Shown: positions 1 to 64,000 of the stretch, one piece after another
Layout of the letters: each line of letters opens with the position of its first letter
How positions within the stretch are numbered: the stretch's first letter is position 1
Source: a virus
Lineage: Duplodnaviria; Heunggongvirae; Uroviricota; Caudoviricetes
Virus record (IMG/VR): IMGVR_UViG_3300042259_000065
Strand: one strand, 5' to 3'
DNA length: 64,000 nucleotides
Translations under genes and position numbers: made by a program
Notes under the pieces: generated by a model
Seen by the model: the letters and a program-made list of their open reading frames with translations, nothing else
The model's database searches: none
Told to the model about the DNA's origin: nothing

Positions 1-207
1 GAAATCTGAATTAATGAGTTGATGTTTGGTGCCATTATCTTTTGTAATAATCAAATCTTTCCCCTAATAACATTGACTTTCTGACCAAGGATCAATAATA
101 ACCAGTTCACCATTAATATCTTGCATAATATTTGAGTCACGCAAGTCCCAATGTAGACTGTGTTCTTTGTTATTATCTTCATAGAAATCTTGTAGTTTGT
201 TAAGTGT

Positions 208-375
208 TTAGCTTTCCACAACAGGATAATCACTCAAGTCAATTTCTTCAAGTGGTGTGACATCTTCATCAAACCCTTCTAACCCTGTTACTAAAGCATC
301 CTCAACAATTCCAAGTAGTTCACTATCAAACAGCAGTTCTCGTAAAAGGTCTTCACTAATTTTGTAATATTTCAT
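208..375 (-). CDS. Small acidic hypothetical protein (~55 aa), below the ORF-track size cutoff
   Basis: Its ATG overlaps the stop of the upstream gene (ATGA). It sits in the same minus-strand block. Confidence 0.3.
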   Translation of the reverse strand: MKYYKISEDLLRELLFDSELLGIVEDALVTGLEGFDEDVTPLEEIDLSDYPVVES

Positions 376-818
376 TTATTCTCCTCTACACGAAAACCTT
401 TATCAATATCTTCTTTATCAACAGGGAAAACTTTAACTTCAACAATATCTTCAACCATAAACCATGTAGGTTCTAAGTCATGCTTCTCTGCCCATTTACA
501 AACAACATTTTCTAAATCATCAATTACATCTTGTGGTAGTTTTTGCAAATAATCCTCTGCGAAATCGCCACATTCATCATAAGCACGTTCATTGATGCTT
601 TCAATCAAATGATCTACATTAAAGTAAGAGGTAAAACTCTGAGGTTTCTGCACACCTTTGTAAATTGTTATATACCCACACTCAGAGAAATCTTCCTCTG
701 TGGTATCATCTAAAACTTGTTGTGCAACATCTTCAATAGATTCCTCTGCAAAAGACCAGTTATCTTCATATTGACTGTATAAGATTACTTGTTCCATATT
801 TCCTCTCCTTACAAACAC
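372..818 (-). CDS. Hypothetical acidic protein
   Basis: 148-aa ORF in the co-directional minus block with an RBS-like GGAGAGG upstream. Confidence 0.5.
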   Translation of the reverse strand: MFVRRGNMEQVILYSQYEDNWSFAEESIEDVAQQVLDDTTEEDFSECGYITIYKGVQKPQSFTSYFNVDHLIESINERAYDECGDFAEDYLQKLPQDVIDDLENVVCKWAEKHDLEPTWFMVEDIVEVKVFPVDKEDIDKGFRVEENK

Positions 819-895
819 ATAATTGTACTAAAACTTACTCTTTTAAGATATTCTTGTTCAGAAATCAACTCTTGATACCAATTCATAATCAATCT

Positions 896-1216
896 TCATT
901 CATTTTCTCCTTTAACAAATAATTTCTTAATTTTACTCCACAATGTCATCTTTCCTACAAAATCAATAATCCATGAAAGAATCACAACAATTGGAAAGAT
1001 AATAAATGCCATTAGCAACATATATACTTGAAATAATAGCATAAAGATACCAAACATTGCAAGAATAATCAATGCTGGATAACCACCTAAGATTTTCCCA
1101 CAAAGGTTCATGTTGTTTTGTGTAAAGTTATATACTTTTGTGATGACACTCTTAAAATCATCACGCATCTCTTTCTCTTGGGCTAGAAAGCCAAGGAATA
1201 GTTGTTTGATGTTCAT
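896..1216 (-). CDS. Small membrane protein
   Basis: Long hydrophobic stretch (LAMFGIFMLLFQVYMLLMAFIIFPIVVILSWII). Confidence 0.5.
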   Translation of the reverse strand: MNIKQLFLGFLAQEKEMRDDFKSVITKVYNFTQNNMNLCGKILGGYPALIILAMFGIFMLLFQVYMLLMAFIIFPIVVILSWIIDFVGKMTLWSKIKKLFVKGENE

Positions 1217-1224
1217 AGCTGTAC

Positions 1225-1461
1225 CTATTTAATAGAGTTAGTTTCACTTACATTGATAATAGTTCGTTTATCTTGAGTGAGTTTCTTTTCCCACACAAGA
1301 AGATCTGTATAAAGTTCTTGTAGGGATTTATCACCTTCACCCCAAGCAATGATGTTTGCTAACATGGGGTGAAAATCATATTCTCCTGTGTAAACTTTGT
1401 ATTCAGTACCTTTGTGAATGTAAGTACTTGTTGAAGCATCATAGGTATATGTAAAACTCAT
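1225..1461 (-). CDS. Hypothetical protein
   Basis: 78-aa ORF, tightly spaced in the operon. Confidence 0.45.
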   Translation of the reverse strand: MSFTYTYDASTSTYIHKGTEYKVYTGEYDFHPMLANIIAWGEGDKSLQELYTDLLVWEKKLTQDKRTIINVSETNSIK

Positions 1462-1919
1462 AATTTTCTCCTTAGTTTAAATATATGTGAGTATACTCTT
1501 ATCGAGAGCATATTCTATTTTCACACAATATTATATTAACTTCAAATGTAATATTTTATCGTGACGATAGAAATTATTTGTCATCATTAACAAGGATTTT
1601 GATATCCTTTGGACATTCGAATACAGTGTCACCAATAACTAGCTGCCAACCTTCAGTATTGTATGGAGAAAATGAAAGAGTATCAGTATCTTTTTCATTC
1701 AAACACCAACCATCTTGTTCAAAGTAATCAATAATTTCATCTTTGTTCATTATTTACCACCTCTTAAACAAATACCAACACAAGCAGTATCTGAAAATTT
1801 ATAATAGTAATGGGTTAGATACTTAATGTTACTTGTAACATCTTTCTCATAAACATCCCACTCTTTTCGTGTGCAACATACAAGTGTATCATTATTTTCA
1901 ATAGCTTTCTGTAATCGTT

Positions 1920-2150
1920 CTAACATAAATCCTCCACATTAATCTTAAACTCTTTATTCCCCAAAGATAAAACATTCACCTTTAAATTGTCAAGCTGTTT
2001 CTCAGCAAGAATTTCTTCTATATCCGAAATAGCACCTTGTCGAGTAAGAAGTCCTTGTTCAGAGAGTTCAACTAAGTGCAGAAGGATTTCATCTTTTAAG
2101 GATTGATATTTATCTGTAACAGGTGTGTTTTTGGAAGGTTTCTTTTTCAT
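1920..2150 (-). CDS. Hypothetical protein
   Basis: 76-aa ORF whose stop overlaps the downstream gene start. Confidence 0.4.
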   Translation of the reverse strand: MKKKPSKNTPVTDKYQSLKDEILLHLVELSEQGLLTRQGAISDIEEILAEKQLDNLKVNVLSLGNKEFKINVEDLC

Positions 2151-2497
2151 AGTGATTGACTCGTTTTAGATAAGGTTTGTGTACAAACTTTATGAATACT
2201 CTTTACAGGAAGGTCTATATACTTCAAGTAATAATCTTTAATGTCAGACTTATCCTTTACAGAAAGAGTTTGACTTTCCACCAAACTTTTAACCTTCTGT
2301 GAGAATAGGTGTTGTTCATAAACCTTACCTTGCACACGATAGAAACTCTCACAAACTAATAGTGTTGAAATATATTGAAGCTTATTCTGATGTTCAACTT
2401 CCATTGTGAGGTGATCTTTGTGCACAGGAGTGTTGATTGTTGAAACACAACCTGTTAACAACAACCCTGTTAAGATAAGTAAACTTTTCATAATCAA
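2147..2497 (-). CDS. Putative lipoprotein
   Basis: N-terminus MIMKSLLILTGLLLTGC has a signal peptide followed by a lipobox LTGC. Confidence 0.5.
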   Translation of the reverse strand: MIMKSLLILTGLLLTGCVSTINTPVHKDHLTMEVEHQNKLQYISTLLVCESFYRVQGKVYEQHLFSQKVKSLVESQTLSVKDKSDIKDYYLKYIDLPVKSIHKVCTQTLSKTSQSL

Positions 2498-2742
2498 CCC
2501 TCCTTCTGTGTACGATTGAAATATTCTTCATCATATTCATCAGCTTCTTTTGTGGAAACATTTGCCAATAGCTGATGGTCATATTCACTTTGTGGATACC
2601 AATCGGAGATAACCTTACGAGAACGTTTCTTATCATTCCCATAGACAATATTCACTACTTTGAAACCTTGTTTCTCAATATACGTTTGCAAAGCATCTGT
2701 TGTGGATTGAGTATATCCGGTGTAGACATATAACTTTTCCAT
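2494..2742 (-). CDS. Hypothetical protein
   Basis: 82-aa ORF with 4-nt overlaps on both neighbours. The overlapping ORF 2394..2648 is judged spurious. Confidence 0.45.
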   Translation of the reverse strand: MEKLYVYTGYTQSTTDALQTYIEKQGFKVVNIVYGNDKKRSRKVISDWYPQSEYDHQLLANVSTKEADEYDEEYFNRTQKEG

Positions 2743-2752
2743 AAGAATTCTC

Positions 2753-3517
2753 CTATACTCGACTAATATTCAATTTATCTAAAATTCTCTGTGTTTGTGA
2801 AGGATTCAGTGATTTACCTTCACGAGAAGTAATATTCATCTTGTTCAGATTAGAACAAATATTTGCAAAAGTCAACTTTGTCTTAGAAGCTTTCATCATA
2901 GTGATAATGTGTTCAATTTGAGGGCGCTGTTGTTCCCAGTAATCTGAAGCTTCTGATGAAGTACGTTTTGATACATGCTTGATTTTCCCTTGTGCAAGTT
3001 TTTGTTGATAAGCATCAGAAGCTGCACCAAGTTTAACACCTTTTGATTTAGCTGCAGCAAGGCCACGTTTAACACGGTCAGCAATCATTAGGCGCTCTTG
3101 TTCCGATAAAGCTGCATATATGTGCAATTGGAAATTATCTGCATTAGGCAGCGCTGCAACTTTAAACTTAATCTCACCCTCCATATGACGAGCAATTTGT
3201 GAAACACGTCTTGAGATACGATCCAACTTCGCCACAAGTAAAACAGCTTTTTCCTCTTTGCAGAGTTGCATTGCTTTCTCAAGCTCAGGTTTGTGTTCTG
3301 CAGTACCCGAAATGAATTCTTTGAAGTCACCAATAACTTGACCACAACCTTCTTTATCAAGGAAGTATTTGATATCATTCATTTGTGAATCAAAACCATG
3401 TTGTGTACGAGACTTATCTTCTTTAGAAAGACGACGATATACAACATATTTAATTTCTGACATAATAAAAACCCTCTGTGTAAAACTAACCTTTTTGATA
3501 TAGGCTAATCTTAGCAA
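2753..3517 (-). CDS. Serine recombinase (resolvase/invertase family)
   Basis: N-terminal RRLSKEDKSRTQHGFDSQ, then LLVAKLDRISRRVSQIARHMEGEIKFKVAALP and ERLMIADRVKRGLAAAKSKGVKLG. These match the catalytic-domain blocks of small serine recombinases. Confidence 0.65.
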   Translation of the reverse strand: MLRLAYIKKVSFTQRVFIMSEIKYVVYRRLSKEDKSRTQHGFDSQMNDIKYFLDKEGCGQVIGDFKEFISGTAEHKPELEKAMQLCKEEKAVLLVAKLDRISRRVSQIARHMEGEIKFKVAALPNADNFQLHIYAALSEQERLMIADRVKRGLAAAKSKGVKLGAASDAYQQKLAQGKIKHVSKRTSSEASDYWEQQRPQIEHIITMMKASKTKLTFANICSNLNKMNITSREGKSLNPSQTQRILDKLNISRV

Positions 3518-3544
3518 CAGAGGATTCTTGTGTCAATGGTTTAT

Positions 3545-4645
3545 TTAGATATTATTTAGTTTAGAGATATAGAACTCTCGTGCTTTGTTTGCAACATACT
3601 TACCAACATCCTTCATAGAGAGGTTACTACTTTCAAGTGTGTCGGCTTCTTCCTTGTTTACATCCTTACTCACCCATCCAATGAAGGTTCCAACAAGTTT
3701 TTGGTCAAGACCTACTTCTGCTAGTCCTTGTTCAAGACGATTCTCCGTAACAGCGTAATCTACGAACTCTTTGATTGAATTAAGTTTCTCAGTATCAACT
3801 GCTGCAACAGATTTAACCTTTGACACAGAATGTTTCTGTCCTTTAGTTTTAAACCAATTACCGCTATCCCAACAATACTCAGGGTCTTTCGGAGTCCACA
3901 CTAGACCCTCTCCAAGTTCTGCTGGATTATCATCTGTATCTTTCAAACCTAGTGTACTTGCTACTGGACATGATTTTTCTACAGCTTCTGTAGCTTCTAC
4001 AAGGGTATTCTGTGAGTAAGCTGCATTGTTAAAATCAATGGTGATATGTTTAACAGGAAAATCTGTGATAGCATAAATACCATTATCTTCATCATCTACG
4101 ATATCGCTACAAACTGTAACTGGCAGCCAACCCTGTTTAACTTGCTGAATAGTCTCACCACCTTTAATACCAAATACAAAGAATGAACGTTTAGGTAGGT
4201 AAGAAATACCAACACCTTTCTGGATACCAGATCCACACCACTCACCTGACACTTTAACAGGGTATAGTTCCACACCTTGATGATACTTAACTTCATCTAG
4301 AGCTTTGTACATCATTTCTTTTACACTATCAAAACGACGATACATTGTTTGTGCAAACTCTGCGTTATCTGAGAGTAGTGTAAACTCTTCATCACGCACA
4401 TAACCAAGAAGTTGTGATTTACTGTGGAATGAAATTGTACTATCTTCATGAAGAACGATACTTGCATTAGTCCCATGAAGCTTAGTTGTGCCGATATACT
4501 CAAGTTTAGGGATAGGTTTAGTTGAATCTTTGATTACATTACCATCTTCATCAACACCTACAAAAGTAGCTTGGTCACGAATAGATTTTACCACATTACG
4601 AAATTGTTGTGTGCTGTGATATTTATAATTAGTTGGATGTTCCAT
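3545..4645 (-). CDS. RNA ligase, Rnl2-like
   Basis: Nucleotidyltransferase motif I KLHGTNAS, as in T4 Rnl2 (KIHGTN). The size, 366 aa, fits. Confidence 0.6.
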   Translation of the reverse strand: MEHPTNYKYHSTQQFRNVVKSIRDQATFVGVDEDGNVIKDSTKPIPKLEYIGTTKLHGTNASIVLHEDSTISFHSKSQLLGYVRDEEFTLLSDNAEFAQTMYRRFDSVKEMMYKALDEVKYHQGVELYPVKVSGEWCGSGIQKGVGISYLPKRSFFVFGIKGGETIQQVKQGWLPVTVCSDIVDDEDNGIYAITDFPVKHITIDFNNAAYSQNTLVEATEAVEKSCPVASTLGLKDTDDNPAELGEGLVWTPKDPEYCWDSGNWFKTKGQKHSVSKVKSVAAVDTEKLNSIKEFVDYAVTENRLEQGLAEVGLDQKLVGTFIGWVSKDVNKEEADTLESSNLSMKDVGKYVANKAREFYISKLNNI

Positions 4646-4654
4646 AATTTTCTC

Positions 4655-5056
4655 CTATTTAGTTTTCTTTAAATAAATCTGCATTAAATCCTCACCTTCT
4701 TCTCTATGCTTCTCTCCGTACCATAAAGTTTTACAGATGATATCTCCATATTTACTCTTAACTAGTGTTACTCTAAAATCCTGATCGATAATGTCTAGAG
4801 TTTTATGAGAACACCCTTTATACCAAAATAATAGCTCACAAAGATTATTATCTAACATGTGGTACAGCATTGCCTTTACAACATGCTGATTAAGTATGGT
4901 TAGCCTATCCATAACTCTGTCAGCGAAATGTTTAGGTATAATTATCCTTGGGTGGGTAATAAATACACTCTTTAATTTTTGTTTAAGGTAATCTGAGATT
5001 TCATACCCAAAGAGTTTCCACTTCCTCTCTATAACAAACCTATTTTCATTAATCAT
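4655..5056 (-). CDS. Hypothetical protein
   Basis: 133-aa ORF. Confidence 0.45.
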   Translation of the reverse strand: MINENRFVIERKWKLFGYEISDYLKQKLKSVFITHPRIIIPKHFADRVMDRLTILNQHVVKAMLYHMLDNNLCELLFWYKGCSHKTLDIIDQDFRVTLVKSKYGDIICKTLWYGEKHREEGEDLMQIYLKKTK

Positions 5057-5117
5057 AAAACCTCCTTCTCAATATGAGTAATATTATCAGAAGTGGTGCA
5101 GTTGTCAATAGTAAATT

Positions 5118-5339
5118 TTAATTTTCTTCAACATTTTCATGTGCAGAAAGAAGCAATTTGAAGGCATCTTTTTCTGTCTCAAGCTGGAGGACTCTTTCGC
5201 GCAAGTATTCATTATCTTCGTGTAGACGAAGAAGGGTTTGCGCAAGATGGTATGGTTGAGAAGTCATAGCCAATTCTTGAATCTTAGTTGTGCGAGGAAT
5301 AGATTCTTCCTGCAAAAGTGTATAGATTGTTTCCATCAT
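5118..5339 (-). CDS. Hypothetical protein
   Basis: 73-aa ORF with a coiled-coil-like sequence. Confidence 0.4.
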   Translation of the reverse strand: MMETIYTLLQEESIPRTTKIQELAMTSQPYHLAQTLLRLHEDNEYLRERVLQLETEKDAFKLLLSAHENVEEN

Positions 5340-5536
5340 AGGTCTACCTTTTTAACCACTTTATTACTTTTATTTTTAATGAAGTTTTCTGCTTGTTCTA
5401 CAGAACTCCAAGTATTACATCCTGTATGATTATGCATTTGAAAATAGCACAAGGGAAACCACCAAAACTTGACTTGAGCCTCATAACCACAGTAACAGTC
5501 TTTAACAATACGATATTTATTCTTAAACATAATCAA
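5336..5536 (-). CDS. Hypothetical Cys-rich small protein
   Basis: 66-aa ORF with a 4-nt overlap with its neighbours. Confidence 0.35.
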   Translation of the reverse strand: MIMFKNKYRIVKDCYCGYEAQVKFWWFPLCYFQMHNHTGCNTWSSVEQAENFIKNKSNKVVKKVDL

Positions 5537-5787
5537 TCCTCAATTGCTCGGTCACAAACTTCCATAGCTTTCAAAAGTTCACGCATTTCCTTAATAGACA
5601 ATTGTTTACCAGCGACACTTTCTGGAATTGTGACAACAGCTTCATCACCATTTTCTTGCAGAAGAGTACTAATTTCGAAATCATGAAAACCTTGAGAAGT
5701 CCAGTTTACTTTATCTGAACTTGTAGAGACTTCATCAAGAATTGCAGTTGTTTTAATCTTAGCCAATGTTATTCTCCTCATAAGCAA
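5533..5787 (-). CDS. Hypothetical protein
   Basis: 84-aa ORF. Confidence 0.4.
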   Translation of the reverse strand: MLMRRITLAKIKTTAILDEVSTSSDKVNWTSQGFHDFEISTLLQENGDEAVVTIPESVAGKQLSIKEMRELLKAMEVCDRAIED

Positions 5788-5968
5788 GTTTATTTACATA
5801 ATATACACGTTTCTTAAAGTAATCCGTCTTTTGGATATAAGGTACATCTTCAAGAGTATATGTACAAGTTTTCTTATCAGAAGACCATTCTACAATAGCA
5901 CCTTTTGCAGCAAGTTCAGATGCTTTGGAATAGTAATCTTCTTGAGTAGTAGTTGTGAAGCAGGTCAT
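5759..5968 (-). CDS. Hypothetical protein
   Basis: 69-aa ORF. Confidence 0.35.
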   Translation of the reverse strand: MTCFTTTTQEDYYSKASELAAKGAIVEWSSDKKTCTYTLEDVPYIQKTDYFKKRVYYVNKLAYEENNIG

Positions 5969-6882
5969 AGTACTTCCTCTAGGACTTTGAGTTTACAAGC
6001 GCGCAATTTCATACCATTATAATCTGTTGGAACGGAGACTACATCTGAAGGACAAACCTGTACCTTCACCAAATGTGAATTACCACTACCAAAAGTACTT
6101 GCATATTCAAAAGATGCACAATGGATACCGCTTGAACATGTACGATTTGGGTCGTCATCCACTAAACTGCGAGGCATAGATACTACTGTGCCAATACTGT
6201 TATCCATTGTACCTGTATGGAAATCTTTCCAATCATGACGTACACTACGGTATGCAATAATATCACCATCTTCTGAAATCTCAATATCATTGTGTTTCAA
6301 GAAGGGATACAATTCTTCGATTACTGTTGTCTTAGGGTTCATCATTAATTTCTCTAAGAACTTAACTAAAGGCTTGATGTCCTCACGACCATCAAGCATC
6401 AACATCATTCGATCAACAACACTATTCTTAATTTCAAAAGTACCATAAAACACTTTACCATTTTCATGATCAACAGTGATATTACCTTCACTAAACTTTT
6501 CTACAAACTTAGGTAGATTCAATAGTTCATATACTTCTGCAAGAACATCATCACTAAAATCAGACTCCATCAACTTAGTGCGAAGACTTTTGAACTTAGG
6601 ATAATCTTTAGCAACACTACGACTATCTTCATTGCAGAAAATGGTAATCTGATTCTTAGTTACTGTGTAATCATAACAGCAAACTTTATCAGACTTAAAT
6701 TCATCCAGGATGCGGTTTAAAGTACGTACAGAAATACCATACTGCTTTGCAAATTGAGTTTTGTTAAGGACATTTTGCCACTCCCACCCTTTATATATAA
6801 TCTCTTTCTCTTGGTGTGTTTTACATTTTACAATATTTGTACGATTGGACATAATCTTCTCCTTATTTAATAACTTTCTCAA
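5965..6882 (-). CDS. rIIB: rIIB protein
   Basis: C-terminal VVSVPTDYNGMKLRACKLKVLEEV and PRSLVDDDPNRTCSSGIHCAS closely match T4 rIIB (VVSIPTDYNDAKMRTC; PRTRVNDDDTQTCSRGLHVCS). 305 aa versus 312 aa in T4. Confidence 0.85.
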   Translation of the reverse strand: MRKLLNKEKIMSNRTNIVKCKTHQEKEIIYKGWEWQNVLNKTQFAKQYGISVRTLNRILDEFKSDKVCCYDYTVTKNQITIFCNEDSRSVAKDYPKFKSLRTKLMESDFSDDVLAEVYELLNLPKFVEKFSEGNITVDHENGKVFYGTFEIKNSVVDRMMLMLDGREDIKPLVKFLEKLMMNPKTTVIEELYPFLKHNDIEISEDGDIIAYRSVRHDWKDFHTGTMDNSIGTVVSMPRSLVDDDPNRTCSSGIHCASFEYASTFGSGNSHLVKVQVCPSDVVSVPTDYNGMKLRACKLKVLEEVL

Positions 6883-9016
6883 GTTTTAAGTAATACTTAA
6901 ATTTTTCAATGTTACTTTGCGAACAATCTGAAAACTTATCTGTAAGAGGTAGCTTACTCATTGTATTTTCTACCTCAAGTTTAACTTTCTCAAACATAGC
7001 TTTCTTGATACTAACTTGTTTTTCAAACATCTTTGTTTTATTCAGATGGAAATCTGATAAACTCGAAATCAGTTCAATCTTTTCACAAGGTTTAATTCTA
7101 TTTTGAATCTGTTGTTTAATCTTAACATGACTAGGCTTGTTGTCAACCAATACCATTTCTTTCTTGGTAAGATTAGTAAATGGGTTGTTCTTCCACGAGA
7201 GATATTTAACTAAATCTTGTTTATGTTTCTTAACAACCTTTTGCACAGCAACATCAATCTTTTCAATACCGGAGCGTTCAATCTTACCTTTGTTATTAAG
7301 ATTTTTGAAAACAACCTTTGTACCTTCTACTACTTTAAGCATTTTACAAATATTAGCACCATAGGTAGAGAATGTTGTTTCCTGTCTAGGTACAATACCC
7401 TTAACAACAATAGAGTCTTGACTTGCCCAATAAACACCTTTTTCAGATAGATTAACCTTTCCAGTAGATTGTACCCAACCCTCATTCATTAACTCAATAT
7501 AGGTTGCAACAGTTTCATAATCCTCTTTGATACCATAGGTACCACGAGAAGATTTCTCACCTTTAACATGGACTTTCTTCTCTGGGGAATATTCATCTCC
7601 GCAGACAACATCTTCTGAACCAAACCATTTTGCAATATTCTCAGCTTTTTCTTTACATTCAGCAGCCAGAACATGACGACCTTCAAAATGTTTATTTACA
7701 TTCTCAAGTGTATCCTTAATTTTGTAGAAACCTTTTTCTTTTTCAGAATAGATAACAATTGGATTGTTGATCTTAATCAAACGATCTTGATACATGGACT
7801 CTACACTATGAGCAAACATTAATGAGTTTACAGTAGATGGAATAATACCACGAATTTTACCATACTTTTCTTCATTAAGAAGGAACATTAATTGTTTATA
7901 TTTCCACTCGCCTTTACGTGAAGGATCTACATAAGCCAGTACATTACCACGTGTAATAGGTAATTCTAAGTTCTTCATAAGAGTCCATGCATTAGTGCGA
8001 TGATACTGTTTATAGAACTTATAGAAGCTCAAATCAAAATTAATGTCCTTGGTAAACTTACGAAACTCTTTCTTAATATCACTATTGACACGACGACGTA
8101 CTTTGTTAAAAGTCTGTGGGTCATAACTAATAGCTTCACGAGAAGGTGCATGGTCTAAGTCACCGATATTAAAGTTTGTTACATACATACCATTTTCAAC
8201 AAAACTTCCAACTAAGTTTTTAATTTTAGTCTTACCTACTAAACTTTCAAAATCTGGTAGATGATAAAGAACATCACCCATAAGTGCAAGTGTACGTGAA
8301 CGGTGGTTGCTCAGTTCAATTGAGGGTGATTGTACAAACACACTACCTTCTTCACGAACCTGTTCACACAAATTCAAGATTGCTTCATATTCGTCTTGAT
8401 AATTACCAAAGGTATTAACATTGTGTGGTACACGAAAAGCACCTAGTACACGAGCACAGGCTTCTTGCCATTGAGGTACTTGTGACAATTTAACGGGAAT
8501 CTCTACCACAGTACCATTGACTTCGGTTGTCTTTGTTTCAAGTTTTACATCTGCTTTTGGTAACCCTGTACGGTCTTTATAACATACAACTACAGTTTTA
8601 ATACTATCCTTCACAGACGTAACTGTAAATTGTTCAGATACAGAGAAAGCACTTTTGCTCCCGTAACCTAAAGACCCGTTCGTGGTATTGTCATGTTCTT
8701 TTGTAGACTTACCAAAAACAGTATAGATTTTAAAAATAGTTTCTTTTGTCATACCAATACCAAAATCTTGGAACTTGATGACAGGGTTTAATTTTGTAGG
8801 TACATGCACAAAACCAGCTTTCTCAGGAAAACCCGCATCTGTATGACTATCTGTAATATTGGTAGAATACTCACGAACAACAGCTTCTACTTTGTAATCA
8901 TACAGAGTTTCTGCCAAGGTACGTGCAAGTTTAGCAGAAAAATGAAAACCGAAATCTTGACTTTCTTTACTCTTACCTACATTCACTTCATATTCAGGTG
9001 TTACTGGGATTGCCAT
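6863..9016 (-). CDS. rIIA: rIIA protein (GHKL ATPase N-domain)
   Basis: The N-terminus carries GHKL motifs (DFGIGM, GSLGYGSKSA). The 717-aa ORF sits immediately upstream of rIIB, as in T4. Confidence 0.8.
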   Translation of the reverse strand: MAIPVTPEYEVNVGKSKESQDFGFHFSAKLARTLAETLYDYKVEAVVREYSTNITDSHTDAGFPEKAGFVHVPTKLNPVIKFQDFGIGMTKETIFKIYTVFGKSTKEHDNTTNGSLGYGSKSAFSVSEQFTVTSVKDSIKTVVVCYKDRTGLPKADVKLETKTTEVNGTVVEIPVKLSQVPQWQEACARVLGAFRVPHNVNTFGNYQDEYEAILNLCEQVREEGSVFVQSPSIELSNHRSRTLALMGDVLYHLPDFESLVGKTKIKNLVGSFVENGMYVTNFNIGDLDHAPSREAISYDPQTFNKVRRRVNSDIKKEFRKFTKDINFDLSFYKFYKQYHRTNAWTLMKNLELPITRGNVLAYVDPSRKGEWKYKQLMFLLNEEKYGKIRGIIPSTVNSLMFAHSVESMYQDRLIKINNPIVIYSEKEKGFYKIKDTLENVNKHFEGRHVLAAECKEKAENIAKWFGSEDVVCGDEYSPEKKVHVKGEKSSRGTYGIKEDYETVATYIELMNEGWVQSTGKVNLSEKGVYWASQDSIVVKGIVPRQETTFSTYGANICKMLKVVEGTKVVFKNLNNKGKIERSGIEKIDVAVQKVVKKHKQDLVKYLSWKNNPFTNLTKKEMVLVDNKPSHVKIKQQIQNRIKPCEKIELISSLSDFHLNKTKMFEKQVSIKKAMFEKVKLEVENTMSKLPLTDKFSDCSQSNIEKFKYYLKLEKVIK

Positions 9017-9242
9017 AAAATTCTCCTATTCATATTCAACATATTTCTCTCAACAAGATGACTTCATTATAAAGCCACCTTAGTAAAAGTCAACAAGTTT
9101 TAAGCATAAATTTCTTCTTGTGGAACACAAAGATAATCAAACTCTTCTGCAGAGAAATGTACTTCGAGAAGGTTATCTTCTTGGTAAAGTGTTTCTAGAT
9201 AGTTGTTCATTAATTCTGACATTGATACCTCTTAATTCAATA

Positions 9243-10571
9243 TTATTTAATACGTTGTTTGTCTAAGATGTCTTGGTAAGAATCGGCATCCAATTTATCA
9301 AATCGTAACTTCTTGAAGATTGGGAATGTTACACTCTTCTGCTTAGTTTTAGAATTTTCACTTACCTTTTCATATTCAATTTCAACAATCTTACCAAGAA
9401 TCTCATTCTTATTCAACCAAAAGTATTCACGTTGTTCATCAGAGAATCCACTACCACAATCAGTCTTGATTTCACCATCACCAGACTCTAGTTTAATACC
9501 ACCAAGTTTACCAGAAGCTTTACCTGTACCTTCATACAAATCTACAACAAGTAAATCAGCGGGGTCTTGTTTCTTCATCTTAACACAGTGAGAAGGTTTA
9601 TCTACTGCTTTCCAAGGAGCATCCATGTCTTTGAGAATACAACCTTCAAAACCACGAATAACATAATCTTCAAAAATAGCTTTAGCTTCTTCCATAGTAA
9701 CTAGTTCTTTACGAGGAATGAGTTTAATCTTAGGAACAATACTATTCTCATCACACCATTCATGATATTGTTGCATCATACATTCTAGAGTTTCACGACG
9801 TTTATAGTTTGGAGTTTTATCCACACCTTTAGGTTCATAACATTCTGCTCGTATACAATCCCACACAAGGTAGATCGCCGAATCTTTTTCTTCAAAACTA
9901 GCCGTATCTTGTACAAACTTGTTCACAATACCATTATCTTCTCGTGCAGCTTTAGTTTCATCAAAGATGATTTCCCCCTCGAAAGCATAACCATTAAAAG
10001 CTCCACAATCAAGATGCTCTTTTAGAGGTTCCAGTGTTACTGGTTGACCACTTCGAGTCATAAAATCATCGAAGTATGCCATAAAGCTACCATCAGCTTT
10101 CTGCTCGATTGCTTTACGTTTCTTAGCAAGCTTACTGAGGTTTTCTTCATTACAACCTTTAGCTCCTTGACGTGGAGGTGTTACAATAAGATTCTTCCAA
10201 ACTTTATTGATTGTTTGTTTACCAACACCAACCTTTAGATCTTTATGTAGTACACGGATAAACAAGTCACTCATAAAGTTTGGTAATGTTGAGAGATATT
10301 CTACTACAAAAGCTTGTGCTTCATTACCAGTTTTCTTCCTAAGACGTAGTGTATCTAAAACAGCAAAGAATTCTGTCCATGAAAAACTTTCACCTGTTGG
10401 CGTAAAGTCTGGAATCTTTCTCATAAAATATTGCATTGTTGGAGAGTAAGCATACTCAAAGATTTGTTTCAATGCAGAACTTTCTTTGTGTTGCAGTAAG
10501 ATTGCTTCTTTTTCATTTTTACTCTGTGTAACAGATACCGTCTTTAAAGTATTATAAACACTCTTATCCAT
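9243..10571 (-). CDS. ATP-dependent DNA ligase
   Basis: KxDG adenylation motif (EQKADGSF). 442 aa. Confidence 0.7.
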   Translation of the reverse strand: MDKSVYNTLKTVSVTQSKNEKEAILLQHKESSALKQIFEYAYSPTMQYFMRKIPDFTPTGESFSWTEFFAVLDTLRLRKKTGNEAQAFVVEYLSTLPNFMSDLFIRVLHKDLKVGVGKQTINKVWKNLIVTPPRQGAKGCNEENLSKLAKKRKAIEQKADGSFMAYFDDFMTRSGQPVTLEPLKEHLDCGAFNGYAFEGEIIFDETKAAREDNGIVNKFVQDTASFEEKDSAIYLVWDCIRAECYEPKGVDKTPNYKRRETLECMMQQYHEWCDENSIVPKIKLIPRKELVTMEEAKAIFEDYVIRGFEGCILKDMDAPWKAVDKPSHCVKMKKQDPADLLVVDLYEGTGKASGKLGGIKLESGDGEIKTDCGSGFSDEQREYFWLNKNEILGKIVEIEYEKVSENSKTKQKSVTFPIFKKLRFDKLDADSYQDILDKQRIK

Positions 10572-10588
10572 AATTGTATTACCCTCCC

Positions 10589-10909
10589 TTAAAACTTAGG
10601 TCGTGCTTGGTAGTACACAACACCATTAACACCAATCCGAGTAACGCTTGAAAGTTTAATATCTTGATTTCGGTAGATTGAAACTTTCTTAGTTTTTGTA
10701 TCATAGCTCACAAGATAATCACAATCTTTACGGAATTGTCGTGATTCTACAGTGCCGGATGTTGATACTGTGATATTGATTAATTTACCTTGAGTGTTGC
10801 GGAAGAAATTACTATTACCCTCTTGTACCCAACCCATTTTAACAGCAACTTCTTTAGCAATTTTACGTGAAATGTTATTCGCTTCCATAATGTTTCTCCC
10901 AAATTTCAA
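10589..10909 (-). CDS. Hypothetical protein
   Basis: 106-aa ORF. Confidence 0.45.
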   Translation of the reverse strand: MKFGRNIMEANNISRKIAKEVAVKMGWVQEGNSNFFRNTQGKLINITVSTSGTVESRQFRKDCDYLVSYDTKTKKVSIYRNQDIKLSSVTRIGVNGVVYYQARPKF

Positions 10910-11687
10910 TAATTTCTGATTTAGTAAACCAACTCACTCCACCATTGACAGAAGATTTACCATATTGTTTCCAGTTAATAGCTTTAACTTGTGATATGAA
11001 TGTATCAAGTGGTGATTGCGTTGTCAAGTAATATCCTCTATTATTTTTACAAACTTCATCTGGTGATATCAGTTTTGTTGGGGCTGCACCAAACATAAAT
11101 AAGTCTGGACATTCATGTTTCTTCACAAAAGAGAACTTGTCTGTAAACTCTTTACCTTTAACCTTACGATAGTTTTGTGTGAAATCTTCCGAACATGACC
11201 AAACTTGAAAAACACAGGGTACATGATAATCTTCCCCATCAAGTAAGAAGCTATTAACAGGGAGTATCATTTCCCCTAACAGTTTCCAATTATCAGGGAA
11301 TACTTTCTGACTGGTATATTTCTCAAATACAGAAGGGAGTACAAAACCAATATAGGTACACCCCTGTTCAATACCTTTTAAGATGAACTTTTTAGTCAAT
11401 ATGTTCCTACTACCAAACGGTGGATTACCAAACATTACCCATTCACCTGAAGAAGTATGTTTATATGACAACCAATCTTGTTGTATAATGTTTTCACTCT
11501 CAGGCTTTATATCATAAGCTATACAATCTACTTGTAAAGAGAAACTACCATTGCCAGCAGACGGTTCTACCCAAAGGATGTCATCTTTAATAAAACACTT
11601 TAGGAAATCTATACATTCTTTAGCAACAGCAGGTTTAGTGTAAAATTTATCATCTTTTGACTTCTTTTTAATAGGATTCTTAGGCAA
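10875..11687 (-). CDS. DNA methyltransferase, gamma-class (N6-adenine or N4-cytosine)
   Basis: Motif X FYTKPAVA, motif I EPSAGNGSF, motif IV GNPPFG. Confidence 0.7.
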   Translation of the reverse strand: MPKNPIKKKSKDDKFYTKPAVAKECIDFLKCFIKDDILWVEPSAGNGSFSLQVDCIAYDIKPESENIIQQDWLSYKHTSSGEWVMFGNPPFGSRNILTKKFILKGIEQGCTYIGFVLPSVFEKYTSQKVFPDNWKLLGEMILPVNSFLLDGEDYHVPCVFQVWSCSEDFTQNYRKVKGKEFTDKFSFVKKHECPDLFMFGAAPTKLISPDEVCKNNRGYYLTTQSPLDTFISQVKAINWKQYGKSSVNGGVSWFTKSEIIEIWEKHYGSE

Positions 11688-11698
11688 AGTTATCTCCT

Positions 11699-11959
11699 TT
11701 ATTCATACTCAATTTCATTCTCCTGTAATAAATCTTCTAAATAATCAATACGACTTTCTGCAGATTGTAAGTCATCCTCAAGTATTGTACACTTCTCCTC
11801 GAGTTCGTAAATAGCATTGGAACGTACTCTTTCTTCAAAGTCAGACAGCATATATTCAAGCTGTTCACCATCTCTGAAGTTAATCTCTGTGATATACTCA
11901 AATATAACGTCATGGATGAAATCTTCGATAGTTTTGCCAATAAGTTTAGATTGTATCAT
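11699..11959 (-). CDS. Hypothetical acidic protein
   Basis: 86-aa ORF. Confidence 0.4.
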   Translation of the reverse strand: MIQSKLIGKTIEDFIHDVIFEYITEINFRDGEQLEYMLSDFEERVRSNAIYELEEKCTILEDDLQSAESRIDYLEDLLQENEIEYE

Positions 11960-12217
11960 TTAACTATCCATCATTTTAAAAGCATGTTCAACATCTTCAA
12001 AGAAAGTATCAGGACTTCCGTCCATAAAAGTTTCATTCTCCCAATCTTCAAACTGCTGAACAGAATAATTCTCCTTGACAATAAAAGCAAGGAATACTGG
12101 CAAAAAGAAACTATTTGTTACAAGATTAATAAATCCTTGAGCTGAACCTTTTGTTGGCAAAGTACCTTGTTTACAGAAGTCACAATATAGGTGACAAAGT
12201 GTTGTTGTATTAAGCAT
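11960..12217 (-). CDS. Hypothetical small membrane protein
   Basis: 85-aa ORF with a hydrophobic segment (FFLPVFLAFIV). Confidence 0.4.
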   Translation of the reverse strand: MLNTTTLCHLYCDFCKQGTLPTKGSAQGFINLVTNSFFLPVFLAFIVKENYSVQQFEDWENETFMDGSPDTFFEDVEHAFKMMDS

Positions 12218-12273
12218 TGTGTTCTCCTATTAAAATAAAAGCCCTATCCTTTTACAGATAGAGCCATTGTACA

Positions 12274-13149
12274 TTATTCTTCTACAGTGTCAAGTGTTTC
12301 TAAGATACGAGAGCGAAGTTTTTCGATTCCGATATTATGTGAATATTTAACTGATAAAGTATCAGCAAGAGATTTCAACATAGACAGATCTTGTGTGGTT
12401 TTGATAACTTCACAATCTACAGGTAGTTCATTATCGTCACCAAAGATTGAATCAAATTCTTCATCTTCCATTTCACCTGTAATTAAACGAATCAAGGTAG
12501 ATTTATCTAGAGTTTCCAATTTGTCTTTAGGTAGTGATTCTGCGAACATAGCTTCAAGTTCTTGTTCAAGATTTTTCTCATCTTCTTCCATACGTTCGAT
12601 AGCTTCAACATCAGTAGTTACAATAGTACATTCTTCACTAACACTGTTTGTAAAGTAACTAGCTGTTTGGATAGCCTTCTGAAGAACATAAGCAGGGTCA
12701 AAATCATTATCTTCAGTAAGAACTTTAAGTGCTGCGTCTGCATGGTAAGAGCCACTACCAATTGAAGCAAAATCTTCATTCTTCAAAATACTGAAATTAG
12801 GTTGCATTTCATATAGACCTCCACGATAACCAATTAAGAAGTTACCACCTTGGTGCTCACCTTCTCGGAATTCCCCAACCCCATAGTTAGATAGTGTTGT
12901 TCGGAAACTTTCAATGACATCCAGTTGAAGGTACTCTCGATCAGTCATACCTTCCATACGTGGTGGTTGCTCCCAGTTATATTGGAGAATTTGACCTACA
13001 CGGAAAGATCCACAATATCCAAAAATGAATTCACCGTTTTGGAACACTTTAGTATCAGGGTATACCTTATGAGTATAGCCATTCGACCCCATCAAGTCAC
13101 CTGCCATCCAAACATGACCTTCTTTAATTACACCTACAATACAAGTCAT
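12274..13149 (-). CDS. HslV-like Ntn-hydrolase peptidase with an acidic C-terminal extension
   Basis: MTCIVGVIKEGHVWMAGD matches HslV MTTIVSVRRNGHVVIAGD, and FASIGSGSYHADAALKVL matches IAIGSGGPYAQAAARALL. 291 aa versus ~176 aa for HslV. Confidence 0.7.
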   Translation of the reverse strand: MTCIVGVIKEGHVWMAGDLMGSNGYTHKVYPDTKVFQNGEFIFGYCGSFRVGQILQYNWEQPPRMEGMTDREYLQLDVIESFRTTLSNYGVGEFREGEHQGGNFLIGYRGGLYEMQPNFSILKNEDFASIGSGSYHADAALKVLTEDNDFDPAYVLQKAIQTASYFTNSVSEECTIVTTDVEAIERMEEDEKNLEQELEAMFAESLPKDKLETLDKSTLIRLITGEMEDEEFDSIFGDDNELPVDCEVIKTTQDLSMLKSLADTLSVKYSHNIGIEKLRSRILETLDTVEE

Positions 13150-13164
13150 AAACCTCTCCTCTAT

Positions 13165-13626
13165 TCATTCATACTCAATTTCATCAATAACGAAATCCAT
13201 TTCCATATAATACTCTTTGTTATCCAAAACTCTGTCAATTGCAAGAAGTTCCCACAATTCTGCCATAACATGAAAATCTTCAGAACGTGAACCTACTGCT
13301 TTGATATTTAGAATCTTCCGCAAATCTTGAATATCTTTGAAAGCATCAACAATTTGTTTCTTGCAAGGAAAGTGTACGTAGTCTGGAAGATTCATTACAT
13401 CTTTTGCACTTGTGCAAGAAATAGCTTCTGATTCTGAAAAGGTTAATTCACGTTTATGAAAGATTCGTGTTACAAAAGAGTCATTCTCTTTGAGAAGGTC
13501 ATTCTCATACTGCTTTGCAAATTCAGCCACTTTCTGATTAAGTTTAGGTTCCAAATCATCAGGGTGTGGATAATTGTTATCAAGTAGATTCTTAATTTTC
13601 CAAGTTTTAACAAGACCAGATGCCAT
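13165..13626 (-). CDS. Hypothetical protein
   Basis: 153-aa ORF with its own TTGACA-16-TATACT promoter-like sequence and an AAAGAGGAG RBS upstream. Confidence 0.5.
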   Translation of the reverse strand: MASGLVKTWKIKNLLDNNYPHPDDLEPKLNQKVAEFAKQYENDLLKENDSFVTRIFHKRELTFSESEAISCTSAKDVMNLPDYVHFPCKKQIVDAFKDIQDLRKILNIKAVGSRSEDFHVMAELWELLAIDRVLDNKEYYMEMDFVIDEIEYE

Positions 13627-13691
13627 AATATTACTCCTCTTTGGTTGAATTCAGTTTTGAGTATATAGCATCTGGAAATGTTGTCAAGGGG

Positions 13692-14168
13692 TTATTTTAG
13701 GTTTACAATAAAACTCTCTATATTATCAAACAATATAGTGTCTACGTCTGAAAATCGTTGACGTAATTCTAACAACTTACCTATCTTAAATGTTTTATAG
13801 GCATTAAGAGCATCTTCTTCATTAATATAAGTACCTAAGTAAGTTTGTCGCTTCTTTCCGTTCGAACACACCTCACCATTCTGGCATTGTGCAATCCACT
13901 TACCTTTGCTCTTACTGTAATGAATACCTCTTTTCAACCCTCCAGTTAGGAATGAATTTAGTTCAACAGGTATGAATGTGCAGGTTTCAGGTGAATACAC
14001 TTTAGTGCCCATAACTTTTAAGTCTTTATCTAAACGATAACCTTCTATATGGTACTTATAATACCATTCTGCAAATGTCTGGTAATTATGCCACTCTTTA
14101 CACACCTCCACATCCTTATAAAATTTAGCTATATCCTTGTTTTTAGGGGCATAACACCTTTTGATCAT
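13692..14168 (-). CDS. Homing-endonuclease-like protein with AP2-type DNA-binding domain
   Basis: N-terminal RCYAPKNKDIAKFYKDVEVCKEWHNYQTFAEWY block, then an AP2-like segment (GIHYSKSKGKWIAQ...YLGTYINEEDALNAY). It is a paralog of 45236..45880. Confidence 0.5.
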   Translation of the reverse strand: MIKRCYAPKNKDIAKFYKDVEVCKEWHNYQTFAEWYYKYHIEGYRLDKDLKVMGTKVYSPETCTFIPVELNSFLTGGLKRGIHYSKSKGKWIAQCQNGEVCSNGKKRQTYLGTYINEEDALNAYKTFKIGKLLELRQRFSDVDTILFDNIESFIVNLK

Positions 14169-14632
14169 ATCTAACCAAGTCTGATAACAAGTAACGTCTT
14201 TTCCCCTAGACCCATAGATACCTTCACCAAAGTAACCAACCCCACCTATTGCGGGATTATATAGGTCTTTTATGGAGCCATTCCTAACTTCCTTGGAAGT
14301 AGTTAACCTAGTAGACCCTGAATCTGAGAACCTTATTAAGAGTTTTGTAGGTTCTTTACCATTACGGACGTAATCAATTACGGTTAGTTATAGCCCTTCC
14401 TTATTCTTAAAGGTACTACCTCGGATGGGGAGAGACCTACAACCGCAGGTCTCAGTATTACCACTAGTCAGATAATTCAGAGGGATTTCTATTGTTTCAG
14501 GGTTCCACAGGCACATGAACATCTGACCAACCTACCACCACGTTCATTTGTTTTACAGCAATCTTCTAGAATAGTTAATCTTCCATAAGTCTTACCTATA
14601 TAATCGTCTATATTTAATTTAGCAGGCATATT

Positions 14633-15391
14633 TCAATAACCACCCTCTTTAGCTAAGGCTAATGCTACCTCTCGTACAAAACCCCCACGAACGATATCCT
14701 CTGGGTCATTAAACTCTACAAACCCAACACCCGATAGATTGTGTTCCTTGGCAAAACGTTTAAACCATGCCAAACCTGACTCACCTTTAATGTCACGCTG
14801 ACTATCATCTCCGCACAAAACTAAGGTACAATTATCTGAAACTCGGGTGATGATACTTAACATCTCCTCTGGGGTGGACTGTTGAGCCTCATCGATGATA
14901 AGGAAACAGGGGTCATCAAAACTTCGACCACGGATATCTTCTAATGCTTGAACCTCAATCTGTCCTGTCATACCATCTTTCAGTGCATTATAGTAAGCGC
15001 CGTCACCAATACGTTGACGAACAGTATCTAGAATATTACGTACATAAGGATATAATTTATCTAAGGTGTTTCCTGGACGGAACCCAGCGGTCTTACCTGT
15101 CTGTACGTAAGGACGAGCCACAATAATCTTCTCAATTTCACCTTTACGAAGTTTATCCCCCGCAGTAACTGCGGCACAAAAACTTTTACCTGTACCAAAT
15201 AAGCCTTCACTACAAATTACATTGCAAGTCTCTAAGATACTAAAGTAGTGTTTTTGTTTAGCATTCTTAGCTTGGATTGGTGGTGGGTTATTACGCTGTT
15301 CTTGAAATTTAGGTTTAATCACTCTACCCATCTCCTCTTTCTTCTCCAAACGAGCATCAATTACTTTGTCACGGTTACGTTTACCAGCCAT
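14633..15391 (-). CDS. phoH: PhoH-like ATPase
   Basis: Walker A GLFGTGKSF and the characteristic PhoH-length layout; 252 aa. Confidence 0.7.
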   Translation of the reverse strand: MAGKRNRDKVIDARLEKKEEMGRVIKPKFQEQRNNPPPIQAKNAKQKHYFSILETCNVICSEGLFGTGKSFCAAVTAGDKLRKGEIEKIIVARPYVQTGKTAGFRPGNTLDKLYPYVRNILDTVRQRIGDGAYYNALKDGMTGQIEVQALEDIRGRSFDDPCFLIIDEAQQSTPEEMLSIITRVSDNCTLVLCGDDSQRDIKGESGLAWFKRFAKEHNLSGVGFVEFNDPEDIVRGGFVREVALALAKEGGY

Positions 15392-15417
15392 ATATACACA
15401 ACTCCTTGTTGCTTTAT

Positions 15418-15828
15418 TTAAAGACGTTCGATTGTAATCAAACCAGTTTCTTCTACAAGAGATAGAAGTTCTTTCAAAGTAGCACCACTACTTGTCACAT
15501 CAGGGATACCATCTCCATTAATATCTGCAATAGTTTTACCTACAAGCATACAACCTACTACGTCAGAAGTGTAATTACCTTTGTGAACTTGAATATATTT
15601 ACGATTTGGTACATTCTTCAGTTCGAGCACTTCTCCATTTGAAGGTGATACCCGTTTGAAGTATTCATAAGTTCCTGCGGGAATACAACTTATATTTGAA
15701 GTATTACCCTTATCTGGGAGTTCTAATGTGAAGCAACGGAAATCACTTCCTTCAATATTCATTACACCAAGAGTACAATCCTCTTGACGAATGGTTTTCA
15801 CTTTAATATGAGTCATATCACCTCTCAT
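15418..15828 (-). CDS. Hypothetical protein
   Basis: 136-aa ORF. Confidence 0.5.
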   Translation of the reverse strand: MRGDMTHIKVKTIRQEDCTLGVMNIEGSDFRCFTLELPDKGNTSNISCIPAGTYEYFKRVSPSNGEVLELKNVPNRKYIQVHKGNYTSDVVGCMLVGKTIADINGDGIPDVTSSGATLKELLSLVEETGLITIERL

Positions 15829-15991
15829 TGCTTAGTAAACAAATAATCACCTTTCGGTAAATTCAATCTCATAACAACATACCTTGTTAACATTTGCTTG
15901 CACATTCCATCTGCTGGGCAGATAAAAGATACTTGTTCTTGTGTAGAAAGGTTTGTTGCTACAAGAGTGTCTCCTTTGTTGAAACGAAGTT

Positions 15992-16483
15992 TCATGAGGA
16001 TTTTTCTACAAATAGTAGGTTGAATGAAAGTTCTTTACCTTCGATACCAAATCCACTACAAGCTACAAATTCTTGTTCATAGTCATAATAACAATGATCA
16101 TAATGTGCAGAAAAGAATCCTTCACCGTAAACAGGCAACTCTTTCGACAAAAACTTTTTCTGTTCTTCTGATAGCTTGTTAAGAACAAAGTAATCACCTT
16201 TTTGGATTATATAATCCGAACGTACTAGATTGTCGAAACTGGATTCTTCTTCTGCATCTACTTTTGATGGAAGCAATTCTTCACGAGAGGGTTCTGGGTA
16301 GAAGAAAGATGAATTGATATCAACATCCTTATTACCAACACGAACAGTGTAAGTGGTTGAAGAAATTTCTTGACTATCTTTGGTAATATATCCAATGACT
16401 ATATAATCTTTGTCGTGCTCAAGAACTCCAGCCCACACATCAAAAATATCGTTATATTTATTGAAAGTAACATACTTTTTCAT
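15992..16483 (-). CDS. Hypothetical protein
   Basis: 163-aa ORF. Confidence 0.5.
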   Translation of the reverse strand: MKKYVTFNKYNDIFDVWAGVLEHDKDYIVIGYITKDSQEISSTTYTVRVGNKDVDINSSFFYPEPSREELLPSKVDAEEESSFDNLVRSDYIIQKGDYFVLNKLSEEQKKFLSKELPVYGEGFFSAHYDHCYYDYEQEFVACSGFGIEGKELSFNLLFVEKSS

Positions 16484-16543
16484 AAAATCTCCTTTGGTTA
16501 AGTGATGAACTCCTTTTCATCATAGGTTATGAGTTTGGTTGTG

Positions 16544-17911
16544 TCAAGAATATTTTGCAATAAAACTTGTACAATCTCCGTGATAGTTACCCTCTGAATC
16601 AAACACCTGTGGAACAGTCTTAAGGCCTTTGCCAAGAAGATATTCTTTGTGTTCTGGATTACTAACAACATCTTTCTGTACATAGTCAACACCTTTACTA
16701 CCGAGAAAATCTTTAAGTTTAGTACAGAAGGGACAATCTGGTTTTGTATAGATGGTGAGATTATGTAAATCACTAAGCTCATACTTAACCAAGACTTCCC
16801 CATCACCCATGTCAAAAATATCCAAATCTGAGAAATCTATATTCTCTGCTTCTCTGCTCACTGAACTAACCATATAGTTAGTGGCATCTGACTCCATATT
16901 AGCATTTTGCTGGCTATTCAAATCCATCCAATCAGTCTCAAACCAAGGCAAAGGACAAGTAACTGTTTTACGGAAGGGTTGGTCGAATTCGAGATTATCA
17001 TATACATCTTGAGCACAGTATCGTGTCCAGTCATTTAAGATCCCTTCGTTCAAACCAACCAAAGAACGTCCACTACTGAACAAATACTTGTTCCAACTTA
17101 ACTCTTGTTTAACCACACCAGATACAATATCCGTCAGTTCTTGTTTATAATCTTCAAAAATATAATCAAAGTCTTTTGACTCTTTTAAAATACTAAGTGC
17201 GTACCTCTGAGTCTCAAAATGAATCATCTCATCAATAAGAATTTTCTGAACTAACCGTGCCATACCAACAAAATATTCCTGTTCTGCTAGTGCAAACGTA
17301 CAAGCGAAACTAGACATAAAACTAATGCGTTCTAAAGCATAAATTGCAACTAAACCTTTAATAACATAGGGTTTAGCTTCTTCACTTGTAATTAAACCTA
17401 ATGTATACTTCGCACCAACCTCTTTTAAATCCGCTAAAGCTTTACTGACAACTGAACTACGTTCAAGGACTTGTTCATGCTTAAACACCATATCAAAAAT
17501 TTCTTGAGGATCTGGTACACACTGCCTAACAATATTAGAATAAGTAACGGAATGTAGATTCTCATTCTCACCAATACGTGCAATCACATGACCATATTCA
17601 CTATTTGTAACAAAAGGTGCTAGTAATGTTGGAATACTTGTTGCAATGGAATCTAAACTCCATTGGTAAGCCAAATTAAATAAACTAAGGTTACGGGTGT
17701 TTATATCACAACGTAGTAAATCCATACGGGTTTGCGTTAAGTCTACATCATTCTCAGACCAATCTAATTGCTTAAGCTTTTCCATTAGCTCATAGAAATA
17801 AGGGTATGGTTGGTTAATACTATCATATAAACTTGGCTCTTGTCCAAAGAAGATTGGATAATCCCCTGTTTTATGGGCAGTACTTTTCTGGTTAAAAACT
17901 GTAATTGTCAA
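16544..17911 (-). CDS. nrdB: Ribonucleotide reductase small subunit (R2) fused to a C-terminal glutaredoxin domain
   Basis: Ferritin-like R2 blocks (ALERISFMSSFACTF; LIDEMIHFE). The last ~85 aa carry CPFC...TVPQVF glutaredoxin motifs. The internal ORF 16498..16815 is judged spurious. Confidence 0.8.
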   Translation of the reverse strand: MTITVFNQKSTAHKTGDYPIFFGQEPSLYDSINQPYPYFYELMEKLKQLDWSENDVDLTQTRMDLLRCDINTRNLSLFNLAYQWSLDSIATSIPTLLAPFVTNSEYGHVIARIGENENLHSVTYSNIVRQCVPDPQEIFDMVFKHEQVLERSSVVSKALADLKEVGAKYTLGLITSEEAKPYVIKGLVAIYALERISFMSSFACTFALAEQEYFVGMARLVQKILIDEMIHFETQRYALSILKESKDFDYIFEDYKQELTDIVSGVVKQELSWNKYLFSSGRSLVGLNEGILNDWTRYCAQDVYDNLEFDQPFRKTVTCPLPWFETDWMDLNSQQNANMESDATNYMVSSVSREAENIDFSDLDIFDMGDGEVLVKYELSDLHNLTIYTKPDCPFCTKLKDFLGSKGVDYVQKDVVSNPEHKEYLLGKGLKTVPQVFDSEGNYHGDCTSFIAKYS

Positions 17912-17956
17912 TTAATTTTCTCCTTATAAAAGCACATCCTTGTGCAAAACAATGTA

Positions 17957-20900
17957 TCATAAACTACAACCACCACTTGCGCAACCAACGTCTTGTACAG
18001 TCTCAATTTTTTGGTGCTTGGAATCTTTACCTGAATTAGTTTTACTATTCACATAATACCGAGTCTTCATACCCATCATATTCATATACATCCAATCTTT
18101 AAGTAAATCCTCCCCTGAGATCTTTTCCTTAGTAAAATCTAAGTAAATATCGGCAGAGATTGATTGGTCTGTGAAAGCTTGTATTGCTGCATAAACATCA
18201 ATTAGATCTTTAGTTTTGATGTCCCAAGCTAGCTCGTAGTAATCTCCGTGGGTATCTACATTAGGTGCCAAGAAACGTGTTTTCTTATTACCATTAGTTT
18301 TTACAACTTTTAATGCTCTAGCAGGTAAAATGCTATTTGTACCATTGGTTGCAATAGAACTAGACTCATTAGGCATAAAGTTTACCATAACACTGTTACG
18401 TACCCCAAACGTTTTAACCTCACTCCTCAAAGTTTCCCAGTCTTGCGTTAAAGGTTGTTTTATAACTTTAAAAACATTCTTGTTCATTGTGTCTATAGGT
18501 AGCCAACCATCTTTCCATTTGGTTTTATGAATCCACTCACATTCTCCACGTTCTTTTGCTAAACGCACACTAGCTTTTATCATTGAATATGAATGTAACT
18601 CTGCCAGTCGGTGAATAAATTGTTTACCTTCTAAACTAGAATACTTCATTTTCTTAACAGCCATTAGCCCTGCAAGATCTGTAATACCTACACCTATATT
18701 ACGACGAGCTTTAGCTGTTGTTTCTAAGGATGGAAAAGGATAATCCATAATATCCATCACATTGTCGATTGACAGTGCTGCATAATAACATACATCCTCC
18801 CATTCGGATTCAGCAACTCTTCTCGCAACTATAGCTGAAAGGCTACACAAGCCTATCTCTGGAATACTACCATCTGAATTGACTGGATTACTTTGATAAA
18901 GCTGTTCTACTGAATCATAACCAACTGTTGGGAACGCGGTTTCCTGACAATTACCTGTTAGAATACCATTAAACATCCCCATCCCACGTTTAGGTTCTGT
19001 AAAACAATACGTATCATCTACACGACCCTCATCAACAACAGAGGATACTTTAACAAACTGTTTAGCATCTCTTTGAGGAAGACGTTTTACTACTTGCATA
19101 CGATTTAGGTATTCTCCTAAACCTAAACACATTAACCGATATACATCATAACTGGTTACTAATAACCTCCAAGATTCTCGACACCAGAAATCCCCATTTT
19201 CACCAGAACCATCATTAAGTGGTAACTTCCGGTAACCTTCTTCCATCATAGGAGTAATCTTAGCAGAGACACCCAGTGTCTGCAACATGTATTGAACTTC
19301 TTTAAGGAAGTTTAATTCTACACTACTACCTACGAGTTGTTGGTTTGTGCCGTTTCTATACACACAACCATCACCATCTAACCAACCGGCAAACCACTTC
19401 AATTTTGACTCAATATCATAATCTTCAGATGGTACGAAAAATTTATCTTTAAGTCCGTCCATTCTACCGATTTCACGGTTTTGTTTATCATCAACAGTAT
19501 GTGTTCGTAAATTAAAGAGTTTTGTTAACTTACGTTTTTCATGGTAGAAATATAAGACTTTCTGACCACCACTCTCACATCCATCCGCAGTAAAGAATCC
19601 GTTTTCATAAGCATTTAGAAGTGTCTTGGCACCATCTAAAACGGGAAGGTCAAACTTAGCTAATTTATCACCTACAGACAATTCATGCGTTCTTTTTACT
19701 GTATAAGGCTTACCGTACCCATCGAATACATACCATTTATGGTAAGGTGTACATTCAAGCTCCTGACCAGATGAAGTTGTTACTTTGAGTAGTTTTTGAT
19801 TTACTCCTGTTTTAACAACCGTAGTCTCTGAGAACTCTTCACCATTCCATACGTTAACAACCTCACCTTCCATTTCTGCTATAGGTATATAGCCGTTGCT
19901 TGTTAAAATCTGAGTTTCAGGGGCAACACAAAGATTTGAGCTATAAATCTTATCTTTATGAGGGGTATGATAATTCATCTCATAAGTATTATGCAGATAA
20001 ACCTGACCACTCTCTTGACCTTGTACTAGAGCTTCAATAGCTAGTTTCTGTGCATTAACAAATTCTTTCTTAACAGGAGCATTAAGGTAGAATTTATAAA
20101 GGTTTTCGAACTTCTCTTGATCTGCTTCATACAGAGCTTCGTGTAAGTCTGGTGCATCTTTATAACTAATAAGCATCCAAGGTTCATTAAGGTACACCTT
20201 CTTTGCAAAAAGTCGATTACTGCCGAAAGAATAGTGAATACCATCCACACGTACCTTAGATGCAGTCTTCTTATTCTTCCATGTAAGGATATCCATAATC
20301 TCAGGGTCAAGGCAGGTTACATGCATAGTAGCAGAACCACCACGACTATTTTGCAAATTTGCAGCGACAGCACTTTGTGTCATAACATAGTAAGGACGTT
20401 TCCCTTGATGGATAGTAGTTCCGCCACGAACCTCATCACCTTTACTACGTGTTTTAATATGTGCCCCAATACCAGCGGATGCACATGTCAACATGTACGC
20501 AATATGATCTCCTGCAGCTAGACTCTTTGCTGTATCATGTGTTGTAAAGGTTGCACAAGATGCATACCCGCGATTTGGTGTACGTAATTGTGTCATAAAT
20601 GGGGTAGGTGCACAGATTTTCTTATCACTGAGGTATGTGTAATACTTTACTACATCATTGATACGACGTTCTTTTGGCATGGTTTTCATATTAGCCATCG
20701 CCATCCCCATATACATGAACTGTGGTGATTCCAGTGAGCGTTGTTCTACACGATTACGAATTACATACTTATCATTAATTTGCTTAATCTCTGGGTAGGA
20801 ATATGTCAGGTCTTTATTATGGTCAATAACACCTTCCAGCAACTTAAATTCATCCTCAGAATAATCTAGTTTTTCCCAGTAACCTTTTGCTACCATGTTA

Positions 20901-21208
20901 TCATGATGCTGTTTTAACGTAGGGATATTTTTAAAACCACCAAAAGCTTCCTTATAAATAACCCCTGCAAGAACTCGTCCAGCCAACATGAAATGTTTTT
21001 CGTCAAACTCTTCTACACAAGCGTCAATAATTGCTTTATCAATAGAACCTGTTGAACATTTATCTGAGAGAAGTTTAAGAGCTTTTAGTGAAATTGTTGA
21101 CCAGTTTACCTTCCTATCTGCTGCCCATCGCATTTTCTTATTGAATTTATTTGGGTCAAAAGGTTCTTCTCGACCATCTGCTTTAATAACAGTTTTAATA
21201 GCTGTCAA
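17957..21208 (-). CDS. nrdA: Ribonucleotide reductase large subunit (class I alpha) interrupted by an intein
   Basis: ATP-cone N-terminus (VIKADGREEPFDPNKF). The active-site region SNL|C..QETAF is split by a 327-aa intein. The ORF is 1083 aa; a normal alpha subunit is ~750 aa. Confidence 0.9.
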   Translation of the reverse strand: MTAIKTVIKADGREEPFDPNKFNKKMRWAADRKVNWSTISLKALKLLSDKCSTGSIDKAIIDACVEEFDEKHFMLAGRVLAGVIYKEAFGGFKNIPTLKQHHDNMVAKGYWEKLDYSEDEFKLLEGVIDHNKDLTYSYPEIKQINDKYVIRNRVEQRSLESPQFMYMGMAMANMKTMPKERRINDVVKYYTYLSDKKICAPTPFMTQLRTPNRGYASCATFTTHDTAKSLAAGDHIAYMLTCASAGIGAHIKTRSKGDEVRGGTTIHQGKRPYYVMTQSAVAANLQNSRGGSATMHVTCLDPEIMDILTWKNKKTASKVRVDGIHYSFGSNRLFAKKVYLNEPWMLISYKDAPDLHEALYEADQEKFENLYKFYLNAPVKKEFVNAQKLAIEALVQGQESGQVYLHNTYEMNYHTPHKDKIYSSNLCVAPETQILTSNGYIPIAEMEGEVVNVWNGEEFSETTVVKTGVNQKLLKVTTSSGQELECTPYHKWYVFDGYGKPYTVKRTHELSVGDKLAKFDLPVLDGAKTLLNAYENGFFTADGCESGGQKVLYFYHEKRKLTKLFNLRTHTVDDKQNREIGRMDGLKDKFFVPSEDYDIESKLKWFAGWLDGDGCVYRNGTNQQLVGSSVELNFLKEVQYMLQTLGVSAKITPMMEEGYRKLPLNDGSGENGDFWCRESWRLLVTSYDVYRLMCLGLGEYLNRMQVVKRLPQRDAKQFVKVSSVVDEGRVDDTYCFTEPKRGMGMFNGILTGNCQETAFPTVGYDSVEQLYQSNPVNSDGSIPEIGLCSLSAIVARRVAESEWEDVCYYAALSIDNVMDIMDYPFPSLETTAKARRNIGVGITDLAGLMAVKKMKYSSLEGKQFIHRLAELHSYSMIKASVRLAKERGECEWIHKTKWKDGWLPIDTMNKNVFKVIKQPLTQDWETLRSEVKTFGVRNSVMVNFMPNESSSIATNGTNSILPARALKVVKTNGNKKTRFLAPNVDTHGDYYELAWDIKTKDLIDVYAAIQAFTDQSISADIYLDFTKEKISGEDLLKDWMYMNMMGMKTRYYVNSKTNSGKDSKHQKIETVQDVGCASGGCSL
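18950..19930 (-). mobile_element. Intein (LAGLIDADG homing-endonuclease type) inside nrdA, aa 427-753
   Basis: Begins CVAPETQILTSNGYIPIAEM (block A). Contains WFAGWLDGDGCV and a second LAGLIDADG-like helix. Ends GMFNGILTGN, followed by the +1 Cys, which is the RNR catalytic cysteine. Confidence 0.7.
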
Positions 21209-21960
21209 CTCACTTTCTCCTTATTTGTTATAATATAATTGATTTCATCTATAGTTATACTTCTAACACCTGCTGTGTAAGAAGCCTCTTTGCATATTAA
21301 ATCTTGGTATTTTTCTATAAGGTTTAAATCCCCTTTCACGTAAAGACTACTTGATGCAGTAAACTCATCTAAACTAATGACTTTACCTGCCCTTCCACCA
21401 ACACGTCTAATTGTGAAATCATAATCCTCTGGATTACCTTTTTCAAGATATTTATTAAACTTTAAAACTTCTCTATGTTTACGAACCCATATTTGAAATA
21501 CACAAGGGACATTGTAAACCACTCCATTAAGAATGAAGCTATTATCAGGTAAATCCACCTCTAAAGCAACAGATAAATTATGGGAAACTTTCTCTTGGAA
21601 CAATACCTTCTTAAAAGTTTTTGGTAAGATAAACGCAATAACAGTAGCCCCATATTTTTCCGAGTGGTTAATAAATTTTAGAGCTAAAGAACTTGCAAAA
21701 CCAAAAGGTGGATTTCCTACTACAATTTTGTTCTCAAGATCATATATATCAAAAAAATCAGATTTTACTACGCTTTCGTGTTTAGGCTCAAGATCGTAAG
21801 CTTCCCATGTCAGGCTATTATCCAAGAACGCTCCACACCCTGCACTGGGTTCTACGAAAGTATAATCTGTCTTACCTAGATAATTTGTTAGTAGTGATAA
21901 GCAATATTGAGCAACCTCTGGGCGCGTATAGTATTGATCGAGAGAATTCTTTTTACTCAT
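21205..21960 (-). CDS. DNA methyltransferase, gamma-class; paralog of 10875..11687
   Basis: YYTRPEVA, EPSAGCGAF, GNPPFG. Confidence 0.7.
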   Translation of the reverse strand: MSKKNSLDQYYTRPEVAQYCLSLLTNYLGKTDYTFVEPSAGCGAFLDNSLTWEAYDLEPKHESVVKSDFFDIYDLENKIVVGNPPFGFASSLALKFINHSEKYGATVIAFILPKTFKKVLFQEKVSHNLSVALEVDLPDNSFILNGVVYNVPCVFQIWVRKHREVLKFNKYLEKGNPEDYDFTIRRVGGRAGKVISLDEFTASSSLYVKGDLNLIEKYQDLICKEASYTAGVRSITIDEINYIITNKEKVS

Positions 21961-22360
21961 CTAAAAACACCTTACCTTTCTCGGACACTTCCAAGGATCT
22001 CCAATCTTTAAACCAAAGTTTAACACTATAAACATCTTTCAAGTTGATAAAAATACAACCAGAATAATTCTCCTTAGCATCACTCAATATATCTGTACCC
22101 TCTTTACTACGTCCAAAACCCTTAGTTAATGATGGAGATATGTCAAAAGTATTATCCCTAGAACACCAAACCTTCCAACGATTACCTTGAAAATCCTCCA
22201 GACACACCAAATTCTTTTTGTCTAAGTGTAGCACAGATAATTCTGGAAAATAATCACTTAAAATATATGGGATCACTTGTGCTAATGCGGAAGTCTTCTT
22301 CCAAAGTATTTTAGAGGTATAATCTTTAAAGTAGTTTTCTAAGTTAATAACACATTTCAC
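21953..22360 (-). CDS. Hypothetical protein
   Basis: 135-aa ORF. Confidence 0.45.
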   Translation of the reverse strand: MKCVINLENYFKDYTSKILWKKTSALAQVIPYILSDYFPELSVLHLDKKNLVCLEDFQGNRWKVWCSRDNTFDISPSLTKGFGRSKEGTDILSDAKENYSGCIFINLKDVYSVKLWFKDWRSLEVSEKGKVFLDE

Positions 22361-22372
22361 AATAACCCCCTG

Positions 22373-22555
22373 TTAATCTCGTACTGATTCGCAAAAGTTA
22401 TCATATTCTTCATCATTCTTCCAACGTTGAAAATCAAGATAACCTTCCCATTCAATATTCTTATATCCAAACAACTCTGCATCAGATTTCTTAGTATAAT
22501 CAGTATCTGTTAATCCAAGGCGAGTCAAATCTTCTGTATTAATTTCTTCTTTCAT
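22373..22555 (-). CDS. Hypothetical small protein
   Basis: 60-aa ORF. Confidence 0.35.
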   Translation of the reverse strand: MKEEINTEDLTRLGLTDTDYTKKSDAELFGYKNIEWEGYLDFQRWKNDEEYDNFCESVRD

Positions 22556-22947
22556 TAAATCACCTTTCTAGATTTAGGATTGTTTGGGTCATAATCACCC
22601 ACTTCCAGAATATCAATCAAATTTGTAAGATGTGCGTTACCTGTTACAACAGCACACCCTTCATAAAGTTTAGATAGTGGATGTGGAATATTAGTATAAA
22701 CAATCTTACCTTTTTCGTCAAGACATTTTACTCTGTTTCGAAGATAGCCCTTTATGACCAAACCTTCTTTAACTTTACTAGGTGTTTTTTGACAACGGAA
22801 CAATTGCATCCGAGTTTCAATCTTCTTTGTAATATCAAACCCTATCAGAAAAAGTGCTTGCTTTTGGGTAAGTTCTTCACCTTTCAGAAGAGTATATCGT
22901 TCCATCCATTGATTAAGTGTTTCCAGTGAAATTGCTGCTAATTGCAT
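22555..22947 (-). CDS. Hypothetical protein
   Basis: 130-aa ORF. Confidence 0.45.
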   Translation of the reverse strand: MQLAAISLETLNQWMERYTLLKGEELTQKQALFLIGFDITKKIETRMQLFRCQKTPSKVKEGLVIKGYLRNRVKCLDEKGKIVYTNIPHPLSKLYEGCAVVTGNAHLTNLIDILEVGDYDPNNPKSRKVI

Positions 22948-22950
22948 ATA

Positions 22951-23337
22951 CTACTCCTGAATAAAGCCTTGACGGTTTGCTGAGGATTCAACGATTTTAT
23001 AAATAGGTTCATGAAAATCATCGAGGAAGCGTTGCATCGCATCAGAAACCCGTTGTTCCAAGATTTCTGGGGTAATGTTACAATCTTCATAGCACTTCTT
23101 CATGAGGGTTTCGAATTTAACAGATTCCTCCATCAACTGGTCTAGCATACTGTCTTCAAAAGTAACTTTGTATGAATTAGCAAATACTTCTTTTACAAAA
23201 CCTTGTTCTTTTAGAAGGTCATCCATTTCTTTCATACCCTCTTTATCTAACCCAAGATAATTATACATTCCAACTTGTAGGTTCTTCATCATTTGCTTTT
23301 CTAGGTTAGCAAAATATTGTTGTTTTACATCTGACAT
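22951..23337 (-). CDS. Hypothetical protein
   Basis: 128-aa ORF. Confidence 0.45.
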   Translation of the reverse strand: MSDVKQQYFANLEKQMMKNLQVGMYNYLGLDKEGMKEMDDLLKEQGFVKEVFANSYKVTFEDSMLDQLMEESVKFETLMKKCYEDCNITPEILEQRVSDAMQRFLDDFHEPIYKIVESSANRQGFIQE

Positions 23338-23930
23338 TTATTCTCCTTATATTTCTCCTTTGGTAGAACAATAGAACCATATTCAAAAGGTTTAGTCTCT
23401 CCAAAACTTACAATCATTGAGGGAAAAGGTGCTGGATTAAGCTTACCGTGTTTACCATACAGACTGTTCTTCTTACCGTCAACAATCTCTTGTTCCCAAA
23501 GCCACTCCCAATACTCATCCATACCGAAAGTAATACGACCTTTTACGAATCTGACAGATGTAGCTTTGTTTAATATAATGTCGTGGTATAGTTCTGTATC
23601 TGTCCTAGATGGTATCAATACATCTGCAATAATACCGTCATATTCACACCAATCAACAACCTTCTCGATAAATTTCTTTTGATTACGACCATACTCAGGG
23701 TTAACAAACATTTGAATAGGTTCACCGAGTGCTGTTTGGAAACCTTCTAAAGTTTCGTAAGAGAACATATCCATTTCTGGTGTGATATACATACTACATT
23801 TTGCTGTCTCAGGCAATGCACATGGATCAAGATTATATTTACGTCCTAATTGTTCTTGGATACTATAAAACGTCTTCCATCGAGTACCCCATTGTTGATT
23901 TTGTGATGAAAACATTAAATCTTTATTCAA
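23325..23930 (-). CDS. Phage Dam-family DNA N6-adenine methyltransferase
   Basis: WGTRWKTF...LDPCAL and FVNPEYGRN resemble the DPCA / NPPY-like blocks of the phage Dam family. Confidence 0.55.
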   Translation of the reverse strand: MNKDLMFSSQNQQWGTRWKTFYSIQEQLGRKYNLDPCALPETAKCSMYITPEMDMFSYETLEGFQTALGEPIQMFVNPEYGRNQKKFIEKVVDWCEYDGIIADVLIPSRTDTELYHDIILNKATSVRFVKGRITFGMDEYWEWLWEQEIVDGKKNSLYGKHGKLNPAPFPSMIVSFGETKPFEYGSIVLPKEKYKENKCQM

Positions 23931-24419
23931 CTATACTTTCCTCCAAATATTAACACCAACATTATCACACAGTGGTACAGTTTCTACAACCTTAAAATCA
24001 GGATTATTTTCCCAAAGGTTTGTATCAATAAAAGTATCACATTTATAAGAGGTATTAATCTTCGAATGATGTACCTCCTCTACAAAAGGAAACAATTGCT
24101 CATATATTGATTTACCACCAATAATCCAAATATCACCCCTAACACGATTTAAGTATTCCGAATGGGATTCCCATGCTGACACATCTGTGACAATATTCCC
24201 AATACCTGCTGCCTTTTTATTATGAGAGATAATCCAGTTTAATCTGTTAGGTAACCCATTCTTAAAGGGTAAACTTTCAAAAGTCTTACGCCCCATGACA
24301 ACAGTTTTACCTTGTGTGATATCTCTAAAGTATTTTAAATCTTCTGGAATGTGCCAAGGTAATGAGTTTTCATAACCTAATCCTCCATTGATATCTGTTG
24401 CCAAAATCATTTTAATCAT
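23931..24419 (-). CDS. frd: Dihydrofolate reductase
   Basis: MIKMILATDINGGLGYENSLPWHIPEDLKYFRDITQGKTVVMGRKTFESLP matches the DHFR N-terminal consensus. Confidence 0.85.
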   Translation of the reverse strand: MIKMILATDINGGLGYENSLPWHIPEDLKYFRDITQGKTVVMGRKTFESLPFKNGLPNRLNWIISHNKKAAGIGNIVTDVSAWESHSEYLNRVRGDIWIIGGKSIYEQLFPFVEEVHHSKINTSYKCDTFIDTNLWENNPDFKVVETVPLCDNVGVNIWRKV

Positions 24420-24427
24420 GGAAACTC

Positions 24428-25348
24428 CTAACTTGCTTGTGGTGCTTTAATGAATCCATGAGGATTATAACCCTTTAGTTTAAAGTCTGCACCTGTTAAT
24501 TTAAGTAAATCTTCTAAACTATTAAACTCTGGTAAAATTAATTCTGGTAATACCCTTGGTTCACGAGAAAGTTGTTCTTTTACTTGTTCAATGTGATTAG
24601 AATAAATATGAATATCAGTTCCCATGTAAACAAGTTCCCCTACTTCCAAACCAGTCAATTTGGAAAGGATATGGCATAGTAGTGCATAACTAGATACATT
24701 ATATGGATTTCCCAAGAAAACGTCATTTGACCTGCAGTGGAAACGTAGATTCAATTTTCCATCACGAACAATACATTGGAAAGAGTCATGACATGCACTT
24801 AATGCTGCTACTTCTTTCTCACCAGTTGTATGATCATATGGGTTCCAAGCTGTTACAATCAATCTACGGGCTTGTTTTAAGTTACCATTCTTTACATCAA
24901 TAATATTATCAATCAAAGTTTTAATTTGATCATGTTGGAAAGGGTAACCATTTTTATTGCACGAGTAATAACCTCTCCACTGTTTACCGTAAATTCTACC
25001 ACCAAGTTCATTACAACGTTGACCTAAAATATCTTGTCCAATATTATCGATATTATCCCAGTACTTTTCGAAATCATCTGACCAAATAGTATGGGAACCT
25101 TTTTCCTTATTTTGATACTTACGAAGAGATTTCAAATCAGTATTTGCACTCAAGAACCATAGAAGTTCCCCAGCAATCAGATTGAAGTTAATTTTCTTTG
25201 TTGTAAGCAAAGGAAAACCTTTGGATAAATCATGCCGAATCATCCCACCAAAGATTGAATATGTCCCTGTACCTGTCCTGTCTCCAACAAAGTCACCTTC
25301 TGATAAAACCTTATTGCACAATGCAAGATATTCTGTCTCGTAATTCAA
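24428..25348 (-). CDS. thyA: Thymidylate synthase
   Basis: DRTGTGT, the ACHDSFQ active-site Cys block, RSNDVFLGNPYNVSSYALL, and a C-terminal GYNPHGFIKAPQAS. The ORF is uninterrupted, with no intron. Confidence 0.9.
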   Translation of the reverse strand: MNYETEYLALCNKVLSEGDFVGDRTGTGTYSIFGGMIRHDLSKGFPLLTTKKINFNLIAGELLWFLSANTDLKSLRKYQNKEKGSHTIWSDDFEKYWDNIDNIGQDILGQRCNELGGRIYGKQWRGYYSCNKNGYPFQHDQIKTLIDNIIDVKNGNLKQARRLIVTAWNPYDHTTGEKEVAALSACHDSFQCIVRDGKLNLRFHCRSNDVFLGNPYNVSSYALLCHILSKLTGLEVGELVYMGTDIHIYSNHIEQVKEQLSREPRVLPELILPEFNSLEDLLKLTGADFKLKGYNPHGFIKAPQAS

Positions 25349-25854
25349 ACCAACCTCACTTCACACGACGATTAATTTCATTCACAATTTGAGACTTTCG
25401 TGAACCAGATGCATTCTTCAATTCGGAACGCAATGCTTCAAGCGACATTTCTTTAACACTTTTACGCTGTTTATTCTTTGCCATTATCATTCTCCTTTCT
25501 AAATTATAATCTTACTTAACCAAAACAACCCTGTTATTAAAATAGCCAATCCGTTAGCTACAATAAATATTACCACATAATCCCCTTTTGTCAATGGCTT
25601 AGTTGTCAAATAATGCAAGAATTTTCCAATAACAATTGTGGCTATGAGGTAGAGTATTAGTAATTCAACCATACTTACTCTAGAGGCTTATCCTCTTTCT
25701 GATAAACACCACTTGCTTCACACAAATCTGCTAAAATGCATATAAGATGTGGGACAAGTTTAGGTTGATAAATATCTTCTTCACTTTGTGGAATAGGTAA
25801 TCCTTGTTGTGTGAAAAGATGCTCAATTAAGGCTTTGGTTTCTTTCATGTTAAA

Positions 25855-26892
25855 TCACCGATTAGTTACATTCATAAGTAAACTTGCACGTTTATCTTTA
25901 GAAAACAAATTAACACGTCCCCGAACAAAACTCCCACAATCTTGACAACGATACTGTTGGAATTTACTCAGTGATGTATAAGCATAACCATCTTCAACAA
26001 GATGTGTAGAGCCACATGTGCAACGTGTGTGTGTATCATCCAAGTAGAGTGCATAGTTTACAGAACGATCATCCCAAGCACGTAGTTTTAACCACAATTC
26101 CTCTAAAGATAATACATCATAAATGTTATAAACTCTCATTTCTTCCCAAGCTTCTTCATTCTCAAGCATACATTGCTTCCAAAGTTCAAAACCAGCGAAA
26201 CTCCCATGTGTCTGTTTCTTAAATTCAACACAAAGCTTATCAGTCATCCATTCAAGCTTATTAGACGTGAACCCAAACTTACGTTTAGCAATATCAAGTG
26301 TATCTTCTGTTTTAACAGGAGAATATGGTTTATAACCATTCATAATTAAACGAGCGTTAAGTTTCTTGATATCAAATCTACGATGGTTTTGACCAACCAC
26401 AACCTCTGCTTCATCCATAAGACACCAAAGGTCATGTAGTAACTCTGAATCATCTTCTGTGCTAACTTTACCTTTTAGATCTTTATACATCACCTCATCA
26501 GAACCTAACCATTTTGCAGAGTAGCTAAGAATATACCACTCATTCTCGATTTGATTAAGACCGAAGTTCTGATTGAAAAGTGCCCACCCATATAAAGTAC
26601 ACGGTGCTGTTTCCAGATCGATCAGAAGTACTTTAGGATGTAGAGTTTTTAAAGTTGTATCACTCTTACTATACTTCACCTTACCTTCCCGCCAATCAGA
26701 AAGGATATAATTTACACTAGATTTCTTCTTCTCAGAAATCCCTAATTCACGACAAATCTTACGAGATGAAACTCCCTGTAAATGAAGTTCAATGATTTTA
26801 TCAACTTGCTCTTGTGTATATTTTGACAAACTACTCTCCTTTCTCAAGTAACTTCTTCTCTTCACGAAGCTTAACATTTCGCGCATATTCAA
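25855..26892 (-). CDS. Putative DEDD 3'-5' exonuclease with N-terminal HTH and C-terminal Zn-ribbon
   Basis: HTH-like QGVSSRKICRELGIS, a DEDD-like VLLIDLETAP, and C-terminal CTCGS...CQDCGS. Confidence 0.4.
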   Translation of the reverse strand: MNMREMLSFVKRRSYLRKESSLSKYTQEQVDKIIELHLQGVSSRKICRELGISEKKKSSVNYILSDWREGKVKYSKSDTTLKTLHPKVLLIDLETAPCTLYGWALFNQNFGLNQIENEWYILSYSAKWLGSDEVMYKDLKGKVSTEDDSELLHDLWCLMDEAEVVVGQNHRRFDIKKLNARLIMNGYKPYSPVKTEDTLDIAKRKFGFTSNKLEWMTDKLCVEFKKQTHGSFAGFELWKQCMLENEEAWEEMRVYNIYDVLSLEELWLKLRAWDDRSVNYALYLDDTHTRCTCGSTHLVEDGYAYTSLSKFQQYRCQDCGSFVRGRVNLFSKDKRASLLMNVTNR

Positions 26893-27076
26893 GTTTATAA
26901 ATAAACTGTGCAGCTTTGGTTACAGTTTTAAATTTCTTCAATTTATGGTTGATTGTGACAAATCGACCTTCTCCATCTTTAATGTAAATGAATCCATTGA
27001 TACGAGGTGTGGGATGGAACCAATAATCTTTAGGGTTGTTCAAATTATTTCCTCTTATAAAATGTGTGGTTATCAA
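26831..27076 (-). CDS. Hypothetical protein
   Basis: 81-aa ORF that overlaps the downstream gene start by 62 nt. Confidence 0.35.
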   Translation of the reverse strand: MITTHFIRGNNLNNPKDYWFHPTPRINGFIYIKDGEGRFVTINHKLKKFKTVTKAAQFIYKLEYARNVKLREEKKLLEKGE

Positions 27077-27602
27077 TTGTAGTAACCTTCTTCATCCTTG
27101 ATGAAGTGCTCCACTCTGGAGTGATGTTCACATGATGATAGTGATCCACCCCTTGTGACAACGAAAGAAACAACTCTTTATTAAGAATGTACTTATCTAC
27201 AAGTTTAGTTAATCTCTTAATTTGATGTTTATCTTTCATTAAATCATCACGACCATCCGATGACCACGAATACTGAAATTTCTGTTTAATTACCTCACAA
27301 GGTGTATTTGGAAAGTTCTTAGATTTAACACGATTGAACACACTATTGAGAACCATAATGTTTGCCATATCAGAGTCACTGCGACTTTCATGGTAAAGAT
27401 TCATCACAAGGCAAGTTCTGTCACCAACATCAGCTTTCATGATATCGTGAACATTCTCAACCTCACTACTCTTTGCATCACAACTTACCAAGATTGCAGA
27501 AGCAACAAGTGTTCCAAGCAACATTGGCATTGAAAAGTCTAATGCTTTATCGAAGTGTGGCACAAGTCTCTGCTTGAGTTTATTCTTTAATTTACGCATC
27601 AT
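27045..27602 (-). CDS. Cell-wall hydrolase (SleB / Hydrolase_2-like) with N-terminal signal/TM
   Basis: LVMNLYHESRSDSDMANIMVLNSVFNRVKSKNFPNTPCEVIKQKFQYSW resembles the Hydrolase_2 core. The N-terminus is hydrophobic. Confidence 0.5.
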   Translation of the reverse strand: MMRKLKNKLKQRLVPHFDKALDFSMPMLLGTLVASAILVSCDAKSSEVENVHDIMKADVGDRTCLVMNLYHESRSDSDMANIMVLNSVFNRVKSKNFPNTPCEVIKQKFQYSWSSDGRDDLMKDKHQIKRLTKLVDKYILNKELFLSLSQGVDHYHHVNITPEWSTSSRMKKVTTIDNHTFYKRK

Positions 27603-27798
27603 CTAATCTTCCGTTCAAGGTGTTGATGACCACAATCTTGACAAGTAGTTACATGAAAGCATTCTGTTTCTGTGTAGTGTGTATTTGAATGACTACACAA
27701 CAATCTTTTCCATAAACGTTTTAGCCAGTACATAAAGTTCTCCTTTTGGTGTCATAGGAATATTGATAATAACACAGAAACAATTATTGTCAACTGTT

Positions 27799-27999
27799 TT
27801 AATCCAATAAACCTAGTTCTTTAAAAGTAAGATTATTTGTATATTCAATATCCTCTTTGGTAACATCTAATCCTGCCAGAATATCATAGATTGTCAAATA
27901 CTTACCTTCGCCAAGATAAAGGTCTTCATCTGGCATAGCATCATAGATTTTCTGAGCACTCAGAAGTTTTACTGCTTGATATTTATTAACTTTTGTCAA
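27799..27999 (-). CDS. Hypothetical small protein
   Basis: 66-aa ORF. Confidence 0.35.
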   Translation of the reverse strand: MTKVNKYQAVKLLSAQKIYDAMPDEDLYLGEGKYLTIYDILAGLDVTKEDIEYTNNLTFKELGLLD

Positions 28000-28547
28000 A
28001 ACATTTTCTCCACGTCATAAACCCAAGATTGCATGTACATTTGAACAAGATCTTCCACCAAAGTTTTACTATCTGGAGTAAGATTATAATCTTCTTTGAG
28101 TCTCAAGAGCAAGTAATCTTTCCTCCAATATTTAACTTTCTTGCGCATCTCAGTGACATACATATAATGAAACTTTTCTTGGGAGTTGTCCAGTTTAAGA
28201 TATTCTCCCATATTAATCAACATATCTGGAAAAGAAATTCCATACTTTTCTTGAATACGTGCTTTTTGATAAAGTTTCAGATATCGGCCTTCTAACATGT
28301 TGACCGCTGATTCCAGCACACCTCTGCAGCGACCCGGTTCATTATAAGGATTAATATCACAATTATCTTCATAGAACATATGAGAATGGTCGAGAACAGG
28401 CTTCTCAGGTGGATTACCATGTATAGCACAATTACCCCCTTGTTCACGAAGTTTCTCTTCTCTAACATCCTTCACATCCGTAGATTTAACCCACATTCTA
28501 TCATCAAGAATTATTGACTTCGAGCGTCTCTTTCTACGTTTAGGCAT
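27996..28547 (-). CDS. Endonuclease VII-like Holliday-junction resolvase
   Basis: GNCAIHGNPPEKPVLDHSH...GRCRGVLESAVNMLEG parallels the T4 gp49 zinc/catalytic region. Confidence 0.6.
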   Translation of the reverse strand: MPKRRKRRSKSIILDDRMWVKSTDVKDVREEKLREQGGNCAIHGNPPEKPVLDHSHMFYEDNCDINPYNEPGRCRGVLESAVNMLEGRYLKLYQKARIQEKYGISFPDMLINMGEYLKLDNSQEKFHYMYVTEMRKKVKYWRKDYLLLRLKEDYNLTPDSKTLVEDLVQMYMQSWVYDVEKMF

Positions 28548-29160
28548 TAACCTTCCTTAGATAAGCTTTACCAATATAATATGCATCAGGGATATCATGT
28601 GCACCAGTTGGTTTACTCTTTGATGAAGTTGTATAACCATCTACCAACCAAGCATCTTGAGTATTACACAGAGCTTTCTTCACCCACTTTTTCTCTTTCA
28701 TCGGATTGAGCTTAGGTTTCTTACTCTTGAGGTAAATAATACCGTTCTTGTCAGAAGCATACTGTTCATCACCAATCAAATCTTCTCGTGCAATAGATTT
28801 AACTTCTGTTGGTGTAACAGTGATAATATCTTCTGGTAAAATCAAACCTTTCTCACAAAGAGTTGTTGTAATGTGGTAAAACAATCCACCAAGTTGAAAA
28901 ACTCTATCACCTTTTGCACCAAAGGCAAGTCCTTCAAAGACAAGTTTCTCTGGTTTATGTTTCATGAAGAATTCTTCATATTGGTGCATAAGGTACATCA
29001 ACTGTTGTTGCATAGTAGGGAAGTATTCACCAAACACTTTATCTTCATTACTCTTGTTGACATCACCTGTATGGAAGACTTCTCTGTCAATAGGAATACC
29101 ATCTTTGAAGACAACAACCGCAAAATTACTATAGGATTGGTCATTTGCAAAGATTATCAT
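28540..29160 (-). CDS. Hypothetical protein
   Basis: 206-aa ORF. Confidence 0.45.
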   Translation of the reverse strand: MIIFANDQSYSNFAVVVFKDGIPIDREVFHTGDVNKSNEDKVFGEYFPTMQQQLMYLMHQYEEFFMKHKPEKLVFEGLAFGAKGDRVFQLGGLFYHITTTLCEKGLILPEDIITVTPTEVKSIAREDLIGDEQYASDKNGIIYLKSKKPKLNPMKEKKWVKKALCNTQDAWLVDGYTTSSKSKPTGAHDIPDAYYIGKAYLRKVNA

Positions 29161-29303
29161 TCACCCCCCTCAGTTTGTGGTTTGATATAACCATTATAAT
29201 TCAACCAATCCCACAGATGTCTGCAATCACCGACTTCAACAGAGGTTTCCCATACTTCACCAAAATCGATTAGTGATAAAGGTTCTACACATTCATCTTC
29301 CAT

Positions 29304-30893
29304 TTATTTCGCCTTCAACACACTTTTCATTTCATAATGATCTTCAAAACTAATTGATTCAAGTTTCGATTTGATAATATCAATTCGTTCAGCAGCATCT
29401 ACTTTCTTCAAAGATTTAATACCAACCATATCTTCTTTGAGAATGCTCTCCACTAGAGACATCACTTGCTTAATATTATCTTCATTACCAACATACACTT
29501 TTTGTGGTGAATAGTAAAGATTGTTGTTGGTGATTTTTGAATAATCTACCTCAAAACGATCAAGCAAATCCATTACGGTAGATTTATCATCCTTACCTTC
29601 CAACATGTAGGCCAATTGGTAATGCTTTTGTAAGTAGGATAATGTATCTTCATCAACCTCTGTACCATCCCATGCAGTGTAGGTTAATCCATTCGGAAAC
29701 CACTCATAATACTTATCTACAACTAATTGCCATACTTCATGGGAAGTTTTAAGTCCTGCAAAATCTTTGTAGAAACTTTCATCCCCATAACCTTTGCCGA
29801 AGTGTTCAAAATTCTCAGGTAAGTATTTTCTAGGAGAGTACTCATCAGCCTGATCTCCCATCAAAATTTGATAGGCAAAAAAGACACTACCTCCTCCCTT
29901 GACTTCACCCTTTTTCATCTCGATATAACCCACATCTTCATCGAAATCTTTTATTAACCAACATTGTGGATTATTGAAGTGAAAAGTCTTAGCCCAGTCT
30001 TGTAGGACTCCTCGTTTAGAACGTGCGTCTTTATCATTTGCAGATTTTACAGCTTTTATTTTAGTTCCTGTTGCTCTTGCATAGTCATAAGCTCTTGCAC
30101 AGACTGCATCAACCACCTCATCAGCTTCGAGTAGTTTAGGAGCTACAACTGTATCATAATTATCAATCAAATGTTGACGAGCTTCAGATAATAGGATGGG
30201 TCTAACATCAGACCTACTACTCTTGTACTGGTGGGGTACTAAAACACTATGGCGGTGAGTTGGTCCAGATCCTACGACAGGACGTAACTTTTTGAGTCGT
30301 GATTGAACAAGACAAGCATCTAACCATTTGTCAATATAGTACTTACAAACCTCTAGGGAGTTTTCAAATTTAATACCATCAATAATTGCACCATTTTCAT
30401 ACTTTAGGCGTTTAGATTGTGTGATTTCAAAATCTGCCATAGTATAAGGTTCTAGCCCAGCAACCTCTCTTGAGATATTGATGTCATAAAGAAAACTTCC
30501 AGAACCTATCTTATCACCCTTAGTCTTACCTTTGAACTCGGTTTTGTTTTTGAACTCTTGTTCTTTTGGTAAAACAAGTTTCTTATCTTCTAGGGATTCT
30601 TCTTTAATTTTCTTAACTATAATAAAATCTTCTTCTACACTCGAAGCACACTTGTATGGAATACCATCATAATCTCCCCACAATACTGCATCCTCATCTA
30701 CAATGTCAAAGAAATTATCTTTAATTTGTAAAGGGTAAAGAAGTTCATTATCTTGTTTGCTACGAATGAATTTATCTTGGCGAATATTCTCACCACTATC
30801 TACCACCTGCACTGAAGGTTTAAAACTCATTGAGAATTTATTTGTCATTCTTCCTCCTACAAAACATGGATTATATTCCCAACAATAATACAT
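29304..30893 (-). CDS. Large hypothetical protein (529 aa)
   Basis: Long uninterrupted ORF with no motif I could recognise. Confidence 0.5.
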   Translation of the reverse strand: MYYCWEYNPCFVGGRMTNKFSMSFKPSVQVVDSGENIRQDKFIRSKQDNELLYPLQIKDNFFDIVDEDAVLWGDYDGIPYKCASSVEEDFIIVKKIKEESLEDKKLVLPKEQEFKNKTEFKGKTKGDKIGSGSFLYDINISREVAGLEPYTMADFEITQSKRLKYENGAIIDGIKFENSLEVCKYYIDKWLDACLVQSRLKKLRPVVGSGPTHRHSVLVPHQYKSSRSDVRPILLSEARQHLIDNYDTVVAPKLLEADEVVDAVCARAYDYARATGTKIKAVKSANDKDARSKRGVLQDWAKTFHFNNPQCWLIKDFDEDVGYIEMKKGEVKGGGSVFFAYQILMGDQADEYSPRKYLPENFEHFGKGYGDESFYKDFAGLKTSHEVWQLVVDKYYEWFPNGLTYTAWDGTEVDEDTLSYLQKHYQLAYMLEGKDDKSTVMDLLDRFEVDYSKITNNNLYYSPQKVYVGNEDNIKQVMSLVESILKEDMVGIKSLKKVDAAERIDIIKSKLESISFEDHYEMKSVLKAK

Positions 30894-30917
30894 TATTAGG
30901 AATATAATCCTATAAAA

Positions 30918-31142
30918 TTAACCCCAGATTTCTACAACCTTGATTGCATCTGGATAGTCTTCTAAATCATCAGGATGAATGCTTTCCGCCATATATGAAT
31001 CATCTTCAATATAAGAAACCCCTGCACCACTACACATCATACTACATTGACCATGGTCTGCATACACACGAACTTGTGTATCACCACTTACACCAGAGTC
31101 TTTTAAATCCTGTAGTTCAACTATAAGTTCATTTAGTGTCAT
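30918..31142 (-). CDS. Hypothetical small acidic protein
   Basis: 74-aa ORF. Confidence 0.4.
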   Translation of the reverse strand: MTLNELIVELQDLKDSGVSGDTQVRVYADHGQCSMMCSGAGVSYIEDDSYMAESIHPDDLEDYPDAIKVVEIWG

Positions 31143-31153
31143 AGTGTACCCCT

Positions 31154-31471
31154 TTATTTTACATACTTCTTAGCAATTTCAATTTGATCGATAACGTTCT
31201 CCAGTTTAGTAATATTCTCACTTACTTTACCATCAGTCATCTCAGAAACAGTATTTTTCACAAATGCTGAGTAATCTCCTTTTTTGCTGTCTGAATCTAT
31301 CTTTTCCTTATACACGTCAAAACCTTTGGCAATGGCATCTTTGATAGCTTCTTGTGCAGACTGAATCTCTAATGTGAGATTATAAACTGTCTGAACACAA
31401 TTCTGCATTGCACCACCATCTTTCTCTGGTTGAGTGAATGTAATTTGTGTGTTAATGTTTTCTATTGTCAT
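31154..31471 (-). CDS. Hypothetical protein
   Basis: 105-aa ORF. Confidence 0.45.
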   Translation of the reverse strand: MTIENINTQITFTQPEKDGGAMQNCVQTVYNLTLEIQSAQEAIKDAIAKGFDVYKEKIDSDSKKGDYSAFVKNTVSEMTDGKVSENITKLENVIDQIEIAKKYVK

Positions 31472-31498
31472 ATTTATTTCTCCTTTGTTAAATTAATC

Positions 31499-32473
31499 TT
31501 ATTGACCAGTAGATGCAACAGGAACACCAATTGCACGTAGGTTTGTTTCACCGATAATAGTTGTCGGTACATTACCTACAGATTTACTATAAAGAACAGC
31601 TTCATTATCCAGACGTTGTTTTTCAAGAATCTCTGGTGTCAAAGATTTAGTAAGTTTCAAGTTAGCATCTGCAATAAGTTTAATCGCTTCTGCTTCACCT
31701 TGTGCTTTAGCAATTGCTGCATTTTTATGTGCAGTAGCTTCCGTGGTTAATTTATAAGCCTCTGCATCTGCAGCTTCCCGTTTCTTGTTTGCTTCACCTA
31801 CAGCTTCTTGTTTCTTAATCAGAGCGTTGGTGATTGCAATACGTTCCTCAGACTTCTTACGTTCCTCTTGTTGGATACGTTCTTGAGTATCAAGAATCTG
31901 TTTTGCAATACGTGGGTCAAATTCAATATCTTGGACAAGAACCTCTTGAATATCAATCCCTGTACCGTCCATTTGTTCCACTAAACGTTGTTTTGTATTC
32001 TCCTGCATAATAGATACCGTATCTGAGTTTGCTAATCCACGAGAATCTTGTACTTTCCGACCTTCATCCCTCACAATAGAACGTAGGTATTGTCGTAGAG
32101 TCTTATCTACATATTCCTGTGCGTTACCATAGTTCTGTTTAATATATGGTGTTTTTGAATCTTGAATACGATATAGAACTGTCACATTACCTGTTGAATT
32201 GAAACGGTCTTGAGTTGGGATATTGAGTCCATTTACTTCATATTTATTATTTCGTGTGTCAAACTCATCAAAACTTGAAAGAGGATTTACTGGAAAATGC
32301 AAACCTTCGCCATAATGTTGTTGATTGACTGTACCAAATGTGGTTTGTACTTTAGCAGTACCTGCTGATACTACAGTATAAGAATTTGCAAGAATGATTG
32401 CTACAGCAAACAAACCTAGACCTGTAGCAACTTTACCTTTTGTTACCTTGAATTTAGGCATTTCGTTAATCAT
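31499..32473 (-). CDS. SPFH/Band-7 (stomatin/HflC-like) membrane protein
   Basis: N-terminal TM helix, an SPFH-like core, and a long A/E/K coiled coil. Confidence 0.55.
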   Translation of the reverse strand: MINEMPKFKVTKGKVATGLGLFAVAIILANSYTVVSAGTAKVQTTFGTVNQQHYGEGLHFPVNPLSSFDEFDTRNNKYEVNGLNIPTQDRFNSTGNVTVLYRIQDSKTPYIKQNYGNAQEYVDKTLRQYLRSIVRDEGRKVQDSRGLANSDTVSIMQENTKQRLVEQMDGTGIDIQEVLVQDIEFDPRIAKQILDTQERIQQEERKKSEERIAITNALIKKQEAVGEANKKREAADAEAYKLTTEATAHKNAAIAKAQGEAEAIKLIADANLKLTKSLTPEILEKQRLDNEAVLYSKSVGNVPTTIIGETNLRAIGVPVASTGQ

Positions 32474-32549
32474 AAAACTACTCTCCTTTATTAAATTGAT
32501 TTACTTTTGTCGATATTAGTTGTAAACAGTTATTCGTTTAAAACTAAAA

Positions 32550-32753
32550 TTATTTTTTACTTTCCCACACAACACCTGCAATAAGCAGTAAATACCCTAC
32601 AATAAGCTGGATAACCCAGAATAGAGTATTAGATAGCATCAAATACCAGAAACTTAGATCAGTCTTAACTAACTGGTATATTGTATGACCTCCCCAAACA
32701 AACGTTGATGTTGCCAAAAGACTCCACCCAATAATCATCAATACATAAACCAT
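32550..32753 (-). CDS. Small membrane protein
   Basis: 67 aa with two hydrophobic helices. Confidence 0.4.
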   Translation of the reverse strand: MVYVLMIIGWSLLATSTFVWGGHTIYQLVKTDLSFWYLMLSNTLFWVIQLIVGYLLLIAGVVWESKK

Positions 32754-32766
32754 TATTATCTCCTAA

Positions 32767-33453
32767 TTAATAAACAAAAGAACTTAAACCACCTAAGTCT
32801 TCCACTGACAAAAATAAACTACTTTTAATTATCTTAGCTTTATCAAATACTACATCATCTCGAACATCTTGTCCAGCTTTAAATACAAAATATTCACCTG
32901 AACGTTCACATGTGATGTCACCATAACGTCCTTGAGATTCAATATACGCAATCTCTGCAGAAATGTCAATATCTTTTGATTCATGCACAGCTTTAGAAAG
33001 GTTACTTTCATACACAAGATTGAATGCACCAACAATATCAATTACATCTGAATAGCTTTCTAATAGGTGCAAAAGTGCTGTTTGTGCTTTATATGAATCA
33101 CCCTCGATAACAGCATCCTTATATTGTTCAAGAGCAATAGTTTTCATGTTATTACCTTTGACAACTCGATCAAACCATTGCTTGTCATCAAGCGTTAGAG
33201 GTTTGCCATCAAGCACAGCCCATTGCAGACAGGTGAATAGATTGTCTGCCAAAGCATCTGCTACTCCAACCATATCACCTTTCTCAATAGATTCTACTAA
33301 CTCGTTTTCCTTGAAACATTCTTCAAAAGTCAATTGTTGATAAAGTCCTGTATACTCTTTTGAATCAGGATTAATACCAAAAATCTGATTCCACTCAATC
33401 ACTTTTGTTTGAAAGTCTAAAATGTCTGCAAAGGTTAACTCTTTTTTAGTCAA
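32767..33453 (-). CDS. MazG-like nucleoside triphosphate pyrophosphohydrolase domain protein
   Basis: FEECFKENELVESIEKGDMVGVADALADNL resembles the MazG EExxE...D metal-binding helix pair. Confidence 0.45.
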   Translation of the reverse strand: MTKKELTFADILDFQTKVIEWNQIFGINPDSKEYTGLYQQLTFEECFKENELVESIEKGDMVGVADALADNLFTCLQWAVLDGKPLTLDDKQWFDRVVKGNNMKTIALEQYKDAVIEGDSYKAQTALLHLLESYSDVIDIVGAFNLVYESNLSKAVHESKDIDISAEIAYIESQGRYGDITCERSGEYFVFKAGQDVRDDVVFDKAKIIKSSLFLSVEDLGGLSSFVY

Positions 33454-33464
33454 TGTTGTTCTCC

Positions 33465-34583
33465 TTATAGAATGCTTTCAATATCTTCTGGTTGTTCACC
33501 AGTTACACCCATCATACGGTCTACTAGTGTGCAAATGTAAGTTGAATTAAATTCGAAGGTTGGGTCATCTTTCTTCTTATCTTTAACAGCATGGATAATC
33601 TGATGTAGGTATGCAGCATCTACACCTGTCAACTGTTCTTCAAGAACTTCTGGGTCACACAAATCCATATCATTCAACTGCATTGCCATTTTGACATAGT
33701 TACCTACATGACAAGTCCATTCACGTTTCAAGAATTTACGTGTACGGAAGATGCTTGCAAGAGGGTATTTACTTCCACTGTAAACTAATTCTTTAGCTAG
33801 AATAGCTTCAAGAGCTTTAGTGTTTGTAACAAGACCTTCTTTCATTGTCCAATAGTTTGTCGCATGGATAAAGTCATATGTATCATGAATTTTACTTGGT
33901 TCACCAAAGAATCGAATTACGAGTTGAACACGGTCACTTAGGGTAATAGCATTACTTGACATAAACACAATGCGGTACTTATCACCTTTGGGTTCTAAAG
34001 CATCCCCTGACATAATAGTTTTATCAATGTAATCTTCTGCAGCTTGAGGTTCACAGCTTTCAAAGTAGTCATACTCTTCGTCGGGGTTTTCACCCACCAT
34101 ACCAGCACTCTGGATAAAGATTTCAACACGTTCTACTTCTGACCAGTAATTTGCAGAATCAAATAGTGTGTTCAGACCTTCATCGTTTGGGTGAATAACC
34201 ATTTTACCGTTTGGGTAATACGTATTTGACTCTTTGTGTGTAAAAATAGCTGCAATATTACCTTTCTTATCTGCACCTAAATCTTCTGAAAATGTCAGAC
34301 GCAGTTTAGGTACAATTGATTTACTAACATGACCTGCTTTGGAAGCTTCATTGTTTTTGGTAATCCATTCTTGGCAATAATGACGTGTTACCACCATAGC
34401 TGCCTTTATGTTCCTAAAATACATATCAAAATCGTTCACAGGTTCTTTCAGGAACATAGATGCAATACTCCCACCTGTTACAACAACTTTGCTACCAACA
34501 TATTCTTGTAGTTCTACAGGAAGTGAATTCATCCAATCTAGAACTTTCTCTTTAATTGTTTTCTCAATAGTACGTGCTTTCAT
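33465..34583 (-). CDS. Pol-beta-superfamily nucleotidyltransferase-like protein
   Basis: VVVTGGSIASMFLKEPVNDFDMYF shows a GGS...DxD pattern spaced like CCA-adding or CD-NTase head domains. 372 aa. Confidence 0.5.
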   Translation of the reverse strand: MKARTIEKTIKEKVLDWMNSLPVELQEYVGSKVVVTGGSIASMFLKEPVNDFDMYFRNIKAAMVVTRHYCQEWITKNNEASKAGHVSKSIVPKLRLTFSEDLGADKKGNIAAIFTHKESNTYYPNGKMVIHPNDEGLNTLFDSANYWSEVERVEIFIQSAGMVGENPDEEYDYFESCEPQAAEDYIDKTIMSGDALEPKGDKYRIVFMSSNAITLSDRVQLVIRFFGEPSKIHDTYDFIHATNYWTMKEGLVTNTKALEAILAKELVYSGSKYPLASIFRTRKFLKREWTCHVGNYVKMAMQLNDMDLCDPEVLEEQLTGVDAAYLHQIIHAVKDKKKDDPTFEFNSTYICTLVDRMMGVTGEQPEDIESIL

Positions 34584-34774
34584 TAAATATTCTCCTCTTT
34601 AATATCAACAAATTCATCTAGAAATAGAAACAAAAAGCTTCCATCTGCATCAAGTTTAATTTTTGCCATAGGATGTTGTCCATCTGTGCAAACTGATACC
34701 ACTTCTCCAGTCATACCTTCATACACAGGATCTGTAATCATTACTCGTTTCATAGTGCCTCCATTCTCTGGCAA
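34583..34774 (-). CDS. Hypothetical small protein
   Basis: 63-aa ORF. Confidence 0.35.
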   Translation of the reverse strand: MPENGGTMKRVMITDPVYEGMTGEVVSVCTDGQHPMAKIKLDADGSFLFLFLDEFVDIKEENI

Positions 34775-35352
34775 ATAAAATCTTCTACATCATGCCAATT
34801 CTTAGCAAGTTTGTAATCTTGTGTTGATTCTACATCCTGTTTATATGGTGTGTCAAATAAAATTCGAAGAGTATCATTATTCTCAAATCCGTTAAGATTA
34901 TCTAGACGGTCATCTACTATTGCAAAACAACCATCCATACAATCCTTAGCATCTGTTGCAACAAAATTGATATTATCCATAAAATCAAAACTTCGTGCAA
35001 GGTAATCTTTCTTGCTTTGCATATGTGCTGGTTCTGTTACACTAATAAAGTAAATCTCAAAACCTGATTGCCATAAATTCTTTACTACTTCATAACAACC
35101 TTCTGCAAGAATTTGGTCTTCATACAGATCACTTTGTTTCCAATATTCAAAATCATCAATATGTTCTGGAAGATTGAAATATTTAGCAATATTATACTCT
35201 GCACAACCATTTTCATAATCCTTAACAAATTGCTCATAAGATTCATATGTTAAGTATTCTCGATAACTCTCAATAAGATAATGATACCAACCAACATCTA
35301 TATTCTTTGTTATAGTAAGGTCGATGTCAATTGCAATCTTTTTCTTCTGCAT
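34750..35352 (-). CDS. HAD-superfamily hydrolase (putative nucleotidase)
   Basis: IAIDIDLTIT carries a DxDxT motif I. Confidence 0.45.
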   Translation of the reverse strand: MQKKKIAIDIDLTITKNIDVGWYHYLIESYREYLTYESYEQFVKDYENGCAEYNIAKYFNLPEHIDDFEYWKQSDLYEDQILAEGCYEVVKNLWQSGFEIYFISVTEPAHMQSKKDYLARSFDFMDNINFVATDAKDCMDGCFAIVDDRLDNLNGFENNDTLRILFDTPYKQDVESTQDYKLAKNWHDVEDFICQRMEAL

Positions 35353-35650
35353 TGGATTTACCTCGATTAAATTTATCTTCTACACGGTCAATGTAGTATC
35401 GAACCTTGTTACATTCGTAACTATGGGTATTCCCTGCCTTACCAACCCCATTTTCAATAGAGATAGCTCGAACCATACTCTTGAAAATGGTAGAATAATT
35501 GAAATCATTACCTAAAATTTCATTAATCTCTTCTGTCTTAATAAAACATTTACCATCCATGTTACGTGCATTAAGTTTTTCCAATAGCCACTCTGGAATC
35601 TCAATATCGTAATATGAAGAACTTCCTCCATCAGATTTAATAGCCGACAT
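35327..35650 (-). CDS. Hypothetical protein
   Basis: 107-aa ORF. Confidence 0.4.
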   Translation of the reverse strand: MSAIKSDGGSSSYYDIEIPEWLLEKLNARNMDGKCFIKTEEINEILGNDFNYSTIFKSMVRAISIENGVGKAGNTHSYECNKVRYYIDRVEDKFNRGKSNAEEKDCN

Positions 35651-36222
35651 TATTTATCCTCTCCAAATTCTACACCAAGACTTCCATGTTCTGCTGCTTC
35701 AATTGCTGCCATATCAAACAGATGGTAAATTGTTCCTTCACCTCCATCATCTGAAATTGTAGTCTTAATATCTCTTGCAAACTCATATGTATCAACAATC
35801 TTATCTTCTTCGTTCCAATTATCAGAATGACTTACGGCATATGCAAGGTTGTCAATACCAATTGAAATCAAAAGTTTACCACTCTTTAATTCAACCTTAA
35901 GTGGCTGGGAACGTTGCTTTTCAGTGCCCATACATTTAATTTTATAAACTTCCATTTCTTGACAATATTCTTTTGATAGATAATGTCCACATTCTGTGTG
36001 ATGTTCATAAGGAATATGAGGTGTAAGTGTACCACAACCTACACAAAAACTTTTACTTTCTTTACAAATGCCGAACCACTTTAATCGTGGATCCAACTTT
36101 TCAAACTTATCTGGATGTACAGGTGTTTCTCCAAATAGTTCAATAATACTAAAAGTTACTTTGTTTGTAGGTGAAGGATTTACACCTTCTACGTAACCAA
36201 TACAATTTTCATACTTCTTCAT
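35650..36222 (-). CDS. Hypothetical Cys/His-rich protein
   Basis: CVGCGTLTPHIPYEHHTECGHY is a putative metal site. Confidence 0.45.
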   Translation of the reverse strand: MKKYENCIGYVEGVNPSPTNKVTFSIIELFGETPVHPDKFEKLDPRLKWFGICKESKSFCVGCGTLTPHIPYEHHTECGHYLSKEYCQEMEVYKIKCMGTEKQRSQPLKVELKSGKLLISIGIDNLAYAVSHSDNWNEEDKIVDTYEFARDIKTTISDDGGEGTIYHLFDMAAIEAAEHGSLGVEFGEDK

Positions 36223-36464
36223 TACTTACCCCCTAATTTATCCAAAACTTTTTGTGCTTTCTCTGCTTGTGTTGGAACAGACAGTTTACCATTACAAGCA
36301 TAGTCTTTTACAACATGCAAACTGTTTGCATAACAAGTAAATCCTGTTTCACAAGTATCTAATTTTGTCTTACCCTTCTTGTTTGGTGTTGTAAAGTATT
36401 CTACATTTGCAATAGCCTTGTCAAGTGTAATATAAGTTTTAATCATATTAAGTTTTCTCCTCAA
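36222..36464 (-). CDS. Hypothetical protein
   Basis: 80-aa ORF. Confidence 0.4.
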   Translation of the reverse strand: MRRKLNMIKTYITLDKAIANVEYFTTPNKKGKTKLDTCETGFTCYANSLHVVKDYACNGKLSVPTQAEKAQKVLDKLGGK

Positions 36465-36838
36465 CGTTTAGATTTCTTTCCAAGAATAGACGCAATTTCT
36501 TCGCTTGTCAATAATATTTTGCCACAGCATTCATCTTCTGCCTGCCTTAGATAATGTTCTAAATTAGCAATGACATTGCAAGTATGTGTATTTCCTTCCC
36601 AGAAGCGTTTCTGAGAGTATTTATTCTTAAGCAGTAGTCTTGCTTCACTTGTCTTGAAAAGGTGCTTATATTCAATCACAGGAGCCTCTAGGACTATTTT
36701 ACCAACATCTTCTGCATCACCACGATTTCTCTTGCAGAAGTAGGATATTACTTGATGATTATTGTTATCTTCATCATCATAAGTGCACATAAGTTTCCAC
36801 AATTCTTTGTGACGCTTATCATATCTTTCTGAGGTCAT
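36461..36838 (-). CDS. Hypothetical protein
   Basis: 125-aa ORF. Confidence 0.45.
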   Translation of the reverse strand: MTSERYDKRHKELWKLMCTYDDEDNNNHQVISYFCKRNRGDAEDVGKIVLEAPVIEYKHLFKTSEARLLLKNKYSQKRFWEGNTHTCNVIANLEHYLRQAEDECCGKILLTSEEIASILGKKSKR

Positions 36839-36841
36839 AAA

Positions 36842-37135
36842 CTACTCTCCAGCACTTTCAATACTGTCAGCTAAGTTTCTCAAGAAATTAGCAACTCTGT
36901 AACATTCATCTTTATTAGGTTTATGACTTGTTGGTGCACACCCGTATCCAGCACCAAAGTGACTTGTGTAAGGCACAATAAGTGTAGGTAATTCAAATTG
37001 ATCACAGATAGTGCTTAAGTATGTAGGTTTTGTTAGATAATCACCTTGATACTGTTGTGAATCTGGAATGTAACCAATAACCTCACCTCTTGCAATATTA
37101 TTCCAAAATTTAATAGCTTGTTTTTCATCCAACAT
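36842..37135 (-). CDS. Hypothetical protein
   Basis: 97-aa ORF. Confidence 0.45.
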   Translation of the reverse strand: MLDEKQAIKFWNNIARGEVIGYIPDSQQYQGDYLTKPTYLSTICDQFELPTLIVPYTSHFGAGYGCAPTSHKPNKDECYRVANFLRNLADSIESAGE

Positions 37136-37145
37136 GATCTTATCC

Positions 37146-37400
37146 TTAATAATTCCTCATATATTCTACATGTAAATCTTCTATTACACTTTTTACAACA
37201 CTAACTACATAGTCAAAATCTGTATCATGTGTCATATCTGCGCAGTGGAATTCATAACCTAATCTAAAACTTATTTCTTTGTAGATTCTGCTTTTAGACA
37301 TACCTCTTTCAGCATACTTATCAATGTATTCTTCATGAATAATTCTCTTAGCAGCTTTCAACCTCTTGTTATTCCTCTTCATAAAACCCTCCATATACAA
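37146..37400 (-). CDS. Hypothetical protein, first gene of the minus-strand block
   Basis: 84-aa ORF with a GGAGGG RBS. A promoter lies just upstream. Confidence 0.45.
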   Translation of the reverse strand: MYMEGFMKRNNKRLKAAKRIIHEEYIDKYAERGMSKSRIYKEISFRLGYEFHCADMTHDTDFDYVVSVVKSVIEDLHVEYMRNY

Positions 37401-37409
37401 ATTTCCTCA

Positions 37410-37437
37410 ATCATACCACCTCTCTCACCAAAGTCAA
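37410..37437 (-). promoter_or_regulatory. Sigma70-like promoter for the leftward block (TTGACT-16-TATGAT on the minus strand)
   Basis: On the minus strand the sequence is ttgact ttggtgagagaggtgg tatgat. An RBS and ATG at 37400 follow. Confidence 0.4.
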
Positions 37438-37472
37438 CCTTTACCTATGATAAATTTTCTACAAAATACTTA

Positions 37473-37500
37473 TTGACAACAAGATTCTGTTTGCTAAGAT
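37473..37500 (+). promoter_or_regulatory. Sigma70-like promoter for the rightward block (TTGACA-16-TAAGAT)
   Basis: ttgaca acaagattctgtttgc taagat sits ~28 nt upstream of an AAAGGAG RBS and the ATG at 37529. Confidence 0.45.
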
Positions 37501-37528
37501 TAAGGTAAATTTTGAAAAGGAGATAGTT

Positions 37529-37744
37529 ATGAAGAAAGAAACTTTTATTAAGATGATTAACAATCCACCACAAGGTGCAACACATTACCGAAAGTTTAAA
37601 AGTCACGTTGTATTCTATCGCAATGTTGACAATAGTTTTGGAAGTTACGATACACTCGATTGGTATGCTGATGAAGATTACCCAGATGAGCAATGGTGTA
37701 CTTGGAGAAGTTTTCCGAATTACTCTAAACTAACCAAATTATAA
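37529..37744 (+). CDS. Hypothetical protein
   Basis: 71-aa ORF with a strong RBS. Confidence 0.45.
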   Translation: MKKETFIKMINNPPQGATHYRKFKSHVVFYRNVDNSFGSYDTLDWYADEDYPDEQWCTWRSFPNYSKLTKL

Positions 37745-37754
37745 GGATTGACCT

Positions 37755-38057
37755 ATGAAAGAAATGCAACAAATTTACTTACTACTTGGTCGTATCAAGA
37801 ATGAGATACAATGTTTTAGTGTTGAAATCAAGCTTGGTGAATACGAAGATGCTTCTGGTATTTTTGAAAGTCTAGATCTGGTACTCTATTCTGAATTGTT
37901 TGATTATCCTATTGAAGTCAACATTAATCTTAATGAAGAATATTTAAGCAACTTTGATCTTGACATGTGCTTGGAACATCTTAAAATGGAACTTGAAGCT
38001 GGAATTGCTTCAAATGGAAATTATTATCTTTATGATGCATGTAAAACTATCCACTAA
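37755..38057 (+). CDS. Hypothetical protein
   Basis: 100-aa ORF. Confidence 0.45.
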   Translation: MKEMQQIYLLLGRIKNEIQCFSVEIKLGEYEDASGIFESLDLVLYSELFDYPIEVNINLNEEYLSNFDLDMCLEHLKMELEAGIASNGNYYLYDACKTIH

Positions 38058-38062
38058 GGAGA

Positions 38063-38275
38063 TTGATTATGACTACATTAAAAGTTGATAAAGAATTGAA
38101 TATTATAGACTTAGATAGTTTTACACATCGTAAATTAGGTAAGATTGTTGTAAACTCAGAAGGTCTTGCAAAGTTTGAACGTGAGAAGCAACAGGTTGGA
38201 TTTGTGCGTTTACCAATCCGACTCTCTACAGAAGAAGAGGAACAACTTTGCTGGCTATTGAGAGAATACTATTAA
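38063..38275 (+). CDS. Hypothetical protein
   Basis: 70-aa ORF with a GGAG RBS. Confidence 0.4.
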   Translation: MIMTTLKVDKELNIIDLDSFTHRKLGKIVVNSEGLAKFEREKQQVGFVRLPIRLSTEEEEQLCWLLREYY

Positions 38276-38377
38276 AGCTTCTGTAATCGCTTTAGAGAAG
38301 AGTTAGTATATTTAAAGCTCGTAGGACACCAACCAATAGAAGGTATTATACGGAAGCGGATTTGCAATTATATTTAA

Positions 38378-39490
38378 ATGGGGAATTTTATAATGTTGTT
38401 AGCACACAAGATAGAGATACGTCCAACACTTGAGCAAGAACAATTCTTTGAAAGTGCTTGTGGTAGTTCCCGTCATTTATGGAATAACATGGTTGCACAT
38501 TTCTCGAATAAAGAGAATAAGTTTTCGAAGAAATCTGCGAGAGAGTTTTATTACAGTAGTCGTAATGAGTTTACTTGGTACAACGAGTTAAGTACAGAGA
38601 TCTTCCAATCTACTATTGACAATCTTGAAAATGCTTTTAAAGGTTTCTTTAAAAATAAGAAAGGGTTTCCTAAGTTTAAGAAGAAGGGCATCAAAGATTC
38701 CTTTAGAATCTCTCAATCACCTAAATTCTCTGTTGTCGGCAGAGAACTTCGTATAGAGAAATTCAATAAAGTTAAGAGTCTACCTCCTATATCTTTACGA
38801 GAAAAACTTCGATTTACAGGTAAACCTAAACAATTGACAATTAGTAAAACAGGTGGTAAATGGTTTGCATCTGTGTTGGTAGAAGTAGAGTCTGGGTATA
38901 ATCTTAAACAACCTACAAGCAATAAACATGTTGGTATAGATTTGGGTATCAAGGCATTAGTTACCACGTCTGAAGGTGTATGTATTGGAAAATCTAATAG
39001 ACTTTCTAAACAATTAAGTAAACTAGCTAAATTGCAACAAAGACTTGCAAAGCAAAAGAAAGGTAGTAATCGTAGAGCGAAAACCAAGCAAAATATTAGT
39101 AAACTACATTTCTATGTTGCACAACAACGTAAATCATTGTTACATTCAGTAAGTGACTACTTGACATCAGAATATGAAATAATTTGCATGGAAGACTTAG
39201 ATGTCAAAGGTATGCTTGAGAATGGTAACAAGAATTTATCACGTATGATCTCTGATGTTGGTATGTACGAGTTATGTAGACAATTGGAGTATAAATCCTT
39301 CTTAAGAGGATGTAAAGTATTGTTTGTTGACCAATACTTCCCTTCAAGCAAACTGTGTAGTGTTTGTGGTAACATCAAGGAAGACTTAAAACTGTCAGAT
39401 AGAACATACAGTTGTGATTGTGGTTCTAGTATAGATAGAGATTTGAATGCTGCAAGAAATATCTTGACAGAATGTTTGAAACAACTATAA
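38378..39490 (+). CDS. tnpB: TnpB (IS200/IS605-family OrfB, RuvC-like RNA-guided nuclease family)
   Basis: The C-terminus CSVCGNIKEDLKLSDRTYSCDCGSSIDRDLNAARNI is the TnpB zinc-finger plus RuvC-III signature. The N-terminus HKIEIRPTLEQEQFF fits. No tnpA lies nearby. Confidence 0.8.
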   Translation: MGNFIMLLAHKIEIRPTLEQEQFFESACGSSRHLWNNMVAHFSNKENKFSKKSAREFYYSSRNEFTWYNELSTEIFQSTIDNLENAFKGFFKNKKGFPKFKKKGIKDSFRISQSPKFSVVGRELRIEKFNKVKSLPPISLREKLRFTGKPKQLTISKTGGKWFASVLVEVESGYNLKQPTSNKHVGIDLGIKALVTTSEGVCIGKSNRLSKQLSKLAKLQQRLAKQKKGSNRRAKTKQNISKLHFYVAQQRKSLLHSVSDYLTSEYEIICMEDLDVKGMLENGNKNLSRMISDVGMYELCRQLEYKSFLRGCKVLFVDQYFPSSKLCSVCGNIKEDLKLSDRTYSCDCGSSIDRDLNAARNILTECLKQL

Positions 39491-39892
39491 TGTTTTCAGT
39501 GGCGACAGATAACAGCGTCACTATAAAATGCACACCTTGGTGTGAATATGTTGCACTTGTTGCACATTTAGTTATTTGAAGTCTGGAATAAAAATGATAA
39601 AGGTCGTGAGCATCATATTGGTTGGTTCATCAAAGAACAAGACCAACCTTATCACTTTAAGAAAGTACCTTTCACAATTCTGAGTCCTTCTGAGCAAGAG
39701 GAAATTTGTTGGGTGCAGTATAATCTTGAAGATTAATCCGTAAGGACATAGTATGTAGCTTTAGATAGTATCTGTAAGCTCTGTGGTGAAGAATTAATAT
39801 TAACTAAGGTAGTTTATCATCTTAGAGGTTAAAACCTTACCACAAGCTTTACACGTTGTCTGAGAAGTATTATACTTACACTGGAGGTATGT

Positions 39893-40105
39893 ATGAGTAA
39901 ATCTAAATATGAACATTTATGGCAAGGTAATTTCTATGAAGATGACACAACCGCACACTTCTATGGAGAATACCTTTTGGATGAAGAAGTTTGGACAGAA
40001 AGTGGACTGTACCTTTCTGAGTATGATACCAAAATGCCAGATATTCTGGAAGATGTAGAAATTGTTGAAATTGTAGACACTATTATTTGGAGGATGATGA
40101 AATGA
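39893..40105 (+). CDS. Hypothetical acidic protein
   Basis: 70-aa ORF with a GGAGG RBS. Confidence 0.4.
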   Translation: MSKSKYEHLWQGNFYEDDTTAHFYGEYLLDEEVWTESGLYLSEYDTKMPDILEDVEIVEIVDTIIWRMMK

Positions 40106-40287
40106 GCAAAGATTACATTAACCTAAAATTATCTTACAGCAAAGATAACTTGATTGACGAAGAATCTCTGCAGAAGTATTACGATGGTGATATTATTGCT
40201 TATTTGAAAGAGTTTCTTGCAGATGATGGAAAGTTTGAATTTATAGATTGGTTTGAAATTGAAGATATGGAGGAAAGTAATGGATAA
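40087..40287 (+). CDS. Hypothetical acidic protein
   Basis: 66-aa ORF. Confidence 0.4.
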   Translation: MEDDEMSKDYINLKLSYSKDNLIDEESLQKYYDGDIIAYLKEFLADDGKFEFIDWFEIEDMEESNG

Positions 40288-40418
40288 TTTTGATTATAAA
40301 TTATTAATTTTGATTGGAGTTTACTTGTGTGGATTTGTGAGTGGGTTGCTCTATTGATTTATTGTTTAATTTGTTATACAATTAATTTAGATATTAATGA
40401 ACCAAGACAGAGGATATT

Positions 40419-40793
40419 ATGAAATATAAAACTTCTGATGAAGTATTTAATGCTTTAGATGGTGGACAATTGAAGAGATCATCCGCATTAGCTTGTAAAA
40501 GTAGAGCTAAATCTAAAGGGGATATGATAATGTTTAATATATACGCAGAAGGAATCTCTAAGTTTGATAGTCATAAAAGTACATTAGTATGTTCTTATTA
40601 TAATAAACCAATTGACCATCTGACTGCTTACCAATTAGTTAAATTGTATGACTATGATCCTAGACTGTTCACTAATAATCATCTTATTAGATACAACATA
40701 CTCATGATAGGAGATGATGACAATACCTTAGTGAAAGACTATAAAGGTAGTATATTGGTACATGTATATGATATGGACAGAGACATAGAATAG
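40419..40793 (+). CDS. Hypothetical protein
   Basis: 124-aa ORF with an AGAGGA RBS. Confidence 0.45.
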   Translation: MKYKTSDEVFNALDGGQLKRSSALACKSRAKSKGDMIMFNIYAEGISKFDSHKSTLVCSYYNKPIDHLTAYQLVKLYDYDPRLFTNNHLIRYNILMIGDDDNTLVKDYKGSILVHVYDMDRDIE

Positions 40794-40881
40794 TAATTCT
40801 ATAGATATACCGTTAACAAACCAAATAATCAAAATTATCTAAGATATTCAATAGTTTATCTACACTTAATCGGAGAAAACC

Positions 40882-41061
40882 ATGCGAATCTATGTATATG
40901 ATACCAATATAGAGTTGGTAAATAGATTAGCCAAGGTGTACAAAACCACACCAACAAAACTTATCAACTTTTTAATTAACGATTTAGACAGAATTAGCCA
41001 AGATAAAGAGGCAACTGCATATGATTTATTTAAAGACCTTATCAATCGAGAAACAAGATGA
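40882..41061 (+). CDS. Small protein, possible ribbon-helix-helix-like regulator (59 aa, below the track cutoff)
   Basis: MRIYVYDTNIELVNRLAKVYKTTPTKLINFLI is a strand-helix pattern typical of RHH/Arc-like proteins. A GGAGAAAACC RBS lies upstream. Confidence 0.25.
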   Translation: MRIYVYDTNIELVNRLAKVYKTTPTKLINFLINDLDRISQDKEATAYDLFKDLINRETR

Positions 41062-42334
41062 TATAAGGATTTTAGTAGGTAGTTCTTACCTAGATTTACA
41101 TTTTAGGAAAACGCACAAAGTATTCAACAAAGTTATGGGCGTGTTATTGAAAGATGTTGGTATTAAATTCAAAGAAGAACTGTCTACATTGTTGTACAAC
41201 TCTATCTCTGCACTTAAGAGAATGGATAAAGGATTATACCTTTCAAGAAACAACATAACCTACACTAACTTTAACAAGAATAACCCTGAATATAAACCTA
41301 TTTCTTGGAGAAAAATTAAATCTCTTTTAGAGGTACTTGAAAATTTAGGATATATCACAAACTATTCAGGCTACAATGACAAGATACAAGGTTTATCTAT
41401 GTCTAGCTGTATTGTGTTTTCTGATAAATTTATTTCTATGTTTGATCATAAAGATATAGACACTTTCGGAAGGGTTATTGTACACAAGAAAGCTGTAGTA
41501 CGTGAAAAGCTTGATTATGACTTGGTTGTTGAAATTAAAAACGTTCAAGGTATAGGTAAGAAACAAAAAGAAATATTGGAAATACAACAATGGTTGGATA
41601 CCCATAGATTCAAATTTGTAACATGTGAGAAAAAGGTTGACTTACAAAGAATATTCCTTGAAGATTTGACAAAATCAGGGAGGGTGTATTTTGGTGGACT
41701 ACAATGCATTGAGCGCACCAGACGTAGATTGTACGAGATAAATGACGTAAAGGTTTCTGAATATGATTTTGATAGTAATCATATGTTTATTTGTGCAGAG
41801 TTGGAAAGAGTAATCCTACCAGAAGATTTCAAACCTTATGAAATAGATGTTAGCGATCTTATCCAATGTGATGATATCAAAAAGATACGCACCATACTGA
41901 AATTTTGCTGTATGTTTCTATTGAATTCTGGGACACCTGAGGCTACATTCAAGAAGTTTTGGAAATCCCATATCAAGCTCATTGATGAAGCGGTAAAGGT
42001 TGGTGATTACAAGAGTGCTGAGAAGAATATATTCTATGGAGTTTCTGGATTGAAGAATACTAAAGCAGTGATAAAACGTCTAGAGGGACACAACTCTTTT
42101 GCCAAAAACTACTTCAGAATTAAAGGTGGTTGTTGGGAATATCTGCAAAACATAGACTCTAACATTATGTTGAAAATTATGCAAAAGATGAAAGACCTTG
42201 ATTCTCCATTTCTCCCATATCATGACAGTATTGTTGTTTACAAAGATAATGATATTGTGATAGATTTAATGAAAGAGTCTTGGAGAGAAGTTTTAGGTTC
42301 TAACAATAACTGCAGGGTCAGTAAGAAATATTAA
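41021..42334 (+). CDS. Large hypothetical protein (437 aa)
   Basis: Long ORF with no recognised motif. Confidence 0.5.
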   Translation: MIYLKTLSIEKQDDIRILVGSSYLDLHFRKTHKVFNKVMGVLLKDVGIKFKEELSTLLYNSISALKRMDKGLYLSRNNITYTNFNKNNPEYKPISWRKIKSLLEVLENLGYITNYSGYNDKIQGLSMSSCIVFSDKFISMFDHKDIDTFGRVIVHKKAVVREKLDYDLVVEIKNVQGIGKKQKEILEIQQWLDTHRFKFVTCEKKVDLQRIFLEDLTKSGRVYFGGLQCIERTRRRLYEINDVKVSEYDFDSNHMFICAELERVILPEDFKPYEIDVSDLIQCDDIKKIRTILKFCCMFLLNSGTPEATFKKFWKSHIKLIDEAVKVGDYKSAEKNIFYGVSGLKNTKAVIKRLEGHNSFAKNYFRIKGGCWEYLQNIDSNIMLKIMQKMKDLDSPFLPYHDSIVVYKDNDIVIDLMKESWREVLGSNNNCRVSKKY

Positions 42335-42344
42335 GGAGAAATAA

Positions 42345-42575
42345 ATGAACAAATACATTATCACCAATAAAGCTTCACCTGTTGCAGAATATGCTTGCAT
42401 CTCAGTAGATACTTTCTGTAATGAAGAACAACCTTCACACGAGTATGCTTTTTCATATACAGAAAACCTTTTTGATGCAACTAAATTCTTGTGCATCAAC
42501 GATGCTTTTGTTATGATTGGAGAAGTTTGTCCTAATCCAGAAGATTGGGATGTTATTTTGTTTGAGGAGGAATAA
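42345..42575 (+). CDS. Hypothetical protein
   Basis: 76-aa ORF with a GGAG RBS. Confidence 0.4.
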   Translation: MNKYIITNKASPVAEYACISVDTFCNEEQPSHEYAFSYTENLFDATKFLCINDAFVMIGEVCPNPEDWDVILFEEE

Positions 42576-42726
42576 TATGAATAAAGATAAAATGCTGCAG
42601 ATTGTTTTTTACAAATTAGCAGACTTGAAGAGAAATTACACAAGTTCCCGTGGTATCCTGTTGGAGTAGGGTTCAGTATTGCAAGCCTATTTTGGGGAAT
42701 CATGTTTATGATTTTTGGAGGGTGAT

Positions 42727-42885
42727 ATGGTACTACTACTTGGAGAACGCAAAGTCCGTTTCTGGAATGGTGATAAATTTGTATTATATCGTGTCGATAA
42801 AGGTTTGTGGAGATTTGCAGAAGATGAATCGGATTCAACATGGATTCCTGCACAAATTGAAGATGAGATTAAGGAGTGGGAATGA
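42727..42885 (+). CDS. Small hypothetical protein (52 aa, below the track cutoff)
   Basis: ATG follows GGAGGGTGA, and the stop overlaps the next start (ATGA). This is in-sequence evidence of coupling. Confidence 0.3.
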   Translation: MVLLLGERKVRFWNGDKFVLYRVDKGLWRFAEDESDSTWIPAQIEDEIKEWE

Positions 42886-43082
42886 ATATCAACATAAATT
42901 GTATTTACAATGATAAAGGTGCTTGGTGTAAAAATGAGAATGTACCTAAAAGCTTCTTTGGTATTGGATCACGTTGTTGCAAAGAATTCAATGGTTGTGA
43001 AAAGTGTGAGTTTAAAGAGGAACATACCCGTGCTAAAGCACCACCTCCACCACCAAAACCTTTGAAGATTAGGGGAGAATAG
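42882..43082 (+). CDS. Cys-rich small protein (zinc-binding-like)
   Basis: CIYNDKGAWC...CCKEFNGCEKC; the C-terminus is proline-rich. Confidence 0.4.
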   Translation: MNININCIYNDKGAWCKNENVPKSFFGIGSRCCKEFNGCEKCEFKEEHTRAKAPPPPPKPLKIRGE

Positions 43083-43346
43083 AATGACTTTACTACAAGA
43101 ACTCATGCAAGACTTAGAATACTTGCAAGCAAAGATTAATTATGCTATAAAAGAACATCCTGAGTATACAGAATATTTAGTTGATGCAAAGGAACGTCTT
43201 GAAGAAGCAGATAGTATGATTTATATGGCATTGATGGATTAACTTCTCACAAGCTCTTAGAGAAGATTTGATATTTACTAAGGTGATTATCCATTTTAAA
43301 GGTTAAAACGTCTGAGAAAGGCTCTCAGTTAGAAATAGGAGGTATT

Positions 43347-43607
43347 ATGGATATAATTTTAATTGTATTGACATTACTCGTAGTTGTAGATATATTCTGC
43401 ATATTATTACTACAAAAGTACAAAATTGTTAAACACGAACACCATGAAAATTTGTACATACCTAAGAAAAGGTTCTTCTTAAACTTTTACAAAACTCTAC
43501 CTGTTAAAAGATATTGCCTTAGTATGTGGGATATTTATTGTAAGGAAAACAGTCTCTGTACATGGCGTGAGGCAGAAAGAGTGATCAGAGAGGATAAACT
43601 TAAATGA
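43347..43607 (+). CDS. Small membrane protein
   Basis: The N-terminus IILIVLTLLVVVDIFCILLL is hydrophobic. Confidence 0.4.
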   Translation: MDIILIVLTLLVVVDIFCILLLQKYKIVKHEHHENLYIPKKRFFLNFYKTLPVKRYCLSMWDIYCKENSLCTWREAERVIREDKLK

Positions 43608-43837
43608 CAACACATGAATTAGCAAGACAATTACTTGCACTAAAAGACGTACCTATTGTACATTTGCATACACATTTTGATTATGTAGATAATTTTGTGC
43701 AAGTAAATACTATTGGAATCAATCTTCTTGAAGAAAATGGAGTCTTGCAAGAAGTAGGGCTTTATCCAGAAAAGTTGATTCGTGAAGAGGGCGGTTTTGG
43801 TGTGATTGACCATACTTTGGAGGAGAATTGTGATTGA
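43604..43837 (+). CDS. Hypothetical protein
   Basis: 77-aa ORF. Confidence 0.4.
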   Translation: MTTHELARQLLALKDVPIVHLHTHFDYVDNFVQVNTIGINLLEENGVLQEVGLYPEKLIREEGGFGVIDHTLEENCD

Positions 43838-45239
43838 TGAAAAGTTGCAGAGTGTTAATGATTTAATTGCTTCAGCATCAGTACCTTTGAATGAAAAACA
43901 ACAAATGTTTTTACACAAATTCATTTCAAGCAACAGGCATGGAATTCTCCAAGGTATTGCTGGTGTTGGAAAAGGGGAGATGATTAAACTTCTCAAAAAG
44001 TGGTATGGTGAAGAGTTAGCTGTTTTCTGTAGTACAGGGGTAGCTTCCCAAAACTTATCTTGCTCATATGGGACAGCACACGCTTATCTTTCACTACCAA
44101 TTAAACCTGCTACAGAGTATGACTACAAGAAAGTTTCTTCCAAATCTTCAGGTTTATTAGGTGGTTCAGATAAGATTAAGATTATTTTGATAGATGAAGC
44201 TTTCTTATTGAACTCTGATAATCTAGATGTTATTTGGAGGAGATTGGAAAGGTTTAATCGAAAATACCGTAAACGTAAGAAGCGTAATATTCGTTTAGTC
44301 TTGGTAGGTGATACAGGACAATCTGTAACTATTGCAGATGATGATTTGAAGGCTGAACTAAAATCTCGATGGGGTTCACATTTGATGTTTGAATCGTCTG
44401 TATGGGGTAGATTTAATTTTGAGTACTATGTTCTAGATAAAGTCGAGCGCCAAGAAGATAAAGTTTTCAAAGCTTGCCTTGATGTGATCAGATACAACCA
44501 GAAAGAACGTTTTGATAAATGCTTCAAGTGGTTAAATAAACGTCAAAGCAATCAATATAACCCTGAGTGGATTTATCTTGCAGCTACCAATAAACAAGTT
44601 GATAGTATTAACGAAAGTGTGTTAAACAATAACCCAAATGAAAAGTTTCATTTTCCTGCTTTAATACAAGGCGATTTCAATATCAAAGACACTTTGGTAA
44701 GAGAAAATGGGGTGACTATTTGTAAAGGTTTGAAAGTTATGACAATCACCAATGAAGAATATGGTAGATGGAGTAATGGTAGCACAGGAATTGTAACTCT
44801 TGCGGATAGTGAAGGTTGTTATATTAAGTTTGACCACTCAGGAAAAGAAGAATATGTAACTTTAAACGAATGGCAAAACAAAGAAGTCTACACAGAAGAT
44901 GTTGTTGATAAAGAATCTGGTGAAATCACAACCAAAGTTAAAGAGAAAATTCTTGGTTCTATGGTGTGTCTGCCTGTACTACCTAGTTCAAGTATTTCCA
45001 TTATGAAGTCACAAGGGCTTACAATTAGCACAGATTATATTATTGACCTTGGAGAAGATTACTTATACACTTGGAAAAAGATGGGAGACTTTGCGACAAA
45101 CTTTTTGTATCTTGGATTAAGTAGAGGTGTTGACATTAACAAAATTCACCTTAAACAGCAAGTTAAACCTTTTCATGTGAAAGTATCTGAGGAATCAATT
45201 AAATTTTGGAAATATTGTAAGGAGAAGAGTTTGATATGA
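43806..45239 (+). CDS. Dda/RecD-like SF1 helicase
   Basis: The Walker-A region GIAGVGKGEM, Walker-B-like ILIDEAF, and SIMKSQGLTIS (motif V/VI) are laid out as in T4 Dda. Confidence 0.6.
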   Translation: MTILWRRIVIDEKLQSVNDLIASASVPLNEKQQMFLHKFISSNRHGILQGIAGVGKGEMIKLLKKWYGEELAVFCSTGVASQNLSCSYGTAHAYLSLPIKPATEYDYKKVSSKSSGLLGGSDKIKIILIDEAFLLNSDNLDVIWRRLERFNRKYRKRKKRNIRLVLVGDTGQSVTIADDDLKAELKSRWGSHLMFESSVWGRFNFEYYVLDKVERQEDKVFKACLDVIRYNQKERFDKCFKWLNKRQSNQYNPEWIYLAATNKQVDSINESVLNNNPNEKFHFPALIQGDFNIKDTLVRENGVTICKGLKVMTITNEEYGRWSNGSTGIVTLADSEGCYIKFDHSGKEEYVTLNEWQNKEVYTEDVVDKESGEITTKVKEKILGSMVCLPVLPSSSISIMKSQGLTISTDYIIDLGEDYLYTWKKMGDFATNFLYLGLSRGVDINKIHLKQQVKPFHVKVSEESIKFWKYCKEKSLI

Positions 45240-45880
45240 GTAAAAGATTAGTTTTTGGGGTAGGCATAAACAATGCTGATTATAAACAGGAGGAAAGGAT
45301 TAGATGGAAAACTGAAGACGGTATTAATAAATCTAAACTTTTATGGCAATGTCCTTACCATTTAAAATGGCACAACATCTTACAAAGATGTTACTCTCCA
45401 GCCTATCATAAACTTAAGGAAACTTACAGGGATTGTTACATATGTGATGAATGGAAATTATTCTCAAACTTTAAGGCATGGATGGAATTACAAGATTGGG
45501 AGAATAAAGTGCTTGATAAAGATTTACTTATAGAGAATAATAAAGAGTATTCACCGGATACTTGTATCTTTATAAGCAGAGATTTAAATACATTCCTAAC
45601 CCTTAGTGATAAGACTAGAGGTAATTATCCTATAGGTGTGAACTATTACAGGTGGAATAATTCTTTCAGGGCGGGTATTTGTTATAAAGGTAAGTCTAAA
45701 AGTTTAGGATACTTTAGCACTCCAGAGGAAGCACATTTGCAATGGCAAAAAGCTAAATTGGATAGGGTTATAGAGTTTATAGATGATACAACAGAAGATA
45801 GAGTTCTATTCGGGTTGAATAGGATAAAATTAAAGTTAGAACACGACATTAAATATGGACTGGAGACTAAAGATTTATGA
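45236..45880 (+). CDS. Homing-endonuclease-like protein with AP2-type domain; paralog of 13692..14168
   Basis: LQRCYSPAYHKLKETYRDCYICDEWKLFSNFKAWM, then an AP2-like YKGKSKSLGYFSTPEEAHLQWQ. Confidence 0.5.
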   Translation: MSKRLVFGVGINNADYKQEERIRWKTEDGINKSKLLWQCPYHLKWHNILQRCYSPAYHKLKETYRDCYICDEWKLFSNFKAWMELQDWENKVLDKDLLIENNKEYSPDTCIFISRDLNTFLTLSDKTRGNYPIGVNYYRWNNSFRAGICYKGKSKSLGYFSTPEEAHLQWQKAKLDRVIEFIDDTTEDRVLFGLNRIKLKLEHDIKYGLETKDL

Positions 45881-45949
45881 ACCAAACAGAAAAAGGTTTC
45901 AGAGAAGAATTCTCATTCTTATCAAACTTTACATATTTCGAAAAAACCA

Positions 45950-46324
45950 ATGTTTTACTTTGGACTAACCTTTACCACAAATGAACACTTTTACCAAGCA
46001 ATGAAATTTGATAAAGGTAGTGTACATAGGAAAGAGATATCTAATCACCCAAGCAAAGGTTTGAAGAAATATGTCAATTCTCTCAAACATGAATGGAGAT
46101 CGGATTGGGATGAAGTTAAAATCAATGTTATGGAATATAGTTTAAGATATAAGTTCTCTGAACATAACCCAATTCTACGTCAAAAACTCATCGAGACTAG
46201 AGATGTAGAACTTGTAGAAATGAATTGGTGGAATGATATCTTTTGGGGTGTAAGTCTTAAAACTAATGAAGGTGAAAACAATCTTGGTAAATTACTTATG
46301 AAAATCAGAGAGGAGATTTCATGA
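45950..46324 (+). CDS. NADAR (YbiA-like) domain protein; the N-terminus looks short
   Basis: NEHFYQAMKF, W..VK..VM...L.YKF..HN..LRQKL..T, and WGVSLKTNEGENNLGKLLMKIR match the NADAR signature. The family N-terminal segment (~25 aa) appears to be missing. Confidence 0.55.
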   Translation: MFYFGLTFTTNEHFYQAMKFDKGSVHRKEISNHPSKGLKKYVNSLKHEWRSDWDEVKINVMEYSLRYKFSEHNPILRQKLIETRDVELVEMNWWNDIFWGVSLKTNEGENNLGKLLMKIREEIS

Positions 46325-46605
46325 AACTTAAAATCTATTACCGAAAGAACTTAAAACTTTCACCACAAAAACTTGCTGCAGTATGTACACATATTGGCAA
46401 AGAGTTGGGTAAAGTTTGTGGATACACATATGCTTGGGAAGATAAGGTTGTTATCCTTACAGCAAGTGATAAGAAGTTCGAAGAGTATAAGGATAATTGT
46501 CGTAATAATAGTGGTGTTTTATATCATATTCATATTGACAGAGGTTTTACAGAAGTAGAACCTAATACAGAGTGTGCAATCGGTTGGATTGAGGAAGATG
46601 AATAA
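46321..46605 (+). CDS. Hypothetical protein
   Basis: 94-aa ORF. Confidence 0.45.
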   Translation: MKLKIYYRKNLKLSPQKLAAVCTHIGKELGKVCGYTYAWEDKVVILTASDKKFEEYKDNCRNNSGVLYHIHIDRGFTEVEPNTECAIGWIEEDE

Positions 46606-46914
46606 ATGACAATTAAACTTAAAGCAACACATTCTCAAGAAGTCACAGTTTCTGTCACAAAGTTGGAACTTCTTCATCAAGCAAAACAAAATCTTGATGA
46701 AAAGGATATTTACTCGTTGACAAAACATAAACTTTATCAGAAAATTAACCTTCCACAAGAGGCTTTCATCAAAGATGGGAAATGGTTTGTGGAAGGGGAA
46801 CTTTATTCATCACATTCATTTACTACAAATAAATACTTGCGTAATGTGGAAGAAAGTGATAAAGTTGTTTTGAAAGTGTTAGATGATTTGAAGGAGGTAC
46901 TTGATTTTGAATAA
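46606..46914 (+). CDS. Hypothetical protein
   Basis: 102-aa ORF. Confidence 0.45.
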   Translation: MTIKLKATHSQEVTVSVTKLELLHQAKQNLDEKDIYSLTKHKLYQKINLPQEAFIKDGKWFVEGELYSSHSFTTNKYLRNVEESDKVVLKVLDDLKEVLDFE

Positions 46915-47191
46915 AGAAGATATGAAATACTGCATTACTATTCTAACTAATTACTATGTAAAAGGTCTGGTTCAACACGATTTTAGATTAGATAAAGTAG
47001 AAAATAAAGATAAGTTTATTCTATATGCAGATAAAGCCATTTTTGCTATAGGTAGTCTTGATGAGTTGAAAGGTTACTGTTTAGGTATCCAAGCTGTAAC
47101 CTCTGTCAGTGGTGTGTGGACAGGTAGTTATGTTGGATATTTCAGTGAAAATTTATGGGAGTATATTGACAATGAATATACCTTTGACTAA
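46901..47191 (+). CDS. Hypothetical protein
   Basis: 96-aa ORF. Confidence 0.4.
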   Translation: MILNKEDMKYCITILTNYYVKGLVQHDFRLDKVENKDKFILYADKAIFAIGSLDELKGYCLGIQAVTSVSGVWTGSYVGYFSENLWEYIDNEYTFD

Positions 47192-47405
47192 ACTTGATAT
47201 TATCAAATCCTCTCGTGTAACAGAAATTATTTGGCGACAAGAGTTGAATTCTACACAAGATGATGATAAGCTTAAAATGTTAATTGATGCTTATTGTGAA
47301 TGTGTACCACTGCACTATGTTGGAATGGGAACAACTTTCAAAGATTTCATTGATGATGTGAAAAGTGTGTATTTTAATAAAATTAAAATTTTAGAGGAGA
47401 ATTGA
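47172..47405 (+). CDS. Hypothetical protein (start trimmed to an internal ATG to limit overlap)
   Basis: The track ORF 47109..47405 overlaps its upstream gene by 83 nt. The ATG at 47172 gives a more typical short overlap. Confidence 0.35.
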   Translation: MNIPLTKLDIIKSSRVTEIIWRQELNSTQDDDKLKMLIDAYCECVPLHYVGMGTTFKDFIDDVKSVYFNKIKILEEN

Positions 47406-47593
47406 TTATGATTTCAAAAACTATTAATATTTTAGGTTTGATTGCAGCAGTACTACTATTAGTTGGTATGTTTACAGGAATCTTACATTTCAATACGAAG
47501 GAAGATACTTTTGATTTCTTTTTCGTAGCATTTATGATCGTCTGTAGCTTGGTAGATTTCGTTAAGACTCTGCTTGACAAAAGTAAACAATAA
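47402..47593 (+). CDS. Small membrane protein
   Basis: 63 aa with two hydrophobic helices. Confidence 0.4.
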   Translation: MIMISKTINILGLIAAVLLLVGMFTGILHFNTKEDTFDFFFVAFMIVCSLVDFVKTLLDKSKQ

Positions 47594-47812
47594 CTGCTAA
47601 GATTAAAGTATAGAAAAGATTCGACCTTGGGACCGAAGTTGTTATAGCAAGGCGCATGAGAAGTGGCTCAACTCATGGATATAATCGGAATGTGTCGCTA
47701 CCGGATGATTGTATCAGTAGGGCTTTTAATTTAGTTTTCTTAAATAAAACTCCTTTAATGAAACGAGGTGTTAAAGTGGGAGCTGTCACTCCCCTTTATT
47801 TAAGAGAATTAA

Positions 47813-47887
47813 GCAGGTGTGATGTAATGGAGAGCATATTTCTCTTCTAAAGAAATCGTCAGCGTTCGAATCGCTGCACCTGTACCA
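47813..47887 (+). tRNA. tRNA-Arg (anticodon TCT) with encoded CCA
   Basis: Hand-folded cloverleaf. The acceptor pairs gcaggtg with cacctgt (G-U first pair), the D-loop has GG, the anticodon stem pairs tttct with agaaa, the loop is cTTCTaa, and the T-arm is cagcg TTCGAAT cgctg. A discriminator A and CCA follow. Confidence 0.7.
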
Positions 47888-48126
47888 AATTATGAAACCT
47901 CCTTTACAGGAGACGAATAAGCCGAGAAATTGGTTGACCATCTAAGAGAGTTAGAGTAGAATCAAGTGATTCGAAATCGGTCAGAACTGTGTGGTGACAT
48001 ATAGCTGTAACATGTGGTTACGGGGAGTAATTAACGACTACTCTTGAACATATAAAGATGATGTGACGAATCACCAACCTTAAAGGTTGGATAGTCTGAC
48101 AGCTCGGAAAGACGGCACTTAATTTA

Positions 48127-48201
48127 GGGTATGTAGCTCAGAGGCAGAGCAATTGGCTGTTAACCAATAGGTCGAGATTTCGAAATTCTCCATATCCGCC
48201 A
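48127..48201 (+). tRNA. tRNA-Asn (anticodon GTT) with encoded CCA
   Basis: The acceptor pairs gggtatg with catatcc, the D-arm is gctc agaggca gagc, the anticodon stem pairs attgg with ccaat, and the loop is cTGTTaa. The T-loop is TTCGAAA, with one T-T mismatch in the T-stem. A discriminator G and CCA follow. Confidence 0.65.
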
Positions 48202-48499
48202 AATTTTAACACCTTTCACACAAGGTCTGGACAATTCTCACGACTACCATCGTTGTTCACAATAGATTTTGGTTTAAGGTGTTAATTACTGGAACGTAAT
48301 AACCAGTTTAAAAACGTCATTGTGTTGCGATACACAAGTAAGAGTCATTGATGGTTACTCACATACCTTCGGTTAAGACTTTAAAAAGAGAAATGAATGT
48401 GACGTTCTGTTAGTTGACGACTATACTCGACCACTACGTGAAGGTGGCTATCCTACTTTAGAACATTAATCAAACAAATAATCAATCAAGGAAACAACT

Positions 48500-48739
48500 A
48501 TGTTTACAATTAAACTTTACTATGATATCGACAGTTATAATGTAATCTGCTCACCACATTATAATATTAGAACTTTTAATACAGATGAAGGTTTTGTAAC
48601 AGAAATCACGGTTTACAAGGATATGACTACACAAGATGGTACTACTTACCGTGTAGCCAAAGATATTAGTGTACCACATTGGAACTATGCTTATATTGAA
48701 AACTCCTCTGGAAAGACTATTGACCATATCAAACACTGA
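48500..48739 (+). CDS. Hypothetical protein
   Basis: 79-aa ORF with a GGAAAC RBS. A terminator follows. Confidence 0.45.
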   Translation: MFTIKLYYDIDSYNVICSPHYNIRTFNTDEGFVTEITVYKDMTTQDGTTYRVAKDISVPHWNYAYIENSSGKTIDHIKH

Positions 48740-48744
48740 TAAAA

Positions 48745-48770
48745 GACCTCGCTTCGGCGGGGTTTTATTG
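48745..48770 (+). terminator. Rho-independent terminator
   Basis: Hairpin cctcgc-ttcg-gcgggg followed by ttttatt. Confidence 0.5.
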
Positions 48771-48784
48771 TATATAGACTATAG

Positions 48785-48813
48785 TTGATAATAATTGTTA
48801 TTCGTGTTAGAAT
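48785..48813 (+). promoter_or_regulatory. Sigma70-like promoter (TTGATA-17-TAGAAT)
   Basis: ttgata ataattgttattcgtgt tagaat sits ~30 nt upstream of the ATG at 48845. Confidence 0.4.
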
Positions 48814-48844
48814 AGTTTATGTTAACAACAATAGGATTAATACA

Positions 48845-49387
48845 ATGGCACCATTATTAGCAATGGCAATCCCCTCACTAGTTAAACTATTACCAGATGT
48901 TGCTGGATGGTTTGGTGGTGACAAAGCAGAACAAATGACATCAGAAGTATTAGACATTGCATCAAGCGTTACTGGTATCTCTGATAAGAATAAAGCATTA
49001 GAAGCAATCAACGCTGACCCTAATGTCGCACTAAAATTCCAAGAAGCTGTGATGGCTGACAAATACCGTCTTGATGAAATATATCTTGCTGATCGTAAAG
49101 ATGCTCGTGATATGCAGAAGGAAGCTTTACGCCAAGAAGATACTTTCAGTAAAAGGTTTATCTACTATTTAGCCTCTGCTTGGTCAATTTTCGCAATGAT
49201 TTATCTGGTAGGTATTACATTTTTCACTGTACCAGAAAGCGCTGTAAGGTTCGCTGATACCACGCTAGGTTTTCTTCTCGCGACTATTATAAGCGGTATT
49301 ATTCAATTCTTTTTTGGTTCTTCAAAAGGTAGCAAAGATAAAAATGAAATCACTGCTGAACTTTTGAGAAAATCAAAGAACCAATAA
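48845..49387 (+). CDS. Membrane protein with two C-terminal TM helices (start moved to the ATG after the promoter)
   Basis: The track ORF begins at 48785, inside the promoter. The AGGAT RBS and the ATG at 48845 look better. TM segments are WSIFAMIYLVGITFFTV and LGFLLATIISGIIQFFF. Confidence 0.5.
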   Translation: MAPLLAMAIPSLVKLLPDVAGWFGGDKAEQMTSEVLDIASSVTGISDKNKALEAINADPNVALKFQEAVMADKYRLDEIYLADRKDARDMQKEALRQEDTFSKRFIYYLASAWSIFAMIYLVGITFFTVPESAVRFADTTLGFLLATIISGIIQFFFGSSKGSKDKNEITAELLRKSKNQ

Positions 49388-49405
49388 CAAATATTAGGAG
49401 GTCGT

Positions 49406-49591
49406 ATGCAATGCGGCTCATGTTTTAAATTCTTTGCTTTCCCAGCATCAGATAATGCTCCAGATGAACACTATCAGTTTTGTCCAAGTTGTCGTCGCCC
49501 CAGTGAATATGATTATGCATACACAAGTCGTGACTATGAGCATTCTCATTTGACAGAGCAATTCTATGTTGGTGAAAAGGATGATTATTAA
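49406..49591 (+). CDS. Zinc-ribbon small protein
   Basis: CGSC...CPSC; an AGGAGG RBS lies upstream. Confidence 0.4.
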   Translation: MQCGSCFKFFAFPASDNAPDEHYQFCPSCRRPSEYDYAYTSRDYEHSHLTEQFYVGEKDDY

Positions 49592-49640
49592 ATTCATCCC
49601 TGCAAGGACAAGATAAAGTATAGTTTTAAAGAGGTAAATT

Positions 49641-50030
49641 ATGGCTACTAAGAAGCAAGTAGAAGCACGTAATCAGGAAAAGGAACGAGGTCGCCAACCA
49701 CGTCCAGCAGCAGGAAACTTTAAAAGTGTTTTGAATGCTATTCAACATGTTCAAGATAAAGTTCATGCCCAGACAGCTAAGGATTTGGAAGATTACTATT
49801 TGATGATGGAAGAACTTGCAAAAGGTAAAGGTGACTTTGCTAAAGCAGGTATTAAGGATCGTGTAATGGCGATTAAGTTTCATCTGGATATGGCAGATAA
49901 ATTCCTTAATGATTATTATGAAACTGAAGATGAAGAATCTTCTGAAAGTAACGAAACTTCTGAAAAAGTAGAATCTAAAGCAAATGGTACAAATGGTTTA
50001 ATTTGCCTAGATTTCAATTCTGAAGATTAA
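49641..50030 (+). CDS. Hypothetical acidic protein
   Basis: 129-aa ORF with an AGAGG RBS. Confidence 0.5.
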   Translation: MATKKQVEARNQEKERGRQPRPAAGNFKSVLNAIQHVQDKVHAQTAKDLEDYYLMMEELAKGKGDFAKAGIKDRVMAIKFHLDMADKFLNDYYETEDEESSESNETSEKVESKANGTNGLICLDFNSED

Positions 50031-50185
50031 TTCTTATTGACAAGCATTAATATTTGTGCAAGAATGGTTTATAGAAATATACATTTCTCTCAAAATTATA
50101 TTTCTCCTCAACATCTTATACACAAGAATATAAGTGTCATAAAAGAATAGTCACTCTATGTGATATTTATTCTCCTCTCAAACAC

Positions 50186-50219
50186 AACCCCTTCCGTTTT
50201 GGAAGGGGTTTCTTTTATT
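50186..50219. terminator. Bidirectional rho-independent terminator between convergent blocks
   Basis: Perfect hairpin ccccttcc-gtttt-ggaagggg with T-tracts on both sides. Confidence 0.6.
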
Positions 50220-50222
50220 ATA

Positions 50223-50651
50223 TCAACGTAATTTTAAACTATGCTGTAAACGTTCTTCCATTTTATTAACAACATCTTCTGGAACATTGTGATTGTTCTT
50301 ATTACTGTGACGTTTTTCTATAATCAGACTTACAACTTTATATCCATAAGCATTAGCCATAGATGTATATGGTTTTAGTTCTTTTTCAGATGTCGATGTA
50401 TTATGAACCACAATATTAGCTACACCAGCATCCATACAAACCATAACACTGTCTTGACACCACTTATGAGCTAAATGAACATTTTCTGGTTTCCAATTAT
50501 AATTCCCTTGGTCATCATAATGAAAATCATCTGCTGCATATGCAATACAATCCTGTAAGGAAATTTCCAAGGTTTTAGCTAAAGTTGTCTTTCCGCTAGA
50601 TGGTAGTCCTCTTAGAATATATAAAGTTTTCTTAGTCATTTTATTCTCCAT
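50223..50651 (-). CDS. P-loop polynucleotide-kinase-like (5'-OH kinase) protein
   Basis: Walker A LRGLPSSGKTTLAKTL, and the size fits a stand-alone PNK kinase domain. The start was chosen at MENK (ATGGAGAATAA overlaps the Rnl1 stop). The track ORF starts at 50729 and would overlap Rnl1 by 89 nt. Confidence 0.55.
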   Translation of the reverse strand: MENKMTKKTLYILRGLPSSGKTTLAKTLEISLQDCIAYAADDFHYDDQGNYNWKPENVHLAHKWCQDSVMVCMDAGVANIVVHNTSTSEKELKPYTSMANAYGYKVVSLIIEKRHSNKNNHNVPEDVVNKMEERLQHSLKLR

Positions 50652-51534
50652 AATAATACCTCTCAATAAATTCTCGTCGTTGTTGATCATTATAAGAACG
50701 CCATACTTCCTTGTCAACATTTTCTGCAAGATAGTCTACGAACTCATAAAATTCTTCATCAATTCGTTGTTTAAACAAGTCTGGTTTATCAAACAAAATG
50801 TCCACTTTAGCTTTACCAAGACGCATAATTGCTTTCTTAGAGAGGTAGTGTGGTGATTTTAATTTACAAAGAACCTCTTCTGTGAAGTAATCCTTAACCA
50901 TATACCCCTCATGATTAACGTCAGTAGGTAGATCTTTAAATTTACCTACCCACAACTCACCACGCCTACATTCAGCAGCCTTGGATAGCCCATTTAGAAA
51001 ATATTCTGATGACATTTTACCTGTGTCATGATACCTACGTCCTATTAGATAAATACCTTCATTTTCCTCTACAATGTGAGGGTCACGTTTATCGCAAACT
51101 TCAAATATATGGGTAACACCTTCTTCATATAGAGCATCCTTGTTAATTGTTTCTAGCCACTCTTCACCAAGTTTAACATACTCAGAATCAAGACTTCCTG
51201 TTGTAGATACAATATAACCATAAGCTTTATTATAAGTTACAGAAAGCATATAACCGTTTACTTTACGAGGACAGATCACCACTTGCTCAGGGTCAACAGT
51301 TGTTCCATTATCACCAAAATTAAACACCTTACGGAAAGGCAGTACAATAACATTCCAAGCTTCATCTACAACAGTTCCTCGGCATTCAAGCAGTCGCTCG
51401 TCAATATGCCACAGATTATTGTAGAAAACCTTTCGATGATATTTAAGGACTGACAAACCTTTATATTTACCTTCGGTGTAAGTTTTCTTAATAACTAGAC
51501 CCTTTTCGATAAGGTCAGATACATCTAATTTCAT
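50641..51534 (-). CDS. RNA ligase, Rnl1-like
   Basis: LLECRGTVVDE matches T4 Rnl1 ALECRGIMFE; motif I RKVNGYMLSV matches KEDGSLVS; EGYMVKD...CKLKS matches EGYVAVMKDG..FKIKS. Confidence 0.7.
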   Translation of the reverse strand: MKLDVSDLIEKGLVIKKTYTEGKYKGLSVLKYHRKVFYNNLWHIDERLLECRGTVVDEAWNVIVLPFRKVFNFGDNGTTVDPEQVVICPRKVNGYMLSVTYNKAYGYIVSTTGSLDSEYVKLGEEWLETINKDALYEEGVTHIFEVCDKRDPHIVEENEGIYLIGRRYHDTGKMSSEYFLNGLSKAAECRRGELWVGKFKDLPTDVNHEGYMVKDYFTEEVLCKLKSPHYLSKKAIMRLGKAKVDILFDKPDLFKQRIDEEFYEFVDYLAENVDKEVWRSYNDQQRREFIERYYYGE

Positions 51535-51544
51535 ATTAGTTCTC

Positions 51545-52117
51545 CTAGTGTTGGTCAGGTGAATAAATTTCTTTCTTGTTAAGAATCTTCATAATTTCTT
51601 TAATGTTCTTAATTTCACCAAGATTATCATACCCAACATCAATTTGTCTACCTTTAGGTTCAGGAAGAGACCCGTGACAGTGGCCGAACAATTGTAAACT
51701 TCCCCGCCCAGCATTATTCCAAGTGGTGAGGGGGTAGTGGCATAGAACTACTTTTTGTTTATCAATCTGTATCTCAAGATAATCACCTTTCCAGACAATA
51801 CCAAACTTACCATCAGCAATACCATTACGTAGTGATTTGTCATGATTTCCATGGATCATAATTTTCTTACCATTCAAGCGTTGTAAGAAGCTACTTGTTA
51901 CCTCCACACCTTTAAAGCAGAAATCTCCAAGATGGATAATGTAATCTTCTGGTTTAACCTTAGTATTCCATTCGGTAATCAAAGCCTCATTCATGGAATT
52001 AGTCTTCTTGAAATTACGTGTTTTTGGACAGAAGTGTAAAATATTACCATGGTCAAAATGTAAATCACTTGTTACCCAAATATCTTGTTCTTCTGTGTTA
52101 AATTTTCTTCCAAACAT
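51545..52117 (-). CDS. Calcineurin-like metallophosphoesterase
   Basis: Motifs SDLHFDH, HLGDFCFKG, and MIHGNHD (DxH / GD / GNHD). Confidence 0.7.
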   Translation of the reverse strand: MFGRKFNTEEQDIWVTSDLHFDHGNILHFCPKTRNFKKTNSMNEALITEWNTKVKPEDYIIHLGDFCFKGVEVTSSFLQRLNGKKIMIHGNHDKSLRNGIADGKFGIVWKGDYLEIQIDKQKVVLCHYPLTTWNNAGRGSLQLFGHCHGSLPEPKGRQIDVGYDNLGEIKNIKEIMKILNKKEIYSPDQH

Positions 52118-52127
52118 TATTTACCTC

Positions 52128-52646
52128 TTAAAAATCTTTAAATTTATACAACAATTCCAATTGTGTAGAATACTTCCGTACACGTTTCACATCTGAAACC
52201 TTAATACTTTCTGTAAGATTAGAATAAGTATCTGCAACTTTAACTTTCCAAGCAAGTTCATCTTTTGATAGATTACGTAGATAATCTTTGTAAGATAATC
52301 CTTCTTTCTTGGTGACAAGATCAATTGCTTGTACAATCTCGGAGTCATAACCAGCTTCAAGTAAAGATTCCTTAGTAACATAAGTATCTTCATACAAATC
52401 GTGCCCAAGGGAAGCTGTAGCCAATTTCACATCTGCAATTGTAGGATTATGTATCTTACCTTCACCAAATAATTCATGTGCTTTCTCAGCAACCATACGT
52501 AGATGGTAAGTGTAGGGTTTGTCACCATACTTTTGTTCATGATGCGCTACAACAATAAGACTGCTCATCTTAGATTCAAAAGCTCTTAATTTATCCAATG
52601 TATAATTCACAATTATTCTCCTTTCTCCAAAATCTACACACATCAT
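52128..52646 (-). CDS. HD-domain phosphohydrolase
   Basis: VVAHHEQKYG...YHLRMV...LGHDLYEDT is an H..H...HD...D pattern. Confidence 0.5.
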   Translation of the reverse strand: MMCVDFGERRIIVNYTLDKLRAFESKMSSLIVVAHHEQKYGDKPYTYHLRMVAEKAHELFGEGKIHNPTIADVKLATASLGHDLYEDTYVTKESLLEAGYDSEIVQAIDLVTKKEGLSYKDYLRNLSKDELAWKVKVADTYSNLTESIKVSDVKRVRKYSTQLELLYKFKDF

Positions 52647-52692
52647 AACATCTGCTTTTCACAAATCAACTACTTTTATATAAAAATTATTG

Positions 52693-52721
52693 TTGACAAG
52701 GGTTGTTGTGGTTGGTAAAGT
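52693..52721 (+). promoter_or_regulatory. Sigma70-like promoter (TTGACA-17-TAAAGT) at the divergent junction
   Basis: ttgaca agggttgttgtggttgg taaagt sits upstream of an AGGAGA RBS and the ATG at 52748. Confidence 0.4.
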
Positions 52722-52747
52722 AAGGGAAGTTTTTAATAGATAGGAGA

Positions 52748-52942
52748 TTGAAGATGTTTAAAACCGTGGCAATATTTATCACAATGTGTCTGTACATTTT
52801 TGCAGGAGTTGTACTTCTTGCAAGTGTACCTTTTGTAGATAATCTAGTTAATTTAGTGATATTCTCACTTTGTGCATGTGGTTATGCTTGGGTGTCAAGT
52901 TGGTGGATTAAAAATGGTTGGTTTGATAAGGAGTTATTTTGA
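52748..52942 (+). CDS. Small membrane protein
   Basis: 64 aa, mostly hydrophobic. Confidence 0.4.
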   Translation: MKMFKTVAIFITMCLYIFAGVVLLASVPFVDNLVNLVIFSLCACGYAWVSSWWIKNGWFDKELF

Positions 52943-53151
52943 TGAAATCAAAAGGTGTTCTCTACAATGGTGCTATGTACAAAGTTCCAATGTGGGTTAA
53001 ATTTATGACTACAGATAATGATGGGACTGTTTTTGGTTGGTCACATAAACCTACACTTGACCATAAATTAAGTTGGATTGTAGATTCAGATATTGGTAAA
53101 GGTGATATTTTTGAACCTTACTATGTATTTGAGAAAATTGAGGAGGTTTGA
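52939..53151 (+). CDS. Hypothetical protein
   Basis: 70-aa ORF. Confidence 0.4.
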   Translation: MMKSKGVLYNGAMYKVPMWVKFMTTDNDGTVFGWSHKPTLDHKLSWIVDSDIGKGDIFEPYYVFEKIEEV

Positions 53152-53152
53152 T

Positions 53153-53791
53153 ATGATGTATAAACTGATGACAGACCCAAGAAAATTTAAACGTTCTGGT
53201 GCAAAGGTAAAAGTATCTGCTGAAAAAGTTATTGCTGTTGAAAACTATACTTATTCAAGAACCGTAGAACATCAAGGTAAGACTTATGATGTACAAACAG
53301 AAGTGTTTACCAAGAATGGTGAGATTGTCAAATACGAAAGCACATTTACACCAAGTAGTATTTGTTTAGATGAGTATGACTTTGATCACGATTTGACAAT
53401 TTGGGATTTAACACCAGAAGAGAGAGTTGGTGTAAAAAGTAAATTCTTTGGGCATGATATCCACATCTACAATGATATATGGGTTTTCTCTGATACATTA
53501 GAGCCTACTGAGACTACACATCACTCTCGTCCATGTGGACATTGTGGATTTATTCGTGGTGAAGATGATCATGACCCTTGCATCAAAAGCTTACCTTATG
53601 TGCTAAATGCTTGTTGTGGTCATGGTGACCAAGAATCAGCTTATGTGATGCTACAAGATAGAGAATGTTATTATGGTGAAGATGCTTTGCGATTGATTGA
53701 ATGGTTGAAACAAGAGAAAGTGTCACCACAAGCATTCAAACCTATTGAAGTCAGTCGAGCTTTAAGAAGTGAACGGAGGAAGCGTAAATGA
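53153..53791 (+). CDS. Hypothetical Cys/His-rich protein
   Basis: GGAGG precedes the ATG at 53153, internal to the track ORF 53093..53791. The motif is RPCGHCG...CCGHG. Confidence 0.45.
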   Translation: MMYKLMTDPRKFKRSGAKVKVSAEKVIAVENYTYSRTVEHQGKTYDVQTEVFTKNGEIVKYESTFTPSSICLDEYDFDHDLTIWDLTPEERVGVKSKFFGHDIHIYNDIWVFSDTLEPTETTHHSRPCGHCGFIRGEDDHDPCIKSLPYVLNACCGHGDQESAYVMLQDRECYYGEDALRLIEWLKQEKVSPQAFKPIEVSRALRSERRKRK

Positions 53792-54270
53792 AAATAATCT
53801 TCCTTGATATAGATGGTGTTTTGAATAGTGATTCTATATTAAGTGAATATATCTCTGAAATTGACGGAGAATATTACCCATATCAACCCCACCTTGTTGA
53901 TAACTTGAACATTATTCTTAAACGTACAGGTGCTAAGATTGTAGTATCTTCAACTTGGAGACTAGGGGAGTCTGTAGAAAGGTTGCAATATCTTCTGACA
54001 CATATGGGTGTTAAAGGTGAAGTGATTGGTAAAACGGATTCTTACAATGATAAGTTTGTTGTCAGAGGTAATGAAATTCTAAAATGGATTCAAGATAATG
54101 AAAGTTTATTTGGTTGTCATTATTATGATTTCTGTGATTATGTAATTCTTGACGATGATTCAGATATGTTATACAGTCAACGAAACAACTTTGTTCATAT
54201 ACAAGGTGAAGAAGGTTTGACGAAAGAGTACACTGAACAAGCAATTGAAATTTTAGGAGATGAATCATGA
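53788..54270 (+). CDS. HAD-like hydrolase
   Basis: MKIIFLDIDGVLNSD is a classic HAD motif I. Confidence 0.5.
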   Translation: MKIIFLDIDGVLNSDSILSEYISEIDGEYYPYQPHLVDNLNIILKRTGAKIVVSSTWRLGESVERLQYLLTHMGVKGEVIGKTDSYNDKFVVRGNEILKWIQDNESLFGCHYYDFCDYVILDDDSDMLYSQRNNFVHIQGEEGLTKEYTEQAIEILGDES

Positions 54271-54659
54271 GTTATTATAACTATGTGTTTAAAGCTAAGA
54301 AACTTGAAAGTTATAGTGAAGTAGAGGAAAGTGGTCTTGTGTTTGAATCATTTGATAGTGGCTATCAAGACTTAAAAGACTTTGTTGGAGAAAATAAAGT
54401 ATCTTTCAATGAAGATGGATGCGAGTACATTTATCTAGAAGAATGTAGTGGAGGTGGCGATTATATTCGCCCATATGACCTTAAATTTGGATTATCAAAC
54501 AACAAACCGACTTTTCAAGATGCCAGTTATTTTGTACCAGTTAAGGATATGCATAACCGTATTGATTGGTCATTGGTTAAAGATATTGATAAGATGGAAG
54601 AAGCACTCAAGTCCTATCAAGAAGATCGTGACGGTGATGAGTTAGTGTTTCCACTATAA
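54267..54659 (+). CDS. Hypothetical acidic protein
   Basis: 130-aa ORF. Confidence 0.45.
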   Translation: MSYYNYVFKAKKLESYSEVEESGLVFESFDSGYQDLKDFVGENKVSFNEDGCEYIYLEECSGGGDYIRPYDLKFGLSNNKPTFQDASYFVPVKDMHNRIDWSLVKDIDKMEEALKSYQEDRDGDELVFPL

Positions 54660-54669
54660 GGAATTTAAT

Positions 54670-54876
54670 ATGACAAAACGCTATAATTGTACAGTATCAG
54701 ATCGTAGAGGTGAGTTTGGTCTATGCATGGAGAAGTCTACTTCTGGTAAGTTTGTCCTCTTTTCAGAATATGAGAAACTTTTGAAGAAGATTAAAACTTT
54801 TGAGAAAACCAAACCTTCTAAGAAAAGTGTGCTTGGTACAGAAGAAGAACAAATAGATATGTTTGGAGGTGAGTAA
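54670..54876 (+). CDS. Hypothetical protein
   Basis: 68-aa ORF. Confidence 0.4.
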   Translation: MTKRYNCTVSDRRGEFGLCMEKSTSGKFVLFSEYEKLLKKIKTFEKTKPSKKSVLGTEEEQIDMFGGE

Positions 54877-54951
54877 GATTTGCAATAACTTGCAAGAAAT
54901 TGATATTTGGGGTAGAATGGTATATACACTTTAACATAGAGGAGAAATAGA

Positions 54952-55254
54952 GTGAAATTAGAGTACGCAGTTTTCATCCAAGATGGTGATGGAATTTTAA
55001 CATTCAAAGAAATGTCTAATATTAAAGCAAAAGATTATTTCAATGGATGCAAGAAACTTGTGAAAGGTAAACCTTTTAACAAAGATAAACTTCTGTCAAT
55101 GGCAGAAGATATTCGTGATAAGATTTGTCCTTGCTGCTTAGCAGAGAATGATTACTTTGAACAAATCGTAGGTTATGCCCAAAAGCAGAATATGATTATG
55201 GAAGAAGATGGTGATTATTATATCTGTGTAGGATGTATGGCACGAGAGTGTTAA
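54952..55254 (+). CDS. Hypothetical protein (GTG start)
   Basis: A GGAG RBS precedes the GTG start. 100 aa. Confidence 0.45.
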   Translation: MKLEYAVFIQDGDGILTFKEMSNIKAKDYFNGCKKLVKGKPFNKDKLLSMAEDIRDKICPCCLAENDYFEQIVGYAQKQNMIMEEDGDYYICVGCMAREC

Positions 55255-55367
55255 TATTTTAGGCGTCATGATTGATTGCAAGCAATTGTGGTGATAAATG
55301 CAGAAGATAGATAACATCTCCGCTATCTTCTGTTTCCTATTTATTTGGAGATGATAAGTAAGGAGAA

Positions 55368-56054
55368 GTGCTTATGGTGACAGTAAAATTAACCTTAAAA
55401 GAATCAGAATTGACTCAAGAATTACTTCATGAATGTTTCGAATACAATCCAGAAGGGTTTCTTATCTGGAAAGAACGTCCACTAAAACATTTTAAGAATG
55501 AAGGTAACCAAAAACGTTTTAATACACCTTGGGCTGGAAAGATTGCAGGTTATTACAATAAGAGAACTGATTCAAAACGTGACGATTTTGGTTATCATAT
55601 AGTAAGGATAACTTTGGAGAAATCACAAGGACTATTTAAATTACACAGATTGATATTCTTAATGCACCACGGATACCTTCCAGCTGTTGTCGATCACATA
55701 GACGGTAACTCAACTAATAACCGTATAGATAATTTAAGGGAAAGTTCTGTACAACAAAATAGTTGTAATCTGAAACTGAACATAAACAACACCTCTGGTT
55801 ATAAAGGTGTACATTCTATAAGGGAAGGTTTTTGGAGTGCACACATAAGGTCGAAAGGTGTAACCTATTATCTTGGTAGCTATAAAGAGAAGCACCTTGC
55901 AGCATACGCTTATAATTTAGCTGCTGAGGTCTTGCATAAAGAATTTGCATGTCTTAATGATATAGAAGAAGATGTATCGGATTTCGATTACTCTTCGAAA
56001 TTCTTTACTGAAATATACCCAACTCTTACAGGGGAGGTAATTTGTAATGGCTAA
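55368..56054 (+). CDS. HNH endonuclease with AP2 DNA-binding domain
   Basis: HNH core HHGYLPAVVDHIDGNSTNNRIDNLRES, then AP2-like YKGVHSIREGFWSAHIRSKGVTYYLGSYKEKHLAAYAYN. Confidence 0.7.
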   Translation: MLMVTVKLTLKESELTQELLHECFEYNPEGFLIWKERPLKHFKNEGNQKRFNTPWAGKIAGYYNKRTDSKRDDFGYHIVRITLEKSQGLFKLHRLIFLMHHGYLPAVVDHIDGNSTNNRIDNLRESSVQQNSCNLKLNINNTSGYKGVHSIREGFWSAHIRSKGVTYYLGSYKEKHLAAYAYNLAAEVLHKEFACLNDIEEDVSDFDYSSKFFTEIYPTLTGEVICNG

Positions 56055-56769
56055 GAAAGTTACACTAAAAGAAAAAGATTTAACACAGAAAATCGTAAAG
56101 GAATGTTTTGACTATCATGAGGATGGGTATTTAATTTGGAAAGACAGACCTGACTATCATTTTGCTAAACCTTCGAGTAAGAAAATCTACACTACGCAAA
56201 AGGTTGGTAAAAGGGCTGGTAGATGGCATAAGCGTACTGATAGAACAAAAGAAGGTTTTGGTTACTGGGTCACTAGCTTGACAATAGATGGAGAACTAGG
56301 AGCTTTCAAGTTACACAGATTGATATTCATGCGGCATCATGGATATTTTCCTGAAGTTGTAGACCATGTTGATAACGATACTGATAACAATAAAATAGAA
56401 AACCTTAGAGAATCTTCAAGTAAAACTAATATTTACAATATGTATAAACCAAAACACAATACATCTGGGTATAAAGGTGTAACAACTCTGTCAAAGATTA
56501 ATAAGTTTAGGGCAGAAATAACCTGTAAAAATGTTTGGTTTCATATGGGTCATTATGAAGATCCTAGAGATGCAGCCTGTGTTTATGATTATGTAGCACA
56601 ATTATTGTTTGGTGAGTTTGCTAGGACAAATTGTATTGAAGATAGAGTTTTTGAAGATTGTGTTAAAAAGAGCACTAAGTTCTATAGGGTTAAACTTCCC
56701 GAATTACTAAATGGTACTTTTGACTGGAGTGTTAACACAAACAGAAGAGGTATTAAAGAAGATGAGTAA
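56047..56769 (+). CDS. HNH endonuclease with AP2 DNA-binding domain; tandem paralog
   Basis: HHGYFPEVVDHVDNDTDNNKIENLRES, then YKGVTTLSKINKFRAEITCKNVWFHMGHYEDPRDAACVYD. Confidence 0.7.
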   Translation: MAKKVTLKEKDLTQKIVKECFDYHEDGYLIWKDRPDYHFAKPSSKKIYTTQKVGKRAGRWHKRTDRTKEGFGYWVTSLTIDGELGAFKLHRLIFMRHHGYFPEVVDHVDNDTDNNKIENLRESSSKTNIYNMYKPKHNTSGYKGVTTLSKINKFRAEITCKNVWFHMGHYEDPRDAACVYDYVAQLLFGEFARTNCIEDRVFEDCVKKSTKFYRVKLPELLNGTFDWSVNTNRRGIKEDE

Positions 56770-56959
56770 GTACTGGGAAAAGTTTCCTACATTAAATAAA
56801 CTAACTTTAGATTTAAGAAAAGTCTTTGGTGCGGGTTATCTTGAAGTGACCCCACAAATTGGTCCACAACGTACCTTCTTATCCTGTTGGGGAGGTTATT
56901 CTGGAAAGCCAATGAGAGACCAAGACTTCCCTTTGATATTTTATGGTGGAGCTAAATAG
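56762..56959 (+). CDS. Small protein upstream of the terminase (possible small terminase-associated protein)
   Basis: The ATG overlaps the stop of the HNH gene (ATGA). The internal start was chosen over the track ORF 56711..56959. Confidence 0.35.
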   Translation: MSKYWEKFPTLNKLTLDLRKVFGAGYLEVTPQIGPQRTFLSCWGGYSGKPMRDQDFPLIFYGGAK

Positions 56960-57142
56960 TCCAGTGGTTCCACATTAAACAACCCTGCTAATTCGAGGAA
57001 ACCTAAGTCTGTATGATATTAGATATGGTAACATCGAGCCGAACGATTAAATTCGTGGGTGGAGAGGTCATCGCTGATGAGTGTAAGCGAGTAGGTGTCA
57101 AGTGGCATCGAAATGTAGGGCTATAATTTTATTATAGAAGAT

Positions 57143-58657
57143 ATGATCCGGCAACACAAGAAATTGTGGAAAGAGAGTAACGTCTCTAAAATTGAACCCT
57201 TGGCTGGCGGGGGTAAGAGTTGGTCATTATTGGCTGACGCATTAAAATATGTAGACTGTCCTTATTTCTATGCAGTATTCTTCCGTAAAACTATTAAACA
57301 ATTAAGACGTACTTTATGGAAAGAAGCTAAGAAAATGTACATGCCATTACTTATTGATAAAAATGGTAAGTTTATTGGTCAAGCAAATATAAAAGAACAG
57401 GAAATGCTCATTAAATTTCCTACGGGTGCAACAATAGAATTCTCATATTTGGATAGGGATTCCGACGCTGAAATGAACTGGCAAGGTGCTGAATTAACAG
57501 CAGCTTATTTTGATGAGTTCACCCACTTCAGTGAATATAGTTTCAACTATATTCGAACTCGTATGCGTTCTAATAGTAAATACTCATCATTCATTCGATG
57601 TGGTATGAACCCACACGCTACCCATTTTTGTCACAAGTACCTAGACATCTTTCTCAGGGATGACGGGTTCGCAGAGAAAGAATTTTCAGGAAGACCTGCT
57701 TACTTTATTGTAGATCAAGGTCAAATTATTACATCTTGGGATAAAGAAGATCTATTAGCGAAGTACCCAAAGAAAAAACCACGTAAGTATACGTTTATAC
57801 CATCTTCTCTTGAGGATAACCCTTACATGTTATCTAAGAACGAAGATTATCGTGAAAATCTTGAAGCGAACGACCCTGCTAATGCTGCAATGTTGTTGGC
57901 AGGTAATTGGAAGTACCAGATTGCTGCAAATGGAATTTTTGAGCGGTCTAATGTAAGATCTTCACAGATTATTATGGAAAGGGATATGCCAACAGATTGT
58001 GTATATTATAGGGCGTATGATAAAGCATCTTCCGTACCTGCCAAAGAAGGGGGTGATAGTAAAACACTTGACCCTGATTATACATGTAGTATACTTTTTG
58101 CAAAATCTCCTTCTACTTCAAATATCTATGTACTTGGAAACTATATCAAAGATAAAGATACCAATCAACAAGTAGCTAGGTTCAGGAAGAAACCGGGTCC
58201 AAGGGATGAGTTGATTCGTGATCAATGTTTATTGGATATTGAGAATTATGGTGATAATGTGTATTGCCTGTTACCTAAGGACCCAGGCCAAGCAGGTGCC
58301 TCAGAACAGCAGCAAGCCATGAAGGAATTAAGTAAATATGGTATAAAAGTAAAGCCTGATCCGACACATGGCAACAAATCTAAACAGGTGAGATTTGAAC
58401 CTTTCTGTGTTCAGACTTATTCTGATAGTATCTATTGGGTAAAAGACACTTTTGATACTGCAGTGTGGGATTATATGCTTCTTGAATTGGAAAACTTTAA
58501 TCCTATAACTAAGAATAATGGTTTTCACGATGACTTAGTAGACTGTTTTTCAACAGCACATGCTGCTTGTGTTAATATCAAAACCCACAGACCAGTCCCT
58601 ATCCCAACAACATCTGTCCGCACAAAGTACCATGACATGAAAAAGTCTATGCGATAA
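57143..58657 (+). CDS. terL: Terminase large subunit
   Basis: Walker A LAGGGKSWSLL (GGxGxGKSW-type), Walker B AYFDEF, and a C-terminal nuclease-like region. 504 aa, immediately upstream of the portal. Confidence 0.75.
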   Translation: MIRQHKKLWKESNVSKIEPLAGGGKSWSLLADALKYVDCPYFYAVFFRKTIKQLRRTLWKEAKKMYMPLLIDKNGKFIGQANIKEQEMLIKFPTGATIEFSYLDRDSDAEMNWQGAELTAAYFDEFTHFSEYSFNYIRTRMRSNSKYSSFIRCGMNPHATHFCHKYLDIFLRDDGFAEKEFSGRPAYFIVDQGQIITSWDKEDLLAKYPKKKPRKYTFIPSSLEDNPYMLSKNEDYRENLEANDPANAAMLLAGNWKYQIAANGIFERSNVRSSQIIMERDMPTDCVYYRAYDKASSVPAKEGGDSKTLDPDYTCSILFAKSPSTSNIYVLGNYIKDKDTNQQVARFRKKPGPRDELIRDQCLLDIENYGDNVYCLLPKDPGQAGASEQQQAMKELSKYGIKVKPDPTHGNKSKQVRFEPFCVQTYSDSIYWVKDTFDTAVWDYMLLELENFNPITKNNGFHDDLVDCFSTAHAACVNIKTHRPVPIPTTSVRTKYHDMKKSMR

Positions 58658-58720
58658 CACTCCTCAGAGAGTTTCTTTGTATTCTCTCTGAAATTTATAT
58701 CCATTATCGCAACACATTAA

Positions 58721-58766
58721 CCCTCTTTTGTCCAATTAATTTTGTGCGGAAGAGGGTTTCTTTTGC
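58721..58766 (+). terminator. Candidate terminator after terL
   Basis: ccctctt ... aagaggg stem with a large loop, followed by tttcttttg. Confidence 0.35.
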
Positions 58767-58822
58767 AAATAATTATCATTTATGTTAAAATAGGTTATAT
58801 CATAATAATTTAAGAGGATTTT

Positions 58823-59392
58823 ATGTCACAGTTACCATATTTTTTCGATGAGGAGCTTAATAAAGTTTCTTGTCATACATACAATGACTTTTTGAAAACT
58901 ATCAATATTCTTACAGATAAAGATATCGATGTCAATCGTTGTGGTTTTACTACTCCATATAATATCTTTTTTGTGGATGGTGACCACAAGAATTACTTTG
59001 CTTGGTACAATATGTTTGCTGCAATGAAAGAAGATTTCGGCATTGACATTGATCTTAAGAAATCTTTCAAGAATCTTTCTGCACACTATCTCTATTTTAA
59101 TGAGAACCCTTTCAAAGATGTTGTTCAAGAAGTTGTAGAAGAATCTACTGCACCACTTATTTCTTTGGGTGTTGATGATACAGAAGAAACTCTTGTAGAG
59201 GAGTCTGTTGAACAAGTTTCTAATGTTCCAGACTATGACTTCCTTATGGCAATGTATGATGATTCTGCTAAAGCAAAAAGTAAAGATGCTTTAGAACGTT
59301 ACTGTATCAAACATTATAATATCAATCTACGTAAGAATCAACCTTTTGATAAGATGATTGTTGAGTTGCGTGGTTATTTTGAAGATAAGTAA
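58823..59392 (+). CDS. Hypothetical acidic protein
   Basis: 189-aa ORF with a AAGAGGA RBS. Confidence 0.45.
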   Translation: MSQLPYFFDEELNKVSCHTYNDFLKTINILTDKDIDVNRCGFTTPYNIFFVDGDHKNYFAWYNMFAAMKEDFGIDIDLKKSFKNLSAHYLYFNENPFKDVVQEVVEESTAPLISLGVDDTEETLVEESVEQVSNVPDYDFLMAMYDDSAKAKSKDALERYCIKHYNINLRKNQPFDKMIVELRGYFEDK

Positions 59393-59409
59393 TCTTTATG
59401 GAGATGTAA

Positions 59410-61089
59410 ATGTCACGTCGTAGAAATCGGAAGAATACAAAACAGACTTCTCAGACAAATGTCTCTGAGGTGTCTAAAGTTAATGGTGTACCAAGCACAC
59501 AGAATATACGACGTTATCGTACAGGTACATCTGGTATTGCTTATTATCAAGACATCATCAATAGATTACAACCTTTTGAGCTTCGTTGGCCTTATTCAAT
59601 GAAGACATTTGAGATAATGAAGAATGATGATGCTATTGCAACAGTACTTAATCTTCATTATATTCTTGTGGAGAATGCTTTTACAAACTGGAAGATTAAA
59701 TACAACAAGAAATCAGCTAAAAGTAAACGTGCTGCAGAATTTCTAGAATGGAACTTAAATAATCTAGATGGTCAGTCACTTCTACAAGTTGTAAAAAATA
59801 TTGAGACTTTCAAAGAAAAAGGTTTCTCTATTGTAGAGAAAGTCTATGAGCAAGTTAAGTCTGGTGAACAAGTTGGCAAGTGGAAAATTAAGAAATTAGC
59901 TAATCGTCCACAACTTAGTTTAGATGAATCAACACCGTTTGAAATTGCTGCAGGTGGACGAGATATTCTTGCTGTTCGTCAGAATACACAATATTTCCAG
60001 AATAAGTTCAATAATAATTTATTTATTAATGCAGTAGATATTACTGGAACTGGTTATAAACGTATTCCACGTAAGAAGTTTATCTTATTTGGGGAGAGTG
60101 CTACAGATAGTACACCTTATGGTCAACCTATCCTACGTTCATGTTATAAAGCTTGGAAAGAAAAAGTATTGCTTGAAGACTTAGAAGTCAATGGTGCTTC
60201 TAAAGATTTAGCTGGTATTATTGAACTGGCTGTTCCTGCGGATATTCTTGAGAAAGCTGCCAATGACCCTGCATCACCTGAAGCTCAAATGCTTGACCAA
60301 ATGATGTTGGATGCTGCAAATGTACATGCTGGTGAACAACCTTACTTTATTCGTCCAAGTGATGTGCAGGAAAGAAGTACAAGTGTTGCTGAGTATAGTC
60401 TGAAGCTACTGGGTATCGACGGTGCAGGTCGTCAGTTTAATACATCAGAACTTATTCAGAAACGTCGTAAGGCTATCTTTGATGTATTTGGTGCTGGTCA
60501 TGCTCTAACTGGTGAGGGTAGTGTAAGTTACAACTCTGCAGAAGTTAAATCTGCAACGCATATGTACTATATCAAACGTGATATTAAGATTATTGAAGAT
60601 GGTTTAAACAACGACCTTATTCCAGAGTTATTGAATGTATATAACGAAATGGGATTATCTTACAAAGATATGCCACGAATTGTAGCTGGTGAGATTGATA
60701 AGATCAGTTATGACGAAGCAGGTAAACTTATTCAACGTGCTAAATCTGTAAATGGTATTGCTCTTACTAAAGAAAATATGATCAAGATGCATGAAATGAT
60801 GGGTTTTGATACAGAAGATATGGAACATTTAACTCAAGAAGAATTGTTAGAGTTAATGGAGAGTGGTAGCAAAGGTGCTTCACGAGCAGGTGAGAGCCAA
60901 GGTTCAAGTGGTACTGGTGATTCTCAAATAGCACAAGGTGGTAACCTTAACATGGAGAATAAATCCTTTAATAATCTACGTGTAGATGCCAAAGGAATTT
61001 ATAAAATGCATGATAATGGTGAACGAGAATATATAAATTTATCAGATTTACCAGAAGAATTGCAAGAAGGTTTTGATATTTTTAAATAA
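59410..61089 (+). CDS. Portal protein
   Basis: 559-aa ORF directly downstream of terL and upstream of the scaffold and capsid genes. The call rests on synteny and size only. Confidence 0.55.
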   Translation: MSRRRNRKNTKQTSQTNVSEVSKVNGVPSTQNIRRYRTGTSGIAYYQDIINRLQPFELRWPYSMKTFEIMKNDDAIATVLNLHYILVENAFTNWKIKYNKKSAKSKRAAEFLEWNLNNLDGQSLLQVVKNIETFKEKGFSIVEKVYEQVKSGEQVGKWKIKKLANRPQLSLDESTPFEIAAGGRDILAVRQNTQYFQNKFNNNLFINAVDITGTGYKRIPRKKFILFGESATDSTPYGQPILRSCYKAWKEKVLLEDLEVNGASKDLAGIIELAVPADILEKAANDPASPEAQMLDQMMLDAANVHAGEQPYFIRPSDVQERSTSVAEYSLKLLGIDGAGRQFNTSELIQKRRKAIFDVFGAGHALTGEGSVSYNSAEVKSATHMYYIKRDIKIIEDGLNNDLIPELLNVYNEMGLSYKDMPRIVAGEIDKISYDEAGKLIQRAKSVNGIALTKENMIKMHEMMGFDTEDMEHLTQEELLELMESGSKGASRAGESQGSSGTGDSQIAQGGNLNMENKSFNNLRVDAKGIYKMHDNGEREYINLSDLPEELQEGFDIFK

Positions 61090-61146
61090 ACCCTTGCTTA
61101 ACAATGTTATACATGATATAATTAAATTATAAGATACGGATTAGAT

Positions 61147-61809
61147 ATGCCTTATAGAACAAATGCTGTATCTCAAGCAAGAAAAGATATCCCAAGTCTA
61201 AAGAATCTTTCTGATTCTAAAGTAAAGAAATTTATCAAAGTATTTAATGCACTTATTAAAGATGGGATGGCTGAGAAGAAGGCTATCCCTTTAGCATTGA
61301 GTCAAGTTAATAAAGAAGCTAAGGAAAACTCTTCAATGAATAATTCTTTTGTAGAGGGTTTAGCTAAACTTATCACAAAACATTTCGGTGCTGCAAATAA
61401 TCTTCAACAAATTGTTAAATTTAATGAAGAGCAAATGATTGCTATCGAACCTCTCTATTGTAAACCGATGGAAGCTGACCTTCATGAAGAGGGTATGACT
61501 GAAGAAGAAATCCGTAAAATGGTAGATAACATTAATTCTAACATTGATAAGATTTCTGGAAATATTGGTCATGCTGTTAATACGGATGGTTTCTATTTTG
61601 TTAAAGCTTGGGTTAATGAATGTGATTGTATTATCGGTGATGAGATTGTACCAGAAGGTATGCCTATTATCAAAGTACAATTTGTAGATGACAAGCTTTG
61701 GGAATTACGCAAGTCTGGTAAATTAACAGGCTTGAGCATTGGTGCTCTTGGTGCTGTCGTAGATAACCCAGATTATAAAGAAGAGGAAAGTGAAAGTGAA
61801 GCAGCCTAA
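61147..61809 (+). CDS. Head-assembly protein (protease or scaffold-associated; unassigned)
   Basis: Called by position, between portal and scaffold. Confidence 0.35.
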   Translation: MPYRTNAVSQARKDIPSLKNLSDSKVKKFIKVFNALIKDGMAEKKAIPLALSQVNKEAKENSSMNNSFVEGLAKLITKHFGAANNLQQIVKFNEEQMIAIEPLYCKPMEADLHEEGMTEEEIRKMVDNINSNIDKISGNIGHAVNTDGFYFVKAWVNECDCIIGDEIVPEGMPIIKVQFVDDKLWELRKSGKLTGLSIGALGAVVDNPDYKEEESESEAA

Positions 61810-62926
61810 GAAATTAATTAAGGATATTACATTTGACTTCGACAAAGAAGCAACCAAATGTGGTCCTCATATTGCGTATACACTTCCTATCCAAGGTGGT
61901 GCTGCATCAGGTCATAACACAAGTTTCCTCTTCAAAGCAGAAGAAGTAGGTGAAGAAGTTTTGAAAGCAATTAAAGAACTTGGACTTGAAGAAGTAAATA
62001 AAGATTTTGGTCTGATTGAGAATAAACGTCGGTTTATTGAACATGCTGTACGTAAGCAGTTTAGTGATGATGACGAATGGATTTGGATTGTTGATTTTAA
62101 TGATACAACAATTTATTTCTCAAACTGCAAAGGTGTATATGCTGTAGGTTATGAATATGATGTAACTACAGGTGAAGTAATGCTAGATAAACTAGCTGAA
62201 AAAGCTATCCACCTTAATATGTTTACCATTCAATCAGGTAAGATGAAATTATCAGAAGAAGCTGAAGATCAAATTGAAGAAGGCTTGCTGGTAATTATGG
62301 AAAAAGCTTTTGAAGCTGGTGAGAACACCGAAGACTTAGGTGTTTTGAAATCATTGGTTGAAGGTTTTTCAGAAATTTCCTCACAAGGAGATGTTAATAA
62401 GTCTTCTGGGGAAACAGATTCTGATCCCGTATTAGAATCGAACGTTAACGTAGAACACCCTGATACGGGTATCACCAAAAATAAAGAGGATACTATGACC
62501 GAAGAAGTCAAAACTCCAGAGTTGGATGTAGAAGCCCTCAATAAGTCTCTGGCTGACATGCAAGAACTTTTGAAAGCTGAACAGAAAGCTCGTGAAGCTG
62601 CTGAAGCTAAAGCACTTGAAATTGAGAAAGCTGCTGAAGTTGAACGTATTGAAAAAGCTAAAGCTGACCTTTCTGAAGTAGTTAAAGGTTGGGAATCTGT
62701 AGAAAATACAGAAGAAGTTGTAGAAGCTCTATTTAAAGCTGAAGCATCAGATGTTCTTATTAAAGCTATGGAAGCCATGAATGCTCGTGTAGAAGAAATT
62801 AAGAAAGCTGTTGGTGAAGCAGAACATGGTCTGGATGGTCAAGTTGAAGTGACCTCTGACATCAGTAAAGCCAAAGATGCTGTTGCTGAAATTCTAAAAA
62901 ATCGTCGTAACAAACAATCTAAATAA
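61790..62926 (+). CDS. Scaffolding protein
   Basis: The C-terminal half is an A/E/K-rich coiled coil (AEQKAREAAEAKALEIEKAAEVERIEKAKADL), and the ORF is immediately upstream of the capsid genes. Confidence 0.5.
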   Translation: MKVKQPKKLIKDITFDFDKEATKCGPHIAYTLPIQGGAASGHNTSFLFKAEEVGEEVLKAIKELGLEEVNKDFGLIENKRRFIEHAVRKQFSDDDEWIWIVDFNDTTIYFSNCKGVYAVGYEYDVTTGEVMLDKLAEKAIHLNMFTIQSGKMKLSEEAEDQIEEGLLVIMEKAFEAGENTEDLGVLKSLVEGFSEISSQGDVNKSSGETDSDPVLESNVNVEHPDTGITKNKEDTMTEEVKTPELDVEALNKSLADMQELLKAEQKAREAAEAKALEIEKAAEVERIEKAKADLSEVVKGWESVENTEEVVEALFKAEASDVLIKAMEAMNARVEEIKKAVGEAEHGLDGQVEVTSDISKAKDAVAEILKNRRNKQSK

Positions 62927-62944
62927 TTTAAGAGGAATTAAATA

Positions 62945-63328
62945 ATGGCTACTGGTGTTATTGATACTCGTCCTACTAAAGTAGGTGAAGTTCTTAAACA
63001 TGAATATGTTCCATCAACTGGTTACTGCCGTCGTGAAGTTACTGTGACAGTTCCAGCAGGTGGTTTGAAAATTGGTGCAGTACTAGAATCTACTTCTGTT
63101 TCTGGTAAGTATACTCTTGTTGCTAATCTAACTCAAGCAGATGCAGATGCAGTTCTCATTGATACTCGTGTCAATGATGACACAACTGTTGGTGGAGATT
63201 TTACTCTTGCTGTTCTTGTTAAAGGACCAGCTCAAGTTCGCGGTGACTCTCTATCTTACAATGCTGATGTTGCTGACCCATCAACCGCTATTGCAGCTCT
63301 AGAAGCTCTTGGCATCCAAGTACTGTAA
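62945..63328 (+). CDS. Head decoration protein (lambda gpD-like)
   Basis: 127 aa, Gly/Thr/Val-rich beta-type sequence, positioned between the scaffold and the major capsid protein as in lambda D-E. Confidence 0.4.
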   Translation: MATGVIDTRPTKVGEVLKHEYVPSTGYCRREVTVTVPAGGLKIGAVLESTSVSGKYTLVANLTQADADAVLIDTRVNDDTTVGGDFTLAVLVKGPAQVRGDSLSYNADVADPSTAIAALEALGIQVL

Positions 63329-63350
63329 TCTTTGAGGAGATAATTTAAAA

Positions 63351-64000
63351 TGGCTATTACACATGATCCAAGCAACATCAATGGTATTATTGATTGGACC
63401 AACGAAGTACGAGTAATTGATAACCAGTTTGGTTTCATTCGCTCAATGGGTGGTATGTTTGCTACTCAAGCAACTTCTCAAGATTCTATCATCTTTGACC
63501 GTGTTAAGAACAGCATCAACATGATGTCAGAAGGTTCTGCTCAAGCTAAAACTCATGGTGTTGGTAAAGACCGTGAAGTTGAGCAAATTGCAATGCTTCT
63601 GAAATTCTACAAAGAGATGGATTATATCGATGTATATGATATTCAATCTCAACGTATGCCGGGTTCTCCTGATATGTCAGAAACTCTTGCTAACGTTCGT
63701 GCTACCAAACTTGAAGATCTACGTCTTGCACATGACCAACGTGATGAGTACCTACGTTATAAAGCAATGAAGGGTGACCTTCCTACTGGTGCTGTTGCTG
63801 GTCAAACTGACATGTACGGTGTATACGGTCTGAATAAGGCTGCTGACTTTACTGTTGACCTAGATACTGGTAATACTTCTGTTGACCTAGATGGTAAGAT
63901 TGCAGAAGTTAAGCGTAAAATTGCAAGTGGTATCAAGGCTGGTACTCCAGTACAAGGTATTGACTTCTACCTAGATTACGCTCTGTTTGATGAAATTATT
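63351..64000 (+). CDS. Major capsid protein (lambda gpE-like family), 3' end beyond the window
   Basis: Strong RBS GAGGAG; a long ORF in the expected position. Confidence 0.6.

Follow-up and report, generated by a model that had tools for sequence, protein, structure and literature searches.

Serine recombinases bind their cognate sites as dimers, and two sites synapse in a tetramer. The catalytic serine attacks the DNA, producing double-strand breaks with a 2-nt stagger, in which the enzyme is joined to the 5' ends by covalent phosphoserine bonds. Half of the tetramer turns by 180 degrees before the strands are religated. Hundreds of large virulent phages (phi92/rV5-like coliphages, an ICP1 isolate, marine Vibrio and Shewanella phages) carry a small serine recombinase of one particular subfamily, which is routinely tagged 'DNA invertase' or read as a warning of lysogeny in phage-therapy screening. 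These 'recombinase family proteins' of ~215-250 aa combine PF00239 with an HTH of the PF07508/PF20552 type; examples are gp053 of phi92, the 'Ser recombinase' of Shewanella phages 1/4 and 1/40 and the 'resolvase' of Vibrio phage 1.063.O. 'Invertase' and 'resolvase' are names passed on by annotation, and none of the papers searched assigns a function to this phage subfamily.

The window, a 64-kb stretch of DNA from a virulent-looking (lytic-looking) marine Vibrio phage, contains a gene of this subfamily. The encoded protein has the same architecture, length and catalytic residues as the other members, with 35-60% full-length identity, and shares with them the setting among the early genes of 125-150 kb virulent myoviruses. 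The window copy differs in that, judged by its domain identities, it is a chimera. The closest isolate is vB_CoeS_P1 (below, CoeS_P1), with a complete 137-kb genome and 264 annotated features; the preprint describing it is silent on the gene.

The recombinase gene and its domains

The coding sequence is located at 2753..3463 on the minus strand and encodes 236 aa, from the ATG at 3463-3461 to the stop codon TAG at 2755-2753. A small serine recombinase had been noted at positions 2753-3517, and this assignment holds: the protein matches PF00239 Resolvase (E=5.4e-20, 72 bits against a cut-off of 23.3; residues 25-161 of the 254-aa ORF starting at TTG) and PHROG 125 'DNA invertase' (E=5e-29), and the AlphaFold2 model has a mean pLDDT of 91.6. 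The 5' end, on the other hand, has to be moved. Three gene callers predict 236 aa, the starts of the homologues all coincide with ATG 3463, and TTG 3517 lies within the promoter/hairpin upstream of the Shine-Dalgarno box of the gene. Thus, by sequence, ATG 3463-3461 is almost certainly the start codon.

The catalytic domain with helix E (residues 1-145; 3029..3463, minus strand) was delineated from invariant alignment columns, alignments to Gin and Tn3, and Foldseek, which matched the catalytic domains of Sin, TP901-1 and IS607 TnpA. In Tn3 resolvase, six residues are crucial: Y6, R8, S10, D36, R68 and R71 (PMC2794168). The nucleophile position is Ser13 in the motif YRRLS (Y9, R11, S13), whereas the motif DRISRR carries D81, R82 and R85. 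In the family alignment of 42 sequences, Y9 (Tn3 Y6), R11 (R8), S13 (S10), R82 (R68) and R85 (R71) are invariant, and D81 (Tn3 D67) is nearly invariant. Tn3 D36 is conservatively replaced by Glu (E49, FKEFISG), and the position of Tn3 R45 holds Lys. The resolvase/invertase blocks named in the preliminary description are therefore genuine (PF00239; invariant Tyr/Arg/Ser/Arg/Arg in 42 homologues), and neither the catalytic Ser nor the Arg residues are missing from the alignment. The model has a long helix E at residues 110-140. It is near-certain from the sequence that the protein is a small serine recombinase, and it is apparently catalytically competent.

The C-terminal domain (residues 146-236; 2756..3028, minus strand) is a predicted helical DNA-binding domain with an HTH similar to that of the recombinase domain (TFANICSNLNKMNITSREGKSLNPSQTQRIL), as indicated by AlphaFold2, Pfam matches in relatives and Foldseek. 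The model has helices at 150-157, 166-192, 199-208 and 221-230. No match to the Hin-type HTH PF02796 was found in the recombinase at E<=0.1. PF07508 is matched by 21 of the 42 relatives and PF20552 by five; the window protein itself stays above the E threshold of 0.01 for PF07508, only the helical/HTH part of the recombinase domain being present. The earlier remark that this half does not look like a canonical HTH was thus correct, but the domain is not exotic, as a very large subfamily has such an HTH. With dN/dS of 0.11-0.16, the domain is evolving, by this measure, under purifying selection. An exhaustive HMMER search with this domain alone yielded three relatives among 1.84 billion representatives, two of them of recombinase-like length (~236-238 aa) and one of 112 aa; a word-indexed search yielded nothing. 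No protein with this domain beside a different N-terminal domain was found among these representatives, and so there is no sign that it is shared with satellite or host proteins.

With Gin, Hin, Cin and Pin the protein shares the serine-recombinase catalytic domain, and Gin is the best PDB match (E=7.6e-8 with the single sequence, 2e-15 with a profile). However, the similarity ends at helix E (the PDB alignments to Gin stop at residue 146-157). Full-length Foldseek matches are formed by large serine integrases only (phiC31, SPbeta, TP901-1, A118 type; e.g. 9dxh_A, 254 columns, TM 0.50), the sole structures that align across the catalytic domain, helix E and the C-terminal domain. Unlike these integrases (>400 aa), the recombinase is less than half the size, ends at residue 236 and, in the model, has no zinc ribbon or coiled coil, so that the machinery for attP/attB discrimination and directionality would be absent. 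The best NCBIfam matches, XisF and CcrB, are far under their cut-offs. Near-certain, too, is the overall architecture, in which a resolvase-type catalytic domain and helix E precede a C-terminal HTH similar to that in the recombinase domain of large serine integrases. Tn3, gamma-delta and Sin resolvases and plasmid multimer-resolution recombinases are similar in size and catalytic domain, and the members standing alone on small plasmids resemble them by context. A res site beside the gene, as in resolvases, would be in keeping with the single-gene arrangement. However, the DNA-binding domain is different from that of the Tn3 and Sin resolvases, and no transposase partner or plasmid replicon was found. 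IS607-type serine transposases have an N-terminal MerR-like HTH, whereas here the catalytic Ser is residue 13 and the DNA-binding domain is C-terminal.

A candidate promoter within a hairpin

The upstream spacer of the gene (82 bp) is occupied by a promoter/hairpin cassette; the downstream gap is 10 bp. The candidate sigma70-type promoter (3508..3536, minus strand), identified by pattern match, consensus scan and conservation, consists of TTGACA (3536-3531), a 17-nt spacer and a TG-extended TAAGAT (3513-3508). It scores 10/12 with TG in the consensus scan, and the exact pattern has three matches in the window against 0.35 expected. In eight recombinase genes of different phages, the upstream TTGACA box is the same throughout, with conservation in the -10 region as well. 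We infer from the sequence that this region drives transcription as a sigma70 promoter.

A 26-bp hairpin with a U-rich 3' side (3467..3529, minus strand) was identified by RNA folding and by covariation across eight phages. Its left arm holds the -10 box and its right arm the Shine-Dalgarno box GAGGG (3476-3472). The folding energy is -27.8 kcal/mol (z=-6.25), and none of 200 shuffled sequences folds as well; the RNA beginning after the -10 box is predicted to be unstructured. The consensus helix has ten pairs, four of them with compensatory changes, and 87.5% of the hairpin cells are paired (32-63% in slid controls). Homologous cassettes of other phages fold with z from -3.4 to -5.4. The arms covary even where the recombinases of the phages have unrelated DNA-binding domains, and one 5' cassette accompanies the recombinase genes at differing loci of differing phages. 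That the cassette is a generic feature of early genes was rejected, as a scan found this -10/SD design at the recombinase alone in the window. The rIIA promoter sits in another, different stem-loop.

Sequence and covariation suggest that the recombinase is transcribed early from its own sigma70-type promoter, buried in the long hairpin. Read-through transcripts from upstream would carry both arms and either be terminated or have the ribosome-binding site sequestered, whereas transcripts from the recombinase's own promoter would lack the left arm and be translatable. Such an arrangement would confine synthesis of the enzyme to the early phase, with transcription by host RNA polymerase, and keep its amount limited. 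The proposed mechanism would be a clean natural case of translation limited to the transcripts of a single promoter.

There is a precedent in the composite promoter/stem-loop cassettes (PeSLs) of T4-type phages (PMC2839356). The window cassette conforms to the definition given there: a sigma70 consensus promoter and a stable stem-loop, ending in the Shine-Dalgarno box and the start codon. Like PeSLs (Arbiol et al. 2010; Comeau et al. 2014), it combines a strong predicted sigma70-like promoter with a stable stem-loop and the Shine-Dalgarno box of the downstream gene, is located in a hyperplastic early region, and has indel junctions in the promoter. Unlike PeSLs, it belongs to another phage lineage, and a single version of the cassette (-10 box in the left arm, Shine-Dalgarno box in the right arm) is tied to one gene family. 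The adjacent RNA-ligase cassette shows gain or loss through exchange at the -35 box of a promoter; indel exchange at promoters has been described for PeSLs too (PMC2839356).

Module exchange and distribution

The two domains of the recombinase have different closest relatives. The C-terminal module has 93% identity to that of CoeS_P1 and 83% to that of L099. The catalytic module has 40% identity to CoeS_P1 yet 61% to VPMCC14, which means that it has been swapped. The domain identities (catalytic/C-terminal, %) are 40/93, 31/83, 61/13 and 71/22, and nucleotides 3053-3389 fail to align to CoeS_P1. Judged by these values, the window recombinase is a chimera of a VPMCC14-like catalytic module and a CoeS_P1-like DNA-binding module. 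The same comparisons indicate that the catalytic module is exchanged repeatedly among phages, while the DNA-binding module remains with the locus. The catalytic Tyr and Ser and both Arg-rich motifs are retained in nine of nine phage homologues despite the swaps. A compact (~230 aa) modular subfamily with an exchangeable DNA-binding module would be of interest for recombinase engineering, if the target is found.

The recombinase is located among early genes. The genes around it include rIIA/rIIB, a DNA ligase and RNA ligases, and it is directly flanked by an RNA ligase gene and small phage ORFs. CoeS_P1 has been described as lytic, without lysogeny genes, and none of its 264 annotated features is an integrase, repressor, excisionase or partition gene. 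This is consistent with the preliminary remark that the window shows no evident integrase or repressor module.

The rIIA clade comprises 45 phage records. Of the phage records searched, only 11 have a close homologue of the recombinase (E<=1e-40), and its position and strand vary among them. In VPMCC14, P018-4 and PWH3a-P1 the gene occupies a second locus. In the ICP1 isolate 2017_DRC_74 it is located in a block without legacy gp numbers, between gp30 and gp41. More broadly, the homologues include genes of phi92/rV5-like phages (more than a hundred Escherichia phage records) and of one or more ICP1 isolates, as well as genes of small plasmids and of small integrative or defence islands. By sequence comparison, the recombinase is an accessory gene, patchy among related phages, present at differing loci and horizontally shuffled. 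Such a distribution implies that it is dispensable for phages of this type.

Full-length homologues are encoded on plasmids of 5.7-30 kb; of 112 plasmid records with a match, 93 are predicted to be non-mobilizable. Other homologues belong to small elements with a tyrosine integrase of their own, and bacterial homologues with ~40% identity are located in defence islands and small integrative elements. A scan of one bacterial genome per species produced no relative above 42% identity (51% where the catalytic domain alone aligned), and neither Vibrio nor Shewanella appears in the 80 titles of the loci returned.

Candidate sites and possible role

No array of res-like subsites adjoins the gene, either in the upstream spacer or in the 10 bp downstream, and no upstream motif is repeated anywhere in the window or the CoeS_P1 genome. 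Conserved dyads within or downstream of the gene are absent among phages sharing the DNA-binding domain. At the gene, neither direct repeats on its flanks nor empty-site junctions that site-specific recombination would explain were found, and no tRNA fragment lies near it. The upstream inverted repeat CCTCTGT...ACAGAGG with the 12-bp palindrome GCTAAGATTAGC was considered as a crossover site or an operator and rejected for several reasons. The whole of 3467-3529 forms one RNA hairpin with the -10 and Shine-Dalgarno boxes; covariation of the arms extends to phages with recombinases whose DNA-binding domains are unrelated; the palindrome is missing in L101, whose DNA-binding domain is related; and this repeat, too, is unique in the window and in CoeS_P1.

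The best explanation overall, to which we assign a probability of about 0.4, is that the recombinase is an early-only, resolvase-type accessory enzyme. The reaction is most likely of the resolvase type, at a single cognate site per DNA molecule, since the gene's relatives are found singly on small plasmids and within small integrative elements already served by a tyrosine integrase; the role is the least certain part. By analogy with the superfamily, dimers would bind the cognate site via the C-terminal domain and two sites would synapse as a tetramer. Ser13 would then attack the DNA, with 2-nt staggered breaks, 5'-phosphoserine links, a 180-degree rotation of the half-tetramer and religation. 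Early in infection, the enzyme could resolve or cyclise phage replicons. However, no cognate site was found, and the sole conserved non-coding DNA adjoining the gene is fully explained as the promoter/hairpin, which is itself not duplicated in either the window or CoeS_P1. Moreover, phage packaging from concatemers creates no obvious need for a multimer resolvase, the gene is patchy and dispensable, and for the homologues on plasmids and islands, too, a resolvase role is deduced from context. A target, once found, would explain the presence of a site-specific recombinase in strictly lytic phages.

It is doubtful that the recombinase, instead of doing housekeeping, serves genome conflicts as a weapon or a selfish driver; we know of no description of a small serine recombinase in such a role. 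As a weapon, it would act in the first minutes of infection on foreign DNA, recognising a site (att/res) on a host mobile element, satellite, defence island or co-infecting phage and excising, fusing, scrambling or breaking it. The predicted early sigma70 promoter, the hyperplastic early region with DNA methyltransferases and RNA-repair genes, the patchy distribution with modular shuffling, the bacterial homologues in defence islands and small integrative elements, and, in a relative, a homologue of the anti-Gabija protein Gad1 located 2 kb downstream agree with this. So do the statistical association of small serine recombinases with defence systems (PMC13552941) and two precedents from ICP1, where Adi makes a satellite's serine integrase a site-directed nuclease (PMC9638900) and phage nucleases borrow satellite DNA-binding domains (PMC10055350). 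The swapping of catalytic modules would then be the signature of an arms race, and their replacement behind a fixed DNA-binding module an escape from inhibitors. However, a gene chasing new targets is expected to show the opposite pattern, a changing DNA-binding module rather than one conserved within the locus; the C-terminal domain has only its three relatives, with no sign of sharing with satellite or host proteins; and PADLOC models gave no meaningful match to the recombinase and its small neighbours. Thus a weapon is unlikely. Nor do we favour a mobile promoter-hairpin-recombinase cassette of no benefit to the phage, spreading by homologous recombination at conserved flanks or by a homing-like activity of its own; in the latter variant, the enzyme would cleave recombinase-less alleles. 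The tight translational control would then, improbably again, merely limit toxicity, as with free-standing homing endonuclease genes. The same type of 5' cassette across loci and phages, the patchy presence and variable location, the block without legacy gp numbers in 2017_DRC_74, the PeSL-like exchange of the neighbouring RNA-ligase cassette at the -35 box (PMC2839356) and several HNH homing-type genes in the same genome point to such a passenger. On the other hand, the DNA-binding domain is under purifying selection and all catalytic residues have survived the swaps, which implies selection for activity, although a self-mobilising element would need activity too. The missing direct repeats and empty-site junctions and the occurrence in more than a hundred phi92/rV5-like records also argue against it.

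Three further readings have very little probability. A small serine integrase permitting occasional lysogeny or pseudolysogeny would resemble Orf14 of the Ralstonia filamentous phage RSM, which is such an integrase; resolvase-like genes in 84 Ralstonia phage records match the catalytic domain at ~35% identity, and a single site per genome would suit attP. It is nevertheless very unlikely, as no repressor or excisionase is annotated in CoeS_P1, no tRNA fragment is nearby, the bacterial scan tops at 42% (51% for the catalytic domain alone) without a Vibrio or Shewanella title, and the bacterial homologues belong to elements already equipped with a tyrosine integrase. Still less probable is a DNA invertase of the Gin/Cin/Hin type that inverts a segment and so changes tail fibres or host range, a role that the preliminary description had raised by reference to Gin/Cin, alongside the resolution of replication multimers. 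This reading draws on the name 'DNA invertase' given to homologues by PHROG and several GenBank records and on Gin as the top PDB sequence match, which covers the catalytic domain only. However, the genome-wide search for inverted repeats, done on the window and the related CoeS_P1 genome, speaks against it: no pair in the window is above chance (173 weak pairs, 24-41 nt at 70-88% complementarity among the pairs listed), and self-BLAST of the window and of the whole CoeS_P1 genome gave none at E<=0.01. The two genomes are collinear, with no invertible segment found; identical contigs from several samples show no rearrangement, and five near-identical metagenomic contigs have no structural variant near the recombinase (a single 50-bp indel lies elsewhere). 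In addition, the Hin-type HTH is absent, the NCBIfam invertase model (Mpi) scores 28 against a cut-off of 272, and in CoeS_P1 the recombinase (7.4-8.1 kb) is ~88 kb away from the tail-fibre gene (95.8-98.4 kb). The inversion switch is thus largely refuted in silico, and the sequence of the window recombinase justifies neither the invertase nor the lysogeny label. Finally, the replacements of Tn3 R45 by Lys and D36 by Glu and the fact that no substrate was found could suggest an inactive remnant or a DNA-binding regulator past recombining. This is extremely improbable given that the residues crucial in Tn3 are kept or conservatively replaced and (nearly) invariant in 42 homologues, that the model is of high confidence, and that intact catalytic modules have been re-acquired repeatedly.

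A cluster of iterons AAAGGTTAT/AAAGGATAAC, with eight copies in 900 bp (L004 14952-15863), is located just beyond the window. It was rejected as a set of recombinase sites because CoeS_P1, with 93% identity in the DNA-binding domain, does not have such a cluster. The cluster lies ~140 bp upstream of a Cdc6-WHD-like ORF and looks like a replication origin.

Gene, fold and family of the recombinase

The ORF starting with TTG at 2753-3517 on the complementary strand (254 aa) matches PF00239 Resolvase in Pfam (E=5.4e-20) and PHROG 125 "DNA invertase" (E=5e-29). The biologically sensible start, however, is almost certainly the ATG at 3463, giving a product of 236 aa, since the JGI and Logan gene callers chose it on 13 contigs with an identical protein, every homologue begins there, and the TTG is located 5' of the Shine-Dalgarno box, within the promoter and hairpin.

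An alignment of 42 full-length homologues shows no variation at residues Y9, R11, S13, R82, R85, E123 and R130, and almost none at D81 and R124. Y9, R11, S13, R82, R85 and D81 correspond to Y6, R8, S10, R68, R71 and D67 of the Tn3 resolvase; the positions of Tn3 R45 and D36 are occupied by Lys and, conservatively, by Glu. Mutation of Y6, R8, S10, D36, R68 or R71 abolishes Tn3 catalysis (PMC2794168). The preliminary description was correct in identifying a small serine recombinase, given the PF00239 match and the retained catalytic residues; no catalytic Ser or Arg is missing, all being conserved in the alignment. As these residues are present, the enzyme looks active.

In the confident AlphaFold2 model built on the family alignment (mean pLDDT 91.6), an alpha/beta domain like that of resolvases is accompanied by a long helix E (residues 110-140) and a C-terminal domain of four helices. 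A sequence-based search of solved structures found matches to the catalytic domain alone, the best being Gin (E=7.6e-8; profile 2e-15). Foldseek groups this domain with Sin, TP901-1 and IS607 TnpA, and aligns the whole protein only with large serine integrases (e.g. 9dxh_A, 254 columns). The C-terminal domain amounts to the initial portion of the DNA-binding "recombinase domain" of these integrases, whereas their zinc ribbon and coiled coil are missing. PF07508 (Recombinase) is matched by 21 of the 42 relatives and PF20552 (recombinase-like HTH) by five. No Hin/Tn3-type HTH_7 domain was detected in the protein by the Pfam search, and the NCBIfam scores for XisF, Mpi and CcrB are all far under the cut-offs. 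Thus the C-terminal half is indeed not a canonical resolvase HTH, but it is a common variant rather than an unusual one. The protein is a member of a widespread "recombinase" subfamily, whose members are functionally uncharacterised.

Predicted promoter-in-hairpin cassette and exchange of catalytic modules

The recombinase gene is preceded on the same, complementary strand by genes for DNA ligase (9243-10571), rIIA (6863-9016) and rIIB (5965-6882), four small ORFs, ORF133 (4655-5056) and an Rnl2-type RNA ligase (3545-4645), and is followed by a run of small ORFs. The 82-bp spacer between the RNA ligase stop codon and the recombinase ATG contains a predicted extended sigma70 promoter on this strand, with TTGACA at 3536-3531, a 17-nt spacer and a TG-extended TAAGAT at 3513-3508. 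As RNA, region 3529-3467 folds into a 26-bp hairpin (-27.8 kcal/mol, z=-6.25). Its left arm contains the -10 box, its right arm contains the Shine-Dalgarno box GAGGG, and the 3' side is U-rich. RNA folding gives no structure when the RNA starts just past the -10 box.

Within the window, this exact arrangement was found at the recombinase gene only. The same layout occurs upstream of recombinases at seven other loci, in Vibrio phage vB_CoeS_P1 (the closest isolate), two metagenomic relatives, ICP1 isolate 2017_DRC_74, and phages VPMCC14, P018-4 and PWH3a-P1. No variation occurs in the TTGACA hexamer or the final TTTTTATTATG, and the arms covary (CCTCTGT/ACAGAGG, CCCTTGTG/CACAAGGG, TCTCCA/TGGAGA). 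RNAalifold predicted 10 pairs, four of them with compensatory changes; 87.5% of the cells in the alignment are paired, compared to 32-63% with the partner slid, and the covariation score was matched by 6 of 500 shuffles. The homologous cassettes fold at z from -3.4 to -5.4.

The cassette follows the logic of the PeSL composite promoter/stem-loop cassettes of T4-type phages (PMC2839356). Read-through transcripts from upstream would be terminated, or their ribosome-binding site would be occluded by the hairpin; transcripts from the gene's own promoter would lack the left arm and be translated. As only the latter would escape the hairpin, synthesis of the recombinase may be confined to the early phase run by the host RNA polymerase. 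The rIIA promoter (9010-9100; TTGACT-16-TATAAT, 11/12 match) is likewise enclosed in a stable stem-loop, but a different one (-21.3 kcal/mol, z=-3.0), and thus promoter/stem-loop composites extend beyond the recombinase gene. The 1.5-kb cassette of the Rnl2-type ligase and ORF133 (region 3545-5111) is missing from vB_CoeS_P1. Both its ends fall at an ATTGACA -35 box, and at this junction the vB_CoeS_P1 sequence resembles the ORF133 upstream region on the left and the recombinase upstream region on the right; this gain or loss has the appearance of promoter-mediated shuffling of the PeSL type. A second RNA ligase, of Rnl1 type, is encoded at 50641-51534 in the window.

The nucleotide identity to vB_CoeS_P1 is 89% in rIIA/rIIB, 80% in the 5' cassette and the first ~25 codons of the recombinase, undetectable in the central catalytic region (3053-3389), and 84% from codon ~137 onwards, the genes downstream included. 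At the protein level, the catalytic and C-terminal parts of the window recombinase are respectively 40% and 93% identical to those of vB_CoeS_P1, 31% and 83% to those of L099 (a related 118-kb contig), and 61% and 13% to those of VPMCC14. The same values are 71% and 22% for L099 and ICP1, and 30% and 75% for P018-4 and PWH3a-P1. Judging by these comparisons, the locus keeps its DNA-binding module, and quite different catalytic modules have been repeatedly swapped in, likely by homologous exchange bounded by the conserved 5' cassette on one side and the helix-E/linker region on the other. This repeated swapping and the conserved, predicted control by a promoter within a hairpin are the main points of interest. 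As the catalytic Tyr, Ser and Arg residues are retained in every version compared, and dN/dS of the C-terminal domain is 0.11-0.16, the recombinase is under selection rather than decaying. It is very improbable that it is an inactive remnant.

Distribution of homologues

Of the phage records searched, only 11 contain homologues at E<=1e-40, and the position and strand of these relative to rIIA vary. A second locus with divergent versions exists in VPMCC14, P018-4, PWH3a-P1 and others; qdvp001 has no recombinase downstream of rIIB. Only 20 Vibrio records in all match at E<=1e-5, compared to 45 phage records in the clade defined by rIIA, so at least half of the clade lacks the recombinase. More than 100 records of phi92/rV5-like Escherichia phages contain full-length homologues with 35-41% identity, one of them being phi92 gp053. 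The homologue of ICP1 2017_DRC_74 (251 aa, L003 4998-5753), preceded by the same promoter-hairpin cassette, sits between gp30 and gp41 in a block of genes called only by Prodigal, with no legacy gp numbers, which suggests a variable region of ICP1.

The identity of bacterial homologues tops out at about 42%. Some occur in defence islands adjoining type I restriction systems and a KAP NTPase, others in small integrative elements with their own tyrosine integrase. By record title, none of the 80 bacterial loci that the search returned (full-length identity no higher than 42%) belongs to Vibrio or Shewanella. The best full-length plasmid matches are on replicons of 5.7-30 kb, and 93 of the 112 matching plasmid records are predicted to be non-mobilizable. 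Small serine recombinases were described in 2026 as statistical markers of defence systems, with their own role not known (PMC13552941). A homologue of Gad1 (anti-Gabija, PF25705) is encoded at 8563-9603 of L099, ~2 kb downstream of the chimeric recombinase; thus counter-defence genes accumulate in the rIIB-distal early region.

Recombination sites and possible function

The preliminary description suggested a Gin/Cin-like inversion switch or the resolution of replication multimers. A repeat search of the whole window produced 173 inverted pairs, and those listed (24-41 nt, 70-88% complementarity) look like chance. No inverted repeats at E<=0.01 emerged when the window, or the full vB_CoeS_P1 genome (137 kb), was compared to itself by BLAST; the one noteworthy match is a 70-bp overlap of the vB_CoeS_P1 record ends, reflecting an assembly circle. 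All alignments of at least 200 bp between the window and vB_CoeS_P1 are collinear, in the same orientation and order, and five other contigs of this phage population are identical around the recombinase. In vB_CoeS_P1 the recombinase gene occupies 7.4-8.1 kb; the tail-fibre gene is found at 95.8-98.4 kb. As far as the sequence shows, an inversion switch has no inverted crossover sites here, although short degenerate pairs could escape detection, and a DNA invertase is hardly probable. The upstream inverted repeat and the palindrome GCTAAGATTAGC were rejected as a recombination site, both being parts of the RNA hairpin; neither has a second copy in the window or vB_CoeS_P1. A role as an integrase is very unlikely as well: the 264 annotated features of vB_CoeS_P1 include no integrase, repressor, excisionase or partition protein. 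A preprint describes this phage as a lytic myovirus and contains no discussion of the recombinase gene.

The chemistry, taken from the serine recombinase superfamily, can be stated with confidence. The preferred reading, with a probability of about 0.4, is that the enzyme acts early in infection in a resolvase-type reaction, each molecule having a single cognate site, and this might resolve or cyclise replicons; the phage genome is reported to be terminally redundant and permuted. This reading is suggested by the lack of a site pair in the genome (the complete genome checked being that of the relative vB_CoeS_P1), by family members that occur singly on small plasmids or next to a separate integrase, by the apparently early-only expression, and by the linkage of the DNA-binding module to the locus. 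On the other hand, no res-like site was found for the recombinase, and it is clearly dispensable in many relatives. One of the two main rival readings, a function in conflict with foreign DNA, has precedents in Adi and Odn of ICP1 (PMC9638900, PMC10055350). However, the stable part of the recombinase is its DNA-binding module, which is not detectably common to other protein types, and such a function is unlikely. The other, a selfish passenger cassette, is about equally unlikely.

Two adjacent HNH_3 endonuclease genes at 55368-56769, coding for 228 aa (Pfam E=2e-16) and 240 aa (E=5e-13), have a 72-nt repeat in common (74% identity), and several further HNH genes are annotated in vB_CoeS_P1; thus homing-type genes are abundant in the lineage. 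The window contains tRNA-Arg(TCT) at 47813-47887 and tRNA-Asn(GTT) at 48127-48201; the preprint reports no tRNA genes in vB_CoeS_P1. Two otherwise identical metagenomic contigs of the window's phage, L004 and L005, are separated by a 50-bp indel (window ~1180-1228, L004 12236-12284), altering the small-ORF calls where ORFs 896-1216 and 1225-1461 meet.

A gene-free region of 1.8 kb (L004 14186-16002), about 0.7-2.5 kb beyond window position 1, contains eight copies of AAAGGTTAT/AAAGGATAAC in 900 bp, compared to one in the whole 64-kb window, as well as nested inverted repeats of 19-21 nt. The ORF that comes next has a weak Cdc6 winged-helix match, and the gene-free region is probably a replication origin with iterons. 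L005 ends inside this region. To judge by its offset relative to the methyltransferase gene, the vB_CoeS_P1 record seems to begin there as well, and it has no AAAGGTTAT/AAAGGATAAC cluster.

In the Vibrio coralliilyticus chromosome (locus L010), a perfect 17-bp inverted repeat (4955-4971 and 9141-9157) brackets a 4.2-kb segment with a bacterial homologue of the recombinase (40% identity), several small ORFs and three 21-bp direct iterons (5545-5632). A type I restriction system lies on one side, and a KAP NTPase and tyrosine integrase on the other. The segment might be able to invert or to move as a unit, and may offer a route to the sites of the recombinase family.

What the first reader, a model, noticed from the sequence alone, without database searches (positions are those of the whole stretch)
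16544..17911. RNR small subunit with a fused C-terminal glutaredoxin
After the ferritin-like R2 core, the last ~85 residues read as a glutaredoxin: TIYTKPDCPFCTKLKDFL...LKTVPQVFDSEGNYHGDCTSF. Fusing the reductant to R2 would make the phage RNR self-sufficient for electron supply. It replaces the separate NrdH/NrdC-type redoxin seen in T4-like phages.
Basis: partly seen in the sequence, partly recalled or inferred. Interest (0 to 1): 0.5.

Follow-up and report, generated by a model that had tools for sequence, protein, structure and literature searches.

The report
Phage RNR small subunit–glutaredoxin fusion
This phage gene really does encode a ribonucleotide reductase small subunit with a glutaredoxin joined to its end, most likely to keep the enzyme's electron donor physically attached, but the same fusion in closely related phages was catalogued in 2018, so it is an ordinary member of a known family.

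Summary
Window 16544..17911 (minus strand) is one uninterrupted 455-aa ORF. It has four parts:
- a class Ia NrdB core with all E. coli metal, radical and radical-transfer residues conserved;
- a disordered tail that keeps the acidic/aromatic NrdA-binding motif;
- a variable linker of about 15 residues;
- a 72-residue CPFC glutaredoxin. It passes Pfam's threshold, models confidently as a thioredoxin fold, and matches GSH-bound GrxC-type glutaredoxins better than NrdH.

The fusion is not an assembly error. At least 45 protein clusters from isolates and metagenomes share it.

It is not new. The closest named relative, Shewanella phage 1/4 (71% identical), is annotated "RnR beta subunit+NrdH". That protein and the ICP1-type vibriophage NrdBs are listed as Grx:NrdB fusions in Rozman Grinberg et al. 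2018. That paper showed biochemically that an N-terminally fused Grx reduces RNR with GSH.

"Self-sufficient" is overstated, because GSH, glutathione reductase and NADPH must still come from the host. No second redoxin was found in the window or in the complete Shewanella phage 1/4 genome.

One minor extra observation: among close relatives the same Grx lineage is fused to the NrdB C-terminus, fused to the NrdA N-terminus, or encoded free-standing just downstream of nrdB.

The parts
16544..17911 (-). nrdB::grx ORF, 455 aa plus a TGA stop at 16544-16546; TTG start at 17909-17911
   Evidence: identical protein P0001
17920..17925 (-). Shine-Dalgarno AAGGAG, 8 nt upstream of the TTG start; nrdB starts 45 nt after the nrdA stop
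   Evidence: read directly from the sequence
16907..17911 (-). Ferritin-like R2 core, residues 1-335. It carries W51, D87, E117, H120, Y124, E194, E228 and H231, which correspond to E. coli W48, D84, E115, H118, Y122, E204, E238 and H241
   Evidence: alignment to E. coli NrdB; invariant columns; AF2 pLDDT above 90; positions
16808..16906 (-). Flexible C-terminal tail of the R2 part, residues 336-368. It contains E340 and Y346 (E. coli E350 and Y356, radical transfer) and the acidic/aromatic motif IDFSDLDIFDM (358-368). That motif aligns with the extreme C-terminus of E. coli NrdB and of unfused relatives, which is the NrdA-binding peptide
   Evidence: pLDDT below 50 for 336-375
16763..16807 (-). 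Linker, residues 369-383 (GDGEVLVKYELSDLH). In homologues it varies in length (about 10-25 aa) and in sequence
   Evidence: alignment; low pLDDT
16547..16762 (-). Glutaredoxin domain, residues 384-455, with a beta-alpha-beta-alpha-beta-beta-alpha fold
   Evidence: Pfam PF00462 E 4e-14; AF2 pLDDT 90-96; Foldseek top hits are GSH-bound Grx; phmmer against PDB
16724..16735 (-). Active-site CPFC (C393, C396). Both Cys and the Pro are invariant in 39 aligned sequences
16568..16618 (-). Putative GSH-binding elements: TVPQ (432-435, the cis-Pro loop) and GDCT (445-448, aligned with GGC(D) of Grx3-type proteins)
17957..21208 (-). Partner gene nrdA (1083 aa including a 327-aa intein): ATP-cone-like N-terminus and the class I alpha barrel
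17966..17983 (-). NrdA C-terminal redox-shuttle cysteine pair C1076/C1081 (GCASGGCSL), aligned with E. coli C754/C759. This is the presumed substrate of the Grx domain
   Evidence: alignment; sequence

Best explanation
The gene encodes a class Ia (E. coli-like, NrdBg-type) RNR radical-generating subunit. Its normal NrdA-docking C-terminal tail is extended by a short flexible linker and a dithiol, GrxC-like glutaredoxin.

Proposed mechanism, all inferred: the R2 tail docks on NrdA as usual. This parks the tethered Grx next to the flexible NrdA C-terminal tail. After each turnover the NrdA C1076/C1081 pair carries the active-site disulfide outwards, and C393/C396 of the Grx reduces it by the dithiol mechanism. 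Host glutathione then re-reduces the oxidised Grx, and host glutathione reductase and NADPH regenerate the glutathione.

The fusion therefore guarantees 1:1 stoichiometry and a high local concentration of the proximal reductant. It takes the place of a free-standing phage redoxin. It probably arose from an adjacent nrdB-grx gene pair by loss of the stop codon and intergenic spacer.
For: What is shown:
- Both domains lie in one ORF with significant Pfam scores.
- All catalytic R2 residues and the tail motif are conserved.
- The Grx fold is confidently predicted, and its nearest solved structures are GSH-bound dithiol glutaredoxins. These are 4tr0 (41% identity, rmsd 1.7 A), 1nm3 and 3grx, with NrdH ranking lower.
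- CPxC, TVPQ and GDC are invariant or nearly so across fused homologues.
- NrdA keeps the C-terminal Cys pair and the YY dyad.
- No other redoxin was found in the window or in the complete Shewanella phage 1/4 genome.
- The fusion is conserved in at least 45 protein clusters, including sequenced isolates: Shewanella phage 1/4, ICP1, eugene 12A10, PWH3a-P1, HNL01, VPMCC14 and F99.

Support from related genomes:
- The same Grx lineage is always linked to RNR. It is free-standing 13 nt downstream of nrdB in L016 and in the RNR cluster of vB_VibM_10AMN.
- In Vequintavirus and Kuttervirus it lies in the same frame as nrdB, separated by a stop codon.
- It is fused to the NrdA N-terminus in L005, L012, L013 and L015, and the L015 copy is 51% identical to the window's Grx.

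From the literature: a Grx fused N-terminally to F. ignava NrdB is an efficient GSH-dependent reductant of its RNR (PMC6187632).
Against: - No biochemical data exist for any C-terminal (phage-type) fusion in the literature I could search.
- The GSH-site motif is GDCT[ST], not the canonical GGCDD, so GSH dependence is likely but unproven.
- Extending the R2 C-terminus might be expected to interfere with docking of the tail on NrdA. Natural conservation argues that it does not, but this was not tested.
- Two close relatives (L004, L014) show no Grx within 5-6 kb of their RNR genes, so tethering is not obligatory.
- Only 64 kb of a genome of about 127 kb was visible, so a second redoxin could lie elsewhere.
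Confidence: 0.75

Rival explanations
1. The domain is functionally an NrdH-type redoxin. It would reduce NrdA but be recycled by host thioredoxin reductase rather than by glutathione.
For: The closest named homologue is annotated 'RnR beta subunit+NrdH'. NrdH models and structures are hit weakly: TIGR02194 at 36.6 bits, and 4fiw, 1h75 and 4hs1. From general knowledge, T4 glutaredoxin can be reduced by both systems.
Against: - Grx3-type models and structures score higher than NrdH throughout.
- The active site is CPFC, not CVQC, and there is no WSGFRP motif.
- The TVPQ and G-D-C-T elements of the GSH site and the YTK-x2-CPxC context of E. coli Grx3 are conserved.
- The NrdH score is far below the curated cut-off of 85.75.
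Confidence: 0.12
2. The Grx domain does not serve catalytic turnover. Instead it might support assembly or maintenance of the diferric-tyrosyl cofactor, redox-dependent regulation of alpha-beta docking, or general deglutathionylation and thiol repair during infection.
For: A third Cys (C447 in GDCT) is nearly invariant. The domain sits directly after the docking peptide and could in principle modulate docking. From general knowledge, monothiol Grxs help deliver iron to RNR in yeast.
Against: - It is a dithiol CPxC class I Grx, not a CGFS Fe-S type.
- The same lineage also occurs on the NrdA N-terminus and as a free gene. That fits a diffusible or tethered reductant of NrdA better than an R2-specific maturation factor.
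- The biochemical precedent shows that a fused Grx acts as the turnover reductant (PMC6187632).
Confidence: 0.1
3. The fusion is an artefact. A sequencing or assembly error, or a missed stop or frameshift, has joined two separate genes, nrdB and grx.
For: Separate adjacent nrdB and grx genes do exist in other phages, in the same frame in Vequintavirus and Kuttervirus.
Against: - The continuous ORF is reproduced in an identical JGI protein seen on 7 contigs.
- It also occurs in at least 45 clusters from NCBI isolates, JGI, ENA and Logan assemblies, and in complete phage genomes.
- The linker has no stop codon in any of 24 or more aligned fused sequences.
Confidence: 0.02

Closest known systems
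Phage NrdBg::Grx fusions catalogued by Rozman Grinberg et al. 2018 (J Biol Chem 293:15889, Table S1): Shewanella sp. phage 1/4 YP_009100336, Vibrio phages ICP1, eugene 12A10, helene 12B3 and PWH3a-P1
   Same: Same architecture and same gene order (nrdA, often with an intein, followed by nrdB::grx). The window protein is 71% identical over its full length to the Shewanella phage 1/4 protein and 44-46% identical to the ICP1 group. These are orthologues.
   Different: Only the sequence differs. The best DNA match to any deposited phage covers 9% of the 1.7-kb query, so this is an undescribed phage of the same group. None of these phage proteins has been characterised biochemically in the literature I could search.
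Facklamia ignava Grx::ATP-cone::NrdB (NrdBi), and Francisella Grx::NrdB (NCBIfam NF009398 'bifunctional glutaredoxin/ribonucleoside-diphosphate reductase subunit beta')
   Same: [quoted passage not shown] In F. ignava it was shown to reduce the RNR with GSH, glutathione reductase and NADPH.
   Different: - There the Grx is N-terminal; here it is C-terminal, directly after the NrdA-docking peptide.
- The NrdB subclass differs: Mn-dependent NrdBi or NrdBk there, against E. coli-like NrdBg with Tyr here.
- The NF009398 score is 29.6 bits against a cut-off of 649, so the window protein is not a member of that family. These are independent fusion events.
Free-standing phage RNR-operon glutaredoxins (Vequintavirus and Kuttervirus nrdA-nrdB-grx; T4 NrdC)
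   Same: A phage-encoded Grx is placed immediately after nrdB and is presumed to be the RNR reductant. In Vequintavirus and Kuttervirus a single tblastn alignment spans nrdB and grx in the same frame. L016 has a same-lineage grx 13 nt after nrdB.
   Different: Those are separate polypeptides with their own start codon and Shine-Dalgarno. T4 NrdC itself shows no significant similarity to the window domain (phmmer E 4.8).
Grx::NrdA fusions in viruses (two listed in Rozman Grinberg 2018; L005, L012, L013 and L015 here)
   Same: The same reductant is tethered to the same holoenzyme. The Grx on the NrdA N-terminus in L015 is 51% identical to the window's Grx, and the NrdB of those phages is 64-70% identical to the window's.
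   Different: The attachment point is the N-terminus of the catalytic subunit, and the NrdB in those phages ends at the normal docking tail.

Membership tests
Class Ia RNR beta subunit (NrdB, E. coli-like/NrdBg) | Ferritin-like R2 domain (Pfam PF00268) scoring above the gathering threshold | tested here: met
   111.8 bits against a cut-off of 33.6, residues 35-318. Best PDB matches are E. coli NrdB, E 1.7e-44.
Class Ia RNR beta subunit (NrdB, E. coli-like/NrdBg) | Six metal ligands (E. coli D84, E115, H118, E204, E238, H241) and the radical tyrosine Y122 | tested here: met
   D87, E117, H120, E194, E228, H231 and Y124 align with them and are invariant in 34 homologues.
Class Ia RNR beta subunit (NrdB, E. 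coli-like/NrdBg) | Radical-transfer residues W48, E350 and Y356, and an acidic/aromatic C-terminal peptide that docks on NrdA | tested here: met
   W51, E340 and Y346 are invariant. IDFSDLDIFDM aligns with the last residues of E. coli NrdB and of unfused relatives. Actual docking was not tested.
Class Ia RNR beta subunit (NrdB, E. coli-like/NrdBg) | Adjacent NrdA partner with the Y730/Y731 dyad and the C-terminal Cys pair | tested here: met
   nrdA ends 45 nt upstream. YY at 1051-1052 and C1076/C1081 align with E. coli Y730/Y731 and C754/C759.
Class Ia RNR beta subunit (NrdB, E. coli-like/NrdBg) | Fe(III)2-tyrosyl radical cofactor | not testable with these tools
   Needs metal analysis and EPR of purified protein.
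Class I dithiol glutaredoxin (GrxC/Grx3-like) | Pfam PF00462 scoring above the gathering threshold | tested here: met
   53 bits against a cut-off of 22.9, residues 386-437. The NCBIfam GRX_bact equivalog scores only 44.9 bits against 90, below its cut-off, so it is not an equivalog of bacterial Grx3.
Class I dithiol glutaredoxin (GrxC/Grx3-like) | CPxC active site at the N-terminus of helix 1 | tested here: met
   CPFC at 393-396. C, P and C are invariant in 39 sequences, and helix 394-405 follows strand 385-389.
Class I dithiol glutaredoxin (GrxC/Grx3-like) | Thioredoxin/Grx fold (beta-alpha-beta-alpha-beta-beta-alpha) | tested here: met
   AF2 pLDDT 90-96 with the expected order of elements. 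Foldseek probability is 1.00 to 4tr0, 3grx, 2fls and others, rmsd 1.7-2.2 A over about 70 residues.
Class I dithiol glutaredoxin (GrxC/Grx3-like) | GSH-binding elements: Lys before the CPxC, the TVP cis-Pro loop, and the GG(C)DD loop | tested here: inconclusive
   The K390 context YTKxxCPxC is identical to E. coli Grx3, and TVPQ is conserved. The last loop is G-D-C-T-S instead of G-G-C-D-D.
Class I dithiol glutaredoxin (GrxC/Grx3-like) | GSH-dependent disulfide reductase activity | not testable with these tools
   Needs the HED/GSH assay and the coupled RNR assay.
NrdH-redoxin | CVQC active site, WSGFRP motif, and a family model score above its cut-off | tested here: not met
   No CVQC and no WSGFRP. 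TIGR02194 scores 36.6 bits against 85.75 and NF007657 scores 26.2 against 131. NrdH structures rank below Grx structures.
T4 NrdC-type glutaredoxin | Sequence similarity to T4 NrdC | tested here: not met
N-terminal Grx::NrdB fusions (NCBIfam NF009398; Francisella/Facklamia type) | Grx at the N-terminus of NrdB, and the family model scoring above its cut-off | tested here: not met
   The Grx here is C-terminal. NF009398 scores 29.6 bits against a cut-off of 649.
Phage NrdB::Grx C-terminal fusions (catalogued 2018) | NrdB and Grx in one continuous ORF, orthologous to the listed phage proteins | tested here: met
   71% identity over 100% of the length to Shewanella phage 1/4 S14_29, and 45.6% over 99% to ICP1 NrdB. 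Both are listed in Table S1 of PMC6187632. The phrog_86 profile spans both domains.

The most novel reading that the evidence does not exclude
Among phages whose NrdB proteins are 64-73% identical, one Grx lineage has been relocated repeatedly. It is fused behind the NrdA-docking peptide of NrdB, fused to the N-terminus of NrdA, or free-standing just after nrdB. This would mean that selection acts on proximity to the holoenzyme rather than on a fixed architecture. The C-terminal version, anchored about 15 residues from the docking peptide, might then perform an essentially intramolecular re-reduction of the NrdA tail inside the alpha2beta2 complex, or even couple docking to redox state. That behaviour is not established for any RNR.
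Probability: 0.2. Interest if true: 0.4.

Novelty: already known. Interest (0 to 1): 0.15.

Why it matters
For annotation, it matters little. The gene should be labelled 'ribonucleoside-diphosphate reductase beta subunit, C-terminal glutaredoxin fusion'. The phage should be noted as bringing its own proximal RNR reductant while still depending on host glutathione.

For enzymology, the C-terminal phage-type fusion has not been characterised. It places the reductant right next to the alpha-beta docking site. It could therefore be a convenient natural construct for trapping the elusive complex between the NrdA C-terminal tail and its redoxin. That is an opportunity, not a discovery.

Tried and rejected
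- **DNA match to deposited phages.** A megablast of the locus found only a 147-nt match downstream of the gene, so the phage itself is not deposited.
- **Second redoxin.** I ran phmmer with E. coli Trx, Grx1, Grx3 and NrdH, T4 NrdC and the window Grx against all stop-to-stop ORFs of 40 aa or more. Nothing else scored in the window or in the full Shewanella phage 1/4 genome. Sensitivity for very divergent thioredoxin folds is limited.
- **A small ORF with CDFC near its N-terminus** (11960..12217, minus strand). I inspected it and rejected it as a redoxin: it has no similarity to any seed and its sequence is hydrophobic and low-complexity.
- **A phage-encoded glutathione or thioredoxin reductase.** None was found among the ORFs of 250 aa or more.
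- **Frameshift or assembly artefact.** Rejected.
- **NrdH identity.** Rejected on motifs and scores.
- **NJ tree of the R2 core**. It suggests several gains or losses of the Grx, but it has no support values and I treat it only as suggestive.
- **Census with tail+linker+Grx against 1.84 billion representatives**. The five best-scoring hits that also match the R2 tail are P0012, P0122, P0053, P0072 and P0215. The listed matches are otherwise mostly free Grx proteins of about 70-110 aa. This added little.
- **Not attempted.** No multimer modelling of NrdA with NrdB-Grx was available. I did not determine which of the 1164 phage records covering at least 80% of the query are true fusions and which are in-frame adjacent genes.

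Full report
**1. What is there**

Window 16544..17911 holds one uninterrupted ORF of 455 codons on the minus strand. It starts with TTG, and AAGGAG lies 8 nt upstream. It begins 45 nt after the stop of a 1083-codon nrdA. Pfam finds Ribonuc_red_sm at residues 35-318 (E 5e-32) and Glutaredoxin at residues 386-437 (E 4e-14). Both scores are above the curated thresholds. The PHROG profile for phage R2 (phrog_86) aligns over the whole protein, including the Grx part. That was the first hint that the fusion is already common in phage databases.

**2. The R2 part**

The best solved relatives are E. coli NrdB (E about 1e-44). The alignment runs from residue 4 to residue 363 of the ORF and reaches the last residues of the E. 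coli protein. The following residues are invariant in an alignment of 34 homologues:

| Window residue | E. coli residue | Role |
|---|---|---|
| W51 | W48 | radical transfer |
| D87, E117, H120, E194, E228, H231 | D84, E115, H118, E204, E238, H241 | metal ligands |
| Y124 | Y122 | radical tyrosine |
| E340, Y346 | E350, Y356 | radical transfer |

This is an intact class Ia, tyrosyl-radical-type beta subunit.

Unfused relatives end at an acidic/aromatic tail (…EDFDL, …ELEF, …IWDF). The window protein keeps that motif internally as IDFSDLDIFDM (residues 358-368). From established RNR knowledge, this tail is the peptide that docks beta onto alpha. AlphaFold2 models the core at pLDDT above 90 and leaves residues 336-375 disordered. 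That is the expected behaviour of an R2 tail.

**3. The Grx part**

After a variable linker (residues 369-383) comes a 72-residue domain. It was modelled with pLDDT 90-96, both in the full-length protein and on its own. Its topology is beta-alpha-beta-alpha-beta-beta-alpha.

- **Structural matches.** Foldseek against the PDB gives probability 1.00 to glutaredoxins. The best hit is 4tr0 (GSSG-bound cGrx2, 41% identity, rmsd 1.7 A over 70 columns). It is followed by the H. influenzae Prx-Grx hybrid 1nm3, by the E. coli Grx3-glutathione complex 3grx and by human Grx2-GSH. NrdH-redoxins first appear at rank 16. Sequence searches give the same order.
- **Conserved motifs.** In 39 aligned sequences, C393, P394 and C396 of the CPFC motif, P434, Q435, G445 and D446 are invariant. 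K390, T432, V433, C447 and T448 are nearly invariant. The YTKxxCPxC, TVPQ and G-x-C elements match Grx3-type proteins.
- **NrdH signatures.** The CVQC and WSGFRP motifs are absent.

I therefore call it a GrxC-like dithiol glutaredoxin. GSH dependence is likely but unproven, because the last GSH-site loop reads GDCTS rather than GGCDD.

**4. The substrate**

The NrdA C-terminus aligns with E. coli R1 residues 620-760. It keeps the YY dyad and the C754/C759 pair as C1076/C1081 (…GCASGGCSL). From established knowledge, this pair shuttles reducing equivalents from thioredoxin or glutaredoxin into the class I active site.

**5. The fusion is real, and it is not new**

An identical protein was called independently on JGI contigs of up to 127 kb. 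At least 45 of the 120 best 90%-identity clusters carry both domains in one ORF. They come from NCBI isolates, JGI, ENA and Logan assemblies.

In the phage collection the best hit is Shewanella sp. phage 1/4 gene S14_29. It is 71% identical over the full length, and its depositors named it 'RnR beta subunit+NrdH'. ICP1 NrdB is 45.6% identical over 99% of the length, and its neighbour is also an intein-containing nrdA.

Three points from the literature settle the novelty question:
- Rozman Grinberg et al. 2018 (PMC6187632) searched RefSeq for RNR-Grx combinations and reported Grx fused to NrdB in 24 viruses. Their Figure 1 shows a 'vibrio-phage operon'. Their Table S1 lists Shewanella phage 1/4, ICP1, eugene 12A10, helene 12B3 and PWH3a-P1 as Glutaredoxin:NrdB of subclass NrdBg.
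- Harrison et al. [quoted passage not shown]
- The 2018 paper also showed biochemically that the N-terminally fused Grx of F. ignava NrdB reduces its RNR with GSH, glutathione reductase and NADPH, by a dithiol mechanism.

I found no biochemical work on the C-terminal phage form.

**6. The claims about replacing a redoxin and being self-sufficient**

I searched all ORFs of 40 aa or more with thioredoxin, Grx1, Grx3, NrdH, T4 NrdC and the window's own Grx domain. The only hit was this gene, both in the 64-kb window and in the complete 133.8-kb Shewanella phage 1/4 genome. That genome's annotation also lists no other redoxin.

So the fused Grx appears to be the only phage-encoded redoxin. The caveat is that only about half of this phage's genome was visible.

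No disulfide-reductase flavoprotein is present among the window's ORFs of 250 aa or more. Electrons must therefore still come from host NADPH through host glutathione reductase and GSH. The enzyme is not self-sufficient.

**7. Origin and variability**

Relatives show every intermediate arrangement.

| Arrangement | Where | Details |
|---|---|---|
| Separate genes, same frame | Vequintavirus | nrdB stop, one codon, then grx ATG |
| Separate genes, same frame | Kuttervirus | 9-nt spacer |
| Free-standing grx after nrdB | L016 (NrdB 66% identical to the window's) | 78-aa grx 13 nt after the nrdB stop, with its own AAGGAG; it shares the TVPQVF and GDC signature |
| Free-standing grx in the RNR cluster | Vibrio phage vB_VibM_10AMN | 71-aa Grx, 46% identical to the window's domain |
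| Grx on the NrdA N-terminus | L005, L012, L013, L015 (NrdB 64-70% identical) | NrdB ends at the normal tail; the L015 copy is 51% identical to the window's Grx, as close as fused domains are to one another |
| No Grx within 5-6 kb | L004, L014 | |

An unsupported NJ tree of the R2 core places fused sequences in two clades, with unfused ones nested among them. The simplest reading is that the fusion arose from an adjacent nrdB-grx pair by loss of the stop codon, and that the variable linker is the former spacer. The module has since been lost, split off or moved more than once. This is inference.

**8. Mechanism (inferred)**

- The R2 tail docks on NrdA.
- The Grx, tethered about 15 residues further on, sits near the flexible NrdA C-terminal tail.
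- It reduces the C1076-C1081 disulfide through C393 and C396.
- Glutathione then regenerates the Grx.

Tethering gives fixed stoichiometry and a high local concentration of the reductant.

The rival explanations are NrdH-like recycling by thioredoxin reductase (0.12), a role outside turnover such as cofactor maintenance or regulation (0.1), and an artefact (0.02).

**9. Verdict**

The feature is an orthologue of published, catalogued phage NrdB-Grx fusions. It is an ordinary finding of low interest. The only residual value lies in two points: the C-terminal type has not been characterised biochemically, and the Grx relocates among close relatives.

Noticed in passing
window 18950..19930 (-), inside nrdA 17957..21208: A 327-aa intein with a LAGLIDADG homing-endonuclease domain interrupts NrdA (residues 427-753). 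It runs from CVAPETQILT… to …GILTGN, and the next extein residue is Cys in the SSNL|CQE context. From memory, that Cys is the catalytic thiyl-radical cysteine (E. coli C439). ICP1 and several metagenomic relatives also have intein-containing NrdA.
   Followed up: partly
window 38378..39490 (+): A 370-aa ORF has HTH_OrfB_IS605, OrfB_IS605 and Cas12f1-like TNB domains. This is a TnpB-type (IS200/IS605) RNA-guided nuclease gene sitting inside a lytic-looking phage genome.
   Followed up: no
window 12274..13149 (-): A 291-aa ORF starting MTCIVG… gives a weak Proteasome (Ntn-hydrolase, HslV-like) Pfam match: E 2e-4, 21.3 bits, just below the cut-off of 22.4. Its C-terminal half is acidic.
   Followed up: no
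L005 1458..4946; L012 3450..6023; L013 3046..5967; L015 2487..5966: In phages whose NrdB is 64-70% identical to the window's but lacks the Grx, a Grx is fused to the N-terminus of NrdA, ahead of the ATP-cone-like region. The L015 copy is 51% identical to the window's NrdB-fused Grx, so the same domain lineage has changed subunit.
   Followed up: partly
L001 3423..5935 (Shewanella phage 1/4); L004 2454..4986; L014 3488..5991: In these relatives nrdA is annotated or called as two CDSs separated by about 180-350 nt at roughly the position where the window has its intein. This suggests a different intervening element, such as a group I intron, or a split gene. I did not examine it.
   Followed up: no
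L003 3001..4371 (Vequintavirus) and L010 3441..4778 (Kuttervirus): nrdB and the downstream grx are separate genes but lie in the same reading frame, separated only by a stop codon plus 3 or 9 nt. A single tblastn alignment spans both. Many of the 1164 phage records covering at least 80% of the query may be of this split type rather than true fusions.
   Followed up: partly
window 47813..47887 and 48127..48201 (+): Two phage tRNA genes: tRNA-Arg(TCT) and tRNA-Asn(GTT).
   Followed up: no
window 3545..4645 (-), 50641..51534 (-), 9243..10571 (-), 31499..32473 (-): The window holds two RNA-ligase-family ORFs, an ATP-dependent DNA ligase and an SPFH/Band-7 protein. It also holds ThyA, PhoH, DUF5675, a serine resolvase, a PIF1/RecD-like helicase, a large terminase and a portal protein. 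The gene content is syntenic with Shewanella phage 1/4 and ICP1-like myoviruses.
   Followed up: no
P0123 (1034 aa): A database protein hit by the Grx query carries four tandem Glutaredoxin domains fused to a pyridine-nucleotide disulfide oxidoreductase. This is an unusual multi-Grx reductase architecture and is unrelated to the window.
   Followed up: no

Follow-up and report, generated by a model that had tools for sequence, protein, structure and literature searches.

Why is nrdA, the gene for the large subunit of a phage ribonucleotide reductase (RNR), about 330 codons too long, and is the insert responsible, which ends in Gly-Asn instead of the usual His-Asn, a regular or a damaged intein? 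The gene lies in the window, that is, the whole 64,000-nucleotide stretch of viral DNA analyzed here, for which a sequence-only reading had proposed an intein at the catalytic cysteine of NrdA. We followed up this proposal by sequence, profile and structure comparisons.

The insert and its host protein

The nrdA open reading frame (17957..21208, on the minus strand, as are all features below) starts with TTG and encodes a 1083-residue precursor of class Ia RNR alpha, with a predicted mass of 122.9 kDa. The precursor matches the Pfam families Ribonuc_red_lgC (2.3e-86), Ribonuc_red_lgN (1.3e-11) and ATP-cone (1.2e-4), so that the ATP-cone, all-alpha and barrel domains of class Ia NrdA are all found in the host protein. 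The insert comprises 327 residues (precursor residues 427-753, 37.2 kDa) and occupies 18950..19930, exactly the coordinates given by the sequence-only reading. Both the DNA and the translation confirm that it starts with Cys and ends with Thr-Gly-Asn, followed by another Cys. With slashes marking the junctions, the precursor reads ...IYSSNL / CVAPETQILTSNGY ... GMFNGILTGN / CQETAF. The N-extein (residues 1-426, 19931..21208), delimited by alignment to E. coli NrdA, ends with ...KDKIYSSNL, and the C-extein (residues 754-1083 plus stop, 17957..18949), delimited by alignment and DNA, begins with the tgt codon of the catalytic Cys at 18947..18949.

Removal of the insert on paper leaves a 756-residue NrdA of a predicted 85.7 kDa with the junction peptide ...IYSSNLCQETAFPTVGY..., and the joined exteins give the empty-site DNA ...AGCTCAAATCTT/TGTCAGGAAACCGCG.... 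The alignment to intein-free NrdA that had been suggested as a check restores a contiguous RNR, in which residues 7-755 align to residues 7-760 of E. coli NrdA (E = 2.5e-121). The SNLCQE segment falls on S436-N437-L438-C439-L440-E441 of the E. coli enzyme, and thus the +1 residue occupies the position of the thiyl-radical Cys439, as previously claimed. In E. coli numbering, the spliced protein keeps C225, N437, C439, E441, C462, Y730, Y731 and the C754/C759 pair. The junction agrees with that of Vibrio phage F100, whose intein-less nrdA has exteins of 78-81% identity and reads ...SSNLCQETAFP... after intron removal. An Rfam scan of the whole window found two tRNAs and no intron; therefore, the nrdA of the window has an intein only. 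On this sequence evidence, the insert is an intein with a predicted homing endonuclease, set just before the catalytic Cys of a phage NrdA, and the 1083-residue product should be annotated as an intein-containing NrdA precursor.

The GC content of the intein is no different from that of the exteins, and an exact-sequence look-up of the 1083-residue precursor gave no match. Located 45 nt downstream of nrdA, nrdB (16544..17911) encodes RNR beta (Ribonuc_red_sm, 5e-32) fused to a C-terminal glutaredoxin domain, which was detected by domain search at residues 386-437 (Glutaredoxin, 4e-14).

Anatomy and fold of the intein

The intein consists of an N-terminal splicing region, a central endonuclease domain and a C-terminal splicing region. 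The N-terminal region (intein residues 1-105, 19616..19930), defined by TIGR01445 and family conservation, contains block A CVAPETQILTSNG (19892..19930) and block B LECTPYHKWYV (19727..19759), the latter with Thr61 at B:7, His64 at B:10, Lys65 at B:11 and Trp66 at B:12. The LAGLIDADG homing endonuclease domain (about residues 106-285, 19076..19615) was delimited by Pfam, the helices of the structural model and Foldseek. Its two motifs, LLNAYENGFFTADGC (residues 104-118, 19577..19621) and KLKWFAGWLDGDGCV (residues 176-190, 19361..19405), both retain the catalytic acidic residue, in TADG and DGDG, respectively. The C-terminal region (residues 286-327, 18950..19075), placed by family profile alignment, harbors block F VDDTYCFTEPKRGMGMF (18971..19021), with Cys309 at F:4 (19004..19006) and Gly316 at F:13 (18983..18985), and block G NGILTGN (18950..18970), with Thr325 at G:5, Gly326 at G:6 and Asn327 at G:7. 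The penultimate Gly, correctly called earlier, is encoded by ggt at 18953..18955.

Profile and structure searches support this organization. The LAGLIDADG motifs reported by the sequence-only reading are matched by Pfam LAGLIDADG_3 at 41.3 bits (cut-off 22.5), and the NCBIfam model intein_Nterm (TIGR01445) scores 43.9 bits (cut-off 24.5), with a match that begins exactly at Cys1. Pfam Intein_splicing stays below its cut-off (26.6 vs 35.8 bits), and the N-terminal model is the sole intein splicing model in the NCBIfam table for the insert, both of which fit a non-canonical C-terminus. The intein was modeled by AF2 with a pLDDT of 92.2 and a pTM of 0.90, showing helices at both LAGLIDADG motifs. 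Foldseek matched the model best to the TliVMA intein (PDB 7qsu, 2.6e-15), PI-SceI (1ef0) and PI-PfuI (1dq3), with further matches to mini-intein structures and to the endonucleases I-DmoI and I-Tsp061I. The insert thus has the HINT fold and, judged by its motifs, Pfam match, helices and structural matches, a two-motif single-chain LAGLIDADG endonuclease with the alpha-beta-beta-alpha-beta-beta-alpha fold. When PDB chains were searched by phmmer with the single intein sequence, the matches were only marginal (E = 0.018 and 0.13), and a mini-intein profile performed better.

At the level of single residues, the intein has the class 1 features Cys1, Thr61 and His64 (TPYH) and an Asn327 followed by a +1 Cys. 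It departs from typical class 1 inteins at three positions: Gly326 replaces His G:6, and Cys309 and Gly316 align to the canonical Asp F:4 and His F:13, respectively, of the Pho CDC21-1 intein in the profile alignment. The His residues at F:13 and G:6 are thought to catalyze Asn cyclization. Beyond the penultimate Gly, we also note three traits that the sequence-only reading missed, namely the family-invariant Cys at F:4, Gly at F:13 and the alternation of Asn and Gln at the last residue within the family.

A family at the thiyl-cysteine site of RNRs

Homologues of the insert alone were found by tblastn in 320 phage records, with E down to 2e-144, which puts it far beyond chance; matches with E-values from 2e-144 to 9e-132 span 100% of the intein query. 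Of 1.84 billion metagenomic cluster representatives searched, 535 match at E<=1e-30, a number that rises to 1367 with a threshold of E<=1e-10. All 16 lineages examined (16/16) have the junction SNL/C...[NQ]/C.E. The literature names the site before the thiyl-radical Cys as the one most often occupied by inteins in RNRs. Accordingly, the intein of the window is, by sequence, a mostly ordinary new member of a large, already described ICP1-type family.

Residue conservation was counted on 140-142 family representatives, no two of which exceed 50% identity. All 142 have Cys1, Thr B:7 and His B:10 (each 142/142), and Cys F:4 and the +1 Cys are found in 140/140. That neither the class 1 nucleophiles nor the TxxH motif vary implies selection for splicing. 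B:11 is Lys or Arg in 131/142 representatives, B:12 is Trp in 42 and Phe in 100, and G:5 is Thr in 126/140, with the full Trp-Cys-Thr triplet in 41/140 and Phe-Cys-Thr in most others. F:13 is more variable (His 70, Asn 45 and Gly 22 of 140), and the last residue is Asn in 61 and Gln in 79 of the 140. In a mini-intein alignment, at least 90% of the sequences keep Cys B:6, which corresponds to Cys60 in the copy of the window. The flanking extein residues are likewise constrained, with Asn at -2 in 139/142, Leu at -1 in 132/142 and Glu at +3 in 138/140.

The penultimate position is Gly in 130, Ser in 4, Met in 3, Leu in 3 and His in none of the 140 representatives. His G:6 is equally missing (0/108) from an earlier family set with the same conservation pattern. 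On these counts, a Gly-Asn or Gly-Gln ending is the rule in the thiyl-Cys-site RNR intein family. Since His is found in neither set, Gly G:6 is a conserved trait of the family, presumably compensated, rather than damage to this copy. The sequence-only reading had considered it a rarer variant, which holds for inteins in general, of which about 5% of the functional ones have no His G:6 (PMC4031507), but not within its own family. The family also includes many natural mini-inteins of 131-149 residues, all with Cys F:4 and without a penultimate His, and with Asn and Gln as interchangeable ends.

Besides phages, the RNR of Marseillevirus LCMAC101 matches the family at 41% identity with a TM of 0.88, extending it to eukaryotic giant viruses.

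Comparison with known inteins and introns

The closest sequences are the NrdA inteins of Pseudoalteromonas phage PH357 and Vibrio phage VnaP, both with the same site and architecture. The former is 71% identical, but ends in Gly-Gln and keeps His F:13, whereas the intein of the window has Gly-Asn and Gly F:13. The VnaP intein, of 68% identity, resembles that of the window in its Gly-Asn end, Trp B:12 and lack of His F:13. The NrdA intein of ICP1 (ORF203 / gp203, HQ641347), described in 2011 (PMC3037004) and 2023 (PMC10448857), is a 328-residue LAGLIDADG intein at the same site SNL/C.../CQE and is 65% identical. They share Cys F:4, Gly F:13 (KRGMGMFNG) and Gly G:6, but differ in the last residue (Gln in ICP1, Asn in the window) and at B:12 (Phe and Trp, respectively).

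The NrdA exteins of ICP1 are 44-49% identical to those of the window, compared with 65% for the intein, and the VnaP exteins are 78-85% identical, compared with 68% for the intein; the N-exteins of VnaP and F100 are both 78% identical to that of the window. Such incongruent intein and extein identities support horizontal mobility. With the whole nrdA as query, megablast against the phage collection matched only the N-extein, over ~1 kb at 75-76% identity, and gave no DNA match to the intein; the collection thus contains no near-identical copy, and sequenced phages include no recent donor.

The same spot is used by an unrelated type of element. In the nrdA of Vibrio phages F100 and 184E37.3a, which is 78-81% identical, a group I intron splits the catalytic Cys codon behind its first base (T/GT), one nucleotide from the intein site of the window. 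In contrast to the intein, this intron acts at the RNA level (Rfam RF00028, 86 bits), has no LAGLIDADG ORF and is removed before translation. The same nrdA codon hosts an intein in the phage of the window, while relatives of this phage have a group I intron there, making it a clear example of a hot spot of selfish elements. The split NrdA inteins of the "fractured genes" (Dassa et al. 2009, PMC2677866) also sit directly N-terminal to the thiyl-radical Cys, but they are encoded by two genes with a free-standing endonuclease in between, whereas the intein of the window lies within one ORF.

Other inteins with altered C-termini have also been described. The RIR1 intein of Chilo iridescent virus (CIV) is a viral intein of the RNR large subunit with a non-canonical C-terminus, and the Ssp DnaE and Ceu ClpP inteins are further examples without the penultimate His. 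The link of the CIV intein, cited in a review (PMC4031507), to the family is putative, and Gln is the commoner end in the family. Class 2 KlbA inteins, with Ser at G:6, splice without His G:6, but they belong to unrelated families in other host proteins (PMC4031507). According to that review, restoring the His helps some His-less inteins and harms others, and no His-less intein in it is reported with the combination of Gly G:6, Cys F:4 and an Asn/Gln alternation (PMC4031507).

Proposed splicing mechanism and mobility

What we observed is the anatomy and homology of the insert, the site it occupies and the way its residues are conserved, whereas splicing, residue roles and endonuclease activity are inferred. 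We propose that this standard-architecture intein of the thiyl-Cys-site RNR family splices by the class 1 route with a different catalytic set, a reading in which we have considerable confidence. It is favored because Cys1 and Thr-x-x-His are invariant, yet not proven, because Cys F:4, Trp66 and Thr325 reproduce the class 3 signature. In this process, Cys1 of the 123-kDa precursor, primed by the block B residues Thr61 and His64, would form the N-terminal thioester, and the N-extein would then pass to the +1 Cys, the future equivalent of catalytic Cys439. Cyclization of Asn327 would free the 37-kDa intein, and an S-to-N shift would yield an active NrdA of 86 kDa in which the NLCxE motif is whole again.

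The cyclization would have to proceed without the penultimate His and, in the copy of the window, also without His F:13; with both His absent, splicing might be slowed or depend on conditions. The family may have evolved an alternative catalytic set of Cys F:4, Gly G:6, Thr G:5 and Lys/Arg B:11. The basic B:11 may assist cyclization, as proposed for Arg B:11 in the Ssp DnaE intein (PMC4031507). A search of the accessible literature for a splicing assay of any close relative found none. The family offers a natural experiment on C-terminal cleavage without histidines. When phages co-infect a cell, the endonuclease probably cleaves nrdA alleles that have no intein, upon which the element would be copied in. 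Overall, the mechanistic interest of the intein in the window is modest and lies in the family more than in this copy.

A possible second role for Cys F:4 and other readings

The invariant Cys F:4 invites a different interpretation, namely that it is a second obligatory thiol, which would relay the thioester, form a branched intermediate at block F or else gate splicing by redox state, so that the family would bridge class 1 and class 3 inteins. We consider this unlikely; if true, the copy of the window, which lacks both catalytic His, would be an extreme example. The family at any rate allows one to test whether a class 3 signature and a class 1 nucleophile work together.

In its redox form, splicing would be gated by a reversible disulfide among Cys1, Cys60, Cys309 and the +1 Cys, which would keep NrdA an inactive precursor under oxidizing conditions until thiol reductants, for example the NrdB-fused glutaredoxin, undo the bond. 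Such a gate would be compatible with the class 1 explanation. It is suggested by the invariance of Cys F:4, the conservation of Cys B:6, the NrdB-glutaredoxin fusion encoded next door and the precedent of Msm DnaBi1, whose catalytic Cys F:4 enters an intramolecular disulfide that is inhibitory when H2O2 is present (PMC6195587). However, the argument is one of analogy, the ordinary role of RNR glutaredoxins is to reduce the enzyme itself, and a catalytic role would explain the conservation of Cys F:4 equally well. The gate is thus unlikely.

In its mechanistic form, Cys309 would be an obligatory nucleophile that attacks the N-terminal junction or hands the thioester of Cys1 on to the +1 Cys, a hybrid route that would place the family between classes 1 and 3 in its mechanism. 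Inteins of class 3, such as mycobacteriophage Bethlehem DnaB, Msm DnaBi1 and Mch DnaB1, share the Trp-Cys-Thr (WCT) signature at B:12/F:4/G:5 and the phage association, and their Cys F:4, a residue also found in the family of the window, lies between both junctions. The intein of the window has the literal triplet (Trp66, Cys309 and Thr325), with Cys F:4 in 140/140, Thr G:5 in 126/140 and Trp or Phe at B:12 in all family members counted. The three WCT inteins of InBase that have an N-terminal nucleophile were reportedly proved class 3 by Tori and Perler in 2011. These were the only three among 37 WCT inteins in InBase in 2009, and in the founder class 3 intein the W67F change left about half of splicing, with Cys F:4 absolutely required (PMC2807308). 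In class 3 structures, F:4 adjoins both splice junctions (PMC6195587).

Nevertheless, most comparisons point away from class 3. Class 3 inteins have no Cys1 or Ser1, generally lack Thr B:7, have Ser or Thr at +1 and keep the His-Asn end, whereas the family of the window has an invariant Cys1 and Thr B:7 (each 142/142), a +1 Cys and Gly G:6 (for the class 3 nucleophile and Thr B:7, see PMC6195587). Tested for class 3 membership, the intein of the window shows the triplet, but also an N-terminal nucleophile, Thr B:7, a +1 Cys instead of Ser/Thr and no sequence affinity to the class 3 clade. Indeed, the family profile found no natural class 3 intein among structures at E<=10, compared with more than 20 of class 1 or class 2. 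In addition, class 3 is considered a monophyletic group (PMC4031507), and a class 1 intein onto which WCT was grafted did not acquire class 3 splicing (PMC7664689). Altogether, an obligatory nucleophilic Cys309 appears improbable.

Compared with these readings, decay of the intein is very unlikely. Loss of both catalytic His would have left it splicing-defective and nrdA effectively a pseudogene, with the phage using the host RNR. However, all 3.25 kb of the ORF are intact, every catalytic residue of the exteins is kept and the remaining catalytic positions of the intein are all intact. Moreover, Gly G:6 is the family norm and Gly F:13 recurs in 22/140 representatives, including the ICP1 intein, which is full length in every ICP1 record among the tblastn matches listed and belongs to a lineage shed by patients across a 10-year period (PMC3037004). 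Both acidic residues of the LAGLIDADG motifs are also kept, in contrast to the distant Caulobacter phage copies, in which they are lost.

Finally, the boundaries of the ICP1 GenBank record, where the mat_peptide (L004 1507..2490) lies two codons past Cys1 and the Gln/Cys junction, so that the intein would start with APETQ... and end with ...GNCQ to give a product NLCV-ETAF that also fits NxCxE, are almost certainly wrong and were rejected, as they give Ala1 and Glu+1 and therefore no +1 nucleophile, the intein-less F100 reads NLCQETAFP and not NLCVETAF, in line with Cys1 and Asn/Cys, and the TIGR01445 match begins at Cys1. In other records, relatives of the intein are annotated as "hedgehog/hint domain protein" or "hypothetical protein", have no feature at all, or have boundaries off by two residues.

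An intein at the catalytic cysteine of NrdA

The nrdA precursor ORF (17957..21208, minus strand) encodes 1083 aa, in which all three domains of a class Ia ribonucleotide reductase (RNR) alpha subunit were matched by Pfam, the barrel-domain match being stretched by an insert to extend across residues 216-1053. The insert occupies aa 427-753 (18950..19930, minus strand), exactly the coordinates that a sequence-only reading had assigned to an intein, and has all the features claimed for it: it starts with Cys, contains two LAGLIDADG motifs, ends in Gly-Asn and is followed by Cys. The coding sequence is ...agc tca aat ctt / tgt gtt gcc cct... at the N-junction and ...aca ggt aat / tgt cag gaa acc... 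at the C-junction, and the protein junctions are therefore SSNL / CVAPETQ...GILTGN / CQETAF.

The check proposed in that reading, alignment of the exteins to intein-free NrdA, gave a contiguous match: residues 7-755 of the spliced 756-aa sequence align to residues 7-760 of E. coli NrdA (E = 2.5e-121), ungapped at the extein junction. Excision rebuilds the claimed motif, as SNLCQE falls on S436-N437-L438-C439-L440-E441, and thus the +1 Cys is the equivalent of the thiyl-radical Cys439. C225, C462, Y730/Y731 and the C-terminal pair C754/C759 (E. coli numbering) are conserved too, which predicts a complete NrdA enzyme after splicing. An independent check of the junction came from Vibrio phage F100, whose nrdA is the closest intein-less relative (exteins 78-81% identical) and, with its intron conceptually removed, reads ...KDKIYSSNLCQETAFPSVGY..., in agreement with the window. 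The original finding is real and its interpretation correct.

The F100 junction disagrees with, and thereby excludes, boundaries two residues downstream in the style of the GenBank record of Vibrio phage ICP1. There, both ends of the 'intein' mat_peptide (L004 1507..2490; HQ641347.1) lie two codons too far downstream (APETK...TGQCQ), an arrangement that would make Ala residue 1 and Glu the +1 residue. By alignment and by comparison with the intein-less allele, the intein really spans 1501..2484 (Cys1 ... Gln / Cys). Among other public records, the intein-containing nrdA region of Proteus phage PM135 (L011, NC_042090.1 54741..56348) carries no feature, and the intein-containing nrdA is named 'hedgehog/hint domain protein' in Vibrio phage 1.187.O (L016) and 'hypothetical protein' in Aeromonas phage PhAER-4 (L017).

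A histidine-poor, cysteine-rich catalytic set

Intein block positions were assigned by spacing and then confirmed by profile alignment to solved inteins, in which the family Cys aligns with the canonical Asp F:4 of the Pho CDC21-1 intein and a later position with its His F:13. Residues were counted in 140-142 family representatives, at most 50% identical to one another. Cys1, Thr B:7 and His B:10 are invariant (142/142 each), as are Cys F:4 and the +1 Cys (140/140 each). B:11 is Lys or Arg in 131 of 142, B:12 is Phe in 100 and Trp in 42, F:13 is mostly His (70), Asn (45) or Gly (22), and G:5 is Thr in 126/140. At the penultimate position G:6, Gly was found in 130 of the 140 representatives, Ser in 4, Met in 3, Leu in 3 and His in none, followed by Gln (79) or Asn (61) at G:7. 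The overall pattern was the same in an earlier, partly overlapping family set, with His at G:6 in 0/108.

The penultimate Gly had been called a rarer variant. This holds among inteins generally, His G:6 being missing from ~5% of functional inteins (PMC4031507), but not within the family, where the Gly-Asn ending is a fixed character rather than an oddity of the window copy. The window intein combines Cys1 / Trp / Cys / Gly(F:13) / Thr / Gly / Asn and has a His at neither F:13 nor G:6; the ICP1 intein likewise has Gly at F:13. The histidines at these two positions usually get the credit for catalysing Asn cyclisation. The novelty is modest and confined to this histidine-poor, cysteine-rich catalytic set of the family.

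Proposed splicing mechanism

Selection for splicing by the standard class 1 route best explains why Cys1, Thr B:7, His B:10, the cyclising residue (Asn or Gln) and the +1 Cys are kept by hundreds of divergent copies from different RNR subclasses. We propose that a thioester would form at Cys1 and be transferred onto the +1 Cys, followed by Asn cyclisation and an S-to-N shift. Cyclisation would be promoted without histidine, and a candidate promoter is the basic residue conserved at B:11 (Lys65 in the window intein), because Arg B:11 has been proposed as a helper of Asn cyclisation in Ssp DnaE, a His-less intein (PMC4031507). We speculate that the backbone freedom of Gly G:6 would permit cyclisation of either Asn or Gln. 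Asp F:4 normally couples the two splice junctions; an invariant Cys stands in its place, so that Cys F:4 presumably takes over the coordinating role. It seems rather unlikely that Cys F:4 serves as a second thiol that splicing cannot do without, whether as a relay or a redox gate, although a gate would find a comparison in the inhibitory disulfide of Cys F:4 in Msm DnaBi1 (PMC6195587).

Trp66, Cys309 and Thr325 of the window intein make up a literal Trp-Cys-Thr triplet, which defines class 3 inteins, with Cys F:4 as first nucleophile (PMC2807308; PMC4031507). The full triplet and Cys1 occur together in 41/140 representatives. However, Cys1 and Thr B:7 are invariant in the family, whereas class 3 inteins lack the N-terminal Cys1 and generally Thr B:7 (PMC6195587). 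The +1 Cys also argues against class 3, as does the penultimate Gly, since the class 3 inteins of PMC2807308 and PMC6195587 keep His-Asn. Moreover, the family profile matched >20 PDB inteins of class 1 or class 2, and no natural class 3 intein there at E<=10. When the triplet was transplanted into a class 1 intein, no class 3 activity arose (PMC7664689). On this comparative evidence, the window intein was filed as class 1-like.

Splicing and endonuclease domains

The NCBIfam intein N-terminal splicing model, its match starting at Cys1, and Pfam LAGLIDADG_3 both score above cut-off on the insert. Pfam Intein_splicing stays under its cut-off and the NCBIfam matches to the insert include no C-terminal splicing model, which fits a non-canonical C-terminus. 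An AlphaFold2 model built with 35 family sequences is confident (pLDDT 92.2, pTM 0.90), and Foldseek groups it with the endonuclease-containing inteins TliVMA (7qsu; 2.6e-15), PI-SceI, PI-PfuI and PhoVMA. Taken separately, its two parts resemble mini-inteins and free LAGLIDADG enzymes such as I-DmoI. An acidic residue is kept in each LAGLIDADG motif (TADG, DGDG), whereas distant Caulobacter phage copies have lost these residues. Cys60 (codon 19751..19753) sits directly ahead of the block B Thr in LECTPYH; at least 90% of the mini-intein alignment has Cys at this position, which brings the conserved thiols near the splicing centre to four.

Distribution and mobility of the family

The intein matched 320 phage records by tblastn, 307 of them with at least 80% query coverage, from phages of Vibrio, Rheinheimera, Caulobacter, Corynebacterium, Staphylococcus, Acinetobacter, Pectobacterium, Salmonella and other hosts. 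The top matches were Pseudoalteromonas phage PH357 (71%), Vibrio phages 1.187.O and VnaP (~68%) and ICP1 (64-65%), whose NrdA intein was annotated in 2011 (PMC3037004). Nothing in the phage collection exceeds 71% identity to the window intein, a new member of a known and abundant family that occupies the best-known intein site of RNRs. The junction SNL/C ... [NQ]/C.E is identical in 16/16 lineages compared. A phmmer scan of all 1.84 billion representatives found 535 proteins at E<=1e-30 and 1367 at E<=1e-10.

Of the 65 complete family copies in the first search, 30 were natural mini-inteins (131-149 aa), which could serve as compact test objects or protein-engineering tools. The metagenomic proteins P0054 and P0063-P0118 include such endonuclease-free copies, which retain Cys1, Cys F:4 and Gly-Asn or Gly-Gln. 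A member also resides in a Marseillevirus RNR (41% identity). Six metagenomic copies lie in NrdB (P0019, P0047, P0053, P0064, P0103, P0112; Pfam PF00268); they are 30-55% identical over the aligned part and end in Gly-Gln followed by Ser at +1 (...TGQ/SETYAL). With such clear relatives in the beta subunit, the family has therefore moved between both RNR subunits.

Compared with ICP1, the window intein is 65% identical and the exteins 44-49%; compared with VnaP, the values are 68% and 78-85%. Intein and extein histories thus disagree, the pattern expected from homing between phages. In the sister clade (Vibrio phages F100 and 184E37.3a), nrdA carries a group I intron instead (Rfam RF00028, 86 bits, E = 5.5e-22), inserted after base 1 of the same catalytic Cys codon (CTG T / ... 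G / GT CAA), 1 nt from the intein site. It lies at L001 5259..5507 in F100 (OZ195714.1) and at L019 4730..5007 in 184E37.3a (MW824372.1). One codon is occupied by an intron in one clade and by an intein in another. The F100 record treats the two exons as separate genes, and that of 184E37.3a annotates the intron.

Genome neighbourhood

The window is a portion of a lytic tailed-phage genome and encodes rIIA, DNA and RNA ligases, a portal protein, the large terminase subunit and a Dda-like helicase; the nearest relatives are 130-140-kb Vibrio phages. After a spacer of just 45 nt, nrdA is followed by an nrdB-glutaredoxin fusion (16544..17911, minus strand; C-terminal glutaredoxin with CPFC, aa 386-437). 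F100 encodes the same fusion (454 aa), but has an HNH endonuclease gene between nrdA and nrdB. The upstream ORF (21205..21960, minus strand) shares 4 nt with the start of nrdA (TTG); it weakly matches phage DNA methyltransferase families (phrog_799, 9e-11) and had no Pfam match. In relatives, a gene annotated as DNA methyltransferase lies a few genes ahead of nrdA, at a position similar but not identical to that of this ORF. Phage-encoded tRNA-Arg(TCT) and tRNA-Asn(GTT) genes lie ~240 nt apart on the plus strand (47813..47887 and 48127..48201).
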